A stretch of 64,000 bases of DNA from Candidatus Sulfomarinibacteraceae bacterium (lineage in GTDB: Bacteria > Acidobacteriota > Thermoanaerobaculia > Thermoanaerobaculales > Sulfomarinibacteraceae). Below are positions 1 to 64,000 of this stretch, piece by piece. The stretch is from positions 32,001 through 96,000 of the forward strand of contig CAWCLO010000010.1 in NCBI GenBank assembly GCA_963796455.1, read 5' to 3'. The position numbers were made by a program, and so were the translations under genes. Each line of letters begins with the position of its first letter. Within the stretch, counting starts at the first letter, position 1. The notes below the pieces were generated by a model that saw nothing but the letters and a program-made list of their open reading frames with translations, was not told the origin of the DNA and searched no databases.

Positions 1-2203
1 GGGCCGCAGTGGACGATATGTCGATCAAGACCGGTGACCGGATCATCAAGGGCGAAATCCATCGCCGGGAGAAGGCGATGGAAATCTACCGGGAAGCAGT
101 GGCGGCCGGACATCTCACCGGTCTGCTCGACCAGGAAAGGCCGAATATCTTCACCCAGAAGCTGGCCAACCTCCTGCCCGGCGAGATGGTCGAGGTCGAG
201 ATCCACTATGTGGAAACACTCCATTACACGCACGGCGACTGGCGGCTCGTCATTCCGACGGTGGTCGGTCCACGCTACATCCCCGGATCACCGGTCGGCC
301 AAAAGGGCTCCGGGTGGTCCCCTGATACCGACCAGGTGCCCGATGCCTCGCGCATCACGCCAAGGACCCTGACTCCCGGCACGGTGAGCGGCCACCACAT
401 CGACATCAAGGTGGAGCTCGAGCCCGGTTTTCCGATTGCCGATCTTTCGAGCCCCTCACACGAGGTTTTGATCAAACGGTCCGGCAGAAAACGGGCCGCG
501 GTCCGGCTGTCACCGCTCGACACCATTCCCAACAAGGATTTCGAGCTCGTCTGGCGAACCGCGGGGCCCGCGATCACCACGGCGACCGTCGCGCACAAGG
601 TAGGCGACTCGGCTATCTGACCCTCATCCTGCAACCGCCGATCGAGCCTCGCGCGGATCAGATCGTTCCACGCGAAGTGGTTTTCGTATTGGACACCTCC
701 GGTTCGATGTCCGGTGAGCCCGTCGCAGCCTGCAAACAGCTCACCCGCAAGGCCTTGAAAAAGCTCCGCGAGGGCGACACCTTCCGGCTCATTCATTTTT
801 CGAACAGCGCATCGATGTTCAGCCGGGACGCGCTTCCGGCGACACCCCAGAACATCGAGCGTGCCCTTTCATATCTCGACGGGTTGAGCGGTGGCGGCGG
901 AACCGAAATGCTCGAGGGTGTTCGCGCCGCCCTCGATGCGCCGAAAGACCCCAACCGATTGCGGATGGTCCTCTTTCTGACCGACGGCTATATCGGCAAC
1001 GAGGCACAGATTGTCGGCCGGGCGTCCTCGAGTCTCGGCGATGCCCGGATCTTTGCTCTCGGGATCGGCAAATCGGTCAATCGTTTCCTGCTCGACCGCC
1101 TGGCCGAAGCGGGCCGTGGGGTGGCCGAGTACCTCCGGCCCGGCGAATCGCCGGACAGCCTCGTCGATCGCTTTTATGAGCGCATCGCCGACCCCGTGTT
1201 CACCCAGGTCGAACTCGATTGGGGTGACCTTGATGTGGTCGACGTGGAACCGAGACAGCTCCGCGATCTGTTTGCGTCGCAACCGCTCCTGGTTCACGCG
1301 CGCTATCGATCCGGAGGACGCGGAATCGTCACCCTGTCGGGGTTCGCCGGAAGCAAACGACGCGAGATCGAGGTCGAGATCCGCCTGCCGAAAATGGAAA
1401 CGAAGAACCAGGCGCAGGCAAATCTGTGGGCGCGGGCCCGGATCGCCCGCCTCGAAATGGACAAGATGAGGACCGGAAACCAGAAAGTCCTCATCGAAGA
1501 GATCACCGAACTCGCCCTCGAGCACCGGCTGATGACGGCCTATACCTCTTTTGTTGCCGTGCTTCAGTCCGAAATCCGCGACGACGGTAAGCTGGTGACC
1601 CTCGATCAACCGGTACCGATGCCCGAAGGCGTTTCCTTCGAGCGGGTCTTCGGTGATCGAGATCAGGCGTCGAGGCAAACCCCTGGAGCCGCCTCCTTGA
1701 ATTCGGTCTCCCGCATGGCCAGCCCCAGGACCTCGAAGGCGCCGGCGGCAGCAGGATCTCCAAAATCGATGGTCGACTATGGCAGATCTGTAGCAGACGA
1801 AAACATGGTGCTCTCGGTGCCTGATCCCCTTCCACTTCGGATCCCTGGAGGTCCGGCGGATGGCGTCGCGAACTGGGAGCATAAAACCGAGGCCGTCGAG
1901 GTCACCCGACCCCGGGATTCGAATCAGAACGCCGTCTCCCAGGTCGAGATCAATCCGTCGGAGCCCGCCGAAATACCCGCACCATTCCCCGTCCAGGCGA
2001 CTGATCGACCGGCGGGGGTCGTTCCCCCGGTCGCTATCTCGAGCGATCGTGATTCCGGGCCCAACAGAGCTGTGACATCGACTGCGCAGCCCAACACGCG
2101 AGGGTGGTCCGTTGAAATCGACCTGCCACTCCTCGCCGCCAGCATGTTCCTTTTGTTGCTCACCGCCTGCGCCTGGTACATGCGCCGGGTGACGATCGTT
2201 TGA
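1..2203 (+). pseudogene. VIT + von Willebrand factor A domain protein with C-terminal TM anchor; 5' truncated by window edge, frameshifted near 610
   Basis: ORF 9..620 has VIT-type motifs (LLDQERPNIFTQKLANL, PTVVGPRY, PNKDFEL). The frame of ORF 677..2203 reads GYLTLILQPP...PREVVFVLDTSGSM (MIDAS), GGGGTEM, FLTDG. One base is missing around 605-612; could be a sequencing error. Confidence 0.8.
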
Positions 2204-2213
2204 TGACCGACTC

Positions 2214-2243
2214 GGCCCCGGGGGCCACCCCCCCGGGGCCTTT
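2214..2243. terminator. GC-rich hairpin between convergent genes
   Basis: GGCCCCGGGGG (2214-2224) pairs with CCCCCGGGGCC (2230-2240), followed by TTT. Confidence 0.55.
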
Positions 2244-2250
2244 GCCCCGG

Positions 2251-3822
2251 TTATTCCCGTCCACTCTTCCACTCGCCGACCGCTTTGGGGCGCACCGCCG
2301 GCTCCCGGTCGAGGCTTCGATAAGCAATCGCCTCGGCGAGGTGTGATGAGGCAATCGATTCGGTCTCCGCAAGATCGGCAATGGTCCGCGCCACCCTCAG
2401 GATGCGGTGGTAGGCGCGAGCCGAAAGCCCGAGGCTGCGGCTCGCGTGATCGAGCAGACGGCGCCCGTCGTCATCCGGGCTCGCCCAACGGCGTATTGCA
2501 TCCGGGCCCATCTCGCCGTTCGCACTCAAGCCCGATCCCTGATAACGATCAACCTGCAACCGCCGCGCCGCACTGACCCGCTCGGCCACCACCTCCGAAG
2601 TCTCCCCCCGTCGATCCGCCGAAAGCGCGCGCCAAGGTACCGCCGGCACGGTCACCTGCAGATCGAGACGATCGAGCAACGGGCCCGAGAGCCGCGCCCG
2701 GTAACGTTGGATGACCACCGGGGTGCAGGTGCAATCGCGCCGCTCATCCCCGAGAAAGCCGCAAGGACAGGGGTTGGCCGCGGCAATCAGTTGGAAACTC
2801 GCCGGAAAGGACAGTGTCGCCTGAGCCCGCGCAACGGTCACATGCCGATCCTCGAGCGGTTGCCGGAGCGCCTCGAGCACATCACGGCGGAATTCGGTCA
2901 GTTCGTCGAGAAAAAGCACACCATGGTGCGCCAGGGAAACCTCGCCCGGCTGGGGGCTGGCGCCGCCTCCGATCAGCGCCGCCGACGAGGTCGTATGGTG
3001 AGGAGCGCGAAAGGGCCTTCGGTCCAGCAACCCGAGCGGTCTCGGCACCCGGGTGGAGACCGAATATACGCAAGTGGTTTCCAGGGATTCCTCATCACTC
3101 ATCGGCGGTAAAACCCCGGGCAGACGACGCGCCAACATCGATTTGCCACTTCCTGGAGGCCCCATGAAGAGCAGATGGTGGCCGCCGGCAGCCGCCACCT
3201 CGAGCGCCCGTCGCGCCTGTTCCTGCCCGATCACATCGGAGAGATTGAAACACCCGGCGGCTACCGACCTGGGGTCGCGAGGGCCCCCCGCGGGCACCGG
3301 CGGATGTTCTCCATCGCGGATATACCGGACGACCTCCGCCAGTGTCGAGGCTCCGACAACCCGAATTCCACCGACCACCGAGCCTTCGCGGTAGTTGGCG
3401 GCCGGGATCACCACCTCGGCAACACCGCGATCCCGAGCGGCGAGCACCATCGGCAGGACCCCTCGAACAGGTTGGAGCCGGCCTTCCAGGGACAACTCAC
3501 CGACCAGGATTCTCCCTTCGAGCCCCTCGATGGGGAGGTCGCCGGTGGTGGCCAACAGGGCCGCCGCCATCGGCAGATCGAGGGCCGCGCCCTCTTTGCG
3601 CTCGTCGGCAGGCGCCAGATTGATGACGATATTGGCCCCTTCGGGGCGCCGGCCGAGATGGCGGATCGCCGCAAAGACCCGTTCGCGGGCTTCACGGACC
3701 GCGGTATCTGGCAGACCGACAACCACCACCGAGGGGTATTGGGAACGGATACGGTCGACCTCGACCGTTACGAACAACGCGTCCACACCGCGCGGCGTGG
3801 CAGAATACGCCTTCGCCAGCAT
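2251..3822 (-). CDS. comM: YifB/ComM family Mg-chelatase-like AAA+ ATPase
   Basis: VVGLPDTAVREARERV, NLAPAD, GPPGSGKS Walker A, PFRAPHH, GVLFLDE, ANPCPCG, LSGPLLDRLD. Confidence 0.95.
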   Translation of the reverse strand: MLAKAYSATPRGVDALFVTVEVDRIRSQYPSVVVVGLPDTAVREARERVFAAIRHLGRRPEGANIVINLAPADERKEGAALDLPMAAALLATTGDLPIEGLEGRILVGELSLEGRLQPVRGVLPMVLAARDRGVAEVVIPAANYREGSVVGGIRVVGASTLAEVVRYIRDGEHPPVPAGGPRDPRSVAAGCFNLSDVIGQEQARRALEVAAAGGHHLLFMGPPGSGKSMLARRLPGVLPPMSDEESLETTCVYSVSTRVPRPLGLLDRRPFRAPHHTTSSAALIGGGASPQPGEVSLAHHGVLFLDELTEFRRDVLEALRQPLEDRHVTVARAQATLSFPASFQLIAAANPCPCGFLGDERRDCTCTPVVIQRYRARLSGPLLDRLDLQVTVPAVPWRALSADRRGETSEVVAERVSAARRLQVDRYQGSGLSANGEMGPDAIRRWASPDDDGRRLLDHASRSLGLSARAYHRILRVARTIADLAETESIASSHLAEAIAYRSLDREPAVRPKAVGEWKSGRE

Positions 3823-3901
3823 AGTTTTCTCCCAAATTGTGAGCGTGGACAGGCACCACGATGACAGGGGAGCAGGGTGTCGTCAAGCCCCTTCGATGTC
3901 A

Positions 3902-4544
3902 GGGAAGGGGGAAAGGGAGAAAGGGAGAAAGGGAGAAGGGGAAAGGGAGAACGCATCACACGATGCTCGATACTCGATGCTGGATGCTCGATCCCGTTGC
4001 CGTTGCCGAGAAGGGAGAACCGCCGGCACTGGACTCGCATACATGCGAATACCGCCTCCCGATGTCATCCTGAGCGGAGCTACGCCGGGACAAGTCGCTC
4101 AGGATGACATCTTGCAGGATCGTTCCTTTCCCGGAAAAGGCGAACAGTACCCAAGATGGCAGAGGGCCAGAGGACCGTTCGGCTTCCTCGCTATCGCTAT
4201 CGAACGGCTGCTGTGGATACTGTTAATGGTAGGGAGAAGGGGGAAAGGGAGAATCGCCCGGCACTGGACTCGCATACATGCGAATGTCGCCTCCCGATGT
4301 CATCCTGAGCGGAGCCCCACAGCGGGCGTAGTCGAAGGATCTATGAGATGAACGGAACAACCTCAGTCCGCAGATCCTTCGACTGCGCGCCAATGGCGCT
4401 TCGCTCAGGATGACATCTTGCGGGATCGTTCCGTTCCCGGATGAGGCGAACAGTACCCAAGATGGCAGAGGGGCAGAGGGGCGGAGGACCGCTCGACGTT
4501 CTCGCTATCGCTATCGCTGTCGAACGGCTGCTGTGGATACCGTT
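3902..4544. repeat. Composite tandem duplication (~4012-4224 and ~4247-4544) containing GTCATCCTGAGC...GCTCAGGATGAC palindromes and GGGAGAAA purine tracts
   Basis: Both units share GCACTGGACTCGCATACATGCGAAT, GATGTCATCCTGAGCGGAGC, CGCTCAGGATGACATCTTGC, GGCGAACAGTACCCAAGATGGCAGAGGG and TCGAACGGCTGCTGTGGATAC. Confidence 0.9.
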
Positions 4545-4715
4545 CCCGCTCCTGCATGGAAGAACGGGAGCACCGTACCGGAAACGTTGTTCTTTATAGG
4601 GGTCCCCTGTCCCATGTCCCCGAAATCGGGAATAGAAAGCCCTCGACACTCGTATACAAGATCAAGGAACAAAACACCTCGTGGTGTTAATATGTCTCCT
4701 TACAGCTTGAAATCT

Positions 4716-5064
4716 GGGGGCGTCCAGGTTTTGACGGGGAACGGTTCCGGTTGTCGGCAGCGTGTCGAGGGTCATCCGCTCGTTAATCGGGTGAAGGCAA
4801 CTACAACTGCCGATAATAACTACGCTCTGGCTGCGTAAGTAGCCACGTCGCTCTCGAGGCTCGGCCCGTCGGTCTGAGAGGGACGAAGTTAGATGGGCTG
4901 GACCGCCGTAGCGCCCGAATACGGAGGTCGAGATTTTTCGGGCTGGCCGCGAGGAAGGTTGCCAGCTAACTGACCACGCGGTGAGATAAACTAGCCGGCT
5001 GCACACGGAGAAACCGGCGACCGGAGTTCCTCGGACGTGGGTTCGATTCCCACCGCCTCCACCA
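4716..5064 (+). ncRNA. ssrA: tmRNA; tag (A)ADNNYALAA encoded at 4809-4838
   Basis: 5' GGGGGCG pairs with 3' CGCCTCC-ACCA including a G3:U pair. T-arm GGGTTCGATTCCC. Internal ORF ends YALAA*. Confidence 0.97.
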
Positions 5065-5120
5065 GGCTTCGTTGTCAACCACTGGTTGGCAACGAAGCCT
5101 GCCACGGCGAAGCTGCAAGC

Positions 5121-5462
5121 GAAGCCGGGCACCTTCTCAGGCGTCAGCACCTGGTTGACAACTACGCCCTGGCAAGCCAACACACCGAAAACCAACAAGC
5201 GACCTGTCACGGCGTAGTCAAAGACGAAGCCGGAAGCCGGGCACCCTCTCAGGCGTCAGCACCTGGTTGACAACTACGCCCTGGCAAGCCAACACACCGA
5301 AAACCAACAAGCGACCTGTCACGGCGTAGTCAAAGACGAAGCCGGAAGCCGGGCACCCTCTCAGGCGTCAGCACCTGGTTGACAACTACGCCCTGGCAAG
5401 CCAACACACCGAAAACCAACAAGCGACCTGTCACGGCGTAGTCAAAGACGAAGCCGGAAGCC
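5121..5462. repeat. Three near-identical 112-bp tandem repeats with REP-like arms
   Basis: Units start at 5121, 5233 and 5345, with a partial unit at 5457. Each contains ACTACGCCCTGGCAAG and the near-complement CCTGTCACGGCGTAGT. Confidence 0.95.
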
Positions 5463-5720
5463 CGACAAGCCCTCCACCCTTCGCTGCGTTTCGAGCTACG
5501 CCCCGGTCAACCTTTCCACGCCCAACCAGGCCTCGAACCACCCCTCTGGCAGACTTACCGCCGCTCGGCGTACAATAGGGCCGCATTGAGGGGGATCCGG
5601 GAGTGGGTTGGAATACTCCAAGACCGGATCCATTATGTTTTATGACAATACTGGGGCATGCGCCCCGGGCAGAAGCCCGGCCACGCGGCAGGGCCGCCGG
5701 ATAGGGGTCCTCGGGATTCG

Positions 5721-7151
5721 ATGCGAAAAGCTCAAATCTTTCTTCTCATCGCGCTGACGATTGTTGTCGGCACGTCGTCCGCCCAGGAGTACAACCGCTC
5801 CGTCGAATTTCGTTTCGACGAACACGCGATCGTCGTGCCTCGATTCGGGGCCCGGGTTGAAACGGTGCCGATCCTCGAGTTGATCGGGGCCGAGGTCAAG
5901 TACTCGCTGTCGGCCGGTACCTATGGTGTGATCTACGGCGAGCACGTGGTCCAGTTCGCGGTAGATCACAAGGTGCTGCTGGTTGACGGCACGCTGCAGG
6001 AAGCGCGCGAAACACCGGTCGCGTCTCCGCAGGGCGTGGCGGTCAGTCTCGGTTACCTCGAGCGCCATATCCTGAGCCCACTCGGTTTTCACCTCGAGGC
6101 GGAAGACCGCGCCTATCGCATCCAACGCGGCGCCCGCTTTGCCGAACCGATCAACGTACGCCCGGCGGTGGCGGATTTCGGCACCACAACGACCCTTGTC
6201 CTGACCATGAATCGATTGGCGGATGTCTCGGTGGAGGAGACCTCTCCGGGCCTCATCGCCATTCGCTTCGCAGATGCCAGCCCGCAACTCGACACCGGCG
6301 TGCCGTTTCGATCGAGCCGTGTGCGCTCGTTGGCGGGCCGTGAGCAGATGATCGAAGTCAAGCTCGCCAACAACATCGGACTGCTTGCCTGGCATACCCT
6401 CGAAAGCCCACCGCGAGTGACCATCGAACTCGGACCCTCGCGGGCCACACCGACTCCGGCCCCCGTCCGCGCCCCCGTGGTGACCAGGTCCGGGCCGCGA
6501 CCGATCGTGATCGACCCCGGTCACGGCGGCGAGGATCTCGGCGCTCGATCACCCAACGGGGTTTATGAAAAAGATGTGGTGCTGGCGATCGGGAGAAGGC
6601 TGGCGCGCGTCCTCGAGAGCCGGGGCCGCTCGGTTCGGCTGACCCGCGACGGCGACCAGAGCCGCGCCCTCACCGACCGCACCGCGCTCGCAAACCGCCT
6701 CGAGGCTCCGATTTTCATCTCGCTCCACGCCAACGCTTCGACCCATTCTTCCGTGATCGGGGCCGAGACCTACTACATGAACCTCGATGGCGCCAGCGAC
6801 GAAGCGGCGGCGGCGACCGCGGACCTCGAAAACCGGGCCGGCGCTGCCAGCGGCGAACGGAGCGCCCTCGATCTCATCCTGTGGGATCTGGCGCAGGCGG
6901 AGGTGCTCAACGAGAGTGCCGCCCTGGCATTGGCGGTCCAGGTTCGCCTCAACGCGCAGCTCGGCACCCGGGACCGGGGCGTCAAACAGGCGCCTTTTGT
7001 CGTGCTGACCGGCGCCACGATGCCGGCGATCCTGGTGGAGGTCGGTTTTCTTTCCAACTCGTCCGAGGCCGGTAAACTCTCCGAGCCCGATTACCAGCAG
7101 AAACTCGCCGAAGCCCTGGCCGCCGGTATCGAGGACTTCGTGAGGCGCTGA
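5721..7151 (+). CDS. N-acetylmuramoyl-L-alanine amidase (Amidase_3) with signal peptide and AMIN-like region
   Basis: IVIDPGHGGED, EKDVVL, FISLHANAS, PAILVEVGFLSN; N-terminal signal peptide. Confidence 0.93.
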   Translation: MRKAQIFLLIALTIVVGTSSAQEYNRSVEFRFDEHAIVVPRFGARVETVPILELIGAEVKYSLSAGTYGVIYGEHVVQFAVDHKVLLVDGTLQEARETPVASPQGVAVSLGYLERHILSPLGFHLEAEDRAYRIQRGARFAEPINVRPAVADFGTTTTLVLTMNRLADVSVEETSPGLIAIRFADASPQLDTGVPFRSSRVRSLAGREQMIEVKLANNIGLLAWHTLESPPRVTIELGPSRATPTPAPVRAPVVTRSGPRPIVIDPGHGGEDLGARSPNGVYEKDVVLAIGRRLARVLESRGRSVRLTRDGDQSRALTDRTALANRLEAPIFISLHANASTHSSVIGAETYYMNLDGASDEAAAATADLENRAGAASGERSALDLILWDLAQAEVLNESAALALAVQVRLNAQLGTRDRGVKQAPFVVLTGATMPAILVEVGFLSNSSEAGKLSEPDYQQKLAEALAAGIEDFVRR

Positions 7152-7717
7152 TGAATCGGCGGATCATCCTGATCGCGATCGCGGTGGTGGCAGTGGTGGC
7201 GCTGTTGATCTGGCTGCTCACCGGAAAACCGCCGCAGCCGGTGGCGGAGCAGGTGTTGCCTGAACTGGTGCTGCCGACTCCTACACCCGCCCCGGAGCAA
7301 AGAATCATCCTGCTATTCGGCGGGTCCGATGGACTGCTCCACCCCGAGCTCCGATCGGTCCCCCTCCCCGAAGAGGTCCATGAGCGCATCAAGATCGTGA
7401 TGCACGAACTCCTTGCCGGCCCGACGAATACCAACAGACTGACCGCGGTCGTACCCTACGACGCGGTTCTCAAGGCGGTCTTTGTCGATCAAGGGGGCAC
7501 GGCCTATGTCGATATCACCCCACCACCGGTGCCCCTCACCGGATCGAGTACCGAACTCATGCTGACTTACGGAGTGGTAGATTCGATCATCCTCAACTGC
7601 CCGGAAGTTACCGCAGTCCAGATCCTCTTCGGCGGCCACGAGGTCAAGACGCTGACCGGTCACCTCGATCTTTCGCGGCCCCTGGTCCTCAACAAGAGGT
7701 TTATCGGCCAATCATGA
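7151..7717 (+). CDS. GerMN domain protein
   Basis: N-terminal TM, ELLAGP, AYVD, VQIL...TLTGHLDLSRPL; usual position between amidase and murI. Confidence 0.8.
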   Translation: MNRRIILIAIAVVAVVALLIWLLTGKPPQPVAEQVLPELVLPTPTPAPEQRIILLFGGSDGLLHPELRSVPLPEEVHERIKIVMHELLAGPTNTNRLTAVVPYDAVLKAVFVDQGGTAYVDITPPPVPLTGSSTELMLTYGVVDSIILNCPEVTAVQILFGGHEVKTLTGHLDLSRPLVLNKRFIGQS

Positions 7718-8511
7718 GCTCCGGGAAAAGACCGATCGGGATCTTCGACTCGGGGGTCGGAGGCCTCACGGTTCTCACGGCCATGCGAGAGCACATGCCG
7801 GCCGAAGATTATCTGTATCTCGGCGACACCGCTCGGCTGCCCTACGGAACCAAGACCGCCGCCACGGTCCGTCGCTACGCCCTGACCGCTGCCGAACACC
7901 TGATCAAACAGGACGTGAAGCTGCTGATCGTGGCCTGCAATACTGCATCCTCCTACGCCCTTGAGGCGCTTGCCGAGGCCTCGCCGGTCCCGGTCGTCGG
8001 AGTTGTTGAACCCGGTGCGAAAACGGCAATGCAAACCGGGGCCCGACGCGTCGGGGTGATCGGCACCGAGGGGACCATCCGCTCGGCCGCTTATCAGCAG
8101 GCCCTGTCCCGTCTCGACCCGGGGGTTTTGGTGGAGGCGGTCGCCTGCCCACTCCTGGTGCCGCTGGCGGAGGAGGGATGGGGAGACCACCCCGTGACCG
8201 ACGAGGTCGCCCGCCTGTATTTGCGGCCGCTGCAAGAATGGGGGGCTGAAATCCTGATCCTTGGATGCACCCACTACCCCCTCCTCCGTCCATCCCTACA
8301 ACGGGTCGTCGGTCCCGAGGTCATGCTGATCGATTCCGCCCAGGCTGTGGCTGCTGCGGTCATCGGCAATCACAAGGACATCGTCGATGCATCCGGCCGC
8401 GCCTCAGCGAAGGTCCACATCCAACTCACCGACGCATCGGAACGATTTCTTCGAATCACCCGGACAATTCTCGGCCGTGATCCCGAGGATCTCGAGGTCA
8501 TCGATATCTGA
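7714..8511 (+). CDS. murI: Glutamate racemase
   Basis: IGIFDSGVGGLTV, PYGTK, VACNTAS, LGCTHYP. Confidence 0.97.
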   Translation: MSSGKRPIGIFDSGVGGLTVLTAMREHMPAEDYLYLGDTARLPYGTKTAATVRRYALTAAEHLIKQDVKLLIVACNTASSYALEALAEASPVPVVGVVEPGAKTAMQTGARRVGVIGTEGTIRSAAYQQALSRLDPGVLVEAVACPLLVPLAEEGWGDHPVTDEVARLYLRPLQEWGAEILILGCTHYPLLRPSLQRVVGPEVMLIDSAQAVAAAVIGNHKDIVDASGRASAKVHIQLTDASERFLRITRTILGRDPEDLEVIDI

Positions 8512-8568
8512 ATCGGTGTCGCACAGATGATGCGGGCCGACCCGGTTCGTGCGATCATCGTCAGCACA

Positions 8569-11500
8569 ATGAGAATCTCCCAGAAAAAATCCGCTATTGC
8601 TCTGCTGGTCTTGCTCGTGGCGCTGCCGCTGGGTGCACAGTCGGACAGCTCTCAGCCCGACGTCAGCCTTCGCCAGATTCGCGAGCTCCGTGCCCAGGTC
8701 ACAAACAACGCGTCGCATGCAGAGGATTTCAGAGCTCGCGTGATCGAACTCTGCGATGTCGCAACAGGAGCTCTCGAGAGTGCACAGCGCAATCATTCCG
8801 CCGCACAGGCCTCGAATAGCGAGCGGAGCGGCATTGGGCGCGAAATGGAGGCGATCCAGCAGAGGCTGCGTCAACCCGAGCGAGTGGCAGGAATCGATCT
8901 CCCGAGCGAGGCCACGATCTACCAGGCCGAGGATGCGCTGGCTCGTGAACGATCGAGGCTGGCGGCCCACCGGACCGCGGTCACCGAACTGCAACGGAGA
9001 AGAGAAGACCGCGCGGCGGCTCGAAACGACGCCTCACAACGTCACGGTCTGCTCGATCAGGAAATTGAATTGCTCAACGCAGAGCTTCGGTTGCAGGCCC
9101 AGAGCGACGCCCATCCTGACCTCAAGAAAGCTGTTCGTCTCAACCTGCTCGCGCGAAGAGAAGCGGCCCAAAGCGAAATCGAAAAGCTTGGTGCCCTGCT
9201 CGATCTGCTCGAAGAACGCGGAGCGCTGCTGCCCCTCGAGATCGACCTCGCTCAGCGGCGGGTCGCGACTTCCGAAGAGTCGGTTCATCTCCTCGAACAA
9301 GCCGCCCAGACGATTCGGCTGGAAGCGGCCGCGGCAGAGCTTGGACGTGTTCGCACACTGAGTGACTCGATCACGAAGGCGGCACCAGAATTCGCCGGAA
9401 TTGCGGCCGAGACGGTGAAGATCGCTGAAGTCCTCCTTGGTGCGGATGGGGTCACGGCGAGATCCGAAAAAACCTCGAGAGACATTGCCACCCTGCAGAA
9501 GAACCTTGTCGAACTCAACCGGATCGCGGAGCTGACGCAGCGCAAATTCGAGGCCTTCGGAAATCGCGGCAGCATCGGACGATGGTGGCCGACCTTCCCC
9601 CCCGACTTTCCAGAACCGGGTTCAGTGGCCAAAAAGATCACTTACCTCGATGGCGAAATCCCGGAGGTCGAACACCAACTCATTTCATACGAACAGCAGC
9701 GCTCTGAGTCGCGAACCCTCGCGCGCGCGTCCCTGCTGAAGTTGCAAACCACCTACGGCGACGAACTCGACCCGAAACTCATAGCTATGGTCCGCGAGTT
9801 GTTTCAAGTTCGACAAGACCTGCTCGACGACATGATTCGATTTGGTGCCAGATACTCGACCCAACTTTCTGAACAACGGACCCTTGCCGCCACTTTTCAC
9901 CGACGACTCGAGCGGGCCGAAAAGTTTCTCTATGCACACGTTCTGTGGTCACGCAGTGTTCCAAAACCGATCGTCCCGCGTCTGAAAGATATTGCCGACA
10001 GCATCCGATGGCTGGCGTCCACCGACCACCTCAGATCGCTGAATGTGGTTGGCGCCAAACTCAAGGGCCGCGGCCTCGTGATGATGCTCATTCTGGTGTT
10101 GATCATTTTGCTTCGCCGACCGATCAAACGTCGCCTGAGCGACCTTGCAGACCAAACAATGGAACCGGAACAGGATTCGCTTCGACTCACCATCGAAACC
10201 CTTTTCTTCACCGTGGTTTTGGCCGTGCCGCTCCCTCTGGCAATTAATGGCGCAGCCGATTTCGCGCAGCGCTTTGGTGATTCGACATTCTGGATATCGG
10301 CAGCGGAAGCTCTGCCCATCATCGCAATGACTGCCGCATTCCTCGAATTGACACGACAACTCTTTGCGCCGCGGGGTCTGGCCGAAGCTCATTTCGGGTG
10401 GCCGACTCTGGCCACACAGACACTCCATCGCGGGCTGCGATGGACCGAAGCAATCGGCCTGCCCCTGCTCTTTGTTGCCGTTCTCCTGGTCTTTGCCGGA
10501 GTGCGATTCGATAGTACGCCCGACCTCCAGGTCTACAACAACTCACTTGGTCGGTTGGCCTTCATCGCGGCGATGACAGTCCTGGGCTTGTCCATTCTTG
10601 CCATCCTCCGTCCGGTGAGAAGAAGCGAACGGGGCAAGCGGGACGTCAGGGTTCCGTGGCCTCGGCGGTTTTCGGAATACGCCTTTCCGACGGCCTTTCT
10701 CGGCGCCTATCCGATGGTCGTCATCGCCACTCTCGTACCGGCGATGCTGGCGGTCTTCGGTTTCTACATCTCCGCTGTACTCCTCGCCTATCAGATGCTG
10801 CGAACCCTTTGGCTGGTGTTGGTCCTGTTGATCGCCGGCGGGCTGATTTATCGCTGGCGGGTGGTGAATCGGCAACGGACCCTGACCGAACTGGAAGAAG
10901 GCGACGAAGTTGCGAAGCGAATGAAAACCGTTGAAGAGTCGGAACGGCAGGTCGGACAACTCTTTCGCTTCACAGTCATCGCCGTTGTGACCTTTGGCCT
11001 TTTCTCGATCTGGAGTGACGCCCTTCCGATGCTTCAGATCTTCAAGCGTGTACAAATTCTTCCGCACATCGAATTGCTCGCGGCAACGGAAGAGCCGGCA
11101 TCTGTATTTGACACCGCCGATCAGGAGACTGCAAAAGCCGATCCGCCATCCGCGGTCATCACCGACCCGGCTACACCCGCGACCCAAGCTCAACCGCCAT
11201 TGACCCTTTGGAATCTCTTCAAGGCGCTCATAGCCGCCGCCTTCACATTCGCGTTGGTCAAGAACCTTCCGGCGGTGATCGAGATTATCCTCCGGCGCAG
11301 GACGAATCTCGATGGCGGCGCGAGGTTCGCCTTCAGCACCCTTGTTCGTTACACCATTACGATCGTCGGTTTGATACTGGTCTTCGGTCTGCTCGGAATC
11401 ACCTGGGGCCGAGTTCAATGGCTGGCCGCCGCTTTGACATTCGGTCTGGGCTTCGGCTTACAGGAAATCGTCGCCAACTTTGTCTCCGGTCTCATCCTGT

Positions 11501-12036
11501 TGATCGAGCGACCGATCCGGGTCGGCGATGTGGTCACAATCGGCAACCTGATGGGGAAGGTGTCCGAGATTCAGATCCGCGCGACCACCATCACCCTGTG
11601 GGACCGCAGCGAAATGATCGTGCCCAACAAGGAATTCATCACCACCAAACTGGTCAACTGGACCCTTTCGGACTCCAAACGCCGGATCGAGATTCCCGTC
11701 CGGATCGCCTACGGCGCCGATATCGAACAGGTCAAGACGATCCTCGTCAAGGCCGCCAACGAGCACCCATCGGTGCTCCCTGAACCCGCGCCGCATGCCC
11801 TGCTGCTTGCATTCGGTGAGGACGCGATGAAGATCGAGCTTCGTTTTGTCGTCGATTTTGGTCAGGGACTCGCGACCAAGGACGAGGTCCAGATGGTGAT
11901 CGAACAAGAATTCGGAAAACAGGGCATCAAATTTGCCCTGCCGCAGCGCCAGGTTCGGGTGGTTTCAGAAGGTGGCAGCGATGGTCAACCAGCCGCCGGT
12001 TTCGGACATGGAGAACCAGAACGTACCGAGTCGTGA
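8569..12036 (+). CDS. Large mechanosensitive channel, MscS family (MscK/KefA-like)
   Basis: Signal peptide, long coiled-coil periplasmic region, multiple TMs, [36 protein letters not shown]. Confidence 0.92.
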   Translation: [1155 protein letters not shown]

Positions 12037-12286
12037 GGCAGGATGCTGGATGCAGGATCACTGCTGTCCAAAACAGATCGTCATGAAGTTTCCCACCTGA
12101 CAAAACGTGGATTACGGTTCGGTTCTTGGCATATCCAGTTCGCGGTTGCCTCGTGCCCGCGTCCGCGTCCGAATTACAGCGGCAGCGGCAGAGACAGTGT
12201 CCAGGGGGCAGGGGACAGCGAAAGGGACAGTGGTCAGTTTTCAGCGACGGGGAGCAGTGGCAGCAGTCTGGAGTTCATGCGGCGAA

Positions 12287-12426
12287 ATGGCCACCTCCGG
12301 GTCGTTCAAAGGAAGGGGTAGCCGGTGGGCGGCCGATGTCAAGGACAGGCAGGGTGCAGGGCATCCTTGACATCGGCCACCACACCGGCTTGTGGCAAAG
12401 GGCATGAACGACCCGGAGGTGACCAT
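12287..12426 (+). promoter_or_regulatory. Long hairpin leader sequestering RBS/ATG of the four-helix-bundle gene (copy 1)
   Basis: 12287-12308 pairs with 12405-12426 (21/22), and the right arm includes GGAGGT and the AT of the ATG. Inner stems: 12320-12327/12383-12390 and 12331-12345/12364-12378. Confidence 0.75.
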
Positions 12427-12778
12427 GTCCAACGCCGCCACGAACACCAACCTCGTTGCCCACTCGAAGGCCCTCGAAGCAGCAGGAATCGCGATCAAGC
12501 TCGTGATGAGGGTTCCTGCTCCTCTGAAGTCGATTGCCGATCAGGTGATCCGATCGGCAAGTTCAGTTCCTGCGAACCTGGCAGAAGGGCACGGCCGAGT
12601 CGGAAGGGACCGGTCGTACCACTGGAGAATCGCTTATGCCTCGGCCAAAGAGGTCGACAGCCACTTGCAGCTTCTCGCACATGCCGGGGCGATCAGCCGA
12701 ACAGCAGCCCGTGACGCGATGAAGGTCTTCGATCAGGTCCGTGCCATGACCTGGCGGCTGTTGAACCCGACGAAGTGA
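12425..12778 (+). CDS. Four-helix-bundle protein (23S rRNA intervening-sequence protein / Avd-like family), copy 1
   Basis: DQVIRSASSVPANLAEGHGR...IAYASAKE signature; GGAGGT RBS before ATG 12425; 117 aa. Confidence 0.9.
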   Translation: MSNAATNTNLVAHSKALEAAGIAIKLVMRVPAPLKSIADQVIRSASSVPANLAEGHGRVGRDRSYHWRIAYASAKEVDSHLQLLAHAGAISRTAARDAMKVFDQVRAMTWRLLNPTK

Positions 12779-13006
12779 GCGCGGTTCGCTAACGCTGCCC
12801 CGGCCGCTGGTCGCTGCCGCTGGCTACTGAACGCTGCCGCCGTTCACTGTTCCCTGCCGCTGTCACTGCACGCTATCCGAGACTCTGTCTTGGACAAGAG
12901 TGATGCAGGATGCAGCGAGATCATCGGTCCCCCTCACGGGTTGTCAAGAACCGTGTGCGATGAATCCTGGATCCTGTGACCTGAATCCTGTATCGAGCCT
13001 ATGGCG

Positions 13007-13411
13007 TCAGCAGTCAGAGTCTGAACTCGCCGAGATCCGGCGGATCGCAGTGATGAACACCAACCCATCGTAGTCGGCGGCGAATCCGTCGCCCCGTTCT
13101 GAGGAAAGCCGGCCTTCGATCTCAATGAATATCGGTTCGTAGGGTTCCGCGGTCAGGGATATGGAGAGATCGCGCAGCTCCTCGAGGATCACAGGCTCCG
13201 CGCGAATCCAGTACACACGGTCATCTCCGCAAACCTGAAACGTCCGGACTTCGTGGCCGAGGACGGCGTGTCCCGAGAAAACTTCGGTCGGCAAATTTTC
13301 CCTGGCCTCGTTGACATCAGGAACTGTCGGCTGTTGCCGTACGGCCGGTTGATGGTCGCTGCAGGCGAAGCAGAACAGGGTAAAGGCGAGGCCGACGGAC
13401 AATGGCCTCAT
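13007..13411 (-). CDS. Putative lipoprotein (NlpE C-terminal OB-fold-like)
   Basis: Lipobox-like FCFAC; GHEVRTFQVCG..YWI..IEIEG pattern. Confidence 0.6.
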   Translation of the reverse strand: MRPLSVGLAFTLFCFACSDHQPAVRQQPTVPDVNEARENLPTEVFSGHAVLGHEVRTFQVCGDDRVYWIRAEPVILEELRDLSISLTAEPYEPIFIEIEGRLSSERGDGFAADYDGLVFITAIRRISASSDSDC

Positions 13412-13975
13412 TCAGAACTTCACCATGTAGTCCTTCGCTTCGAGGCAGACCGAAAATGCCTTTTTGAAGTTCTCGATCTGTTCGGCAGTCGCCTGTTGGG
13501 CCTGCTGGTTCTGCTGCTCGACCTGCTGACTCGCCTCTTCCTTGGCGTGATGGGTCCGTCGGCGCGCCGCGATACCTCCGATGGCAGCACCCCAGGCCGC
13601 CCCTTTGCCCGGATCGTTGCTTGCGATCTCGCCGATCAGGGCCCCGGCCGCGGCACCACCAACAGCGCCTCTGGCACCGGCGCCCTGGCCCGACTGGGCG
13701 ATCTGTTGCTGGGTCTGGTCGGCCTGCTGTTGTTGCTGTTGCGCCTCCTTGCCCAGCGCAAAGGGATCGTTGCCGGTGTTCTGGACCGCCCAGTTGTAGC
13801 ACTCTGCTTCTTCCTTGGATTGTTGATCTGCAGCCTGCCCTTCGGTCGGAAAGACGTAGACCTCCATGGTTGCCGCCAGGGTCTTAGGCGCCGCCGAAGT
13901 CGTCGTCTGAGCAGAAGCCACGGACACCAGGGCCAACGCGATACACGGAGCCACCAAAGCTTTGCTGATACTCAT
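13412..13975 (-). CDS. Secreted glycine-zipper protein
   Basis: Signal peptide, QQSKEEAECYNWA, GAVGGAAAGALIG..GAAWGAAIGG, AFSVCLEAKDY. Confidence 0.8.
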   Translation of the reverse strand: MSISKALVAPCIALALVSVASAQTTTSAAPKTLAATMEVYVFPTEGQAADQQSKEEAECYNWAVQNTGNDPFALGKEAQQQQQQADQTQQQIAQSGQGAGARGAVGGAAAGALIGEIASNDPGKGAAWGAAIGGIAARRRTHHAKEEASQQVEQQNQQAQQATAEQIENFKKAFSVCLEAKDYMVKF

Positions 13976-13990
13976 TTCGATTCCTCCCGT

Positions 13991-14413
13991 TCACTCGCCC
14001 GCTGACATCGGCGTACACGCCGCAAAGACTGAAATCGTCAATTCATCGGCTGCGATGGCGATGGACGCGACGCCGCTCACCTCATCGACAACAAAGCTGA
14101 ATGCTCTCCCGTTTTCAACTCCCTGCAGAAAGATCTGTCCGTCCGCTCGTTGCAGCGTCAAGATCGGGGTCTCCCGCAACCGCGGAGCACCGGGCGTGGT
14201 CCGCAGGATCTTTTCGTCGAGGTGGATCTCGAGGAACTCGGGCATGTTCCAACTCCATGGATGGCCGAATTCGCATTCTCCGGAGGTATCGCAAACAATC
14301 GCCTCGACACCCGCGCAGAGGATCTTCTCGGCGCCGGTCACGTCTTCGGCCTGTGCCGCGCCGCACACCGCTACCAGAATGGTCGTTACAACAAAAAATG
14401 TCTTAGGTAACAT
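13991..14413 (-). CDS. Secreted Cys-containing hypothetical protein
   Basis: Signal peptide; LC..AIVC...C and C-terminal FAACT; co-oriented with its neighbours. Confidence 0.65.
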   Translation of the reverse strand: MLPKTFFVVTTILVAVCGAAQAEDVTGAEKILCAGVEAIVCDTSGECEFGHPWSWNMPEFLEIHLDEKILRTTPGAPRLRETPILTLQRADGQIFLQGVENGRAFSFVVDEVSGVASIAIAADELTISVFAACTPMSAGE

Positions 14414-14476
14414 GAAGATCCTCCGCTGAGCCAAAGTCTGCCCGAAATCCTGGCGGTCTGCCCGCGAACGTTCAAA

Positions 14477-15424
14477 TCAGGGTTTACCAAACCAACTGTA
14501 ATTGTAAGAGATACCGACCGAACCAAAGTCACCGCCGATCCGGGTGATCGCGCCCCTGCTGGCTGCAAATCGAAGCGCATGGTGGGCCCCCAGGCGCATT
14601 GACACCGTCGCGCCGACTCGGGAGTTGCTCTGCAGATCGTCGTTGGTCGTTCCGTTCACCGTCGTCTGCCCGCCGCGCCAGAAATTTGTGTCTAAGGAGG
14701 CCCACAAGCCGGGCTTGAAGAGGTATCTGACGTGGAATTCGGTGGACAGAAACGGTTTCTGCTCTTTGGTGGCTCCACCAAAGAAATCCGAATTGTCGCT
14801 AAAAAACCACCCTCCAAGATAGGCATCAACGGCCCATTTGTTCATCACATGTACCAGCCCGACCTCCGGTTTGAAGGCCCAGCGGTTGGCGCCGAGGTTG
14901 ATGAGCTTGTCCGGGTTGTATTGACCAGTTGGCGCCCGGACAACGATGCTCGCTCCGATCATCGTGCCCGGTTTGAAGGATCTGAACTCCTTCGGGCTCA
15001 TGGCCGGCGCCCCGAGAAGGTTGACGGAAAAACGGAGCGCGAGATCGCCGAGGCCCGATCGGTGTGCAGATGCCGGTTCACCGAGGTAGAGGCCTTTGAG
15101 GTCGCCGATTACCTGGGGCAAGATGATCCCGGCGTTCGCCGACCGACCCGCAAAACTGAAGGTTCGGGCGTATCCGAGGCTCACGAATCCGATCTGCGCA
15201 TTCACATCCGAGATCGGCGCCGCCGGATCAAAAGAGATATCTCCGTTATTGTGGGTGGCCGCAACGGAGAGCAGGTTGACGCCGTAGGGCGCCGGCGTGT
15301 AGGCGGCCGGCACCAGCTCCTGCGCGAATGTCGAGGTGGTCAACCCGCAACACAACAAAAACCCGCCTACGGCCGTCTTCCAAAAACCCGCACACATGGG
15401 GCGAATGCCGTTGCTCTTGATCAT
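14477..15424 (-). CDS. Outer-membrane beta-barrel 'transporter' (MetA/phenol-degradation-like family); start uncertain (15424 or 15397)
   Basis: AQELVPAAY..AP.G.N, GLGDL, APTGQY.PDKLINLGANRWAFKPEVG, C-terminal YNYSW. Confidence 0.75.
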   Translation of the reverse strand: MIKSNGIRPMCAGFWKTAVGGFLLCCGLTTSTFAQELVPAAYTPAPYGVNLLSVAATHNNGDISFDPAAPISDVNAQIGFVSLGYARTFSFAGRSANAGIILPQVIGDLKGLYLGEPASAHRSGLGDLALRFSVNLLGAPAMSPKEFRSFKPGTMIGASIVVRAPTGQYNPDKLINLGANRWAFKPEVGLVHVMNKWAVDAYLGGWFFSDNSDFFGGATKEQKPFLSTEFHVRYLFKPGLWASLDTNFWRGGQTTVNGTTNDDLQSNSRVGATVSMRLGAHHALRFAASRGAITRIGGDFGSVGISYNYSWFGKP

Positions 15425-15508
15425 CGAGATACAAGATACAGGATGCAGGGTGGGAGACGCGAGATCCGCGGCCCACGGAATCCTGGAGCATCGGTAGAAG
15501 ATTCCCAG

Positions 15509-15560
15509 ATCCGAAATCCGAAATCCGAAATCCGAAATCCGAAATCCGAAATCCGAAATC
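15509..15560. repeat. Perfect heptamer tandem repeat (ATCCGAA)x7
   Basis: Seven exact copies plus ATC, directly upstream of TATACT (15571-15576) and rph. Confidence 0.97.
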
Positions 15561-15599
15561 GACAAGGGTCTATACTCATCCTCCGAAAAGGAGACGCTC

Positions 15600-16346
15600 A
15601 TGCGCCCAGACGGCCGCCAAACTCACGAAATCCGACCCATCACCGTTGAACCCGACTTCATCCGCTATCCCGAGGGCAGTGTGCTCTACCGCGCAGGCGA
15701 CACGGTGGTTTTGTGCAATGCCAGCGTTCTCGATCGCACGGCGCCCTTTCTCCGTGGTTCGGGTGAGGGCTGGGTGACGGCTGAGTACGCCATGCTGCCG
15801 CGGGCCACCGACACCCGGTCGGAGCGCGAGGTCAAAAAGGGCAAACCGAGCGGTCGTTCGCAGGAAATCCAACGCCTCATCGGGCGCTCGCTGCGCGCTG
15901 CGGTCAACCGCGGAGAAATCGGCGAGCGAACCATCGCCATCGACTGCGACGTGCTTCAGGCCGACGGTTCGACCCGAACCGCCTCGATCTCGGGCGGTTG
16001 GATCGCCCTCGTGTTTTCTCTATGCCGGATGCAGGAACAGGGCATGCTCCGCCAATGGCCGCTGACTCATCAGATTGCCTCTGTCGCGGTGGGACTCCTG
16101 GCGGGCGAACCAAGAGCGGATCTCGACTATTGCGAGGATTTCGATTGCGATGTGGATCTCAATCTCGTCTTCACCGGCGACGGCAATCTGATCGAGGTCC
16201 AGGGCACCGCCGAAGGGGAATCTTTTTCGCGCGAACAGCTCGGCATTCTCCTCGAGGTGGGTTGGCAGGGAGCCCAGCAGGTGATGGAGAAACAAAGGGA
16301 ACTCGTCGGTCCCCGATTGGATGCCCTGGGTCTGAAATTACCCTAG
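15600..16346 (+). CDS. rph: Ribonuclease PH
   Basis: [60 protein letters not shown]. Confidence 0.97.
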
Positions 16347-16350
16347 TCGG

Positions 16351-16447
16351 TTTTGGAAATTCGGAGTTCGGAGTTCTTCCAGTCGCGTTGACCCGATATA
16401 TGTAAATGGGAGGAAATTCAGAATTCCGAACTCAAAATTCCGAATTC
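16351..16447. repeat. Inverted heptamer-repeat arms (TTCGGAG)n ... (TTCCGAA/CTCAAAA)n
   Basis: Arms at 16351-16376 and 16414-16447 are imperfectly complementary. Confidence 0.8.
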
Positions 16448-16471
16448 GCGGCCCCTGGGCCGCGTGCGCCA

Positions 16472-16534
16472 TTGACACCTGAGCCGCGCGAAACCTATAC
16501 TCGCTCTCCGCCTCAGGGCGGTTGTTCTTTGCAA
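16472..16534 (+). promoter_or_regulatory. Sigma70 promoter of the tRNA operon plus boxA-like element
   Basis: TTGACA (16472-16477), 18 bp, TATACT (16496-16501); TGTTCTTTGCAA at 16523-16534. Confidence 0.75.
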
Positions 16535-16554
16535 AGTGTGAGTGGACTCCCAGT

Positions 16555-16632
<78 letters not shown>

Positions 16633-16660
16633 TTACTCCATGACCCCGCGCTGGAAACCT

Positions 16661-16737
<77 letters not shown>

Positions 16738-16753
16738 TTTCGATTCGTTTCGT

Positions 16754-16830
16754 GGTGGGCGTAGCTCAGTTGGTAGAGCACAGGATTGTGGCTCCTGTGG
16801 TCGTGGGTTCGATCCCCATCGCTCACCCCA
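16754..16830 (+). tRNA. tRNA-His(GTG), including G-1
   Basis: Anticodon arm CAGGA-TTGTGGC-TCCTG; C discriminator; CCA end. Confidence 0.96.
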
Positions 16831-16842
16831 AAAATTTTATGT

Positions 16843-16919
16843 GCGCCCGTAGCTCAGCTGGATAGAGCGATAGCCTCCGGAGCTATAGGTCGCTGGTTCG
16901 AATCCAGTCGGGCGTACCA
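16843..16919 (+). tRNA. tRNA-Arg(CCG)
   Basis: Anticodon arm ATAGC-CTCCGGA-GCTAT; CCA end. Confidence 0.96.
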
Positions 16920-16926
16920 TTTTTAG

Positions 16927-16952
16927 AGCCTCCCAATTCGGGAGGTTTTTTT
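16927..16952 (+). terminator. Rho-independent terminator of the tRNA operon
   Basis: GCCTCCC-AATTC-GGGAGGT followed by a T-run. Confidence 0.88.
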
Positions 16953-17000
16953 GAGTTCGACACCAGCAGAGGGTCGCGGTCTGAGCGAGAGGGAAATCGA

Positions 17001-18071
17001 TCACAACTCGAGATCGTCGAAGCCAATGCCTGGTCGGCCGGTCGGGTAGAGATAGCCATTGCGACACGACACCGCGCGCTTGGCCGGATCGTTGATCAGA
17101 GCGAGGTGCCCGTCAAGATCGGCAAAGACAACATTTGGCCGTGCCAAGGCGAAGTGGAGACCGGCGGCAATCGCGAGAGCCGATTCGTCCATACAGCCGA
17201 CCATGACCTCGAGCCCGGCCGAACGCGCCACCGAATTGACGTGGAGCGCTTCGGCGATTCCTCCCACCTTCATCAACTTGATATTCACCATGTCGACGAG
17301 GTTTCGCCGTGCCAAACGGAAAGCGTCGCGGAGACTCATCAGGCTCTCGTCGGCCATCACCGGGATCGACGCCTCCGCGGTGACGCGGCCGAGCAGATCG
17401 GGCTCGCCCCTGGCGGTCGGTTGTTCGATCAGTTCGAGACGAGCCGAGGCGGTGCGTTGGACGAAGTCAAGAGACTCTTCCACTGAGTAACCCTGGTTGG
17501 CGTCGAAACGCAACCCGATTTTCTCGCCCACCGCCCGCCGCACCTCGAGCACCCGTTCGACATCGCACTCGACATCCGCGCCGCCCTTGATCTTGAGGCA
17601 GGAGAATCCGTCTCCGACCCACCTCCGCGCCTCGAACAAGGTCTCCTCGACCGGCAGGATGCCGATGGTGACGCTGGTCCGAATGCGGTCCCGGTAGCCG
17701 CCGAGGAGCTTCCACAAGGGCAGCTTCGCCCGTTTCCCGAGGATGTCGTACAACGCCATGTCGATCGCGGCTCGAGCTGAAGGCTGCTTTGCCAGCGGCT
17801 TGCGCAGCCGCTCCATCAGCATCGCCGGACGCAGCGGGTCCGAGCCCCGGAGGCTCGGCTCGACAATCTCTTTGATCGCCGCGACGACCGAGGCGGCGCT
17901 CTCTCCGGTGACCTCGTCATCCGGCGCCGCGCACCCGAAACCGACCAGATCGCCGTCGGTCTCCATCCTGACAAAGACGTTGTGGGCCGTGTCGATCGTC
18001 TCGTAGGCGATGGTGTAGGGATTGGACAAACGCAGTTTGACGTCGCCGACAGCGATCGACCGGATCTTCAT
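17001..18071 (-). CDS. Enolase-superfamily dipeptide epimerase / N-acyl amino acid racemase (L-Ala-D/L-Glu epimerase, DgcA-like)
   Basis: LKIKG, FDANQG, IEQP, MADES, NIKLMKVGG, GCMDE, ADLDG. Confidence 0.9.
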   Translation of the reverse strand: MKIRSIAVGDVKLRLSNPYTIAYETIDTAHNVFVRMETDGDLVGFGCAAPDDEVTGESAASVVAAIKEIVEPSLRGSDPLRPAMLMERLRKPLAKQPSARAAIDMALYDILGKRAKLPLWKLLGGYRDRIRTSVTIGILPVEETLFEARRWVGDGFSCLKIKGGADVECDVERVLEVRRAVGEKIGLRFDANQGYSVEESLDFVQRTASARLELIEQPTARGEPDLLGRVTAEASIPVMADESLMSLRDAFRLARRNLVDMVNIKLMKVGGIAEALHVNSVARSAGLEVMVGCMDESALAIAAGLHFALARPNVVFADLDGHLALINDPAKRAVSCRNGYLYPTGRPGIGFDDLEL

Positions 18072-20380
18072 CAGTACCGCCTCTCGTGAATTTCGTCGAG
18101 CGTCAGGCCCTTGAGTTCCTCCACGAGTTCGACCAGGTTGGCAACCATGATCTCCCACATCAACCGACCCTTTTCGGCGCTCGCGAGCGTCGGGTCTCCG
18201 AGGACTCCGGTCGGCGAGATCTTCGAGGTCTGGGCATACCACTCGATACTGCGACGCGCGCTGAAGTTGAGGTAACGGCTGGAAAACTCGGGCACGAAGG
18301 CCTCGGCCCGGTCCATTTTCACGAGATCGGGCCGGATGGCGAGACTGGTCGAGGTCTCGAACTCTCCCGCGTGGACGTCGCTCTCGGTCTCGCAGAGCTC
18401 GGCCATGTCCACATCCGAAGTCTCGCCGGTATCGACCGCGACAAAGATCTGGGCATCACGGTTGATCATCTGCGCCGCGTACTGAAGCGTCGGGCCGTTG
18501 CCACCGTGGCCGTTGACGATGACCAGCTTGTTGATCCCGTTGCCAGCGCAGGCCATCCCGATGTCATAGACCATTTTCGACAGCGAGTCGTTGCTGACGC
18601 TGATGGTCCCCTTGAAGTCGTCGTGGTGATAGGAAACGCCATACGGCAGCAAGGGCAGGACCAGCGGTTTGGGGTCCGGGCAGGCCTCGGCGACCCGGCG
18701 CGCGAGATATTCGGCATCGAAGGCGTCGGTGTCGAGCGGCAAATGGGGCCCGTGTTGCTCGATGGCACCGACCGGCAACAAGGCGAGATCGACCTCGGAC
18801 AGCCGACTCTCGGCCTCGGGCCAGGTCAACTCTCCCAGCAGGTGTGACCGCCCCGTACCGCCGGCATATTCCTCCCCGGACTCCGCCGCCTCGAAGCTGA
18901 AAGGCTTGAAAAACTCCGGGTCGTCGAGTGGGTGGGCCTCGATCCACACACGGCCGGTGCGTCTGATGGCGCCATCCGCATACTCGAGAAAGATCCGGTA
19001 AAGACCGCGCCGGAGGTCGACCGGGACGGCATCGATCGGCGATCGCTCGCCGTCGATGCGGATCTTCATGATCTCGGTCCGCGGTTTCTTCATCCGAACG
19101 CCCTTCGGCGGCAGCCCGACCGCGCCCCTCTCGACCAGCATGTGCATCAACTGATCGATGGCCGGGGCCTCCTGGTGGGGCGGGGCCTTCTCGAGCGCCC
19201 GCAGACAGGTTTCGATCTGGTCGGCGGAATAGCCGCACCGGGTGGGGTCGGCATCGAGCGCGACCAACATGCCGACCACACGACGGCATTTTTCGCACCG
19301 CCCGCAGGGCCGCACTCGTTCGCCTTCGGTATGGGTAGCGTGACACGAGGTCTGGAAACGTTGGAGATCAGGATAGCGCAGGGCGAGGATCTTCTCCACC
19401 AACATCTCTGAGAGTGGGCGCAGGATCGAGAACTGGCTGAGGGCCCATTTTTTGCGCAGAAAATACCGGCTCATCGCGGTGTCGAAGAAGCGACTCTGAT
19501 CGAAAAGCCCGCTGTAGTGCGGGATGCCGTGCAGCGACGAACGCTGGGTGGTGTCGAACTCGTCGCCAATCACCAGACGCCCGATTCCTCGCGCCCTTAC
19601 CAGAGGAAGCACGCCAAAGGAGAACACCGCAACCGTCCAGAGCCTGATCGGGTACTCGTCAGACCGGACATCTGCAAAGTCCTCACGGATGAAGGGCAGG
19701 TGCCTCAGCATCCGCGAGAAAACACGATCGGAGTTGGTCCACACCCTCGCCGTACGCGGCACATCGGTGGAAAAGTGGCGGTAGGCGTTGAGAGCGGTAA
19801 ACCAGTGTCTGCCGGACTCGTTGACGAAAATCGGGTGAGTTTCACATCCGAGCTCGTCGAGCAGCCCGTGGCTCAAGAGACTCTCTTTGCCGCCCGACGA
19901 GAGCACGACACAGCGGGTGCGATCCGTTTCCCAGGGCCTGGTTCGCGACGGCTCGGCATCGGGATACACGAGCTCGGCCTTGAGATAGCTTTTCCGTTTT
20001 TCGGGCGTCTGGGACGCCGCTTCTCCGATCAAAAAGGGGTTGGGCTCGAGGAACTTCTTGACGTAGATTTCGCGGGCCGTATTGGCCGCCATCTCCGCCA
20101 GCAACCGACGATCGTAGAGGTCGAAGGGGCCGTGGAAGACGATCTCTCGACAGAACAAACCGTAGTTCAGGGCGATCTGGGCGGCGATCACCGAAGCGAG
20201 GTTCAGCGCCCCCTGGTCATTCGGGTCGAAGACATTCTCCTCGTAGCGGTAGATGAGATCGATCGAATCCCGTTCTTTGCCGCGGTGTACCGTGTACGGC
20301 GCGATCAGCCGCCCGGGTTCGAGCCGCACCGGCCCCACTTCGAGCCGGTCGATCACACACAGGGCCTCGAGGCCGCTCAT
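18071..20380 (-). CDS. Fusion: PP-loop ATP pyrophosphatase-like domain (QueC/MurL-like) + creatininase-family amidohydrolase
   Basis: N-terminal part has LSSGGKES and SCHATH...PCGRCEKC. C-terminal part has LPVGAIEQHGPHLPLDTD, YGVSYHH, NGHGGN, HAGEFETS, GVLGDP. Confidence 0.85.
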   Translation of the reverse strand: MSGLEALCVIDRLEVGPVRLEPGRLIAPYTVHRGKERDSIDLIYRYEENVFDPNDQGALNLASVIAAQIALNYGLFCREIVFHGPFDLYDRRLLAEMAANTAREIYVKKFLEPNPFLIGEAASQTPEKRKSYLKAELVYPDAEPSRTRPWETDRTRCVVLSSGGKESLLSHGLLDELGCETHPIFVNESGRHWFTALNAYRHFSTDVPRTARVWTNSDRVFSRMLRHLPFIREDFADVRSDEYPIRLWTVAVFSFGVLPLVRARGIGRLVIGDEFDTTQRSSLHGIPHYSGLFDQSRFFDTAMSRYFLRKKWALSQFSILRPLSEMLVEKILALRYPDLQRFQTSCHATHTEGERVRPCGRCEKCRRVVGMLVALDADPTRCGYSADQIETCLRALEKAPPHQEAPAIDQLMHMLVERGAVGLPPKGVRMKKPRTEIMKIRIDGERSPIDAVPVDLRRGLYRIFLEYADGAIRRTGRVWIEAHPLDDPEFFKPFSFEAAESGEEYAGGTGRSHLLGELTWPEAESRLSEVDLALLPVGAIEQHGPHLPLDTDAFDAEYLARRVAEACPDPKPLVLPLLPYGVSYHHDDFKGTISVSNDSLSKMVYDIGMACAGNGINKLVIVNGHGGNGPTLQYAAQMINRDAQIFVAVDTGETSDVDMAELCETESDVHAGEFETSTSLAIRPDLVKMDRAEAFVPEFSSRYLNFSARRSIEWYAQTSKISPTGVLGDPTLASAEKGRLMWEIMVANLVELVEELKGLTLDEIHERRY

Positions 20381-21471
20381 TGCCCGCCAACCCTGGCTGC
20401 CGCCGAGGTCACGACGGATGCGAGACCCTCGGCTCCATCGCGCAGCACATCGAAAACCGGCAAACCCGTTTCGGCCGCGATCTTCGTGATGGCGTCATCG
20501 ATCCCCTCGTCATCGAGTTCTTCGTGGTTGAGGGTGATGGCGACCACGGGACGCTCCGAGATCAGCTCGAGGGCTTCGATCTGACGCTCGAGGGGATGCA
20601 TGGCGTGACCCGGAAATCCGTCGTATTCGACCCGGGCAGGAGCGTGTTGCAGCACGATGAGATCGGGCCGTGCGGCGGCGAGGATCTCGAAGCCGCCCGG
20701 ATAGGCGGGGTTGAGCAGAGAGCCCTGGCCCTCCACGATGATGACCTCGGGGCGTTCTGCGGTCCAGGCGCTCCACACCGCGTGTTCGATTTCACCGGCG
20801 ACGAAGTCGTTGATCAGACTGTCGAGCACGATGCTGTAGCGCGCCCCCTGCAACCACGCTGTCTGCCCGGTCCCGACCATGAGGCTTTTGCGATCCGAGG
20901 CGATCAGGGCGTCGTTGAGAAGCCACGCCGTGGTCCGTTTACCGACCGCCGAGTCGGTGCCGAGGAGCGCCACCTTGAGCGCCTCCACTTCGGAGATCTT
21001 ACTTTCGAAGAAGTGCATCTCGGATCTCGGAGGTGGTTTGCGGATGTCCCGCAATCTGACCCCGTTTGCGGCCGCCAACTCGACCAACTCGGGATCTTCG
21101 CTGAGAAAATCGTGCAGACCGGAATCGACGTGGAGCCCCAACCCGATCGCCCTCGCGACATCCGACCGCGCACCTGCATCGAGACGGCCGCCGTCCGGCG
21201 CCAGCCCGACCACCAGGTACGTCGGGGACCGGCCTTCTGCGACCGCGCGCCGGTGGGCAGACTCGAGATCCCCCTCGATGGGGATTCCCGCCGGTCGACC
21301 ATCGATCACCGTCCCGGCATCCTTTCCGGCGTGCCTCGAGTCCACCACCGAGAGCACCCGATAGCGTTCCGAGCGCCGCACCAGACCATGCGCGGTCTTT
21401 CCGTTGGTGGTAGCAAAAGCGCCCTGGCAGTAAACGATCGCATTCCCCTCGGGGAACTCTTCCTTCTTCAT
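20377..21471 (-). CDS. DUF1611 family P-loop protein (DgcN-like)
   Basis: GKTAHGL, SGLHDFL, GTDSAVGKRTT, GTGQT, VEGQGSL.NPAY. Confidence 0.88.
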   Translation of the reverse strand: MKKEEFPEGNAIVYCQGAFATTNGKTAHGLVRRSERYRVLSVVDSRHAGKDAGTVIDGRPAGIPIEGDLESAHRRAVAEGRSPTYLVVGLAPDGGRLDAGARSDVARAIGLGLHVDSGLHDFLSEDPELVELAAANGVRLRDIRKPPPRSEMHFFESKISEVEALKVALLGTDSAVGKRTTAWLLNDALIASDRKSLMVGTGQTAWLQGARYSIVLDSLINDFVAGEIEHAVWSAWTAERPEVIIVEGQGSLLNPAYPGGFEILAAARPDLIVLQHAPARVEYDGFPGHAMHPLERQIEALELISERPVVAITLNHEELDDEGIDDAITKIAAETGLPVFDVLRDGAEGLASVVTSAAARVGGQ

Positions 21472-22595
21472 CAACGCCTCCCGGTGAGAATCACAACATA
21501 ACGATCATTCGCGAGACCCTCCCGCCGACCCTCGTCGAGCAGTGCGATGAGCCCGGCGGTGGATGCCGGCAGCACACTCAGCCCTTCGCTCGAAGAAATC
21601 AATCGGGAGAACTTCGACATCGAGCGGTCGCTGGCGTAGGAGGCCCAACCCGAGGTGGAGCGAACCGCCTCCAGCGCCAGATCTCCGTCAATTGAATGCC
21701 AATTGATCAGAGGCTCGTTGACGGCCGTTTCACGTATCTTGGTCGGGTCGAGGTCCTGGCATGCCTCGGCATCGTTGAGGAACGACTGCACGATCGGGTT
21801 TTTGCGATAGGAGGAACCCGCGATGATCCGCGGCATGTGCGAGATCTTGCCCCGGCGGTAGAGGCTTTGAAAGCCCTTATGGATACCCGCCAGAGTGGTG
21901 CCGTTGGACACCGGCACCGCAACCGCTGCGGGAGCGTCGCGGAGTTCGTCGTAGATCTCGTACGAGATCTCGCCGTAGGCGCGGAGTTGGATCGTGGTGT
22001 TGGCGCCCCCCGGGTTCGCGTCGTACAGTTCGCGAGATTCGGCCTCCTCGCGCGATCGGACCACCGCCGCCTCGTAGTCGCCGGGCACCGTGATGATCTT
22101 GGCGCCATGACGCTCGATTTCCGGCGCTCGCCGCACCTGGTAACCGGAGGGTACGAAGACCTCGCAGCGCAGACCCCCAAAGGAAGCCGCCAACGCGAGG
22201 GCCGCTCCGTAGTTGCCGCAGGTCGCCGCCGTCACGGTGTCGAAACCGCGCCGCATGGCATCCATCGCCTGCGCGAAGGCAATCCGGTCCTTCTGCGTGC
22301 CGGTCGGATTGCCTCCGTCGAACTTCAGATAGAGTTGACGCAGACCGGTCTCGCGTTCGATGTTTCGCGCCCGTGCCAAACGGGTGTCGCCGACCTCTGA
22401 CTCGAATACGTTTTCAAAAGCCTCCAGCCGTTCATCCATCGAACGACTTCCATCGGAAGCAATCGAGACCTCGGCATCGAGTTCGGGCGGGAGCTGGATA
22501 GGCCGCGCGCCGGCCCCATCCAGAATCGGCAGAACCACGCTCGACTCGTGCTCGGTTTCCTCGATTTTTCCGGAAACTTCCCGTCCATCGACCAT
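21471..22595 (-). CDS. Fold-type II PLP-dependent enzyme (threonine synthase-like)
   Basis: LYLKFDGGNPTGTQKDR, ATCGNYG, VPVSNGT, ILTG; GAGGAG RBS; TATAAT on the minus strand at 22654-22659. Confidence 0.88.
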   Translation of the reverse strand: MVDGREVSGKIEETEHESSVVLPILDGAGARPIQLPPELDAEVSIASDGSRSMDERLEAFENVFESEVGDTRLARARNIERETGLRQLYLKFDGGNPTGTQKDRIAFAQAMDAMRRGFDTVTAATCGNYGAALALAASFGGLRCEVFVPSGYQVRRAPEIERHGAKIITVPGDYEAAVVRSREEAESRELYDANPGGANTTIQLRAYGEISYEIYDELRDAPAAVAVPVSNGTTLAGIHKGFQSLYRRGKISHMPRIIAGSSYRKNPIVQSFLNDAEACQDLDPTKIRETAVNEPLINWHSIDGDLALEAVRSTSGWASYASDRSMSKFSRLISSSEGLSVLPASTAGLIALLDEGRREGLANDRYVVILTGRR

Positions 22596-23157
22596 AGCCG
22601 ACTCCTCTCCTCGACACTCCGCCCGGCACCTCGAATGTCGCCCATAACAGCTCATTATACGGCCAGAATCAGAATTGCAAACAAAATTCTAAATCACGAC
22701 CCAACAACACTTTAGGGCACCAGGTCACGACCTCGGAGAAAACTCTTAGGGAGGGCAGCCAGACCCTCACGACCCCGTTCCCAGATCAAACCGATCAGTG
22801 TTTCGATGGTCACCCGAATGTCGATGCCGCTCATTTCCCCCCCACATCCTCGTCGCGACGATTTCTCTCGTGTTTTCCTGGGCGTCGAAAGGCGGTTTTC
22901 TCGCGATATGCCGGACGTCCCACCGCCCGCCATCCGGAGAATCAAAGGGCAGTCCACCTTTTTCGTTGCAACGCAATCGAAAATGCGTCACTATCACCGC
23001 CAGAAAAGGCGGGCGACCGTATGTCGAGACCAGTGTCCGCGAACTCACGGGAAGAGAATTGATCAACGAAGTCAACCTCCTCAGCGTTGTCGATATCCTA
23101 GTCCTCCACTCCGATGGTCTCAGTGAGCACACACGAGAAGACGGAGGGTGATGCGAG

Positions 23158-23739
23158 ATGGAGTGGATGACTTCGATTCCGGTCTGGATGTTGTGCATCC
23201 TGATCTTCGTGCTCCGAATCTGTGATGTGACCCTCGGCACCGTTCGAACGGTGGCTATCGTCAAGGGCTACATCAACGTGGCGGTCGTCCTTGGTTTCTT
23301 TGAAGTGCTGATCTGGGTCTTGGCCGTCAGCCAGGTCATCTCCCGTATCAACGAAAGCATCTTTCTCGCGCTCGCCTTCGCCGGTGGATTCGCCGCCGGC
23401 AACGCCGTCGGAATCCTGGTCGAGCGCAGGCTGGCGATGGGGACTTCCGTTGTCCGGATCCTATCCAACTCCCACGGTGTCGAGATTGCCGAGGCAATTC
23501 GCGGCGACGGCCACGACGTCACATTCTTCCAAGGCGAGGGCTCCGACGGGCCGGTGACGCTTGTCTACGCGCTGACACCGCGCCGACAGGCGCGGCGAAT
23601 GCTCGACTGTGCGCGATCCATCGACCCGGAGTTGCTCTACGTCAGCGAGCCCGCCCACGAAAGTTTTCGCGGCGCCGCGCCGCGGCTGCGCCCGATCGCC
23701 CACGCCACCGGCTGGCGGGCGGCTTTCAAGAAAAAGTAG
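23158..23739 (+). CDS. DUF5698/DUF2179 (UPF0316-like) membrane protein
   Basis: IFVLRICDVTLGTVR, LGFFEVLIWV, FAGGFAAGNAVG; GGAGG RBS. Confidence 0.85.
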   Translation: MEWMTSIPVWMLCILIFVLRICDVTLGTVRTVAIVKGYINVAVVLGFFEVLIWVLAVSQVISRINESIFLALAFAGGFAAGNAVGILVERRLAMGTSVVRILSNSHGVEIAEAIRGDGHDVTFFQGEGSDGPVTLVYALTPRRQARRMLDCARSIDPELLYVSEPAHESFRGAAPRLRPIAHATGWRAAFKKK

Positions 23740-23880
23740 CCACGACGACGCTTCCCTGCGTCGCCACACGACCCGCTCCAGAAAACGCCGATCTGCTTCC
23801 CAACGAAGACATCAAGGTGAAGAGCCCGTGGCAGAAAGTCCGGTTAGACTTGATCTGATCAAGGGAGTCGATCCAGGCGC

Positions 23881-24313
23881 ATGCCATACATCCTCAGCTG
23901 GATCCGGGAAAACCAGAGCCTCTTCGAGTGGCTGGGGATCTTTTCGCTCCTCATGTTTGTCGGGACCCTGGTGGTTTTTCCTTTGGTCATCGTCTATCTG
24001 CCAAAGGACTACTTTGTCCGATATGACCGGGAGCCGGCGCATCAAAAGCGGCGCCACCCGTTTGTCTGGTTGGTCATCACGATTTTCAAGAACCTTCTCG
24101 GCGCGTCGCTCATCGTGGCCGGGATCGCCATGCTGGTCCTCCCGGGGCAGGGGCTGCTCACACTTGTTGATCGGCGCCACGCTGACCAACTTCCCGGGCA
24201 AGTACACAGTCGAACGATGGCTCGTCAGCCAGCCGGCCGTCGCTAGGACTCTCAACCGGATCCGCGACAAGGCAGGTCGTCCGCGTCTCGAATTACCCGA
24301 GGGCGGGGAGTGA
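23881..24313 (+). pseudogene. PGPGW-family membrane protein with frameshift near 24165
   Basis: KNLLG...GIAMLVLPGQGLLT continues in the +1 frame as LIGATLTNFPGKY...LNRIRDKAGRPRL. The stop at 24313 overlaps the next GTG. Confidence 0.75.
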
Positions 24314-25422
24314 AAACGAGATCCCTGCTCGCCCGCATAGCACTCGGGGTTTTTTCCTCTGCCCTCCTGCTGATGGTTGCCGAGGGGGCGCTCCGGCTCG
24401 TGTGGTCGAATCCCTATGTTCTCGAACTCGACCCCAAACCCTATTTCCGTCTCCACCGACCGGCGATCAGCGCCGCAGTCTCGGCCGAGGGCCTCTACGA
24501 AAGGGGCGCGGCTTTGCGCTTTGCAACGGATGCCGATCGCGCGATCCGAGGCGGTAGCACCAAAGCCCGCAGCACGTCTATTGCCCTCGGCGGCAGCAGC
24601 ACCGAATCAGCGCTGGTGCCGGAAGGACAACGGTGGACCGATCTCCTACCGGGAGGCACCCGCAACTTCGGTGTTTCGGCCAATAGCCTGGTCGAATCCT
24701 ATTGGAACCTCCGTTTTCTGATTGGCGAAGAGGGCCTTCAGCCCGAACGGGTCTTCGTCATGCACTCCGTCAACGATCTGCGGGCGCTGCTGATCGCCGG
24801 CGCCGAGAGCTTCTCCGTCGATCGATGGCGGCAAGCCCCGGTGGATCTCTTCTCGATCGACAACCCCGCTCAGACGGTTGCCTTCGGGATTTCTATTCGA
24901 CAGTCGTCACTCTTGTCGTTCATCAGATTTCGACAGGGTGAGCTTGGAGGGCGCGTCATTCTTCCAACTTCTCTTCACAACCGGGACGCTCAGATGCGGC
25001 TCCCCACTCTCGGGGACGATGCTTTCGTGCGTTTTCGCGAGGCCCTCGAACAGGACTTTTTGCCGATGCGCACCACGGTATTTCTGAAAATCGCTGCATT
25101 CGCCCAGGCGAAAGAGCTACGAATCGCCATCCTCAGCCAGCCCAATGCCTACCGCGTCGACTACCGCCCTTTTGACCACGATCTCCGTCTCTACCCGCTT
25201 GTCGACGGCAAAAAAATGACCCTCGATCAGGCGGCCGAAACCATGACGATCATCAACCGGCACAGCCTTCTGGTCGCGCAACACCACGGGTGGGATGCGG
25301 CAGATGTCGCAGGCTGTTTTTCAAGGCACGATCCCAGCAACCTCTTCTACGACTCGGTACACCTCACCCCGGAAGGCTGCCGGGCCCTGGCGGACTGCGT
25401 TGCCGATGAGCTGGATCGTTGA
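24310..25422 (+). CDS. SGNH/GDSL hydrolase-like membrane-anchored protein
   Basis: N-terminal TM (AEGALR), LGGSSTE, NFGVS, HSVND, FYDSVHLT. Confidence 0.75.
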   Translation: MKTRSLLARIALGVFSSALLLMVAEGALRLVWSNPYVLELDPKPYFRLHRPAISAAVSAEGLYERGAALRFATDADRAIRGGSTKARSTSIALGGSSTESALVPEGQRWTDLLPGGTRNFGVSANSLVESYWNLRFLIGEEGLQPERVFVMHSVNDLRALLIAGAESFSVDRWRQAPVDLFSIDNPAQTVAFGISIRQSSLLSFIRFRQGELGGRVILPTSLHNRDAQMRLPTLGDDAFVRFREALEQDFLPMRTTVFLKIAAFAQAKELRIAILSQPNAYRVDYRPFDHDLRLYPLVDGKKMTLDQAAETMTIINRHSLLVAQHHGWDAADVAGCFSRHDPSNLFYDSVHLTPEGCRALADCVADELDR

Positions 25423-26127
25423 TCAGTCCCGCGAGAGGAAGATCCTCAGCACATACCAGAACATGAGCGCCACTGACGCGAAGAGTTGAAGAGCCGCTCC
25501 CACGTAACGATCCTCGGGAAAATGCCGGAGAATGTTCGAGGTGTCGTAGAGGATGGCGGCACCGGCCAGCCCGACCATCCCGACCGAAAACCAGGTGCCG
25601 AGGTTGAATCCGAAAAGCACCCCGCCGACGATCGCCACCAGGGCCAGCACCCCACCCCACTTCAACAATCCTCCGAGAAAGGAAAAATCCTTGCGGCTGA
25701 GGAAGGCGACCGCAGTGAGGCCGGTAAAGCCGATCATGGTGATGGTGGCAGCACTGGAGATGGACCCCGGCGCGTAATAAAAGGCCATGAAAAGCAGGGG
25801 GACAAAGATCAGCGCTTCAGCGACAACGAAGGCAGCAAGCGCCGCATACTGGGCACCGAGGGACTTGGCGGTGTTGGCGGCGCGGCTGGCGATCCAGCTG
25901 ACGACCACAAAGCCGCCGAGAACCAGCAGCCAGCTGACGCTCATCATCGCTTGCGCGATGGGCCGAGCGAGGCCGCTCTGGAACAAAAACACCTCGATCA
26001 CCACGAAGGCGATGATGGCCCCAAAAAGATGGAGATAGGTGCGGGTGATGAAGGTGGCGCGGGTGCTCTCACCGATCCGAACATCCGGTGAATCGGCGAG
26101 ACGGGTATCGGTAGGTTCATAGCTCAT
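25423..26127 (-). CDS. Bax inhibitor-1/YccA family membrane protein
   Basis: Seven TMs, FITRTYLHL, KDFSFLG, ILYDTSNI, ALQLFAS. Confidence 0.9.
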   Translation of the reverse strand: MSYEPTDTRLADSPDVRIGESTRATFITRTYLHLFGAIIAFVVIEVFLFQSGLARPIAQAMMSVSWLLVLGGFVVVSWIASRAANTAKSLGAQYAALAAFVVAEALIFVPLLFMAFYYAPGSISSAATITMIGFTGLTAVAFLSRKDFSFLGGLLKWGGVLALVAIVGGVLFGFNLGTWFSVGMVGLAGAAILYDTSNILRHFPEDRYVGAALQLFASVALMFWYVLRIFLSRD

Positions 26128-26232
26128 GGCTCAATCCTTTCATTGGTCCGAAATCCGAGGCGCACGAACAAGACGACAGCACCCGATCTCCGACACAGGG
26201 AAGATCTGGAATACCCTACCAGCATAGTCGAC

Positions 26233-26478
26233 CATAGCTATCCAAGACATATCGTCATGCAAAGTCGCCCGATTGACAACATGTGGTTTACAGGTTGGTT
26301 TTCGGCACAATCAGTTCGCGGTCGTCCCGTTCCCGCGCCCGAGTCCGAGTCCGTGCCGGTATTGCAGCGGCAGCGACAGTGTTCGGCGACAGGGACAGGG
26401 ATCAGCCATCAGTGTTCAGCGGCAGCGTTCAGGAGTCCAGTCGGCGATGCGGCCAACGCCGGGTCATTCAACTGAAGG
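26233..26478 (+). mobile_element. Truncated copy 3 of the four-helix-bundle cassette (left end, CAG-rich arm, first hairpin arm; no ORF)
   Basis: 26233-26259 matches 12059-12085 at 22/27. 26421-26478 matches the reverse complement of 59458-59515 at 50/58. Confidence 0.75.
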
Positions 26479-26484
26479 CGAAGT

Positions 26485-27156
26485 TTATGCCGGGGGGCGA
26501 CCTCGTCTCGGGCCCGGTGTGGTGCGCTTGAGGGTCTGCAAAAGGACCCGACCCGGTCCCGAGAGACGGGTCATGAACAGCCCCTCGCCGCCAAAGGCCA
26601 TCCGGCGGCAGCCGGCCACTCCCTGGATGTCGTAGTCGACCGAATCGGCAAAGGCTGCCAGGCTGCCGGTCGAGACCAACACCGCCTCACTCTCCGCCAA
26701 CTCACGCTCGATGAAATCTCCCGAGCCGTGGACCAGCACCGTGCCGGAGCCCGAGATGTGCTGCAGGAAAAACCCCGCACCACCAAAAAACGCGGCACCG
26801 GCCCGTTTGGCGACCCGGACATCGATCACGACCCTTGGGCCGAAAGCGGCGACAAAGGAACCGCGGGTAGTGATCACCGGCGAGTCATCCAGAGACCACG
26901 CAATGATCTTGCCCGGTTGATTGGCGGCCAGCGTCGCTCGCTGGCCATCGGCCGAGGCCTCGAGAAAGGTGAGTGCAAGGCCCTCACCGGACATCATCCG
27001 CCGTGCCGCTCCACCGGCGCCGCCCGGCACTTTGAGATGCCAGCCCAGCCCCGGATCGAGAGCCACCAACGAACCCTTGCTCGCCCAACAGGACTCGTTC
27101 TTGTCCAGGGTCAGATTCGCGACCTGCGCCAACTCGCCATCAATGGTGTACTGCAT
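26485..27156 (-). CDS. AIM24 / TIGR00266 family protein
   Basis: SGEGL, FFGGAGFFLQHISGSG, FGGEGLF..RLSGPGRVLLQT. Confidence 0.9.
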   Translation of the reverse strand: MQYTIDGELAQVANLTLDKNESCWASKGSLVALDPGLGWHLKVPGGAGGAARRMMSGEGLALTFLEASADGQRATLAANQPGKIIAWSLDDSPVITTRGSFVAAFGPRVVIDVRVAKRAGAAFFGGAGFFLQHISGSGTVLVHGSGDFIERELAESEAVLVSTGSLAAFADSVDYDIQGVAGCRRMAFGGEGLFMTRLSGPGRVLLQTLKRTTPGPRRGRPPA

Positions 27157-27225
27157 CGCTCCTCCTCGAGACCTCGTGAATATCCTCCACAGTTATACTC
27201 GACACCATCGAAGGGAATTCCACAC

Positions 27226-28041
27226 GTGGACGACAGCCATCTCCTGGATCGATATGTGTCCATGCTCGAGGTCGAACCGGGACAGCCGTCCATCGATCAC
27301 CTCCGGCAGTTGGTGCGTGCCCAACTGCAGCGCGTGCCCTTCGAAAATATCTCCAAGCTGTGGCGGTACAAAAAAACCGGCCTCGAATCAATGGTCAGCC
27401 TCGAGGAACACCTCAACGGCATTGAAAACCACCGCTTCGGCGGAACCTGCTACGCCAACAACTGGTACTTCGGACGGCTTCTTGCCCATCAAGGCTTCGG
27501 CGTGGCTTTCTGCGGCGCCGATATGTCGAAACCGGATGTCCATACCGTATTGATCGTCTCCCTGGAAGATCAGGAATACCTGGTCGATGTGGGTTATGCC
27601 GCGCCGTTTTTTGAGCCCATTCGGCGGGATCTCGAACAGCCAATCAAAATCCCATGGGGAGACAGTCACTATGTCTTTCATCCGACAGATCGGCTGGGAA
27701 GGACGCGCCTGGAATTGTACCGGGCAGACAAGCAGATCCACGGCTACCTCGCCAGGGCCCTGCCGCGATCGCTCGATCATTTCAGGGACATCATCGCCGA
27801 CTCCTTCCGTCCCGACGCCAATTTCATGACGGCGCTGGTGGCGGAGAGGTTCTTTGACATTGGATCGGTCCGAATCCACAATTTCAGCCTCACGGAGGCT
27901 TCGCCCGGGGGGCATGAGACGACGGTGTTCAGTGACCGTGAACAGGTGATTCAGACGGTCGAGGATCACATCGGCATCAAAGCCGACATCGTTCGCGAGG
28001 CCATCGCAGACATTCCGCTCAAGGCCGATATCTACAGTTGA
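27226..28041 (+). CDS. Arylamine N-acetyltransferase family
   Basis: VPFENI, GGTCYANN (Cys), DVH (His), YLVDVG (Asp) catalytic triad. Confidence 0.88.
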   Translation: MDDSHLLDRYVSMLEVEPGQPSIDHLRQLVRAQLQRVPFENISKLWRYKKTGLESMVSLEEHLNGIENHRFGGTCYANNWYFGRLLAHQGFGVAFCGADMSKPDVHTVLIVSLEDQEYLVDVGYAAPFFEPIRRDLEQPIKIPWGDSHYVFHPTDRLGRTRLELYRADKQIHGYLARALPRSLDHFRDIIADSFRPDANFMTALVAERFFDIGSVRIHNFSLTEASPGGHETTVFSDREQVIQTVEDHIGIKADIVREAIADIPLKADIYS

Positions 28042-28051
28042 CCGCCCCCGG

Positions 28052-28405
28052 TCACATCACTTTGCTCTTGAAATCCTTGATTTCGTTCATGAGCTCGTCG
28101 ATCTTGTCCTTGAGCTCTGCGTCCTGAGTATTTTTCTTGAGTTTCTGGAGGTCGCTCTCGATGCCTTCGAGTGAGGCCGCGGCGGCACCGGCTGCCGCAG
28201 TGGTGTCCATGCCGCTCAGACCGGCTGAACGCCCGGCCTGGCGAAACTCCTGAGCGGCACGGTGAAACTCGCCTTTGAGACGGTTGAGCTCTGATTCCTC
28301 CTCGCTCATCGACGATGGCATGAGCGAGAACTCTCCAGACTGAAAATAGTTGTAGGCGACCAGGCCGACAACGACGACGACGGCGATTGTGATGAGATTT
28401 TTCAT
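28052..28405 (-). CDS. Small membrane-anchored coiled-coil hypothetical protein
   Basis: MKNLITIAVVVVVGLVAYNYF followed by a helical, charged region; purine-rich RBS region. Confidence 0.7.
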   Translation of the reverse strand: MKNLITIAVVVVVGLVAYNYFQSGEFSLMPSSMSEEESELNRLKGEFHRAAQEFRQAGRSAGLSGMDTTAAAGAAAASLEGIESDLQKLKKNTQDAELKDKIDELMNEIKDFKSKVM

Positions 28406-28574
28406 TTCCCCCCCATTGGTGGGTTTGTGGCCTTGGCAGGCCGATTGTTCGGATCTCTCTTCCCATTGTGTCACGGAGACCAGCCGCGACGAGCAAAATG
28501 ATGATCGGTTATGGTTTGGGCGACAATGGGGTCTGCGGGCTGAACGCCCGGCAGACCAACATGGAGGTCCGTCG

Positions 28575-29681
<1,107 letters not shown>

Positions 29682-29740
29682 GGCGCGCGCACTCAACGTC
29701 CGGTGCCGGACGGCACTGCAACAGCGACGTCATCCCGGCG

Positions 29741-29836
29741 AAAAACGCGAAGACACGAAGACGCAGAGAGAGCGCGAAGTATCGTCAAACACGGATTCCA
29801 GGATTCCTTTGCGGCATTTGCGACTTCTCGGTTCAA
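29741..29836. repeat. Degenerate inverted short-repeat arms (CGCGAAGACACGAAG ... CTTTGCGGCATTTGCG)
   Basis: Imperfectly complementary arms between convergent genes. Confidence 0.5.
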
Positions 29837-29876
29837 CCGTATTTGCGGGCACCGACCGTGCCACATCGACTACCGT

Positions 29877-30722
29877 TCAACGACTGAGGAAATCCGTAAC
29901 CACCGTTGCAATGCGCTCGGGGTGAGTGAGGTGCACGTGGTGGCCGCCCTCGACCTCGGTGGTTTCGAGATCGGGTATCACCGAAAGCCGGTGGTTGACG
30001 ATCTTTTCCGGAAAGGGCCAACCCTGCAGCGCTCGAACCGCCAGGACCGGGCAGTCGATGGCCGCCAGAAAGGCGACAGCGTGGTCCTCGGTGAAGCGGA
30101 GTCGCGATCGGGTTTTGAGCCGCGGATCATGGGTGAAGCGAAGCCCGCCGTCAACCGTCTCGGTGCCGCGCTCCACCAACAATCGGGTCGACTCATCATC
30201 AAGCTCGGTGTCGCGGGCTCGGGCACGAATGGCACGCTCGATATCAGGAAAAATCCGCGGTGAAATTTGGGCTGCCCGTTTTTCATCCGCCAGGGCAAGA
30301 ACGAGCTGTTCAGGTGCCCGTTCCGCCTCGGCCGCCATGGGGCCCACACCTTCGAGGAGAACCACCCTCCGGACCCTGCCCGGGAAGGCCGCCGGAATCA
30401 ACGACGAGATCCCCGCCCCCATCGAGTGACCCAGAAGGCTGAATTCGGACCAACCGAGAGCATCGGCCGCCGCCGTGACTTCGACCGGCCAATCGACAAA
30501 GTGGTGCACGACTCCAGGGGGCCGGTGTTGCGAGCGGCCGTGACCGGGGAGGTCGAGCGCCACGACGTGCAGACCCTGAAGCATCGGGGCCAATCGTTGA
30601 AATGAAGCCGCGTTGTCGAGCCAGCCATGGAGCGCGAGCACGTGCCGACCATCGTCAGGGCCCCACTCGAGGGCAGCGAGCCGCAGATGGGGCAGCTCGA
30701 TCGATATCTCGCGCCCCGTCAT
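29877..30722 (-). CDS. Alpha/beta hydrolase
   Basis: LHGWLDNAASF, DLPGHG, GHSMG nucleophile elbow, GGHHVH. Confidence 0.93.
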   Translation of the reverse strand: MTGREISIELPHLRLAALEWGPDDGRHVLALHGWLDNAASFQRLAPMLQGLHVVALDLPGHGRSQHRPPGVVHHFVDWPVEVTAAADALGWSEFSLLGHSMGAGISSLIPAAFPGRVRRVVLLEGVGPMAAEAERAPEQLVLALADEKRAAQISPRIFPDIERAIRARARDTELDDESTRLLVERGTETVDGGLRFTHDPRLKTRSRLRFTEDHAVAFLAAIDCPVLAVRALQGWPFPEKIVNHRLSVIPDLETTEVEGGHHVHLTHPERIATVVTDFLSR

Positions 30723-31471
30723 CGATGGTCCCGATAGAGGCGCAGGACAAAGGCACCGGCCGCTGTGCTCCGGAATTCCTCGACGATCTCCAACAACTCG
30801 CTCGGGATTTCATCGAGAGTCGGCAACGGCGAACCGTAGTTTTCGGGCAGCACCGCCGGCGCCGCAAGGGAGGCAAAGGTCAGATCGGCGGCCGTGAGCT
30901 CATCACCCACCAGAAACTCTCGATCGTCGGCCAACAGTTCACCGACCTCGGCAAAAATCGCCCGGACATATCCGAGTGATCGTTCGGCAGAAGCCTCGGT
31001 GATTTTCATCCCCTTTCGCATCAGAAACGTCACGAGCGGCGACACCAGGGGATACACGAGTTTGCTGCCACCACCAACACCAGCCAGGACCGACCGCAAA
31101 AAAAGATCCCGGTGCTGTAGCAGGTAGTAGTAGGCCAGCCGGCGAGTGTGGGGACCGAGCTTGGTGTCGAAATCTTCTTCAAGTTCTTCTGCGGTTTTCC
31201 TCAACTCGGGATTTTCGGGGTACGGCCGCCATCCTTCACCCTCGATTCCCTGGAGGTATCGCAGGATAACGGTCGAATCCGGATAGACGCCGTCATCCGT
31301 GACCAGCACCGGTGTCGACCCCGGCCCGCCCGCCCTCCTTGCCGGCCGACGATGAAAGATCGGAGGATGACCCTCTTCAAGGTAGGGGATGCTCATTTTT
31401 TCGAGCGCCCACCGAGCTTTTTCACAGTAGTGACTCGGCGGAATCGTGATCAGGCGAGCGTTTGAAGTCAT
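30719..31471 (-). CDS. Glutathione S-transferase family protein
   Basis: SHYCEKARWAL, TPVL, DSTVI, FLVGDELTAADLTFA. Confidence 0.9.
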   Translation of the reverse strand: MTSNARLITIPPSHYCEKARWALEKMSIPYLEEGHPPIFHRRPARRAGGPGSTPVLVTDDGVYPDSTVILRYLQGIEGEGWRPYPENPELRKTAEELEEDFDTKLGPHTRRLAYYYLLQHRDLFLRSVLAGVGGGSKLVYPLVSPLVTFLMRKGMKITEASAERSLGYVRAIFAEVGELLADDREFLVGDELTAADLTFASLAAPAVLPENYGSPLPTLDEIPSELLEIVEEFRSTAAGAFVLRLYRDHR

Positions 31472-31573
31472 GCCGCAGACTATCCCGAACACGCGGAGTT
31501 CTCAATGCTGGATGCGACCAATCCAGTGATCATCACCAGATGATTCAAGTGGCGGGGAGGTCGGGGTGCAGGA

Positions 31574-31686
31574 GACGGAGAAACCGCAGATCACGCAGAT
31601 GAGAAGATCCATTTGTGATTCGCTGCAAGATCTGTGGGAAGAATGGGCTGGGTGTGCGGAACTCAGAACTCCGAATTCCGAACTCC
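31574..31686. repeat. Nonamer-type (CGCAGATCA) arms plus heptamer (CTCCGAA) tract
   Basis: CCGCAGATCACGCAGAT ... ATTTGTGA...ATCTGTGG, then GAACTCAGAACTCCGAATTCCGAACTC. Confidence 0.6.
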
Positions 31687-31717
31687 CTTTTTTCCTTGCG
31701 CGAGACGCCGCGCAGGG

Positions 31718-31760
31718 AAAAAAAGCCCCCTCCCGCCGGGAGGTGGATGGCGGGAGGGGT
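31718..31760 (-). terminator. Rho-independent terminator downstream of ftsZ
   Basis: CCCCTCCCGCC/GGCGGGAGGGG stem followed by T7 on the minus strand. Confidence 0.85.
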
Positions 31761-31812
31761 CGCGGAGGCCACCGGGCATCAGCCCGGTCACCGTGAAGCC
31801 TGAGTCGTCCGG

Positions 31813-33039
31813 TCAGTCCATTTGTTTCCGCAATATGGCCGGAATCTCGTAATCGTCGGTCTGGTTGATGCCGTACTCGGAATTCGGGCCGCCCGGAACC
31901 AGAAAACGGCTGGCGCGGGTCGGCGTCGATTCTTCGGTCTGGCCCTCGGGTTGGATTCTCACCTTCATCGCGGGCAGGAAGGCTTCGTCCGGAGAGACAT
32001 TGAATCCGGTCGCGATCACCGTCACCTGAACGGCGTCACCCAGATCCGGATCAACCACGGCACCAAAGAGGATCTGAGCCTCCGGATCGGCACCTTCGGT
32101 GATGATCTCGGCGGCCTCGTTGATCTCGTTGAGGGTCACTTCTTCGCCACCCGTGATGTTGATCAGCAGACCGCGCGCCCCTTCGATGGATGTTTCTTCG
32201 AGCAACGGCGAGGCGATCGCCTGTTGCGCGGCCTCGACGGCGCGGTGTTCGCCAGTGGAGGAGCCGACGCCCATGATGGCGTGGCCCATGCCCTTCATCA
32301 CCGTCCTCACATCGGCAAAGTCACGATTGATGAGCCCCGGCACCGTGATGATATCGGCGATCCCCTGGACTGCCTGACGGAGGACATCGTCGGCGATGCT
32401 CATTGCCTGTGTGAAGTTCGTATTGCGTTCGACGAACTTCAGCAAGCGATCGTTTGGAATCGTTATCAGGGTATCGACGTGCTCGCCGAGCTGTGTGATT
32501 CCCTCATCGGCGACGTTGCGGCGTCGCGAGCCCTCGAATGAGAAGGGCTTGGTCACGACGGCAACCGTCAGCGCGCCCACGTCCTGCGCCATCTGGGCGA
32601 TGATCGGCGCCGCACCGGTCCCGGTACCGCCGCCCATTCCGCAGGAAATGAAGACCATGTCGGACCCGTCGAGGAGATCGAAGATCTTCTTGTCTGCCTC
32701 GAGTGCCGAATTCCGGCCCACTTCCGGGTTGGCGCCCGCACCGAGGCCACGGGTCAATTCCATACCGAGCTGGAGCTTGACCGGGGCGCGGCAATTCGAC
32801 AGTGCCTGGGCGTCCGTGTTGGCGGCGATGAACTCCACGCCCTGGAGCCCGGCTTCGATCATCCTGTTGACCGAATTGCAGCCCCCACCACCAACACCGA
32901 TCACTTTGATTCGAGCCGGCGCCGGTGTCTCATCGAGGAGAATTCCCGGTTCCGGACCAACCAGATGCAGATCCCGGTTCTCCGGTTCACGTTCATTTTC
33001 AGTCGCTTCACCCGTCGTTCCGTCATCAAACTCAATCAT
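31813..33039 (-). CDS. ftsZ: Cell division protein FtsZ
   Basis: IKVIGVGGGG, GMGGGTGTG, INRDFAD, C-terminal IPAILRKQMD. Confidence 0.98.
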   Translation of the reverse strand: MIEFDDGTTGEATENEREPENRDLHLVGPEPGILLDETPAPARIKVIGVGGGGCNSVNRMIEAGLQGVEFIAANTDAQALSNCRAPVKLQLGMELTRGLGAGANPEVGRNSALEADKKIFDLLDGSDMVFISCGMGGGTGTGAAPIIAQMAQDVGALTVAVVTKPFSFEGSRRRNVADEGITQLGEHVDTLITIPNDRLLKFVERNTNFTQAMSIADDVLRQAVQGIADIITVPGLINRDFADVRTVMKGMGHAIMGVGSSTGEHRAVEAAQQAIASPLLEETSIEGARGLLINITGGEEVTLNEINEAAEIITEGADPEAQILFGAVVDPDLGDAVQVTVIATGFNVSPDEAFLPAMKVRIQPEGQTEESTPTRASRFLVPGGPNSEYGINQTDDYEIPAILRKQMD

Positions 33040-34273
33040 GTCCACCTCCCAGTTCGAAAAAATCTCCGAGGGCATTCCGAAGCCATGCCACGAGGCTGCC
33101 CCGCGCTGCTCTCGCCGTCACCATCTGATTCCGCCGGTTGTGCTGCAGGCGAATCAACCCGCAGGCCACGGCCCATTCGGGACCGGATACCGGTTCCACA
33201 AGACCGGCCAACGCGCGTGGCGTTCCCGGTCGTACACGATGTCCAAAAATTGTTTCCGCCACCTCTTCGAGCCCCTCGAGTCGTGAAGCTCCTCCGGTCA
33301 GCACCACACCGGCCCTCGGCACCCGATCCAGGCCCTGGCCCACCAGCACCTTGTGGACACCGATGAAAAGATCACGCGCCCGTTCGTGCAGGATCTCGGC
33401 TGCGAAGGAAGCCATGTGAACCTGGTTGCCATCACCACCAAGGGCGGGGACCTCGACCGCGTCGGAATCGAGGCCCTCGCGATCGACGGCCGCGCCGACC
33501 TTGCGCTTGGTGCGTTCGGCGGCTGCGGTGGTGGTCTTGAGCACTGCGGCCAGATCGGCCGTGAAGTGACGCCCGGCCACCGGCACGGCTCCACTCGAAG
33601 CCACGACGCCATCGGCAAAGAGGACCCACTCAGTGGTGGCATAGCCGATATCGAGAACCAGGCACCCAAGCTCTTTTTCGTCCCGGGTCAAAACCGCCTC
33701 GGCTGCAGCCAGGGGCTCGTAGACCAATTGCCTGATGGCAATGGCTGCGTGGTTGACCGCCTGTTCGACGGTTTCGGCGTGAGTCCGGTTTGCATAAAGG
33801 ACATAGGCGGAAGCATCCAGCCGGGTCCCGGGCATTCCGACCGGATAGTCCATACCGGGTTGCCCGTCGAGGGCGAAACCGCATGGAATGATGTCGAGCA
33901 CCCGGAAATCTTCGGGAATCGAAACCTGAGCACATGCCGCGAGCGCGCGCTGGAGGTCGTCCGACGTGACCGTGTGATCGCGCCCGGTCACCGGAACCGA
34001 AGCCGTTGAAGGAACGCCCTGGATCGGGGTGCCGCCGATTCCGACCAGCGCGAGCTCCACCGGGATTTCCGCCATCGCCTCGGCCTCCTCAGAGGCCATC
34101 CGCACCGCCCGGGTTATTTCGTCAAGACTCGCGATCACGCCTTTGCGGGCACCGTCATGGCTCGCATAGCCGCAGCCGCGAACCACAAGCCGCTCGTCCT
34201 CCATCTCGCCGACGACCACCGAGACCGCGGAGGATCCCAGGTCGATACCGATGAGGGGTTGAATCTCGTTCAC
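33032..34273 (-). CDS. ftsA: Cell division protein FtsA
   Basis: GIDLGS, LDIGYATT, VVLTGGASRLEG; GTG start overlapping the ftsQ stop. Confidence 0.95.
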   Translation of the reverse strand: MNEIQPLIGIDLGSSAVSVVVGEMEDERLVVRGCGYASHDGARKGVIASLDEITRAVRMASEEAEAMAEIPVELALVGIGGTPIQGVPSTASVPVTGRDHTVTSDDLQRALAACAQVSIPEDFRVLDIIPCGFALDGQPGMDYPVGMPGTRLDASAYVLYANRTHAETVEQAVNHAAIAIRQLVYEPLAAAEAVLTRDEKELGCLVLDIGYATTEWVLFADGVVASSGAVPVAGRHFTADLAAVLKTTTAAAERTKRKVGAAVDREGLDSDAVEVPALGGDGNQVHMASFAAEILHERARDLFIGVHKVLVGQGLDRVPRAGVVLTGGASRLEGLEEVAETIFGHRVRPGTPRALAGLVEPVSGPEWAVACGLIRLQHNRRNQMVTARAARGSLVAWLRNALGDFFELGGGHD

Positions 34274-34980
34274 TGTCCGCCCCCGATGACCATACGATCC
34301 GCCCACCGCAAATCCGCCCATGCCTGGGGCACCCTGCCCCGCGTCAGCGCCGCGCACCAAGCGCTCTCGGCAAGACTCCCCCGCGGATGCACGTGGACGA
34401 CCTTTTCTTCTTCGGCCCCCGCCGGCAGCATTGTCACGCGGTAATCCGCCGGGGTGATTCGACGAATCGAAAGCACCCTCGCCTGGCTGGCCTCTTCCAT
34501 TCTTTGAGCAACGATCAACGCCCGGCGCCGATCTAGATCCCCGGCAAAAGCCTCCAGCACCGGCGGCACCGCGATATCGACGGTACCCGCCAGATCCCCG
34601 TCGCGGCCGACGCCGTGCCAACTTCGACCGACACGAACACTGCCTCGAACCGGTGCGGCCTCAGCCCGAACGACCAGGGTTCCGGGCAACTCCAATTCCA
34701 CCTGAACGTCGCCCACACCCGGCCACACCTCGACCCGGTCGCGAACCGCCTCGAGATCGAGGTCCAGGGTCGGTTGACCCACCAGTTCGTGTAGCGATCG
34801 CACCGTCGATGCGGGCAGTTTGGGGCAACCGTCGACCTGGACGTCGCTGATTCGCCATTGCGGCAGAGCCAGCAGCATGACCGGCACCACCGAAAGCATC
34901 ATCAAACCACGACGTGATCTGCGCCTCGTGGCCTGTGGCCGCAGCCGATCCGGTAGAAAGCGGGGAGTGTCGGTGCTCAT
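34270..34980 (-). CDS. ftsQ: FtsQ/DivIB-type POTRA protein
   Basis: N-terminal TM, POTRA (VQVDG...LPGTLVV), C-terminal DLRW; position in the dcw cluster. Confidence 0.75.
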   Translation of the reverse strand: MSTDTPRFLPDRLRPQATRRRSRRGLMMLSVVPVMLLALPQWRISDVQVDGCPKLPASTVRSLHELVGQPTLDLDLEAVRDRVEVWPGVGDVQVELELPGTLVVRAEAAPVRGSVRVGRSWHGVGRDGDLAGTVDIAVPPVLEAFAGDLDRRRALIVAQRMEEASQARVLSIRRITPADYRVTMLPAGAEEEKVVHVHPRGSLAESAWCAALTRGRVPQAWADLRWADRMVIGGGQ

Positions 34981-36341
34981 GCTCCACCTTCCAGCCACGC
35001 CGTCGCCAGGCGATCGACATCGCCCGCGCCGACCGTCAACATCACATCGCCCCGTTGAAGAAGCTCTTCGAGCAACTGCGAGGCCTCGGCAACCGGGGGT
35101 CCCTCGGTGACATTCGGGTGGCCGAGCTCCGCGGCCAGATCGACGACCAGCCGCGAGCTGACGCCATCGATCGGCTGCTCCCGTGCCGGGTAGATCGGTA
35201 AAACAACCGCTACGTCCGCCGCCATCAGTGCCGACGCAAAATCGCCGGCGAAATCGCGAGTGCGGCTAAAGAGATGGGGTTGGAAGACCGCCACCATGCG
35301 CCGGTCGGGCATGGCCTGTCTCGCCGCCTCGAGCAGCGCACGGATCTCGGTCGGGTGATGAGCATAGTCGTCGACAACGGTCACTCCGTCACGTTCGCCC
35401 TTGACTTCGAATCTGCGGGCAACCCCATGAAAATCCGCGCAGGCTTCAGCAATGACGGAGAAGTCGATTTCGAGTTCCAGAGCCACCGCAATCGCGGCCA
35501 TGGCGTTGAGCGCGTTGAATCGTCCGGGCAGGGAGAGAAAGACCTCGCCGAGAGCCACCCCGTCCCGGATGACCTCGAAGCCGGTCCCACGGGAGTCGGT
35601 GTTTCTGATCTCCATCCGGAGATTCGCTTCGGAAGATGCGCCATAACCGATGACCTCACGACGAATCCTGTGACGGCAATCCCAGATGCCCGCGTTGTCC
35701 GCGCACAGAATCACCGTTCCGAAGGCTGATGTGTGGTTGGCAAAGGACACAAACGCCGCTTCGAGACCCGCCACGTCACCATAACAATCGAGATGCTCGG
35801 GCTCGAGATTCGTGATCACCGCCAGATCGGGGTTGAGCTCGAGGAACGATCGGTCGAATTCATCCGCCTCGCAGACGAACCAGCTGCCGGCGCCTACTTT
35901 GGCGTGAGAACCCATGAAATGGGCTCGGCCGCCGACAATGATCGTGGGATCGACACCGGCCGCAGTCAGAAGATGGCCGATGAGCGCAGTGGTCGTGGTT
36001 TTGCCATGGGTCCCGGCAACAGCAACGCCCCGCCTGCGGCGCATCAACTCGGCCAGAAGCTCGGCCCGACGCACGACCGGCAGACCGCGATCAACGGCAG
36101 CACGAAGCTCCGGTTCAGCCGCCGCAACCGCACCGGTCATGACGACGGCATCGGCATGCTCGATGTGGTCCGGATCGTGACCCAGGGAGATGTGGGCTCC
36201 AAGCCTCTGCAGTCTTTCGGTGCGTTCGCTGAAAGCCAGATCGCAGCCACTGACCACCGCTCCCTCGCTGATGAGGAGCTCGGCGAGCCCGCACATGCCG
36301 ACCCCACCGACGCCCATGAAGTGAAGGTGCCGGCCGTTCAC
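34977..36341 (-). CDS. murC: UDP-N-acetylmuramate--L-alanine ligase
   Basis: HFMGVGGVGM, AGTHGKTTTT, EADEFD, DDYAHHPTE, FQPH. Confidence 0.97.
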   Translation of the reverse strand: MNGRHLHFMGVGGVGMCGLAELLISEGAVVSGCDLAFSERTERLQRLGAHISLGHDPDHIEHADAVVMTGAVAAAEPELRAAVDRGLPVVRRAELLAELMRRRRGVAVAGTHGKTTTTALIGHLLTAAGVDPTIIVGGRAHFMGSHAKVGAGSWFVCEADEFDRSFLELNPDLAVITNLEPEHLDCYGDVAGLEAAFVSFANHTSAFGTVILCADNAGIWDCRHRIRREVIGYGASSEANLRMEIRNTDSRGTGFEVIRDGVALGEVFLSLPGRFNALNAMAAIAVALELEIDFSVIAEACADFHGVARRFEVKGERDGVTVVDDYAHHPTEIRALLEAARQAMPDRRMVAVFQPHLFSRTRDFAGDFASALMAADVAVVLPIYPAREQPIDGVSSRLVVDLAAELGHPNVTEGPPVAEASQLLEELLQRGDVMLTVGAGDVDRLATAWLEGGA

Positions 36342-37414
36342 ACCACACCCCCGATGGCGAGCAGGCGATCAGCGATCCTCGACGCCGCACCGGGCAAGGC
36401 CACGGCCCGCGCACACTCACCCATCCGCTGCAGCCTCGCCCCATCCCGCAGTAGCTCGCCAAGCACCGAGGCCACCCGTTGTGGTGCCGCCTCGGCTTCG
36501 GTCAGCACCAGGGCACCACCGGCCCGCTCCAGACTTCGCGCGTTGAAATCTTGATGGTTGCCCGCCGCAGCACCAAAGGGGACCAGCAAGGCGCCGCGAC
36601 CGGCCGCAGCCAACTCTGACACGGTCAGCGCGCCCGAACGCGCCACGACCAGATCGGCGTCGGCGAACTCCTGCCAGGGTTGCGCGAGAAATGCCGAGAC
36701 CGACGCTTCCAGCTTGAGGTCCTGGTATGCGGTCTGCACGACTTCGGACCAACGAACACCGGCCTGATGGCGAATTCGGATATCGAGACCCTGGTCCCTG
36801 AGGGAGGACAGAGCCCTGGGCAGAGTGCGATTGAGGAAAAGCGAGCCCTGGCTGCCGCCCAATATCAGGAGACGGGGTGGCTCGCCGATTTCGATATCCG
36901 AGACATCGAAAAAATCACTGCGAACAGGATTCCCGGTCCACTCCGCCGGCATTGATGGGAAAGACCTCACCGCGTCCTCGAAACCACAACAAATGAGGTC
37001 CGCAAATGGGGCCAAAAATTTATTGGTCCACCCGGGAATCGAATTCTGCTCCTGGAGAACGGTCGGCACGCCAAGCAGACCGGCCGCTCCGAGACCGGCG
37101 GTGGAGGCATAACCACCAACGCCCAAAACAACCAGCGGTTTGATCCGCAGCAGCGTGCGAACCGCCGTGATGATCGCAGGCGGCAACATCGCCATTGCGC
37201 GCGCCGCCGCCACCGGGCCGCGTGCGTGAGCGCCTTCGAGATCGACCAAGGTGATTGGAATTCCACGTTCCGCCACCAGCTCCGCCTCGAGACCACGGCG
37301 CGCTCCCAGCCAGTGCGCCTCGACCTCCCTGTTTTTGAGCTCGCGCGCCACCGCCAGACCGGGAAAAATGTGCCCGCCGGTGCCGCCGCCCGCGATGACG
37401 ACCCGCCGATTCAT
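36338..37414 (-). CDS. murG: Lipid II GlcNAc transferase
   Basis: AGGGTGGHIFP, EQNSIPG, TGNPVR, GGSQG, RSGALT. Confidence 0.97.
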   Translation of the reverse strand: MNRRVVIAGGGTGGHIFPGLAVARELKNREVEAHWLGARRGLEAELVAERGIPITLVDLEGAHARGPVAAARAMAMLPPAIITAVRTLLRIKPLVVLGVGGYASTAGLGAAGLLGVPTVLQEQNSIPGWTNKFLAPFADLICCGFEDAVRSFPSMPAEWTGNPVRSDFFDVSDIEIGEPPRLLILGGSQGSLFLNRTLPRALSSLRDQGLDIRIRHQAGVRWSEVVQTAYQDLKLEASVSAFLAQPWQEFADADLVVARSGALTVSELAAAGRGALLVPFGAAAGNHQDFNARSLERAGGALVLTEAEAAPQRVASVLGELLRDGARLQRMGECARAVALPGAASRIADRLLAIGGVV

Positions 37415-38502
37415 GCCTGCACCTCGCGCGACAGGTTGAGGAGAATACCCACCGACATCAGCGTGATGACCATCTCGGTCTTTCCGTAACTCACCAGGGG
37501 CAGAGGAATGCCTTTTGGAGGCAACATGTCCAGGCAGACCATCATGTGGACCAGCCCCTGAACCGCAAAGGCGACGGTCAGACCGAAGGCGAGGAGCGCA
37601 CGACGTTTGTCCTCCAGACGGGCCGAGATCACAAAACCCCGCCAGGACACGATCGCGGTCAAGGCAATGAGGATCAGCAAACCAACCAGCCCGAGTTCCT
37701 CGCCGGTGATGGCGAAAATGAAATCGGTGTGTGGTTCGGGCAGAAAAAAGAGTTTTTGCAGTCCGGACCCATATCCGCGACCGAAGAAACCTCCGCTGCC
37801 GATGGCTACGAGGCTTTGGTGGCTCTGCCAACTGGCTGCCGCCGCCCCGTCCGCATCGAGGAATGCCCGGACCCGAGCCAACCGGTACGGCGATGCCATC
37901 ACCGCGATGACCAGAGCCATCGCACCGCACAGTGCAGGAGCAGCAAGCAGGCGCAGCGGAAGACCCGAGACAAAGGCCATCGAACCCAACACCACCAGCA
38001 GCAGCGCGGCCGAACCGAGGTCCGGTTGGGCGACGATCACCGCCGTCGTGGCAACGCTGACGGCGGCGATCACTGCCAGACGTTTCCGCGGCCACCCTTC
38101 TCGCCGAGCCTCTTCGAGCAGAATCGCGAGCAGCATGATGAGGGTCAGCCGCACCAGGACGGAAGGTTGTAGAGAGAGCCCTGCGACGCTGACCCAACGA
38201 TGGGTCGCTGCCACAGGCGCCTGGGCATACGCGGCGAGCATCAACAGCCACCCACCGGCGAGCCCGGCGATCACCAACCTCCGGTCGGTCAACAAGGAGC
38301 TGCGAAGATGCATGCAGATCACCAAGACCCCGAGCCCGATCATGGCGGTGGCCGCCTGCCAGGTGAAAAAGTAGGAACCCGGCCGACCGTATCGTTCGGT
38401 CGCGATCAACCACGAGGCCGAAGCGAGAATCGCGAGACCGATCGCCGTCAACATGATGGAGGCGCCGAGAAGCAAACGATCGAAACGCTGCTTTATGGGC
38501 AT
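37411..38502 (-). CDS. ftsW: SEDS peptidoglycan polymerase FtsW
   Basis: RW...SLQPS, QPDLG, LPEPHTDFIF, GIPLPLVSYG. Confidence 0.95.
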   Translation of the reverse strand: MPIKQRFDRLLLGASIMLTAIGLAILASASWLIATERYGRPGSYFFTWQAATAMIGLGVLVICMHLRSSLLTDRRLVIAGLAGGWLLMLAAYAQAPVAATHRWVSVAGLSLQPSVLVRLTLIMLLAILLEEARREGWPRKRLAVIAAVSVATTAVIVAQPDLGSAALLLVVLGSMAFVSGLPLRLLAAPALCGAMALVIAVMASPYRLARVRAFLDADGAAAASWQSHQSLVAIGSGGFFGRGYGSGLQKLFFLPEPHTDFIFAITGEELGLVGLLILIALTAIVSWRGFVISARLEDKRRALLAFGLTVAFAVQGLVHMMVCLDMLPPKGIPLPLVSYGKTEMVITLMSVGILLNLSREVQA

Positions 38503-39833
38503 GAGGCCACCTCCCGCCGAGCCAGCTCGGCAAAGACGTCGCCCCGCTCGTCGTAACCGGAGAACTGATCGAAGGACGCGCAGCCCGGCGCCAACAAAAC
38601 CCACTGGCCGGATTCCGCGTGGGTCCTGGCACGCTCGACCGCCTCGGTGAGGGTGCCGCAGATTTCCAGCGGGGCAGAGCCTTCGAGAGCCTCTCCGATC
38701 ATCTGGCCATCCTCACCGATGAGGTAGATCCGTGACACCGCGCGTTGGATCTCGGTCGCCAACGGTGCGAAGTCCTGGCCCTTGGACAAACCCCCGAGGA
38801 TCAAATGAACGGAATCATCGCCGTATCCGCCCAGCGCCGCCAGAGTCGCACCAACGTTCGTGGCCTTGGAGTCGTCCACCCAGCGCACACCACCGCACTC
38901 GTGGACCGTTCGATGGCGATGAGCAAGACCATCGAAGCTCGTCAGAGCCTGAACAATCGCGTCCTTCGAGACGTCGAGGGCCGAGGCCGCGAGCGCGGCG
39001 GCCAAAGCGTTGGCCACATTGTGGAGCCCACTCAGCCGCATTTCGGACCTCGTGATAATGCGCTCGCCACCGACGACCAGATCGATCCCGGCGAGATAAG
39101 CGTCCGCAGGATGCGATATCGAGAAAGTGCGCTTGGGGGCCACCGTTGGAGTCGACGCCACAGCTTCGTCGTCAGCGTTGAGAACCGCAACATCGTGCAG
39201 CCCTTGAAAAGCAAAGACCTTGCGTTTCGCAGCGAGGTAGGTATCGAGGTCAGGGTGACGCTCGAGATGGTCCTGGCTGAGGTTGAGGAAGACTGCAACC
39301 CGGGGCTGCATTTCGGTGAGGAGCTCGGCCTGGAAACTCGAGATCTCGAGCACCCAGCTTTCCCACCCGCCCTCGTGAACCAATTGCGAGGCGGCGGTGC
39401 CGAGGTTTCCTCCGGCGACGGTCGCCCGGCCCGAGGCGTTCAACATCATCGCCACCAACTCGGTGACGGTGCTCTTGCCGTTCGACCCGGTCACCGCAAC
39501 CAACGGTGCGGCCGGTCGGTGACGCCAGGCAAACTCGACTTCCGTCATCACACGGATTCCACCGTCGCGCGCCGCTTCGAGCAGGGGCGCGTTGGCTGGG
39601 ACTCCGGGTGACACGATGACCAGCCCGACTCCCTCGAGACAGCCCTCGGGGTGCCCGTCGAAAAACAGGCGCTCCTCGCCGGAAAGCTTGGCGAGTTCGT
39701 CGCCGAACTCGGTTCTGGCCCGGAGGTCGGTGATCCAGACCTCAGAACCGTCGGTGATGGCGAGACGCGCCGCAGCGACGCCCGAACGACCGAGGCCGAC
39801 AATCAGAACACGGGATGAAGCCTGGTACGTCAT
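38493..39833 (-). CDS. murD: UDP-MurNAc-L-Ala--D-Glu ligase
   Basis: GLGRSG, SPGVP, TGSNGKST, EISSFQ, DDSKATN, LAPGCASFDQF. Confidence 0.97.
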   Translation of the reverse strand: MTYQASSRVLIVGLGRSGVAAARLAITDGSEVWITDLRARTEFGDELAKLSGEERLFFDGHPEGCLEGVGLVIVSPGVPANAPLLEAARDGGIRVMTEVEFAWRHRPAAPLVAVTGSNGKSTVTELVAMMLNASGRATVAGGNLGTAASQLVHEGGWESWVLEISSFQAELLTEMQPRVAVFLNLSQDHLERHPDLDTYLAAKRKVFAFQGLHDVAVLNADDEAVASTPTVAPKRTFSISHPADAYLAGIDLVVGGERIITRSEMRLSGLHNVANALAAALAASALDVSKDAIVQALTSFDGLAHRHRTVHECGGVRWVDDSKATNVGATLAALGGYGDDSVHLILGGLSKGQDFAPLATEIQRAVSRIYLIGEDGQMIGEALEGSAPLEICGTLTEAVERARTHAESGQWVLLAPGCASFDQFSGYDERGDVFAELARREVASCP

Positions 39834-39834
39834 G

Positions 39835-40920
39835 TCACCTCAGCTTCAGGGTCGACAGCCCGGCGAGGGCAAAGACGACGGCAATGATCCAAAAACGGAC
39901 CACGACCTGGGTCTCGGTCCATCCCAGCAATTCGAAGTGATGATGGAGCGGCGCCATCCGAAAGACCCGTTTCCCACGCAGTTTGAATGAGGCAACCTGG
40001 ATGATGACCGAAAGCTCCTCGAGCACGAACAAGCCACCGACGATCACCAGCAACAACTCCTGTTTGGCGACCACCGCCACGATGCCGATCCCGCCGCCGA
40101 GAGCGAGGGAGCCCACGTCACCCATGAAGACCTGAGCCGGGTGGCAGTTGAACCACAGGAACCCTACCGCGGCACCAACGATGGCGCCGGTGAAAATCGC
40201 CACCTCGCCGGCTCCAGAGACCGGCACGATGCGCAGGTACTCCGCGATCCGGACGTGGCCGGCCACATAGACAAAAAGCGTATAGGTCGCGGCGGCAATC
40301 GCGACCGTACCGACGGCGAGACCATCAAGACCATCCGTGAGATTGACGGCGTTCGAGGTCCCGATGAGGACCACCGCCACAAACGGCAGGTAGAAAATCC
40401 CCAGGGGCACGAGAACATCCTTGAGGAACGGCACGGCAAGGGCACCCGCGTGCGGCGCCGGCATCGCCGCGGCCTTGGCCATGAGACCGGCGGCGACGGA
40501 AACCAGAATCTGCAGAGCGAGCTTCTGGCGGACGGTGAGACCGAGGTTGCGCTGCCGGCGCACCTTGAGCAAATCGTCGGCGAGGCCTATCGCTCCAAAA
40601 CCCAACATCACCAGCAGAACCGTCCAGATGTATGGGTTTTCCAGGTCAGCCCACAACAGGGTCGTCAGCACGACGCTGGAGACGATGAGCAGGCCACCCA
40701 TGGTCGGCGTTCCGGCCTTGACCTGGTGGTGTTCCGGCCCTTCTTTACGGATTGCCTGCCGCACCTGAAGCTCACGCAACCGGCCGATCAGCCAAGGTCC
40801 CGCGATCAGGCTGATGAAGAACGCGGTCGCGATGGCCAGCCCCGTTCGGAAGGTCAGGTATCGGAAGACGTTGAACCCGATAAAGGTGTCGCTCAAGGGG
40901 AGGAGCAGCCAATACAGCAT
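39835..40920 (-). CDS. mraY: Phospho-MurNAc-pentapeptide transferase
   Basis: KAGTPTMGG, NAVNLTDGLDGL, FMGDVGSL, MAPLHHHFE. Confidence 0.98.
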   Translation of the reverse strand: MLYWLLLPLSDTFIGFNVFRYLTFRTGLAIATAFFISLIAGPWLIGRLRELQVRQAIRKEGPEHHQVKAGTPTMGGLLIVSSVVLTTLLWADLENPYIWTVLLVMLGFGAIGLADDLLKVRRQRNLGLTVRQKLALQILVSVAAGLMAKAAAMPAPHAGALAVPFLKDVLVPLGIFYLPFVAVVLIGTSNAVNLTDGLDGLAVGTVAIAAATYTLFVYVAGHVRIAEYLRIVPVSGAGEVAIFTGAIVGAAVGFLWFNCHPAQVFMGDVGSLALGGGIGIVAVVAKQELLLVIVGGLFVLEELSVIIQVASFKLRGKRVFRMAPLHHHFELLGWTETQVVVRFWIIAVVFALAGLSTLKLR

Positions 40921-42299
40921 CAGGCAGCCTCCCCATTCGTCAAGGCCGCCACGGTTCGATCCAGACCGACCCCTCGCGAACCCTTGACCAGGATCACGTC
41001 CCCCGGGCTCAAAAGGCCGCGCAAGAATTCCACCGCCCGCTCCGCATCATCGACGAGGTGAGAGGTGGATTCCGCCAGCCCCGCTCGGCGGGCGCTGTCG
41101 ACGATCCGCCGCGCATGCTCTCCGCCGACCGCCACCAGCACGTCGCAAGCCGCTGCCGCTTCACACCCGACCTGTTGGTGGGCCGCGGCAGCCTGGTCGC
41201 CCAGTTCGTACATCTCGCCGAGCACGGCCACCCTCCGCCCCGGCGCACGGGAGAGGAGATCGAGCAATCGAGCTACGGCGACCGGCGAAGCATTGTAGGA
41301 ATCGTCCACCAGGGTGATCCGATCACCGAGTTCGAAGATCCTGCCGCGATGTTCCGGCGCCTGAAGCCGCGGTGCGATCGCAGCCACCTGGTCCGCCGTC
41401 ACATCCAAGGCCGACGCGGCGGTGGCCGCCGCCAGCAGATTCTCCGCCTGGTGACGACCGGCAATGGAAAGGTGAATCTCCGCTGAGCCATCGGGGAGGA
41501 CGAGGCGAAACCGGGAACCCAGAAGGCCGCGGTCCTCGAAGTCTTCGATCCAGGCATCGCGGTCAGCCGACCCGTAGAGCAGGACCGATGCCTCGGTCAT
41601 CGCCGGGAATTTCTCCTGGTTTGGATCGTCGGCGTTGATCACCAGGGTGCCATCGGAATCGAGCCACGGCAAGAGCTCCGCCTTGGCCCGGACGACGCCT
41701 TCGAGACCATCGAAGGACTCGATATGGGCAGGTGCGATACGGGTATAGAGCAGAACATCCGGGCGCAGGATTCCACCCAGGATATCGAGCTCTCCAGGGG
41801 TGCTCATCCCGGCCTCGGCGACAAATACCTCGATGTCCGGTTCTTGCGAAAGCACCTCGGCCGGCAGACCGAGGGTGTTGTTGCGGTTACCGGTCGAAGC
41901 TCCTGTCATCCGGTGCGATGCCAGTATTTCAGCCAGGAAGTCCTTGGTGGTGGTCTTGCCGACCGATCCGGTCACCGCGGCGACCCTCCACCCTTTGTTT
42001 CGGCGTTCAACACGTGCGAGCTCATGATAGGCCGCGAGTGGATCGTTGACGCGAATCAGTGCGCGGCCTTCCGGAGGCGAAACGAGCTCGACGTCGTCAC
42101 GGACCAAAGCAGCTCCCGCCACATCCATCGCGGCAGCCACGAACTCGTGACCATCTCGTCGTTCCCCGGGGAGCGCCACATAGAGGTCGCCGGTCTCCAA
42201 ACGCCGCGAATCGACCTCGACACCCGTCAGGGACACGGATTCACTGCCCTCGACCCGGCCGTCGATGACGCGAGCGATCTCGAGAGCCGTCATTTGCAC
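40920..42299 (-). CDS. murF: UDP-MurNAc-tripeptide--D-Ala-D-Ala ligase
   Basis: DGHEF, VTGSVGKTTTK, DDSYNASP, LGEMYELG, KGSRG. Confidence 0.96.
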   Translation of the reverse strand: MQMTALEIARVIDGRVEGSESVSLTGVEVDSRRLETGDLYVALPGERRDGHEFVAAAMDVAGAALVRDDVELVSPPEGRALIRVNDPLAAYHELARVERRNKGWRVAAVTGSVGKTTTKDFLAEILASHRMTGASTGNRNNTLGLPAEVLSQEPDIEVFVAEAGMSTPGELDILGGILRPDVLLYTRIAPAHIESFDGLEGVVRAKAELLPWLDSDGTLVINADDPNQEKFPAMTEASVLLYGSADRDAWIEDFEDRGLLGSRFRLVLPDGSAEIHLSIAGRHQAENLLAAATAASALDVTADQVAAIAPRLQAPEHRGRIFELGDRITLVDDSYNASPVAVARLLDLLSRAPGRRVAVLGEMYELGDQAAAAHQQVGCEAAAACDVLVAVGGEHARRIVDSARRAGLAESTSHLVDDAERAVEFLRGLLSPGDVILVKGSRGVGLDRTVAALTNGEAA

Positions 42300-43756
42300 C
42301 GCACCCTCCGGGCCTCGGAGCGCACCACCTTCTGATCGGAGAAAGAAACTGTGGAGTCGGCCAGTGCCTGGGAGGCCTCGTGACCCTTCCCCGCCACCAG
42401 AACCAGGGATCGTTCGTCTGCCCGCTCCAGGGCAGTGGCGATGGCCGCACGCCGGTCGAGCTCGATGATGGGTTCGGCACCGGCGGCGCGGACGCCCTCG
42501 GCCACCGCTTCGGCAATTGCCGATGGATCCTCGGATCGCGGGTTGTCAGAAGTGACGATCGGAAGATCGGCGAGCTCACCGACGGCGTATCCCATCGGCC
42601 CGCGTTTGCCCTGATCACGGTCGCCGCCGGCTCCGAAAACGACGATCAACCGGCGGTCGGTCACACGCTCGAGGGCCTGGAGGACGGCACGCAGACCCTC
42701 GGGGGTGTGGGCAAAGTCGATGAAGATCGGGAAGGGAAGCTTTGTCTTGATTCGTTCGAGCCGGCCGCTGAGCGGGCGTGCGCGTTTGAGCCCGCGGCGG
42801 ATGGCCTTCGCCCCAACACCGAGCGCGTGTGCCGCAGCTGCCGCCGCGAGGGCGTTGCGCAGATTGTGGACCCCGACCAGGGGCAACCGAACCTTGGTTT
42901 CGACATCCGGCAGGCGGAGATCAAAACGACTGCCATTGAGATCGCTTTCAACCATGCGTGCGCAAACCGCCCCGCGAGTGAGCCCCCAGGAAAGATCAAA
43001 ATCCTGCACTTCGTCGAGCAGACGAGCTCCCCAGGGGTCGTCCACCGGCAGCACCCGCCAGCCCTCATGTTCGAGGTGATGGGTGAAAAGTTGACGCTTG
43101 GCCGCGAAATACGAGTCCATATCGTGGTGATAGTCGAGGTGGTCACGGGTCAGATTCGTCCACACCGCCACCTCGAACTCGAGGCCAGCCACCCGCTGCT
43201 GGCTGAGAGCGTGCGAGGAGACCTCCATGACGACCGCTTCGGCGCCCGCCTTGACCGCTCGCCGCAATATCGGTGCGAGATCGGTTGCCTCGGGAGTGGT
43301 GCGATCACCCGGGATCTCGGTTCCATCCGGCAGCAGGGTACCGAGGGTCCCGACGAAAGCCGTCGGCAGATCGGCCGAATTCAGAATCAGGCTGATGAGG
43401 TGGGCGGTGGTGCTCTTGCCGTTGGTGCCGGTGACGGCGATCAGCCGGAGCTTTTTCTGCGGGTTTCCAGCCAGGATCCATGCAGCTTTGGCCATCGCCT
43501 GGCGCGGTTTTTTGACCCGGATCCACGGCAGATCAAGACGCTTGGGGCGTCCGCGGTCGCTGAGGACGGCGGCGGCTCCCGCCTCGATCGCCTGATCGAC
43601 GTATTTGACGCCGTGCACATTCTCACCCGGCACCGCCGCAAAAAGATTGCCCGGCACGACCTGCCGCGAATCGTGGGTCATGCCCTTGACGCGGACATCG
43701 CCGTCACCGACGAGCGAGCCGTCGCGAAGGCGGTGGATCAGCGTGTCCACCTTCAC
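42290..43756 (-). CDS. murE: UDP-MurNAc-dipeptide--meso-DAP ligase
   Basis: TGTNGKST, MEVSSH, DFAHTP, TSDNPR (DAP-type), AGKGHE. Confidence 0.97.
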   Translation of the reverse strand: MKVDTLIHRLRDGSLVGDGDVRVKGMTHDSRQVVPGNLFAAVPGENVHGVKYVDQAIEAGAAAVLSDRGRPKRLDLPWIRVKKPRQAMAKAAWILAGNPQKKLRLIAVTGTNGKSTTAHLISLILNSADLPTAFVGTLGTLLPDGTEIPGDRTTPEATDLAPILRRAVKAGAEAVVMEVSSHALSQQRVAGLEFEVAVWTNLTRDHLDYHHDMDSYFAAKRQLFTHHLEHEGWRVLPVDDPWGARLLDEVQDFDLSWGLTRGAVCARMVESDLNGSRFDLRLPDVETKVRLPLVGVHNLRNALAAAAAAHALGVGAKAIRRGLKRARPLSGRLERIKTKLPFPIFIDFAHTPEGLRAVLQALERVTDRRLIVVFGAGGDRDQGKRGPMGYAVGELADLPIVTSDNPRSEDPSAIAEAVAEGVRAAGAEPIIELDRRAAIATALERADERSLVLVAGKGHEASQALADSTVSFSDQKVVRSEARRVRCK

Positions 43757-45477
43757 GCGTCATCCTCCTCTTGGTCCAGCTTGTTCGAAGCGAGAAGGGG
43801 TTCCGGGGGCTCGATCTTCTCGGTCGGTGCGAGATCAAAGAGACAGGCCGAGGCTTCGGCGATCTCGGCAAAGACCGGCGCCGCCACCGTCGAGGCCCAG
43901 AAGTCGGTCTCGGCAGGATCTTCGATGGCCACAACGATGACGATGCTGGGATCGGGCATCGGGAAGAACCCGGCAAACCATGCAATGTGGTGCTGATCGT
44001 CAAATGTCCCGTTGACGGCACGTTGGGCGGTACCCGTCTTGCCGGCGGTCCGAAAACCGGCGACTCGAGCGTATTCTCCGGTCCCGTCGCGAACCACACC
44101 CTCGAGCATGACGCGAATCCGTTCGGCCAGAGCTTCGTCGAGGACCCGGACCTTCGGTTCCGAATACGCTGCCACGTTCTGAGCTTCCCGCGGCATCACC
44201 AGCCTCGGCTGCGGCAGCCAACCACCGTTGGCGATCGCTGCGTAGGCCATCGTCATCTGCAAGGGGCTCACGGTCATCTCCTGGCCGAGAGCGAAACCCG
44301 AACTGCTCATGCGCGACCAGGTACTGGTCTCGGGGAGCAACCCACGGGCCTCGGCGGGAAATTGGAGCCCGGTTTTACGCCCGAAACCAAAGGCGGAAAA
44401 GGCCCGCCAGAGATGGTCGTCGGGAACTCTCGCCGCGGCCTGGATGATCCCCACATTGGCCGAGTAGACAACGACCTCGTCGAGGGTGTAGAGACCGGGG
44501 CTGGCGTGATCCCGCACCCAGTGGCCAGCCACCCGGGTGCCTTTGTTGAGGCAGTCGAACTTCTCACCGGGTCGCACGACGCCTTCCGCAAGGGCCGCCG
44601 CGGCCACCATCGGTTTGACCGTCGAGCCAGGCTCCATGGCGTCCTGAACGGCCCGCAAGCGCCAGTTTTCCACCGGTGACGCGCCCGGGTCGGAAGGGTC
44701 GAAGGAAGGCAGCGAAACGATCGCCAGGATGTGGCCGCTTTGAGCATCGGCGACAACTGCAGATCCCGCCCGCGCACTATGCTTGGTGATGGCCTTCTGG
44801 AGGGCCGATTCGGCGCGTGCCTGGAGCCGGCCGTTGAGGGTCAGCTCGAGATCGTATCCGGCCCGGCCGCGATGCAGGCGCTGCAGCCGCACTCTGCGCT
44901 GGATGGCGTCGTTGACCGAAAGATACTGCTCGGGTTCGCCTGCGAGGTAGTTGTTGAGAGAATGTTCGAATCCCGACCGGCCGACGGTCAAAAGCTCTTC
45001 GCGACCGGTGAACCCAACCACCGGCGCCGCCAGGGTGGCCTGGGGATAGATCCGCGCCGAATCGGGCACCAGCACGACAGCCTGCGGTGCGAGACTTCGC
45101 ACCTCCTCGGCAACGGGACGAGTGACCCGTTGCGCAAGCCACACCGACCTCGGGCCGCGCTCGATGCGTTTTTTGAGTTTTTCTTTCGTTGTCTCGAGCA
45201 GGGGCGCCGCCGCCTGGACAAAGATCTCGGGGAATTCAAGGCGTTTGGTGTCGACCTGAATTGCCATTCTTCCAACCGAGGTTGCGAGCACATAACCGTC
45301 TGATGTGCGGATCGAGCCCCGCGGACCTGGAACCTCGATCACATGTTGATGCTGTTTGAGAGCGAGTTCGCGCCACTCGGCATGTTCGACAACCGCCACC
45401 TGGATGGAGCGCGCCGTCACCGAAGCGACACCGAGGGCGAGCACGAAAACAACCGCGAGAAGACGTCTGCGGTTCAC
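43753..45477 (-). CDS. ftsI: Penicillin-binding protein 3 (septal transpeptidase)
   Basis: PGSTVKP (SxxK), YSANVG (SxN), GKTGTAQ (KTG); N-terminal TM. Confidence 0.95.
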   Translation of the reverse strand: MNRRRLLAVVFVLALGVASVTARSIQVAVVEHAEWRELALKQHQHVIEVPGPRGSIRTSDGYVLATSVGRMAIQVDTKRLEFPEIFVQAAAPLLETTKEKLKKRIERGPRSVWLAQRVTRPVAEEVRSLAPQAVVLVPDSARIYPQATLAAPVVGFTGREELLTVGRSGFEHSLNNYLAGEPEQYLSVNDAIQRRVRLQRLHRGRAGYDLELTLNGRLQARAESALQKAITKHSARAGSAVVADAQSGHILAIVSLPSFDPSDPGASPVENWRLRAVQDAMEPGSTVKPMVAAAALAEGVVRPGEKFDCLNKGTRVAGHWVRDHASPGLYTLDEVVVYSANVGIIQAAARVPDDHLWRAFSAFGFGRKTGLQFPAEARGLLPETSTWSRMSSSGFALGQEMTVSPLQMTMAYAAIANGGWLPQPRLVMPREAQNVAAYSEPKVRVLDEALAERIRVMLEGVVRDGTGEYARVAGFRTAGKTGTAQRAVNGTFDDQHHIAWFAGFFPMPDPSIVIVVAIEDPAETDFWASTVAAPVFAEIAEASACLFDLAPTEKIEPPEPLLASNKLDQEEDDA

Positions 45478-45827
45478 TGAGCTGCCTCTTCAGACCTTGT
45501 TGCGGTCGCAGGAGCAGCAACACCGATCGGCGCCGAGGGCTCGAGCCCGATCTCGCGCGCTCGTTCGGCCAGGCGGTCGGGACTGCGCTCGTGTTCGAGT
45601 TCGAGCACAAGGAGTCGCTCGCGGTGTTCAAGCTGTGCAACCTGGGCGCGCAGACGGATCAGCTCGTAGTGAATCGAGGTACTGCGCAAGCGCGGCCAAC
45701 CAACCAATCCGAGTGCAAGCACGACCATCACCGAGACGATCAACAACGCACTCAGCACATGCGGCCAACGCCGGTCCCGTTGCGGGATCAGGAAACGATT
45801 GCTCGGGCCGAGGCCGTGGAGATCCAT
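45474..45827 (-). CDS. ftsL: Cell division protein FtsL
   Basis: Short protein with single TM and leucine-zipper coiled coil, between rsmH and ftsI. Confidence 0.8.
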   Translation of the reverse strand: MDLHGLGPSNRFLIPQRDRRWPHVLSALLIVSVMVVLALGLVGWPRLRSTSIHYELIRLRAQVAQLEHRERLLVLELEHERSPDRLAERAREIGLEPSAPIGVAAPATATRSEEAAQ

Positions 45828-45829
45828 CC

Positions 45830-46762
45830 TCAGCCTTCCTCGACGCGCTCGGCGACCCGCATCCGTGAGGACCTGGAGCGCGGATTGGCATCGACCTCGG
45901 CATCGTCCGGGCGAATCGGAGACCCGGTCAAGACTTTGACCACCCGTTGCGGGTTGCAGCGACAAACCGGCAGATCCGGGGGGCAGGTGCACCTTCCGGT
46001 TAACCGGCGAAGGGTGTGCTTGACAATCCTGTCCTCGAGCGAATGAAAGGAGATCAACGCCAGGCGACCACCCGGCGCGAGGGATCTCGCCGCCGGTTCG
46101 ACAAATCGTTCGAGCTGGCCGAGTTCGTCGTTGACGGCGATCCTGAGGGCCTGGAATGTCCTGGTCGCAGGGTGGATCCGACCGACCCGTTCTCTGACCA
46201 CCCTGCGGACAAGGGCGCTGAGCTGTGCTGTGGTGCGCAAGGGAGTTTCCGCGCGTTGTTTGACGATCGCCCGGGCCACCGCCCGCGCCCTGCGTTCCTC
46301 GCCGTAATCGCGGAGGATCCTCACCAGATCCTCCCACTCCAGGCGCTCGAGAAGATCGGCCGCGGTCTCGCCGGAGTCGCCCATTCGCATATCGAGAGGT
46401 CCGTCTGACGAGAACGAAAATCCGCGATCGGGATCATCCAACTGGAGCGACGAACACCCGAGATCGGCCAGGATCGCGACCGGTGCTTCGAGCTCGAGTC
46501 GCTCCAGCACCGCGGGGAGCTGATCAAAGGGTCCTTCGACCAGGCGTACCCGGTCTCCAAAACCCCGCAGCCGTTCGGCGGCGCGGGCGAGAGCCTGGGG
46601 ATCACGATCGAGCCCGAGCAGCCGAAAACCACGCTCCGCCCGAAGCAGCGCTTCGGCGTGTCCTCCGAGCCCGACAGTGGCATCCACCAGCAGGCCCGGT
46701 GCGGCCGGCGCGAGCAGCTCCACGATCTGGTCGCAGAGCACGGGAACGTGCAAGGAGGCCAC
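45830..46762 (-). CDS. rsmH: 16S rRNA m4C1402 methyltransferase
   Basis: HVPVL, DATVGLGGH, GPLDMRM, HPATRTFQALRIAVN, SFHSLEDR. Confidence 0.98.
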   Translation of the reverse strand: MASLHVPVLCDQIVELLAPAAPGLLVDATVGLGGHAEALLRAERGFRLLGLDRDPQALARAAERLRGFGDRVRLVEGPFDQLPAVLERLELEAPVAILADLGCSSLQLDDPDRGFSFSSDGPLDMRMGDSGETAADLLERLEWEDLVRILRDYGEERRARAVARAIVKQRAETPLRTTAQLSALVRRVVRERVGRIHPATRTFQALRIAVNDELGQLERFVEPAARSLAPGGRLALISFHSLEDRIVKHTLRRLTGRCTCPPDLPVCRCNPQRVVKVLTGSPIRPDDAEVDANPRSRSSRMRVAERVEEG

Positions 46763-46774
46763 TTCCCTCCTCCA

Positions 46775-47218
46775 TCACAGCTCCAGCTGGGCGAGCTCTT
46801 CCAGCTCCTCGTCGCTCAGCGAAGCCTCTTCGAGGAATGATGCGGCGCGCGAACGATTGGTCACGGCCAGGTGGTTGATACGACCCGAAACCACGACCTC
46901 GCCCTCGACGCTGACCATCTCGCGTAACAGCGCCGGGACGAGGATGCGCCCCTGGTCATCGACCTCGAGCAACTGACCGTAGTTGACCCGTTCCACCAGC
47001 TTGAGAACCGCCGGTTTCATGGCGGGTTTGTTCAGGAGCTGTTCTTCGACCCCCTGCCACACCGCAAGGGGGTATACTCTGAGCTCATGGGGAAAGAAGG
47101 AACACACGTAGACTTCGCGGCCAAAACCGGCCTCGAGCTGCTCGCGCAGACGTGCCGGCAGCTTGAAACGCCCTTTGGCGTCAATCGTCGCCGGAAATCC
47201 ACCTCGAAATCGCTCCAC
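46775..47218 (-). CDS. mraZ: Transcriptional regulator MraZ
   Basis: IDAKGRFKLP and VDDQGRILVP (two DxxGR motifs). Confidence 0.93.
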   Translation of the reverse strand: MERFRGGFPATIDAKGRFKLPARLREQLEAGFGREVYVCSFFPHELRVYPLAVWQGVEEQLLNKPAMKPAVLKLVERVNYGQLLEVDDQGRILVPALLREMVSVEGEVVVSGRINHLAVTNRSRAASFLEEASLSDEELEELAQLEL

Positions 47219-47264
47219 GATGCCCCCTCGAAGACCGAAGTTGCGCACACAGGGTCGTGATTTT

Positions 47265-47330
47265 CCACTTCGGACCTTATTGGACCACTTCTGACCACTC
47301 CATGATGATCTGCTGTGGGCGGCATGTCAA
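47265..47330 (-). promoter_or_regulatory. dcw promoter with MraZ-type 10-bp-period GTGG repeats
   Basis: Minus strand: TTGACA (47325-47330), 17 bp, CATCAT, then GTGG at 47295-98, 47285-88 and 47265-68 (AAGG variant at 47275-78). Confidence 0.7.
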
Positions 47331-47402
47331 GGGTTTGGCTCACAAATAGATACGTGTTTATTGAGATGAAATCTCTCAGCTCTCCAGACCCCTCCAAGGA
47401 CA

Positions 47403-47449
47403 CCACAACATCTTGTGGTGCAGACAAAACTGACCACCACATCTGGTAG
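47403..47449. promoter_or_regulatory. Tandem NrdR-box-like palindromes
   Basis: CCACAACATCTTGTGG (47403-47418) and CCACCACATCTGGTAG (47434-47449), 31 bp apart start-to-start. Confidence 0.6.
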
Positions 47450-47648
47450 ACGACCGCAATTCCTCCACGCCTCTCGTGAATCGTCCCAAGTTGCAGACTC
47501 TTGCGAGCCAGCGAAGGCCCGTTCTCATTGATCGGTGGGAGAAATGAACCCCGGTCCCTGATCCCGACCGGATGAAAAAAAATACCCCTTGGAACCCGGG
47601 CTTCGCGCAAGGTTTCGTGATCGCCGGTACGGGTTAGAATGGGCGGCG

Positions 47649-48521
47649 ATGGAGAAATCCGCTATTCAACGGATCGGGGTCGTTCTCAAGACCACCAGCA
47701 GGGAGGCCGAGGCGCTCGGCCGCGAGCTTCTGGCGGAGATCAAACGACTCGGTCTGGTACCGGTCATCGATCGTGAGTCGGCGGCGGTTCTCGGCAGCGA
47801 GGATCAGATCGAACGCGTCGACCTGCCCGGCAAGGTTGATCTCGTAGTCGTCCTCGGCGGTGACGGGACCCTGCTGTCGGTCACCCGCGGCGAACTCAAT
47901 GGCACTCCGATTCTCGGGATCAACATGGGCACCCTCGGTTTTCTCACCGAGCACCCACCGGAAGCCCTTTTTTCGACCCTCAGGGCCGCCCTCGAAGGCG
48001 AGACGACCGTCGTCCGGCGCGAGCGGCTGATGGTCACCGTTGAAACTCCGGATCGTGAACCGGTGACCCGTTGCGTGCTCAATGACGCGGTGATCAACAA
48101 ATCGGCGCTGGCCCGCATGTTGACCATGTCGGTCCACGTTGACGGCGAGTTCGTGAGTCGATTCAGGGCGGATGGAATGATCGTCGCGACGCCGACCGGA
48201 TCCACCGCCTACAACCTGTCGGCCGGTGGCCCGATCCTCTATCCAAACCTCGAAGTCATCGTGGTGACCCCGATCTGTCCCCACGCGCTCACCAACCGCC
48301 CCCTCGTCCTGGGCCTCGATTCGCTGGTCGAGATCCGCCTCGAGTCCGTCTCCGAGGAGGTCTATCTCACCCTCGATGGCCAACAGGGCTTTCCTCTCAG
48401 CACGACGGATCTGGTCCGGATCGAATGTTGCCCCGATCCGGTCCACCTGATAGCCGATCGGAAACGATCGTATTTCCAGGTTCTGCACCATAAGCTGAAG
48501 TGGGGGGAGCGAGGCGGGTGA
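47649..48521 (+). CDS. nadK: NAD+ kinase
   Basis: LGGDGTLL, GINMGTLGFL, LNDAV, DGMIVATPTGSTAYNLSAGGP. Confidence 0.97.
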   Translation: MEKSAIQRIGVVLKTTSREAEALGRELLAEIKRLGLVPVIDRESAAVLGSEDQIERVDLPGKVDLVVVLGGDGTLLSVTRGELNGTPILGINMGTLGFLTEHPPEALFSTLRAALEGETTVVRRERLMVTVETPDREPVTRCVLNDAVINKSALARMLTMSVHVDGEFVSRFRADGMIVATPTGSTAYNLSAGGPILYPNLEVIVVTPICPHALTNRPLVLGLDSLVEIRLESVSEEVYLTLDGQQGFPLSTTDLVRIECCPDPVHLIADRKRSYFQVLHHKLKWGERGG

Positions 48522-51500
48522 GATACCGCCACCTGAAACGCACGGTGATTGCCGTGCTGGCCACTGTAGCCTTCTTCCTGATCTTCGGTCTGATCGTACG
48601 AACGGTTCTGGAAGCGGGGCCGACCCGGCGCGCCACCATTCGTTGGTTGGAAAACACCGCTGCCGACAACGGCGCGGACCTCAAAGTCGGAGATCTTCAC
48701 TGGGGCATCCTGCCGCCGACCATTCTCCTCAGCGATGTGCAACTCGATGCCGCGGGATTCAAGGCCGAGATCTCAAATCTGCACGTCGATCTCGTCAGGC
48801 TTCGACTGACCACTCGGACCGTGGAACTCGGTACTGTCGCCGCGCGGAACGTGAAAGTCTCTCTCGATGGTTTGCCTCCCAGGTCGGAATCCCCCGGCCG
48901 CGGTTTCAAAATTCGTATCCGACACCTCGAATTGGATGGGCTCGAATTCGAGGGGGTCGATCTTCCCGGCGGCCTGGCGCTTGATCTGGACGGACTCCGC
49001 GGCGGCTGGTCATCCGAAGACGGCAGACCCAAGGGATTTGTCGAAATCGCAAAGGCCCATGTCGCGCTCGGCACGATGACGCCTTTCGATACCGCCCTCA
49101 CGACCCGTTTCGAGTTGCCCGGGGACGGTCTCGTCATCTCCAAATATCGTCTCGACGGCGACGGATTCAATCTTCAGGGCCAAGGCCGAGTCACTTCGAC
49201 CGGGCAGCGCCTGGAAGCAAACGGTACGGTCGATGTGGAGTGGCTCGATCGTTTTCTCAAGACCAAGGGGCTGCTCGCCGGGAGCACCGAGGTGGCCGCC
49301 GTTTTCGACTCCTCAGAACGAGACTTGGTTCGTGTCGAAATCAGGGCCGGTTCCCTCCGGGCCAGCAATTTTCCGCTTCAAGACGTGGCAGGAACGCTTT
49401 TCTTTGACGGCCGTCAACTGCGCGGCGTTCTCGATCGCGCCCGGTTCCACGGCGGGCGGATCTCGGGTGACTATCTGCTCGAAGAATTCGGGGGATCTTT
49501 CCCCCACCGGGTCACGCTTCGTGGATCGGGGGTCTCCGCCAGCGGTTTCCTGGCGGACATCAATGTCGACACAGCAGGTCTGGCAGCCACCATGGACCTC
49601 GACGGCGGGGTGCGCTGGAACGGCAAACAGTTTCCCATAGGCCACGGTGAGGCGATGGTCGTTTTTCACGGTGCCCAACCCGGGCTACCGGTCGAAGGAC
49701 CGTTGCAGATCCGGCTCACCGGTGAGCGCCTCCTGCGCTTCGATGCCACGGAGCTTTCGATCGGAAATTCAAAGGCGCGCTGGCAGGGCGCGCTGACCGT
49801 CGGCACATGGGAGCCGGCGTGGGCAATCGACGTCAAGCCTGCGGTCCTCGAAGAAATCACCCCGCTGGTGAACGCCTGGGTCAAATCGACCATTCTTCCC
49901 GAAAAGTTGAGCGGTATCGGACATCTAATTGTCAATCTCAGCGGTCCTTTCTCCGATCTCCTGGTCAACGCGCGGGTCGATGCCGAACCTCTGATCTTCG
50001 ACCCGATCGTTCTCGACCGGCTGGTTACCGAAGTTACGATCGGTTCATCGATCCTTCGACTCGGTTCGACCCGTTTCCAGATCGGGGACGGTTTCGGAGA
50101 GGTTGAGGGCGGGCTTTCATGGGGTGAGGCGGCGGGTGAACAACAACTCGATCTCGAGATCCGGGGACGCCGCATCCCCATGAAGTCGGTCGCTTCATGG
50201 ATCGATCTCGATCAGCTTGTCGACACCGGCTTGATCTCCTTCAGCGGACTTCTCGAAGGCCCCATCGCCATGCCCCGAGGCAGCTGGCGATTCGATATCG
50301 ACGAACCATCCCTCGCCGGTCTCGCCCTCGGCCAGACCTCGACGACAGTCGATCTCGCCGACGCCCGATTCACATGCAATGAGCTCTCGAGCAGCAACGG
50401 CATGAATGGCGAGATCTGGTGGGATGTCAGCGGGGCGGTCACCGGCGGCTCACTCTCGTGGCCCGATATGCCGTTGGCGACCTTCGGCGAAGCCTTCACG
50501 ACCTTGATCGGAGCCAGTGCCGACACCACCCTTGATTTTGCCCTCCCCGGGGACAACCCTCCGACCGGACGCCTGGTGGCAAAGGCAAAAAACGGCCACT
50601 TCACCGTCGATGTCGGTCCTGAGACCGTACACGTGACCGCCGCCATGGAAGGGGCCGCCGAGGCCGAGGCGACGCTGGTCCGCGCGGCAGACGGCGCTCT
50701 CGTGGGACACGGATCCCTGGACCTCGGTTCGGCAAGTGGGATGCTCGCCTACCTGGCCCCCGAAGCCGGGGTCCCGCTCGACGGCAACGGTCGGGCGAGC
50801 TTCGATATCGACTGGTCGGACTCCGACCTGCCCCGGCTCGAAGGTGTGATCGAGGCGCTCGAGCTCGATCTCGACACCCAGCCCGTGCAGCTTCTGGAAC
50901 CCGCACGTTTCACCCTTTCCGAGAACGGATTCACCGTGCCCGGTCTGCGTTTACGGGCTCGCGACGAAGAGCTCTTCATCCGCTGGAACATCGCCGGGGA
51001 CGGTCAACTCAGCGGCAATCTCTCCGGCACGATGGACACGTTGTTGCTGCGCTTTCTGCTGCCCGATTGGGAGCCCGCCGGAACGGCCACAGGAATCGTC
51101 GAATTCCTGGGAACCATCGACAACCCGCTCTTCGAAGGAATCGCCGAGATCGATAAGGGCTCCTTTCGTTTGCCGGGCTCACGCACGATCCTGTCGCAGG
51201 TCAACGGAACGGTTCTCCTGGCCTCGGGCGAGGTCCAGCTCGAAGGAATGGACTTCCGGTTGATGGGCGGCAGGGGGCGCACTACCGGTCGCATCCGCAA
51301 CCTCGACGACACCATCATGCTGTCGCTGACCGGCACCGCCACCGGTGTTCGCTTCGAGGTGCTGCCCGATCTCGAAGCCCGTCTTTCGGGCAGCTGGCGG
51401 CTCAATGGACCGGTCGAAGATCTCACTCTTTCCGGCGATCTCGATGTGGATCGGATGAACCTGAACACCAAGGAGGATCTCGCTTCGCTTCTCCTGCGTT

Positions 51501-52258
51501 GGTTCGGTCAACCCGGAGGCTCGAGCTCCGAGGGTGGGCTCAACCTCGCACTGCATATCGAAGCGGATGAGAGCATCGATCTCCGCAGCCCGTTTCTGCG
51601 CGTCAAGGGCTCGGCATCGGTGGATGTTTCGGGAACATCCAACCGACCCGGCCTCATCGGCCAGGTCGAAGCCCTCGAGGGCGGCGACGCGACCCTGCTC
51701 GGCAACCGCTACGAGATCGATCGCCTCAGCCTCAATTTCTCGAACCCCGATGACATCGAGGCATTCCTCGATCTGCAGGCTACGACCTTTGTTCAAGAGT
51801 ATGGAGTCACCGTCCAGCTCTCCGGAACCACCGACCGATTCGTATCGACCGCCGTCTCGACGCCGCCCTTGAGCGCACCGGATATCTACTCCCTCCTCGG
51901 GGTCGGTTATCGGGGCAGCAACCTCGGCTCGAGCGCCATGGGCCTCGGTCTCGCCTCTTCGATTCTTTCGAGTGAGCTGACCTCGGTCTTCAAGCGGCGC
52001 GGCCAGATGGTGCTGCCCGTGGATCAGGTCCGGGTCGACCCCTTTGCCGCCGACACCACCGGCAACCCCACCGCGCGGGTCTCGGTCATCAAACAGCTCA
52101 CCCCGTCGTGGACCGTCATCGTTCAATCGAATCTGGCCGGAGTCCGCGAGCAGTTGATCATCAGCCGATGGTATCTGGCGCCCGGGCTCTTCATCGAAGC
52201 AGCTCAGCACGAGGATGGGTCCTATTCACTCGACCTCAAGCTGCGGCGCCCCTACTGA
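48518..52258 (+). CDS. tamB: TamB/AsmA-like translocation and assembly module protein
   Basis: N-terminal TM, long beta-rich body, DUF490-like C-terminus (STPPLS..DIYSLL); upstream of an Omp85 gene. Confidence 0.8.
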   Translation: MRYRHLKRTVIAVLATVAFFLIFGLIVRTVLEAGPTRRATIRWLENTAADNGADLKVGDLHWGILPPTILLSDVQLDAAGFKAEISNLHVDLVRLRLTTRTVELGTVAARNVKVSLDGLPPRSESPGRGFKIRIRHLELDGLEFEGVDLPGGLALDLDGLRGGWSSEDGRPKGFVEIAKAHVALGTMTPFDTALTTRFELPGDGLVISKYRLDGDGFNLQGQGRVTSTGQRLEANGTVDVEWLDRFLKTKGLLAGSTEVAAVFDSSERDLVRVEIRAGSLRASNFPLQDVAGTLFFDGRQLRGVLDRARFHGGRISGDYLLEEFGGSFPHRVTLRGSGVSASGFLADINVDTAGLAATMDLDGGVRWNGKQFPIGHGEAMVVFHGAQPGLPVEGPLQIRLTGERLLRFDATELSIGNSKARWQGALTVGTWEPAWAIDVKPAVLEEITPLVNAWVKSTILPEKLSGIGHLIVNLSGPFSDLLVNARVDAEPLIFDPIVLDRLVTEVTIGSSILRLGSTRFQIGDGFGEVEGGLSWGEAAGEQQLDLEIRGRRIPMKSVASWIDLDQLVDTGLISFSGLLEGPIAMPRGSWRFDIDEPSLAGLALGQTSTTVDLADARFTCNELSSSNGMNGEIWWDVSGAVTGGSLSWPDMPLATFGEAFTTLIGASADTTLDFALPGDNPPTGRLVAKAKNGHFTVDVGPETVHVTAAMEGAAEAEATLVRAADGALVGHGSLDLGSASGMLAYLAPEAGVPLDGNGRASFDIDWSDSDLPRLEGVIEALELDLDTQPVQLLEPARFTLSENGFTVPGLRLRARDEELFIRWNIAGDGQLSGNLSGTMDTLLLRFLLPDWEPAGTATGIVEFLGTIDNPLFEGIAEIDKGSFRLPGSRTILSQVNGTVLLASGEVQLEGMDFRLMGGRGRTTGRIRNLDDTIMLSLTGTATGVRFEVLPDLEARLSGSWRLNGPVEDLTLSGDLDVDRMNLNTKEDLASLLLRWFGQPGGSSSEGGLNLALHIEADESIDLRSPFLRVKGSASVDVSGTSNRPGLIGQVEALEGGDATLLGNRYEIDRLSLNFSNPDDIEAFLDLQATTFVQEYGVTVQLSGTTDRFVSTAVSTPPLSAPDIYSLLGVGYRGSNLGSSAMGLGLASSILSSELTSVFKRRGQMVLPVDQVRVDPFAADTTGNPTARVSVIKQLTPSWTVIVQSNLAGVREQLIISRWYLAPGLFIEAAQHEDGSYSLDLKLRRPY

Positions 52259-52272
52259 GGATCTGGGTGAAG

Positions 52273-55074
52273 ATGCACCTGCCCCCCATATCTCACCAGC
52301 TTCCTGCTGGGGGTGTTGACGCGCCGCGCCTCACCTTCTTCGGTGTGGTGCTGCTGATCCTGGTGCTGGCCTGCACACCCGCCGCGGCCCAGACCGGTGA
52401 ACCGCTGATCAAAAGTGTCCAGGTCATCGGCAAGGGCGAGATCGACGAGGCCGAGATCGCCGAGATTCTCGAACTCGAGGTCGGATCAATCATCGATCGC
52501 GGCCGTCTGCGCGAGGTCATCACCACACTTTACGCCGGTGGCCAGGTGGAGTGGTTGAAGGTTGAATCGACGGAGGTCGACGGCGGTCTCGACGTTGTGG
52601 TGCGCATCAGCCTGCAGTCGACAATCTCTCAAATCAAGGTATTCACGAAGAAACCGCTGCTAAGGGTCAAGGTTCACCGGTGGCTCCAGATGGAGCCCGG
52701 CGATCCGGTGACCACAGCGACCATCGAAAACGCGAGAAGGCGCGTCGAACGGCGGCTGCAGGAACGCGGCCACGCCGACGCTCTCGTCGAAGCATTCATC
52801 AATTACGACCGGGGAACGAATACGGTTGTGGTGGAAATCCATGCCACTCCCGGATCACCGCAGGTGGTCGGCTCGGTGGTTGTGGAAGGAGCCGAAAACG
52901 AGGAGATAGAGACCGTCGCCGAGCCCAAACACAAGGTTGGCAAACGACTCACCCTTCGCCTCGAAGAACGACTCCGGTACCGCACCGAATCCAATCTCCG
53001 CGAAATGGGTTTCTGGGAGGCGGAGGTGCTCGAAGTCGAACGGCGCGCTGAGGGCGCGGACGTCGAGCTCGCCATGCGGGTCGACACGGGGCCCCGCTAT
53101 CGGCTCGAGCTCGAAGCGCCCGCCGAAAAGGAAAAGCTCGCTCAGAAGGCCTTTCCGGATCCCTCCGAGGAAGAGTTGCACCCTGCACAAACCGAAGCCC
53201 TTGCGGAGCAGGTCCAGGAACATCTCCAGGAAGCGGGGTATCTGCTCGCCAGGGTTTCCGCCGAACTGACAACCGACGGTGATGAACGGGTCCTCCTTCT
53301 TCGCGTCGATCCCGGTCTCAAGCTCAAGATCCAGGCGGTGGAGTTTCCGGGTGCGGAGCACGTTGCCAATGGGAAGCTCCAGCAAGCGGTGGCCGTCAAA
53401 CAGGGTGGGGCCGGTGGACGATTCCAACAGATGGTGAGCAGCGCCACCATCGAGGACGACCGCCGCCAGATCGAGCAGCTCTATCACGGTGAGGGCTTCC
53501 CCTTTGTCGTCGTCGCCACGGGCAAGATCGTGGCCACCGAAGAACCTCAGGCCGTCCGCGTCGTCTTCGCCATCGACGAAGGCACCCGCTGGCTCATCTC
53601 CGAAGTTCGGATCGAAGGCCTACCGGTGGAGGCCGCTGCGGATCTGGATACCAACCCCATGCATCTGGTTGCCGGATCGCCGTGGAGCCCCAGTGCCGTC
53701 GATCGCGCCCAACAGCGGCTCGAAAATGCATTGGCGGACACCGGTTATCCCGAGGGGCGGGTCGAAGCGGATGTCGACACAACGCAAGAAGGCAAGGCGT
53801 TGGTCACCTTCCGGATCGAGCCGGGCCCATTCGTCCGCGTCGGAGAGGTGATCATCGCCGGATTGCGCCACACTCGCGAAAGCATCGTGGCAGGAGTTGT
53901 CAGACGGGCAGGCGTCCGTACCGGTGAGCCCCTGTCGCGGGCGAAAATGCTCGAGGCGCAACGCGGTCTCTTCGAGCTCGGTCTTTTTCGCCGCGCCGAG
54001 CTGGTTCCAATGCCCGGTCAGGAACGCCGTGAGGACCGCAACATCGTCGTCCGTATCGACGAAGGCGAGCAGAAATCCTATCTCTTCGGTCTCGGCTACT
54101 CGGACCGCGACGCCGCCCGTCTGATCCTCGGTTGGTCCCACCTCAACCTGCTCGGTCGTGCCTACGCATTCGCGGCCGAGGTATCACTCTCGAACCGTCA
54201 ACAACGGTACTCGCTGTCGCTGAGAAAACAGCGCGCATTCGGTCTTCCGGTGCCGGCCCACCTGGCAATCTACCGGACGAACGAAGTGCTCGCCGACCGA
54301 GATCTGCTGCGACGGGGTCTGTGGCTCGATTTTGGCGACCGGCTCAATCGACCGCTGCGCCCCTGGCTTCGATACGAATACGAAATCATCGAACATCAAA
54401 ACGTGCCGGAGGATCTGCCGCCGATCATCGATGATGAGTTCGCCGAATCCAAGGTCGCATCGCTCACGCCAAGCGTCGAGTGGGACACCCGCGACAATCT
54501 CCTCTCACCCACCAGAGGCATCTACGCAACCGTTTCCCTCCAGTACGCCTTTCCAGCCTTCCAGGCCGACAATCATTTCCTCAAATTTCGGGTCGGGGGG
54601 ACGCTCTACAAACCCCTCGGTGGAGGATTTGCAGCCGTCGGTTTGAAGCTCGGAGCCATTAAACCTCTCTATGGAGACGACGGTTTGCCCGAAAACCTCC
54701 AGATCCCATTTGCCTATCGTTTCTTTGCCGGCGGCCGAACAACTCACCGCGCCTTCGCCATCGATGCGCTCGGTATCCCGGGCCAGACCATCATCGACGG
54801 CAACCCGATCGGCGGCAACGCCCTTGTCCTCCTCAACCTCGAATACCGCTACAGCATCGCCGGCCAGCTCTTCGCCGCGATCTTCCTCGACGCCGGAAAT
54901 ATCTGGGCATCTCCCAACGACGTCAACCTCGGTGAGATCCGCTGGGGCCCGGGGCTCGGCATTCAGTACTGGACTCCAGCCGGACCACTGCGAGCCGAGT
55001 ACGGGTGGAAGCTCGATCCCGCTCCCGGTGAAGCCAGCGGCCAGTTCTATGTCAGTTTCGGCGTTCCGTTCTAG
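52273..55074 (+). CDS. Omp85-family outer-membrane protein with multiple POTRA domains (TamA/BamA-like); start uncertain
   Basis: POTRA repeats, WDTRDN, RFFAGG, FLDAGN, TPAGPLR, C-terminal FGVPF. Confidence 0.9.
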   Translation: MHLPPISHQLPAGGVDAPRLTFFGVVLLILVLACTPAAAQTGEPLIKSVQVIGKGEIDEAEIAEILELEVGSIIDRGRLREVITTLYAGGQVEWLKVESTEVDGGLDVVVRISLQSTISQIKVFTKKPLLRVKVHRWLQMEPGDPVTTATIENARRRVERRLQERGHADALVEAFINYDRGTNTVVVEIHATPGSPQVVGSVVVEGAENEEIETVAEPKHKVGKRLTLRLEERLRYRTESNLREMGFWEAEVLEVERRAEGADVELAMRVDTGPRYRLELEAPAEKEKLAQKAFPDPSEEELHPAQTEALAEQVQEHLQEAGYLLARVSAELTTDGDERVLLLRVDPGLKLKIQAVEFPGAEHVANGKLQQAVAVKQGGAGGRFQQMVSSATIEDDRRQIEQLYHGEGFPFVVVATGKIVATEEPQAVRVVFAIDEGTRWLISEVRIEGLPVEAAADLDTNPMHLVAGSPWSPSAVDRAQQRLENALADTGYPEGRVEADVDTTQEGKALVTFRIEPGPFVRVGEVIIAGLRHTRESIVAGVVRRAGVRTGEPLSRAKMLEAQRGLFELGLFRRAELVPMPGQERREDRNIVVRIDEGEQKSYLFGLGYSDRDAARLILGWSHLNLLGRAYAFAAEVSLSNRQQRYSLSLRKQRAFGLPVPAHLAIYRTNEVLADRDLLRRGLWLDFGDRLNRPLRPWLRYEYEIIEHQNVPEDLPPIIDDEFAESKVASLTPSVEWDTRDNLLSPTRGIYATVSLQYAFPAFQADNHFLKFRVGGTLYKPLGGGFAAVGLKLGAIKPLYGDDGLPENLQIPFAYRFFAGGRTTHRAFAIDALGIPGQTIIDGNPIGGNALVLLNLEYRYSIAGQLFAAIFLDAGNIWASPNDVNLGEIRWGPGLGIQYWTPAGPLRAEYGWKLDPAPGEASGQFYVSFGVPF

Positions 55075-55130
55075 CGCCGCTCTCGGGCCGAGAACTCGGT
55101 TCCGATGATTGCAGTGATAGGATTCACGGC

Positions 55131-56081
55131 GTGGTGACTCTCGAAACCCTCCTCCCCTGGATCTATCTCGCCGGCGGCATTCTCGGTCTCGGCCTGGGAG
55201 GGTCATGGCTGGTGGACGGAGCCTCGCGCCTCGCACTCAGGCTTGGCATCTCACCGATGATGGTCGGCCTGACGGTGGTCGGTTTCGGCACCTCGATGCC
55301 TGAGTTCTCGGTTTCGCTGATGGCGGCTCTCAGGGGCAGCGGCGGTTTGAGCCTCGGCAACGCCGTCGGTTCGAACATCATGAATCTGCTGCTGGTGCTC
55401 GGGGTGGCGTCGGTTCTGGTGCCGATCCACGTGGTCGGCAGCCGCAAACTCATGTACCGCGATCTGCTCTTCGGGCTGGTGCCGGCCGTGGTGCTCATCG
55501 TTTTTGCTCACAATGGCCACATCAGCCGGCTCACCGCATTGCTGCTTCTGGCGATCTTCTTCATCTTCATCGTGACCGCACTCCTGGCCGCGCGCGGAGA
55601 GAGCTCCGAACCAGCGGTGGTCGCCGGATCCACAGGAAAACACCTCGCCTGGACTGCATTCGGAATCCTGGTCCTTGTCGGCGGATCCGAGTTGCTGGTA
55701 TTGGGCGGAGTCGAGATCGCGCACCGCTTCGGCGTGTCCGAGGCCCTCATCGGATTGACCGTGGTCGCCTTTGGCACCTCGTTGCCGGAGCTCGCCACAT
55801 CGGTCGTCGCGGTCCTCAAGGGCCAGTGCGATATCGGGGTCGGCAACGTCCTCGGCTCGAATGTCTTCAACCTCGGCCTCGTGGTCGGCACGGCCTTTAC
55901 CATCCGCCCCGCCGCGGTCCCGGTCAACGTGATTCTGTGGGACATCCCCATATTGATTGCCGCCACTGCGATCGTCGGTCTCTTCGTGCTTCGCGACGGC
56001 CGCATCAACCGCTGGGAGGGCGCTCTCATGCTCTCCCTCTTTGTGGCCTATCTGGGTTTCATCGCGGTGAGGATCGCGTAG
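55131..56081 (+). CDS. Ca2+/Na+ (K+) antiporter, YrbG family
   Basis: Two alpha repeats: GTSMPE...GNAVGSN and GTSLPE...GNVLGSN. Confidence 0.95.
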   Translation: MVTLETLLPWIYLAGGILGLGLGGSWLVDGASRLALRLGISPMMVGLTVVGFGTSMPEFSVSLMAALRGSGGLSLGNAVGSNIMNLLLVLGVASVLVPIHVVGSRKLMYRDLLFGLVPAVVLIVFAHNGHISRLTALLLLAIFFIFIVTALLAARGESSEPAVVAGSTGKHLAWTAFGILVLVGGSELLVLGGVEIAHRFGVSEALIGLTVVAFGTSLPELATSVVAVLKGQCDIGVGNVLGSNVFNLGLVVGTAFTIRPAAVPVNVILWDIPILIAATAIVGLFVLRDGRINRWEGALMLSLFVAYLGFIAVRIA

Positions 56082-56087
56082 CGATCC

Positions 56088-56198
56088 GAATTCGGAGTTC
56101 GGAGTTCGGGATTCGGGGTTTCGCGCACCCGACCAAAATAATCCCAACGATCCGGGATGGAAACTCCACACTCAGAATTCCGAACTCCGAACTCAAAA
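56088..56198. repeat. Inverted heptamer-repeat hairpin between convergent antiporter and uvrB
   Basis: GAATTCGGAGTTCGGAGTTCGGGATTCGGGG ... ACTCAGAATTCCGAACTCCGAACTC. Confidence 0.85.
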
Positions 56199-56201
56199 CC
56201 G

Positions 56202-58208
56202 TCAGGTTTTGTAGATCTGCTGCCTTCTGAGATCCTTGAGCCGGTCGCGGAGCCGTGCCGCCTCCTCGAACTCGAGGGCCTTGGCCGCCGAACGCATCCG
56301 TTTTTCGAGTTCGGTGATGAGCTTGTTGAGCGATACGGCATCATCCGGGAGATCCCCATCGTCACCGGCGACCCGCAAATTGGGACCACCGGGCCCGTAA
56401 TAGTCGAGCCCACTCATCGCCAGCAGCGGGCTGGCGACATCCTTGATGATCGTCTTGGGCTCGATCCCGTGTTCGGTGTTGTAGGCGGCCTGCTTCTCGC
56501 GCCGCCGCCTGGTTTCTGAAAGGGCCCGCTGCATCGAACCTGTCTCCTTGTCGGCAAAGAGGATGGCCTTGCCCTCGATATTGCGCGCGGCGCGGCCGAT
56601 GGTCTGGATGAGTGAGGTGTCCGAACGGAGAAAACCCTCCTGGTCCGCATCGAGGATCGCGACCAAAGAGACCTCCGGCAGATCGAGTCCTTCGCGCAGG
56701 AGGTTGATCCCAACCAGAACGTCGAACTCGCCCTTACGGAGATCAGCCAGGATCGCCGATCGTTCGAGGGTTTTGACTTCCGAATGGAGATAACGAACCC
56801 TGACATCGACCTCGGCCAGATAGCTCGAGAGATCTTCTGCCATTCGTTTGGTGAGGGTCGTCACGAGCACCCTCTCGCCGCGAGCCACCACCATCCGGAT
56901 CTCGGCCAGCAGCTCATCCACCTGGTGGGTAGCAGGGCGGACCTCGACCACCGGATCAAGCAGCCCGGTCGGCCGGATCAGCTGCTCCACGACTTCGCCT
57001 TCGCTGTGTTCGAGCTCGTAGGAGCGGGGTGTCGCGGAGACGAACACCACCTGGTGGATGCGCTCCTCGAACTCCTCGAAGGTCAGGGGCCGGTTGTCGA
57101 GAGCCGACGGCAGCCGGAAACCGTAGTCGACCAACGTTTGTTTACGCGAGCGATCGCCGTGGAACATACCGCCGACCTGGGGCACGGTGACGTGGCTTTC
57201 GTCGATGATGCACAAAAAGTCGTGCGGAAAATAATCGAGCAGAGTCGGCGGCGGCTCTCCCTGGAGACGACCGGTGAGGTGGCGGGAGTAGTTCTCGATA
57301 CCGTTGCAGTATCCGAGCTCGGTCAGCATCTCGAGGTCGAAGTTCGCCCGCTGCGCCAGCCGTTGCGCCTCGAGGAGTTTGTCCTGTTCGTTGAGTTCTA
57401 GCAGCCGCCCATCGAGTTCGGTGCGAATCCCGTCGATCGCCTTCAGGAGCTGCGACCGCGGCGTCACATAGTGGGTCCGCGGATAGATCGGCAGCCGGTC
57501 GAGTTCCTCGAGCGCCACGCCTCGAACCGGATCGATGCGTTCGATGGTCTCCACGCGGTCGCCCCAGAACGAAATCCGGACCGCAGTGTCGTCGTAAGGC
57601 GGATAGATCTCGAGGATGTCGCCGCGGAGGCGGAAGGACCCCGGCGCGAGATCGAGGTGGGTGCGTTCGTACTGCATCTTGGCGAGCTGTCTGAGGATGT
57701 CATCGAGCGGTTCTTCGACATCTTTTTCGAAGAGCTGGAGCATCCCGAAATACGCCTCGGGCGAACCGAGACCGTAAATGCAGCTCACCGAAGCGACGAT
57801 CAAAACGTCGCGGCGCTCGAAAAGAGAGCGCGTTGCCGACAAACGCATCCGGTCGATCTCTTCGTTGATCGAGGTCTCTTTCTCGATGAAGGTATCCGAC
57901 GAAGCCACATAGGCTTCGGGCTGGTAGTAGTCGTAATACGAAACGAAGTATTCGACCGCGTTGTCCGGGAAGAAGGCCCTGAATTCCTGGTAGAGCTGTG
58001 CAGCCAATGTCTTGTTGTGGCTCAGGACCAGGGTCGGCCGGTTGGTGGCCTCGATGACCTTGGCCATGGTGAAGGTCTTGCCCGATCCGGTGACCCCGAG
58101 CAGGGTCTGGAAGGCGACGCCGCCATCGACGCCCTCGACCAGGCGCTCGATAGCCTGAACCTGGTCGCCGGCGGGTTCGAAATCCGTGTTCAGGATGAAG
58201 CGACTCAT
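56202..58208 (-). CDS. uvrB: Excinuclease ABC subunit B
   Basis: [46 protein letters not shown]-terminal UVR domain. Confidence 0.99.
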
Positions 58209-58828
58209 ATGAGTTCGGAGTTTGGAGTTCGGAGTTCGGAGTTATTGCACTCTTGGCGACCGTCGGTGTGAGCCGAGGCTCGGTAATTCCTCATTCCGAA
58301 TTTCGAATTCCGAATTCGCGCATCCAACTGGATTGGTGGGATCCCGGATTCCTCGATCCATTTTTCGAGGATCAAGTTGAGCAGCTCGAGTTCTTCATCT
58401 TCGATCCGACCGTCGGTAAAGATCTCGCGGACCCGGGTGACGAATTCTCCCATCATCGGATAAGGATCGTCGACCCGTTCGAGCATGGCGCGAAAGTGAT
58501 CGAGGTTCTTCCGGGTTCGATTCGCCTCTTGCTGAGGGAGGCCCCTCGGGAGGCCGTTGATGACGGCGCTGCGCGAGCGTTCGAAATTCACCCACACCGT
58601 GCTCTTCATCATCGATGTCCCGGCGATGAGGACCCCGATCAAGAGCAACAACCCGATACCACAGCCATAGAGGGGAACCCTGCCGCCGCAACCGGGGTTA
58701 CCGCGCCACGCCTCCTTGCCCGTTGCCGCAGGGGCAAAGACCGGGCCATCCGCCGGTGGTTTCGGCCGGGCCTCTTCGTCGGTTGGTTTTTCTTCAACCA
58801 CCTCGTCATCGATTGGCTGGTCGCTCAT
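58205..58828 (-). CDS. Hypothetical single-TM protein; C-terminal ~38 codons derived from heptamer repeats
   Basis: Acidic N-terminus, [12 protein letters not shown]; stop overlaps the uvrB ATG (ATGA). Confidence 0.7.
58211..58317. repeat. Inverted heptamer-repeat hairpin directly upstream of uvrB
   Basis: (GAGTTCG)n at 58211-58243 versus AATTCCTCATTCCGAATTTCGAATTCCGAATTC at 58285-58317. Confidence 0.85.
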
Positions 58829-58885
58829 CCGAACATTGTACCCGGCCCCACCACCCACGCGGATGCTGGATGCTGGTCCCTGAAT

Positions 58886-59620
58886 CACATTGTCCAAGAT
58901 ACGGACTCGGACAGCGTTCAGGGACAGCGACAGGGCACGGCGGACAGGGTCAGCGACTGTAACCAGCGGCAGCCACCAGCGACAGCAATCGGCGCTCACT
59001 TCTTCGGATTCAACAGCCGCCAGGTCATGGCACGGACCCGATCGAAGGCGTTCATTGCGTCACGAGCGGTTGTCCGATTGATCGCCCCGGCGTGGACAAG
59101 GAGCTTCAAGTGGCTGTCGACCTCTTTCGCCGAGGCGTAGGCGATTCTCCAGTGGTACGACCGGTCTCTCCCGGATCGGCCGTGCCCTTCAGCAAGGTTT
59201 GCAGGGACTGAACTTGCCGACCGGATCACCTGATCGGCTATGGACTTCAGCGGAGCTGGAACCCTCATCACAAGATTGATCGCGATTCCTGCTGCTTCGA
59301 GGCCTTTCGAGTGGGCAACGAGGTTTGAGTTCGTGGCGGCGTTGGACATGGTCACCTCCGGGTCGTTCATGCCCATCCCCAAAAGCCGGTGTGGCGGCCG
59401 ATGTCAAGGATGCCCTGCACCCTGCCTGTCCTTGACATCGGCCGCCCACCGGCTACCCCTTCCGTTGAACGACCCGGAGGTGGCCATTTCGCCGACTGGA
59501 CTCCTGATCGCTGCCGCCGCCGCTGTCCTCTGTCTCTGTTGCCTGTCGCTGACGCTGGACACTGTCGCTGCCGCTGGCGCTGATCACTGTCCCTGTTTGC
59601 CACAGCGGAACCGCGGTCGC
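58886..59620 (-). mobile_element. Four-helix-bundle cassette, copy 2 (3' end conserved, 5' boundary unclear)
   Basis: ATCACATTGTCCAAGA (58884-58899) matches the copy 1 terminus. It has the same leader hairpin (59348-59487) and CAG/CTG-rich arms. Confidence 0.65.
58996..59349 (-). CDS. Four-helix-bundle protein (23S-IVP / Avd-like), copy 2
   Basis: 117 aa, 12 substitutions versus copy 1 (~90% identical). Confidence 0.9.
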   Translation of the reverse strand: MSNAATNSNLVAHSKGLEAAGIAINLVMRVPAPLKSIADQVIRSASSVPANLAEGHGRSGRDRSYHWRIAYASAKEVDSHLKLLVHAGAINRTTARDAMNAFDRVRAMTWRLLNPKK

Positions 59621-59704
59621 AGGATCTATGCGAAAAGGCCTCTGGCCTCCCAACGAATTACAATTGAATGGAGCGTCTACAATGCCTTGGATCGGAGGAT
59701 CGAT

Positions 59705-60259
59705 ATGAGTGGGTTACTCGAACGCGACCGCGCAGCGCTTTTGGTCATCGACGTCCAGGACCGCATCAATGCCGTCATGGCCGACCAGAGCCACCTCCCC
59801 CGCCTCGAGGTACTGGTGGAGGCCTGCCGCGGGCTCGAAGTCCCGGTCATCGGCAGCGAACAATACCCCCAGGGCCTCGGCCCCACCGTTCCTTCTCTGT
59901 CAGATCTCCTCGGACAGGAGTGGCTTGGCAAGCTGACCTTCTCCTGCGCACGCGATGAAGGACTGCGCGATGCCGTCAAGGCGAGCGGCCGCGCCCAGAT
60001 CATCGTCACCGGAATAGAAACCCACGTCTGCGTCCTCCAGACCGTGATCGATCTTCTTTCCGACGGCTATGAAATCTATGTCCCCCACGACGCCGTCAAC
60101 TCCCGCCGCCCCGCTGACAAGGAGTGGGCCCTCAACCGCATGGCAGCAGCCGGCGCCGTCATCACCTCCACCGAATCCACCCTCTTCGAGATGCTCGAGC
60201 GCTGCGACACCGCCGACTTCAAAACGGTGGCCAAGCTGATCAAAAAGATCCCCGTCTGA
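59705..60259 (+). CDS. Isochorismatase-family cysteine hydrolase
   Basis: LLVIDVQ, EQYPQGLGPT, KLTFSC, GIETHVCVLQT; GGAGG RBS. Confidence 0.93.
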   Translation: MSGLLERDRAALLVIDVQDRINAVMADQSHLPRLEVLVEACRGLEVPVIGSEQYPQGLGPTVPSLSDLLGQEWLGKLTFSCARDEGLRDAVKASGRAQIIVTGIETHVCVLQTVIDLLSDGYEIYVPHDAVNSRRPADKEWALNRMAAAGAVITSTESTLFEMLERCDTADFKTVAKLIKKIPV

Positions 60260-60457
60260 AGAAACCCTTACCGTTGTGTTATCGGAGCGGCACTTTTTCC
60301 TGAGGATTTCCTGAGTGCAATAACCCAAACTGTTCCTTATGGTTCTGAGACTGCGTCTACCACACATAAGCTCATTTTGGTTGAACGACTTGCCTTCTCA
60401 CCACAATTCCCCCATACTTTTCTCAATTATTCGGCGACACAGGATGGAGGAGAGCTT

Positions 60458-61123
60458 TTGCGGAAGGCGTTTTTCCTCGGTGAGTGGACGGTCGAACCGA
60501 CCCTCGATCGCATCACGCGGGACGGTCAGACCGTCCGGCTGCGTCCCCGGGCAATGGACGTGCTCACCGCCCTCGCGGTGGCCTCAGGTGAACTGGTTTC
60601 GAAGCGAGACCTCATCGACACCGTCTGGCAGACCGAGTTCGTTTCAGAACACGCCCTCACCCAGGTCATCGCCGAGCTCCGGGCGGCGTTCGGCGACAAT
60701 GCCCGCAACCCGAGCTACATCGAAAATATCCCGCGGCGGGGTTATCGATTGATGGCCGCAGTGAACCAGGTCGCCGAAGCGAAGGAATCGCCCCGCGAGG
60801 CCTCGTTGCCTTTCAAGCTCGCGGGCGACGACGGCGACCACCCACTGATTCAGGGGCCCAACATCATCGGCCGCACCACCGACGCCGACATCTGCGTCGA
60901 CAGCACCGAAGTCTCCCGCTGCCACGCCAGGGTCACCGTCCAGGGCACCACCGCCACCATCGAGGATCTCGGCAGTAAAAACGGCACCTACCTCAACGGC
61001 GAACGCCTCGAGCGCCCGGCGCTGCTGACCAACGGCGACGAGATCTGGATCGGCCGCAGCATCGCCCGAATGCGCTTCTTCATCGAGGGCGAACCAACTG
61101 TCACCGAGCACACCGTGTCATGA
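60458..61123 (+). CDS. OmpR/PhoB-type winged-helix DNA-binding + FHA domain regulator
   Basis: ALTQVIAELRAAFGD...YIENIPRRGYR; FHA motifs IGR, VSRCHA, DLGSKNGT; GGAGGAG RBS before TTG 60458. Confidence 0.9.
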   Translation: MRKAFFLGEWTVEPTLDRITRDGQTVRLRPRAMDVLTALAVASGELVSKRDLIDTVWQTEFVSEHALTQVIAELRAAFGDNARNPSYIENIPRRGYRLMAAVNQVAEAKESPREASLPFKLAGDDGDHPLIQGPNIIGRTTDADICVDSTEVSRCHARVTVQGTTATIEDLGSKNGTYLNGERLERPALLTNGDEIWIGRSIARMRFFIEGEPTVTEHTVS

Positions 61124-61271
61124 CCTCGCACCGCGGCCCTCCGGACGGACCGCGGCGAGTTTCAACTGTGCAGCCGGGACGCCTGGACCACAAAGGCCTC
61201 GAGACAATAATGGCGCGGGCGTCTCGCCCCCACATCCACACAAAACTTCCCAGCCTCGGCGTGTCATCGCG

Positions 61272-61365
61272 AAGCCGCGAAGCGGCGACAGACATTAGCC
61301 TGGGGCGTCAGCCCCAGGTTCCGGGACCAATAAAAGAAACAAGCCCCGGAGGGGCGACAGATTCC
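61272..61365. repeat. REP-like element (AGCCGCGAAGCGGCGACAGA ... CCTGGGGCGTCAGCCCCAGG ... AGCCCCGGAGGGGCGACAGA)
   Basis: Two small hairpins each followed by GACAGA, flanking a central palindrome. Confidence 0.65.
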
Positions 61366-61382
61366 AGCCCCTGGGTCCCGGC

Positions 61383-64000
61383 ATGACTGACCGCCTCCCG
61401 CCGACCGTCACCGAAGCCGAGAGCGAGACCCTTGATATGCGCGGCGAACGGAAAACATTCCTGGCCGGGGAGATCGTCGGTGATCGATACCAGATCCTCG
61501 CTCTGCTGGGCCGTGGCGGCATGGGTGAGGTGTGGCAGGCCTTCGACCTCAAGCTCCGAGTCGATGTGGCCCTCAAGGCCCTGAGATCAGACATCTTCAA
61601 GAACGAGCGTAGGCGCGAGTCGCTCAGGCAGGAAGTTCGCTCGGCTCGAGATGTCGTCTCCCCCAATGTCTGCCGTCTCTACGATCTCCACGAAATGGAG
61701 GGCCTCGAGCTGGTGTCCATGGAGTTCGTGGACGGACAAACCCTTCTCGATGTGATGTGGGAACGGGCGCCATTGGATCTCCAGGAAGCCCAGGACATCG
61801 CCTCGCAATTCCTCGCGGGGCTTGAGGCCATTCACCATATCGGGCTCGTTCACAGAGACATCAAACCCGAAAACATCATGCTGACCCGGGCGGGTCGGGT
61901 GGTCGTCATGGACTTTGGCATCGCCCGAGAGGAGGCGGAAGGCTCGGGTACCGTCTCAGGAACTGCGGCTTACATGGCCCCAGAGCAAGCGGCCGGTCAG
62001 GCAGTCGACGCGCGCGCCGACATTTACTCAGCGGGCGTCGTGTTGGCCGAAATGGTCAACCCGGAGGGCCTCAAGAACCGCGAAAGCCGCGAGAGTGTCT
62101 GGGAGGCTGTCCGAGCCGAACCGGCCAAGATCCCTGATTCGCCCTGGGCCACCGTCATCACCAAGGCGGTGGCCAAGGACCGTGATCACCGATTCGACTC
62201 TGCTGCCGACCTGACTCGCGCCCTCGAAGACGTCACGCTCCGCGTCATCGGAGCCGACAACCTCCACCCCTACCCTGGCCTCGCCGCCTTCACCGAGGAC
62301 GACGCCGAGTACTTCTTCGGCCGCGAGGCTGAGGTGGAGCAGATGTGGCGCAAGCTCGAGGGGCCGCCGCGGATGCTCGGGCTCGTCGGGCCGTCCGGGG
62401 CAGGAAAGTCCTCGTTCATCGCGGCGGGCCTTGCCGCACATGCCCCAACCGCTTGGGAGATCATCCGATCAACTCCCGGAAACGCAGCGATTTCCTCGCT
62501 CGGCGCCGCGGTCGCCCGCGAGACGGCCGGCGACCCCAACGCGGTCGAACTCCTTCCCCGCTTCGGCAAGGCCGACGTGGCGGTCGATCTCATCTCTCGC
62601 TGGGCCGGGAGGAGCTCGCACTCGTTGTTGATCGTCGATCAGTTCGAGGAGCTGTTCACCCAGAACTCCGTGGATGAACAAATCCGTTTTACCGAAATGC
62701 TAAAGCGGTTCGTGCTCGAAGCCGACGTCCACGTGTTGCTGTCGATGCGAGACGATTTTGCAGTCTCCTGCAATAACCACGAGCCCCTTCGGCCAATCTT
62801 CCACGAACTGACCGTGCTCAACTCTCCGGCCGGGGCCAACCTACGTCGCGCATTGGTCAAACCCGCGCTGGCCTGCAGCTATCGCTTCGAGGACGACGAG
62901 TTGGTAGATGAAATGTTGATCGAGGTGGAGGGTGAACGTGGAGCGCTGCCGTTACTGGCCTTCGCCGCGGCACGGCTCTGGGATATGCGGGACCGAAAAA
63001 CCGGACTCCTCACCCGCCAGACCTACCAGGACATCGGTGGCGTCGGCGGCGCACTCGCACAACATGCCGAGGCAACAATCGATCGCATCGGCATCGAACG
63101 CATTCCGATCGTCCGCGAGCTCTTCCGTAACCTCGTCACCGCCGAGGGCACCCGTGCCCTCCGCGAGTGGGACGAGCTGTTGTCGGTGTTCGAAGAAGCT
63201 CAACGCGAGCCAGCTGCTGAAGTCTTGCGCAAGCTTGTCCAGGCTCGCCTTCTGACTTCGTACGAGGTTCGAGAAGACGAGCACGAACCGCGCCGTCGAG
63301 TCGAAATCATTCACGAATCGTTGCTCGCCACCTGGCCTCGCCTGGTCCGCTGGCAAACTCAGGACGCGGATAGCGTTCAACTGAGGGAACAACTCCGCCA
63401 AGCCGCCAAAACATGGAATGAGCAAGGTCGCAGCGACGATACTCTGTGGACCGGTTCGGCCTACCGGGAGTTCGAATCTTGGCGAGAACGATTCACGGGT
63501 GGTCTATCCAAAGCTGAGGAGGCATTTGCGGCAGCCATGAGAGCGCTGGCCGCGCGCCGACGGAACCGAAGACGATTTGCGGTCGCGACGATCATCGTCG
63601 TTCTGCTTGCAGTCCTGTCGGTGGTCGGTATCTCACGCCAGAAAGCGATTGCTGAAGCCCGCCGAGCCGAGGCATCGAAACTCGTGATGCTCGGAAATTC
63701 GGTGCTTGAGGAGGGCCGTACTCAGGCTCTCGCTTACTCGATTGCCGCCCTTGAACACAATGACTCGAAACCTGCGCGTCACCTGGCCACTAAATCCCTC
63801 TGGGCGGGACCACCCGCGACGTTCTTGCCATTTGAACAGGGGGCATGGTCCATCGATTTCGACACGAACGGGGACCGCATGGCCGTGGGGCATTCGACCG
63901 GGTTACTGAGAGTCTATCCCCGCGACGGGGGGCCGGTGATCACGCTCGATGACTTTGAAGGCCAACATGGTTTGCTGCTCCCAGGATTCTCTGCAGACGG
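61383..64000 (+). CDS. Ser/Thr protein kinase + STAND (nSTAND1-like) NTPase + TM + probable beta-propeller start; runs off the window
   Basis: Absent from the ORF track because there is no stop. Read by hand in one frame from ATG 61383: GRGGMG, VALK, HRDIKPEN, DFG, YMAPE, PYPGLAAF...FFGRE, GPSGAGKSS, IVDQFEE, LPLL, IHESLL..WPRL, TM FAVATIIVVLLAVLSVVGI. Confidence 0.92.
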   Translation, partial: MTDRLPPTVTEAESETLDMRGERKTFLAGEIVGDRYQILALLGRGGMGEVWQAFDLKLRVDVALKALRSDIFKNERRRESLRQEVRSARDVVSPNVCRLYDLHEMEGLELVSMEFVDGQTLLDVMWERAPLDLQEAQDIASQFLAGLEAIHHIGLVHRDIKPENIMLTRAGRVVVMDFGIAREEAEGSGTVSGTAAYMAPEQAAGQAVDARADIYSAGVVLAEMVNPEGLKNRESRESVWEAVRAEPAKIPDSPWATVITKAVAKDRDHRFDSAADLTRALEDVTLRVIGADNLHPYPGLAAFTEDDAEYFFGREAEVEQMWRKLEGPPRMLGLVGPSGAGKSSFIAAGLAAHAPTAWEIIRSTPGNAAISSLGAAVARETAGDPNAVELLPRFGKADVAVDLISRWAGRSSHSLLIVDQFEELFTQNSVDEQIRFTEMLKRFVLEADVHVLLSMRDDFAVSCNNHEPLRPIFHELTVLNSPAGANLRRALVKPALACSYRFEDDELVDEMLIEVEGERGALPLLAFAAARLWDMRDRKTGLLTRQTYQDIGGVGGALAQHAEATIDRIGIERIPIVRELFRNLVTAEGTRALREWDELLSVFEEAQREPAAEVLRKLVQARLLTSYEVREDEHEPRRRVEIIHESLLATWPRLVRWQTQDADSVQLREQLRQAAKTWNEQGRSDDTLWTGSAYREFESWRERFTGGLSKAEEAFAAAMRALAARRRNRRRFAVATIIVVLLAVLSVVGISRQKAIAEARRAEASKLVMLGNSVLEEGRTQALAYSIAALEHNDSKPARHLATKSLWAGPPATFLPFEQGAWSIDFDTNGDRMAVGHSTGLLRVYPRDGGPVITLDDFEGQHGLLLPGFSAD

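Follow-up and report, generated by a model that had tools for sequence, protein, structure and literature searches.

The 844-bp unit at positions 12059-12902 of the window, as the whole 64,000-nucleotide stretch of analysed DNA is called here, is very probably a transposase-less cassette in which IS4-family ends and a 9-bp target duplication surround a hairpin-wrapped four-helix-bundle gene, and which has likely been moved in trans by a cognate IS4 transposase. The first-pass annotation had described a dispersed unit with three copies in the window. A genome-wide search of the termini confirmed a mobile unit that is dispersed through the genome, with sharp common ends and site-specific 9-bp duplications, and showed the family to be larger than was then seen.

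Layout of the cassette and its distribution

The unit, its inverted-repeat ends and its 9-bp flanks all lie where the first-pass annotation had placed them. Starting 2 bp past an mscS-like gene (8527-12036; MscS domains in the profile search), a heptamer array of three GCWGGAT repeats (12038-12058; plus strand, as are all parts of the unit) forms the insertion target. The 9-mer ATGCAGGAT stands on either side as the left (12050-12058) and right (12903-12911) copies of the target duplication, the former fitting the palindromic family consensus AT[CG]CWG[GC]AT. The left terminal inverted repeat (12059-12077) equals the 3' end of autonomous IS4-family elements; it is identical to that of the element L098 over the first 18 of 18 bases and to that of L123 over 19 of 19. 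It is followed by a left subterminal unique segment (12078-12153; 81% mean identity among 29 full copies), a 5' arm of purine-rich hexamer repeats that varies in length and is complementary to the 3' arm (12154-12288), and a leader hairpin recognised by covariation and predicted pairing (12292-12421). Next come the 117-aa PF05635/TIGR02436 four-helix-bundle gene (12425-12778), which is antisense relative to the transposase gene of the parent IS, and a 3' arm of pyrimidine-rich hexamer repeats (12779-12867). The right end is a 35-bp near-palindrome (12868-12902), the last 19 bp of which (12884-12902) form the right terminal inverted repeat and match the 5' end of the autonomous IS. The two ends agree at 18 of 21 positions as originally quoted, and at 16 of 19 when counted from the true terminus.

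In the leader hairpin the outer stem pairs 12292-12308 with 12405-12421 and covers the GGAGG ribosome-binding site, and the inner stem pairs 12321-12344 with 12365-12389. An in-frame ATG at 12404 would give a possible 124-aa product (MNDPEVTM in 51 of 59 copies), and an ORF scan places an overlapping 129-aa frame (12325-12714) inside the unit as well. No sigma-70 promoter or terminator was found inside the unit, nor any Rfam match on it. A promoter-like site on the minus strand (12947-12920) and a second, degenerate heptamer run (within 12920-12997) lie just beyond the right end. As had been noted from the sequence, the window holds no rRNA (Rfam) and no match to the transposase and RT families searched; it carries tmRNA, four tRNAs and Acido-Lenti-1 RNA (4716-5064, 16555-16916 and 61273-61318; Rfam).

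Both further copies in the window are real. The second gene-bearing copy (58887-59596, minus strand; ORF 58996-59349) is identical to the focal protein at 105 of 117 residues and keeps the right end, with no recognisable left end or duplication. The third is a left-end fragment (26233-26502, plus strand) comprising a degenerate left end, the hexamer arm and the start of the hairpin. Across the assembly (5.02 Mb in 10 contigs, 90.5% complete) the family amounts to 243 merged loci of copies and remnants, covering 113 kb or 2.26% of the genome. When matches running from residue 1 to at least residue 114 are counted, leaving out frameshifted and truncated copies among 106 tblastn segments, there are 59 full-length ORFs, every one of them open (58 of 117 aa and one of 112). 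Both ends flank 28 of these coding copies; 18 have only the right end, five only the left, five neither, and three carry a right-type end on the left side. Genome-wide, 109 left ends and 72 left-right pairs spanning 341-895 bp were identified. Within the genus, 15 of 18 sampled genomes contain matches, from 1 to 53 each, and the congener G006 has undergone a young burst, with 28 ORFs at 98.2% identity and an exact duplication in 14 of 27 cases.

The same genome contains other repeats and transposase-type genes. A second dispersed family of ~530-900 bp with octamer-like repeat arms (C1:2062-2763, C4:285053-285953 and others; 32 matches of at least 200 bp) showed neither a clear gene nor a terminal repeat. 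There are also three IS91-type (Y2_Tnp) elements (C6:37096-38933, C7:279899-281563 and C7:285081-286913) and six Y1_Tnp (RAYT-like) genes (L012-L017), of which L012 is flanked by its own inverted repeats.

The hairpin-wrapped core and its protein

The hairpin core is the most conserved part of the cassette (94.5% across 29 full copies; ORF 86%, arms 68-78%). In a set of 27 hand-chosen, related leaders, with the structure derived from the same alignment, both partners have changed at 18 of 40 pairs, a count that exceeds that of every one of 500 shuffles and every slid control. The structured leader proposed in the first-pass annotation is thus real and covarying; arm-to-arm conversion would likewise produce compensatory changes in it. 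G-U pairs are scarce in the palindrome, which shows no bias towards either strand (G-T 23 versus A-C 32; in the arms, G-T 122 versus A-C 100), and the better fold falls on the sense strand in 12 of 27 leaders, which is no strand preference. With neither G-U excess nor strand bias, the hairpin may act as RNA or as DNA. The element RNA is predicted to fold well (z -6.9, with no more than 20 shuffles for comparison). In a read-through transcript, prediction places the ribosome-binding site wholly within paired sequence, and the complementary arms (~77 aligned arm positions per copy in 29 copies) close a stem around the ORF.

Several further features of the leader were observed. On the minus strand of window positions 12300-12345 the left arm holds TTGACA and, after 16-18 bases, TA, in 24 of 27 leaders and 54 of 55 copies in this genome, and the right arm never does; this is a possible leftward promoter that lacks the usual final T. 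At L085:2480-3345 two four-helix-bundle ORFs stand head to head around one perfect palindrome, an arrangement which suggests that the leader hairpin may have arisen by inverted duplication of the 5' region. At six loci (L018, L024, L028, L031, L033 and L034) the leader interior has been swapped for an unrelated segment, with part of the outer stem still covering the ribosome-binding site.

The core is found in more than one setting. Among 80 related loci with leader and ORF, 22 have IS4 ends on both sides, 26 have ISL3-type ends on both sides, 13 have an ISL3-type end on one side and 19 have neither, the ISL3-type pattern being a loose one that allows chance matches. At least 7 of 8 bp are duplicated at 14 of the 26 loci with two ISL3-type ends, and at L264 an autonomous ISL3 with those ends adjoins an ISL3-ended cassette. 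In a midpoint-rooted tree of these recombining sequences, from which support values are absent, the IS4-ended ORFs form one clade nested among ISL3-ended ORFs. The presence of the hairpin-plus-gene core between ISL3-type ends in relatives indicates that the core has changed vehicle. The ISL3 element and ISL3-ended cassettes at L264:936-2400 lie within arrays of another heptamer, GAACGTT; the IS4 and ISL3 families alike insert into arrays that have a 7-base period and a palindromic core.

Across the phylum, 23 of the 30 best-scoring family genes (30 genomes) sit between locus-specific inverted arms, compared with 4 of 60 control genes, all taken from this genome, and none of the 20 family-gene loci scanned has an Rfam match. 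Four unrelated single-copy TIGR02436 genes here (C4:1278079, C1:983116, C9:2705 and C10:733016) are each enclosed, as judged by eye, by inverted arms built from short repeats of 6 to 9 bases, the unit differing from gene to gene. The frequency of inverted arms points to a native core that was captured by IS ends, and we take the arm-wrapped gene to be the native form.

The 117-aa protein had been assigned to the intervening-sequence protein family, and it does pass the curated cut-offs of both PF05635 (53.6 versus 33.8 bits) and TIGR02436 (56.4 versus 24). It is modelled as four helices (pLDDT 95), with Xcc0516 and BT_0352 as best structural matches (Z 16.7 and 17.4). Avd matches more weakly (PDB 4DWL and 8UB7; TM 0.76-0.80, Z 13.7-14.3, identity 8-10%), and Z values of ~13-14 are near the range of unrelated helical bundles. 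The protein is basic, with a pI of 10.7. Putative nucleic-acid binding, as proposed in the first-pass annotation, would be based on this pI and on the likeness to Avd in fold.

Pairwise dN/dS between copies is 0.16. Variants shared between copies give an omega of 0.13-0.23, and singletons one of 0.57-0.67 (p 0.004-0.03), in tests that are low in power and in which sequencing errors among singletons would push omega toward 1. When singleton alleles that are also present in relatives' copies are left aside, 27 synonymous and 59 nonsynonymous changes remain (omega 0.75, p 0.13). In the full young clade of G006, with one of 29 sequences dropped for a 5' indel, all singletons together give omega 0.24-0.28; 14 of the 32 are alleles known from older copies (12 of them synonymous), and the remainder comprise 7 synonymous and 11 nonsynonymous changes (p 0.16). 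New private mutations therefore look near neutral, while the ORF is conserved between copy lineages, so the selective filter acts on the alleles that get copied. The low dN/dS of the shared variants makes a purely neutral passenger insufficient as an explanation.

Copies recombine, with four gametes at 1398 of 1770 site pairs and linkage that decays within tens of bases; the decay with distance lies beyond all 2000 permutations, and the distances obtained from different regions agree poorly (0.02-0.41). Moreover, an ORF-less subfamily with a common replaced core stands at 76 places, where it outnumbers the intact form, and for this reason the gene is not needed in cis. The same junction occurs in 71 of these, and could alternatively have spread by gene conversion.

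It is possible, if doubtful, that the protein does more than travel and actively assists the core in trans, in which case an Avd-like oligomer would bind to the hairpin or the arms and promote copying, conversion or transposase action. Such a role is compatible with IS4-mediated movement, and the ORF-less copies would then parasitise the protein as MITEs parasitise transposase. Strong constraint on shared variants beside near-neutral private ones is the pattern expected of selection on founding or donor copies; gene, hairpin and arms have been kept together through a change of IS family; and the locus-specific arms around family genes elsewhere in the phylum, the Avd-like fold (Z 14.3) and the basic character of the protein all fit a helper. 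However, the identity to Avd is low and the Z scores approach those of unrelated bundles, the ribosome-binding site is predicted to be occluded in RNA made by read-through, the search for a sense promoter gave none, and the Coxiella homologue is reported in PMC4990558 as not made in vivo and decaying.

That the gene is instead a host-useful passenger, each copy being kept by selection on the host, is unlikely. The 59 intact copies and the partial constraint seen when all singletons are pooled, here and in G006, would be in keeping with it, but this constraint loses significance once alleles shared with other copies are left out. In addition, genomes of a single genus have anywhere from 0 to 101 matches, and deletion derivatives are numerous. 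On the preferred reading of a cassette moved in trans, the protein would be a passenger dispensable in cis, with its sequence filtered at the level of the family and not strongly per copy, and the leader hairpin would keep read-through transcripts from being translated.

Candidate helper elements, target duplications and the probable route of movement

A candidate helper is L098, a 1411-bp element in the congener G017 with the same ends and a DUF4372+DDE transposase (NF033592, 251 bits versus a cut-off of 115; YREK motif). In addition, 14 metagenome elements were chosen from 79 end-motif loci for a partner end 1.37-1.60 kb away (1367-1602 bp), and all 14 encode relatives of the L098 transposase at 50-66% identity. 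Only L123 among these has a 9-bp duplication (9/9); L098 has none. The cassette right end corresponds to the IS 5' end in L098 and in all 14 metagenome elements, and the passenger is therefore antisense to the lost transposase gene. Eight short metagenome elements of 323-449 bp (L121, L138, L147, L166, L169, L178, L190 and L199) have the same IS4 ends and exact 9/9 duplications, with no four-helix-bundle gene.

A cognate transposase was not found in this 90.5%-complete assembly (tblastn best E 0.17; no match to the DUF4372 and NF033592 profiles), nor in G006 despite its young burst; among 25 genomes of the genus it turned up in a single one. Beyond the PF01609, Y1_Tnp and Y2_Tnp families, the searches of this genome covered Mutator, ISL3, DUF4372, NF033592 and RVT_1, none of which gave a match. 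The sole PF01609 gene of the genome (C7:291077-292135) was rejected as helper because its element has different ends. Weak end-like matches at L099, L103 and L107 were likewise rejected, as they have no partner end and a barely similar transposase (best E 0.014), which we take to be IS1380-like. No two copies in the genome are identical (best 98.7%), as one would expect if the helper is no longer present. The proposal in the first-pass annotation that the unit is mobilised in trans thus becomes the best reading through the autonomous IS4-family elements with the same ends, even though this assembly yields no cognate transposase. Its suggestion of an undescribed mobile unit is not supported as a new class of mobility, because ends, size and duplication fit mobile insertion cassettes.

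Spread via single-stranded hairpins and an HUH enzyme (RAYT or IS91-type), in the manner of REPINs, is highly improbable for the cassette. The genome does have six Y1_Tnp and three Y2_Tnp genes, and covariation in the leader palindrome, with its scarce G-U pairs and lack of strand bias, is of the kind expected of a DNA palindrome. Against this, the terminal repeats are identical to those of a DDE element and the duplication has a fixed length of 9 bp; DDE-type terminal repeats with a fixed-length target duplication are not known as HUH products. Moreover, the flanks of one RAYT-like gene (one of the six Y1_Tnp loci, compared by eye) and of one IS91-like element are unrelated to the cassette. 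An HUH route is a possibility for the arm-wrapped core where it lacks IS ends.

Even less probable is an RNA route that depends on a reverse transcriptase and in which the protein would play the part of Avd in diversity-generating retroelements. The fold relation to Avd and the predicted folding of the element RNA would agree with such a route, and RVT_1 genes occur in 11 of 24 congeners, with eleven in G006. Nevertheless, no RVT_1 gene was found in the 90.5%-complete assembly of this genome, G004 has 47 matches and no RT match, and both ends of the unit are intact DNA-transposon ends. Nor is variation, taken overall, specific to adenine (A 0.079, C 0.078, G 0.076, T 0.032), the nine four-fold A sites being those that vary most (0.26 versus 0.08-0.17).

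An exact 9-mer repeat is present in 20 of 72 end pairs, compared with 1.9 in shuffles (maximum 6 in 200 shuffles), and no exact match at lengths 4-8 or 10-15 was found among the 72 pairs. A 2-bp duplication in a 7-periodic array mimics one of 9 bp, so the two are inseparable at the focal site. The 72 pairs were therefore split into 49 array sites, the focal one included, and 23 non-array sites. At the non-array sites mean 9-mer identity is 0.715, compared with 0.321 in shuffles (maximum 0.449 in 2000 shuffles), and a match of at least 8 of 9 occurs at nine sites, compared with 0.41 expected. At the array sites, where duplication and array periodicity are inseparable, the 9-bp match is better in 15 cases, worse in 9 and tied in 25. 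The 9-bp flanking repeat is a real target duplication, since it holds outside heptamer arrays too. The doubt raised in the first-pass annotation, that the surrounding array could explain the repeat, thus stands for the focal site taken alone and fails at the 23 non-array sites. That the repeat is mere heptamer periodicity throughout, with copies spread by recombination between arrays, can be set aside almost entirely: 49 of the 72 paired elements, the focal one among them, do sit in arrays, but relative to the null the 9-bp signal is strongest at the non-array sites and the ends match autonomous IS.

The target consensus is palindromic, and insertions occur in arrays of either orientation (23 and 19 of 72). 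Reconstructed empty sites are mostly intergenic, a long open frame being spanned by 4 of 47, compared with 167 of 300 random positions. No precise empty allele behind the mscS-like gene, of the kind that the first-pass annotation had looked to for support, was found in public-run contigs or among congener orthologues: in the fragmentary contigs (4 of 24 runs) none of the joints listed skips the unit, and the six mscS orthologues in congeners that do not have the cassette are only ~75% identical, one having just 280 bases of flank. One of the six has a heptamer array at the corresponding place. These cassette-free orthologues are not precise empty alleles.

For the cassette moved in trans, the following course may be envisaged. 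Repeat arms, leader hairpin and gene would have existed first as a core, which was captured between ISL3-type ends and later between IS4 ends. A helper IS, since lost or unassembled here, would have driven bursts of transposition, after which copies would have exchanged short tracts by recombination and thrown off ORF-less derivatives that themselves multiplied.

Relation to known elements

A mobile insertion cassette is defined by two IS-type inverted repeats, no transposase gene and one or more passenger ORFs, and MIC231, of the IS231 subgroup of the IS4 family, ranges from ~700 bp to 3 kb and has been shown to move in trans by means of its cognate IS (PMC6199540). The present cassette falls within the structural definition: IS4-family inverted repeats surround a passenger ORF, there is no transposase gene, the ends are common to autonomous IS, and the duplication length is a fitting one. 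It differs from MIC231 in that its ends start CACT and its duplication is 9 bp (MIC231 has CAT... ends and a 10-12 bp duplication) and in that trans-mobilisation is shown for MIC231 and inferred here. Further differences are that one passenger is present in 59 intact copies, the family making up 2.3% of the genome, and that the cargo is a structured module also found between ISL3-type ends.

The candidate helper elements fit the IS4Sa subgroup by size, YREK motif and the short end signature in Table 1 of PMC2266710, which gives the end signature CA------T, a length of 1150-1750 bp and a duplication of 8-10 bp. The cassette ends begin CA with T at position 9, the 9-bp duplication lies within the 8-10 bp range, and the matching autonomous elements are 1.37-1.60 kb long with DDE and Y(2)R(3)E(6)K motifs. 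Unlike IS4Sa elements, the cassette is without a transposase. Its ORF-less derivatives (341-684 bp) resemble MITEs in that they keep both ends and have multiplied, whereas the full cassette form carries a conserved gene.

Like ORF-bearing 23S rRNA intervening sequences, of which the Coxiella IVS with S23p is an example (PMC4990558), the cassette holds a gene of the same protein family in a loop closed by complementary arms. Unlike them it lies outside rRNA and is dispersed and intergenic, with IS ends and target duplications; no TIGR02436 match was found at rRNA motifs on C10. With the Avd protein of diversity-generating retroelements (PMC6182149 and PMC10053308) the modelled protein shares the four-helix fold and a basic character, but the cassette has no RT, template, variable repeat or adenine bias, and the protein is closer to Xcc0516 and BT_0352. 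Identity as MIC231, as an rRNA intervening sequence or as a diversity-generating retroelement was accordingly rejected, on end type, on location outside rRNA and on the lack of RT and adenine bias, respectively. No description of this cassette family was found in the literature searched, most subscription papers being outside its scope.

A broader and decidedly tentative reading may be offered, in which the intervening-sequence protein would be the trans-acting factor of unrecognised selfish modules. The gene would lie in a repeat-armed hairpin loop, and its product would bind its own hairpin as an Avd-like oligomer and promote copying or conversion. The module would hitch-hike on unrelated IS families by acquiring their ends, first of ISL3 and then of IS4, and rRNA intervening sequences would be instances of this module that had come to lie in rRNA.

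According to PMC4990558, neither where ORF-bearing intervening sequences come from nor what their protein does is clear; it records two old ideas, one making them remnants of transposition and the other giving the ORF a part in mobility. The same gene family is now found in an element that has defined ends and a candidate transposase identified by name, that occurs naturally both with and without the ORF, and that has a second vehicle; these features together make both ideas testable in one assay. A single cargo has been amplified to 2.3% of this bacterial genome and, across related loci, has swapped between unrelated IS families, and a transposase supplied in trans would give a testable route for the spread of intervening-sequence genes.
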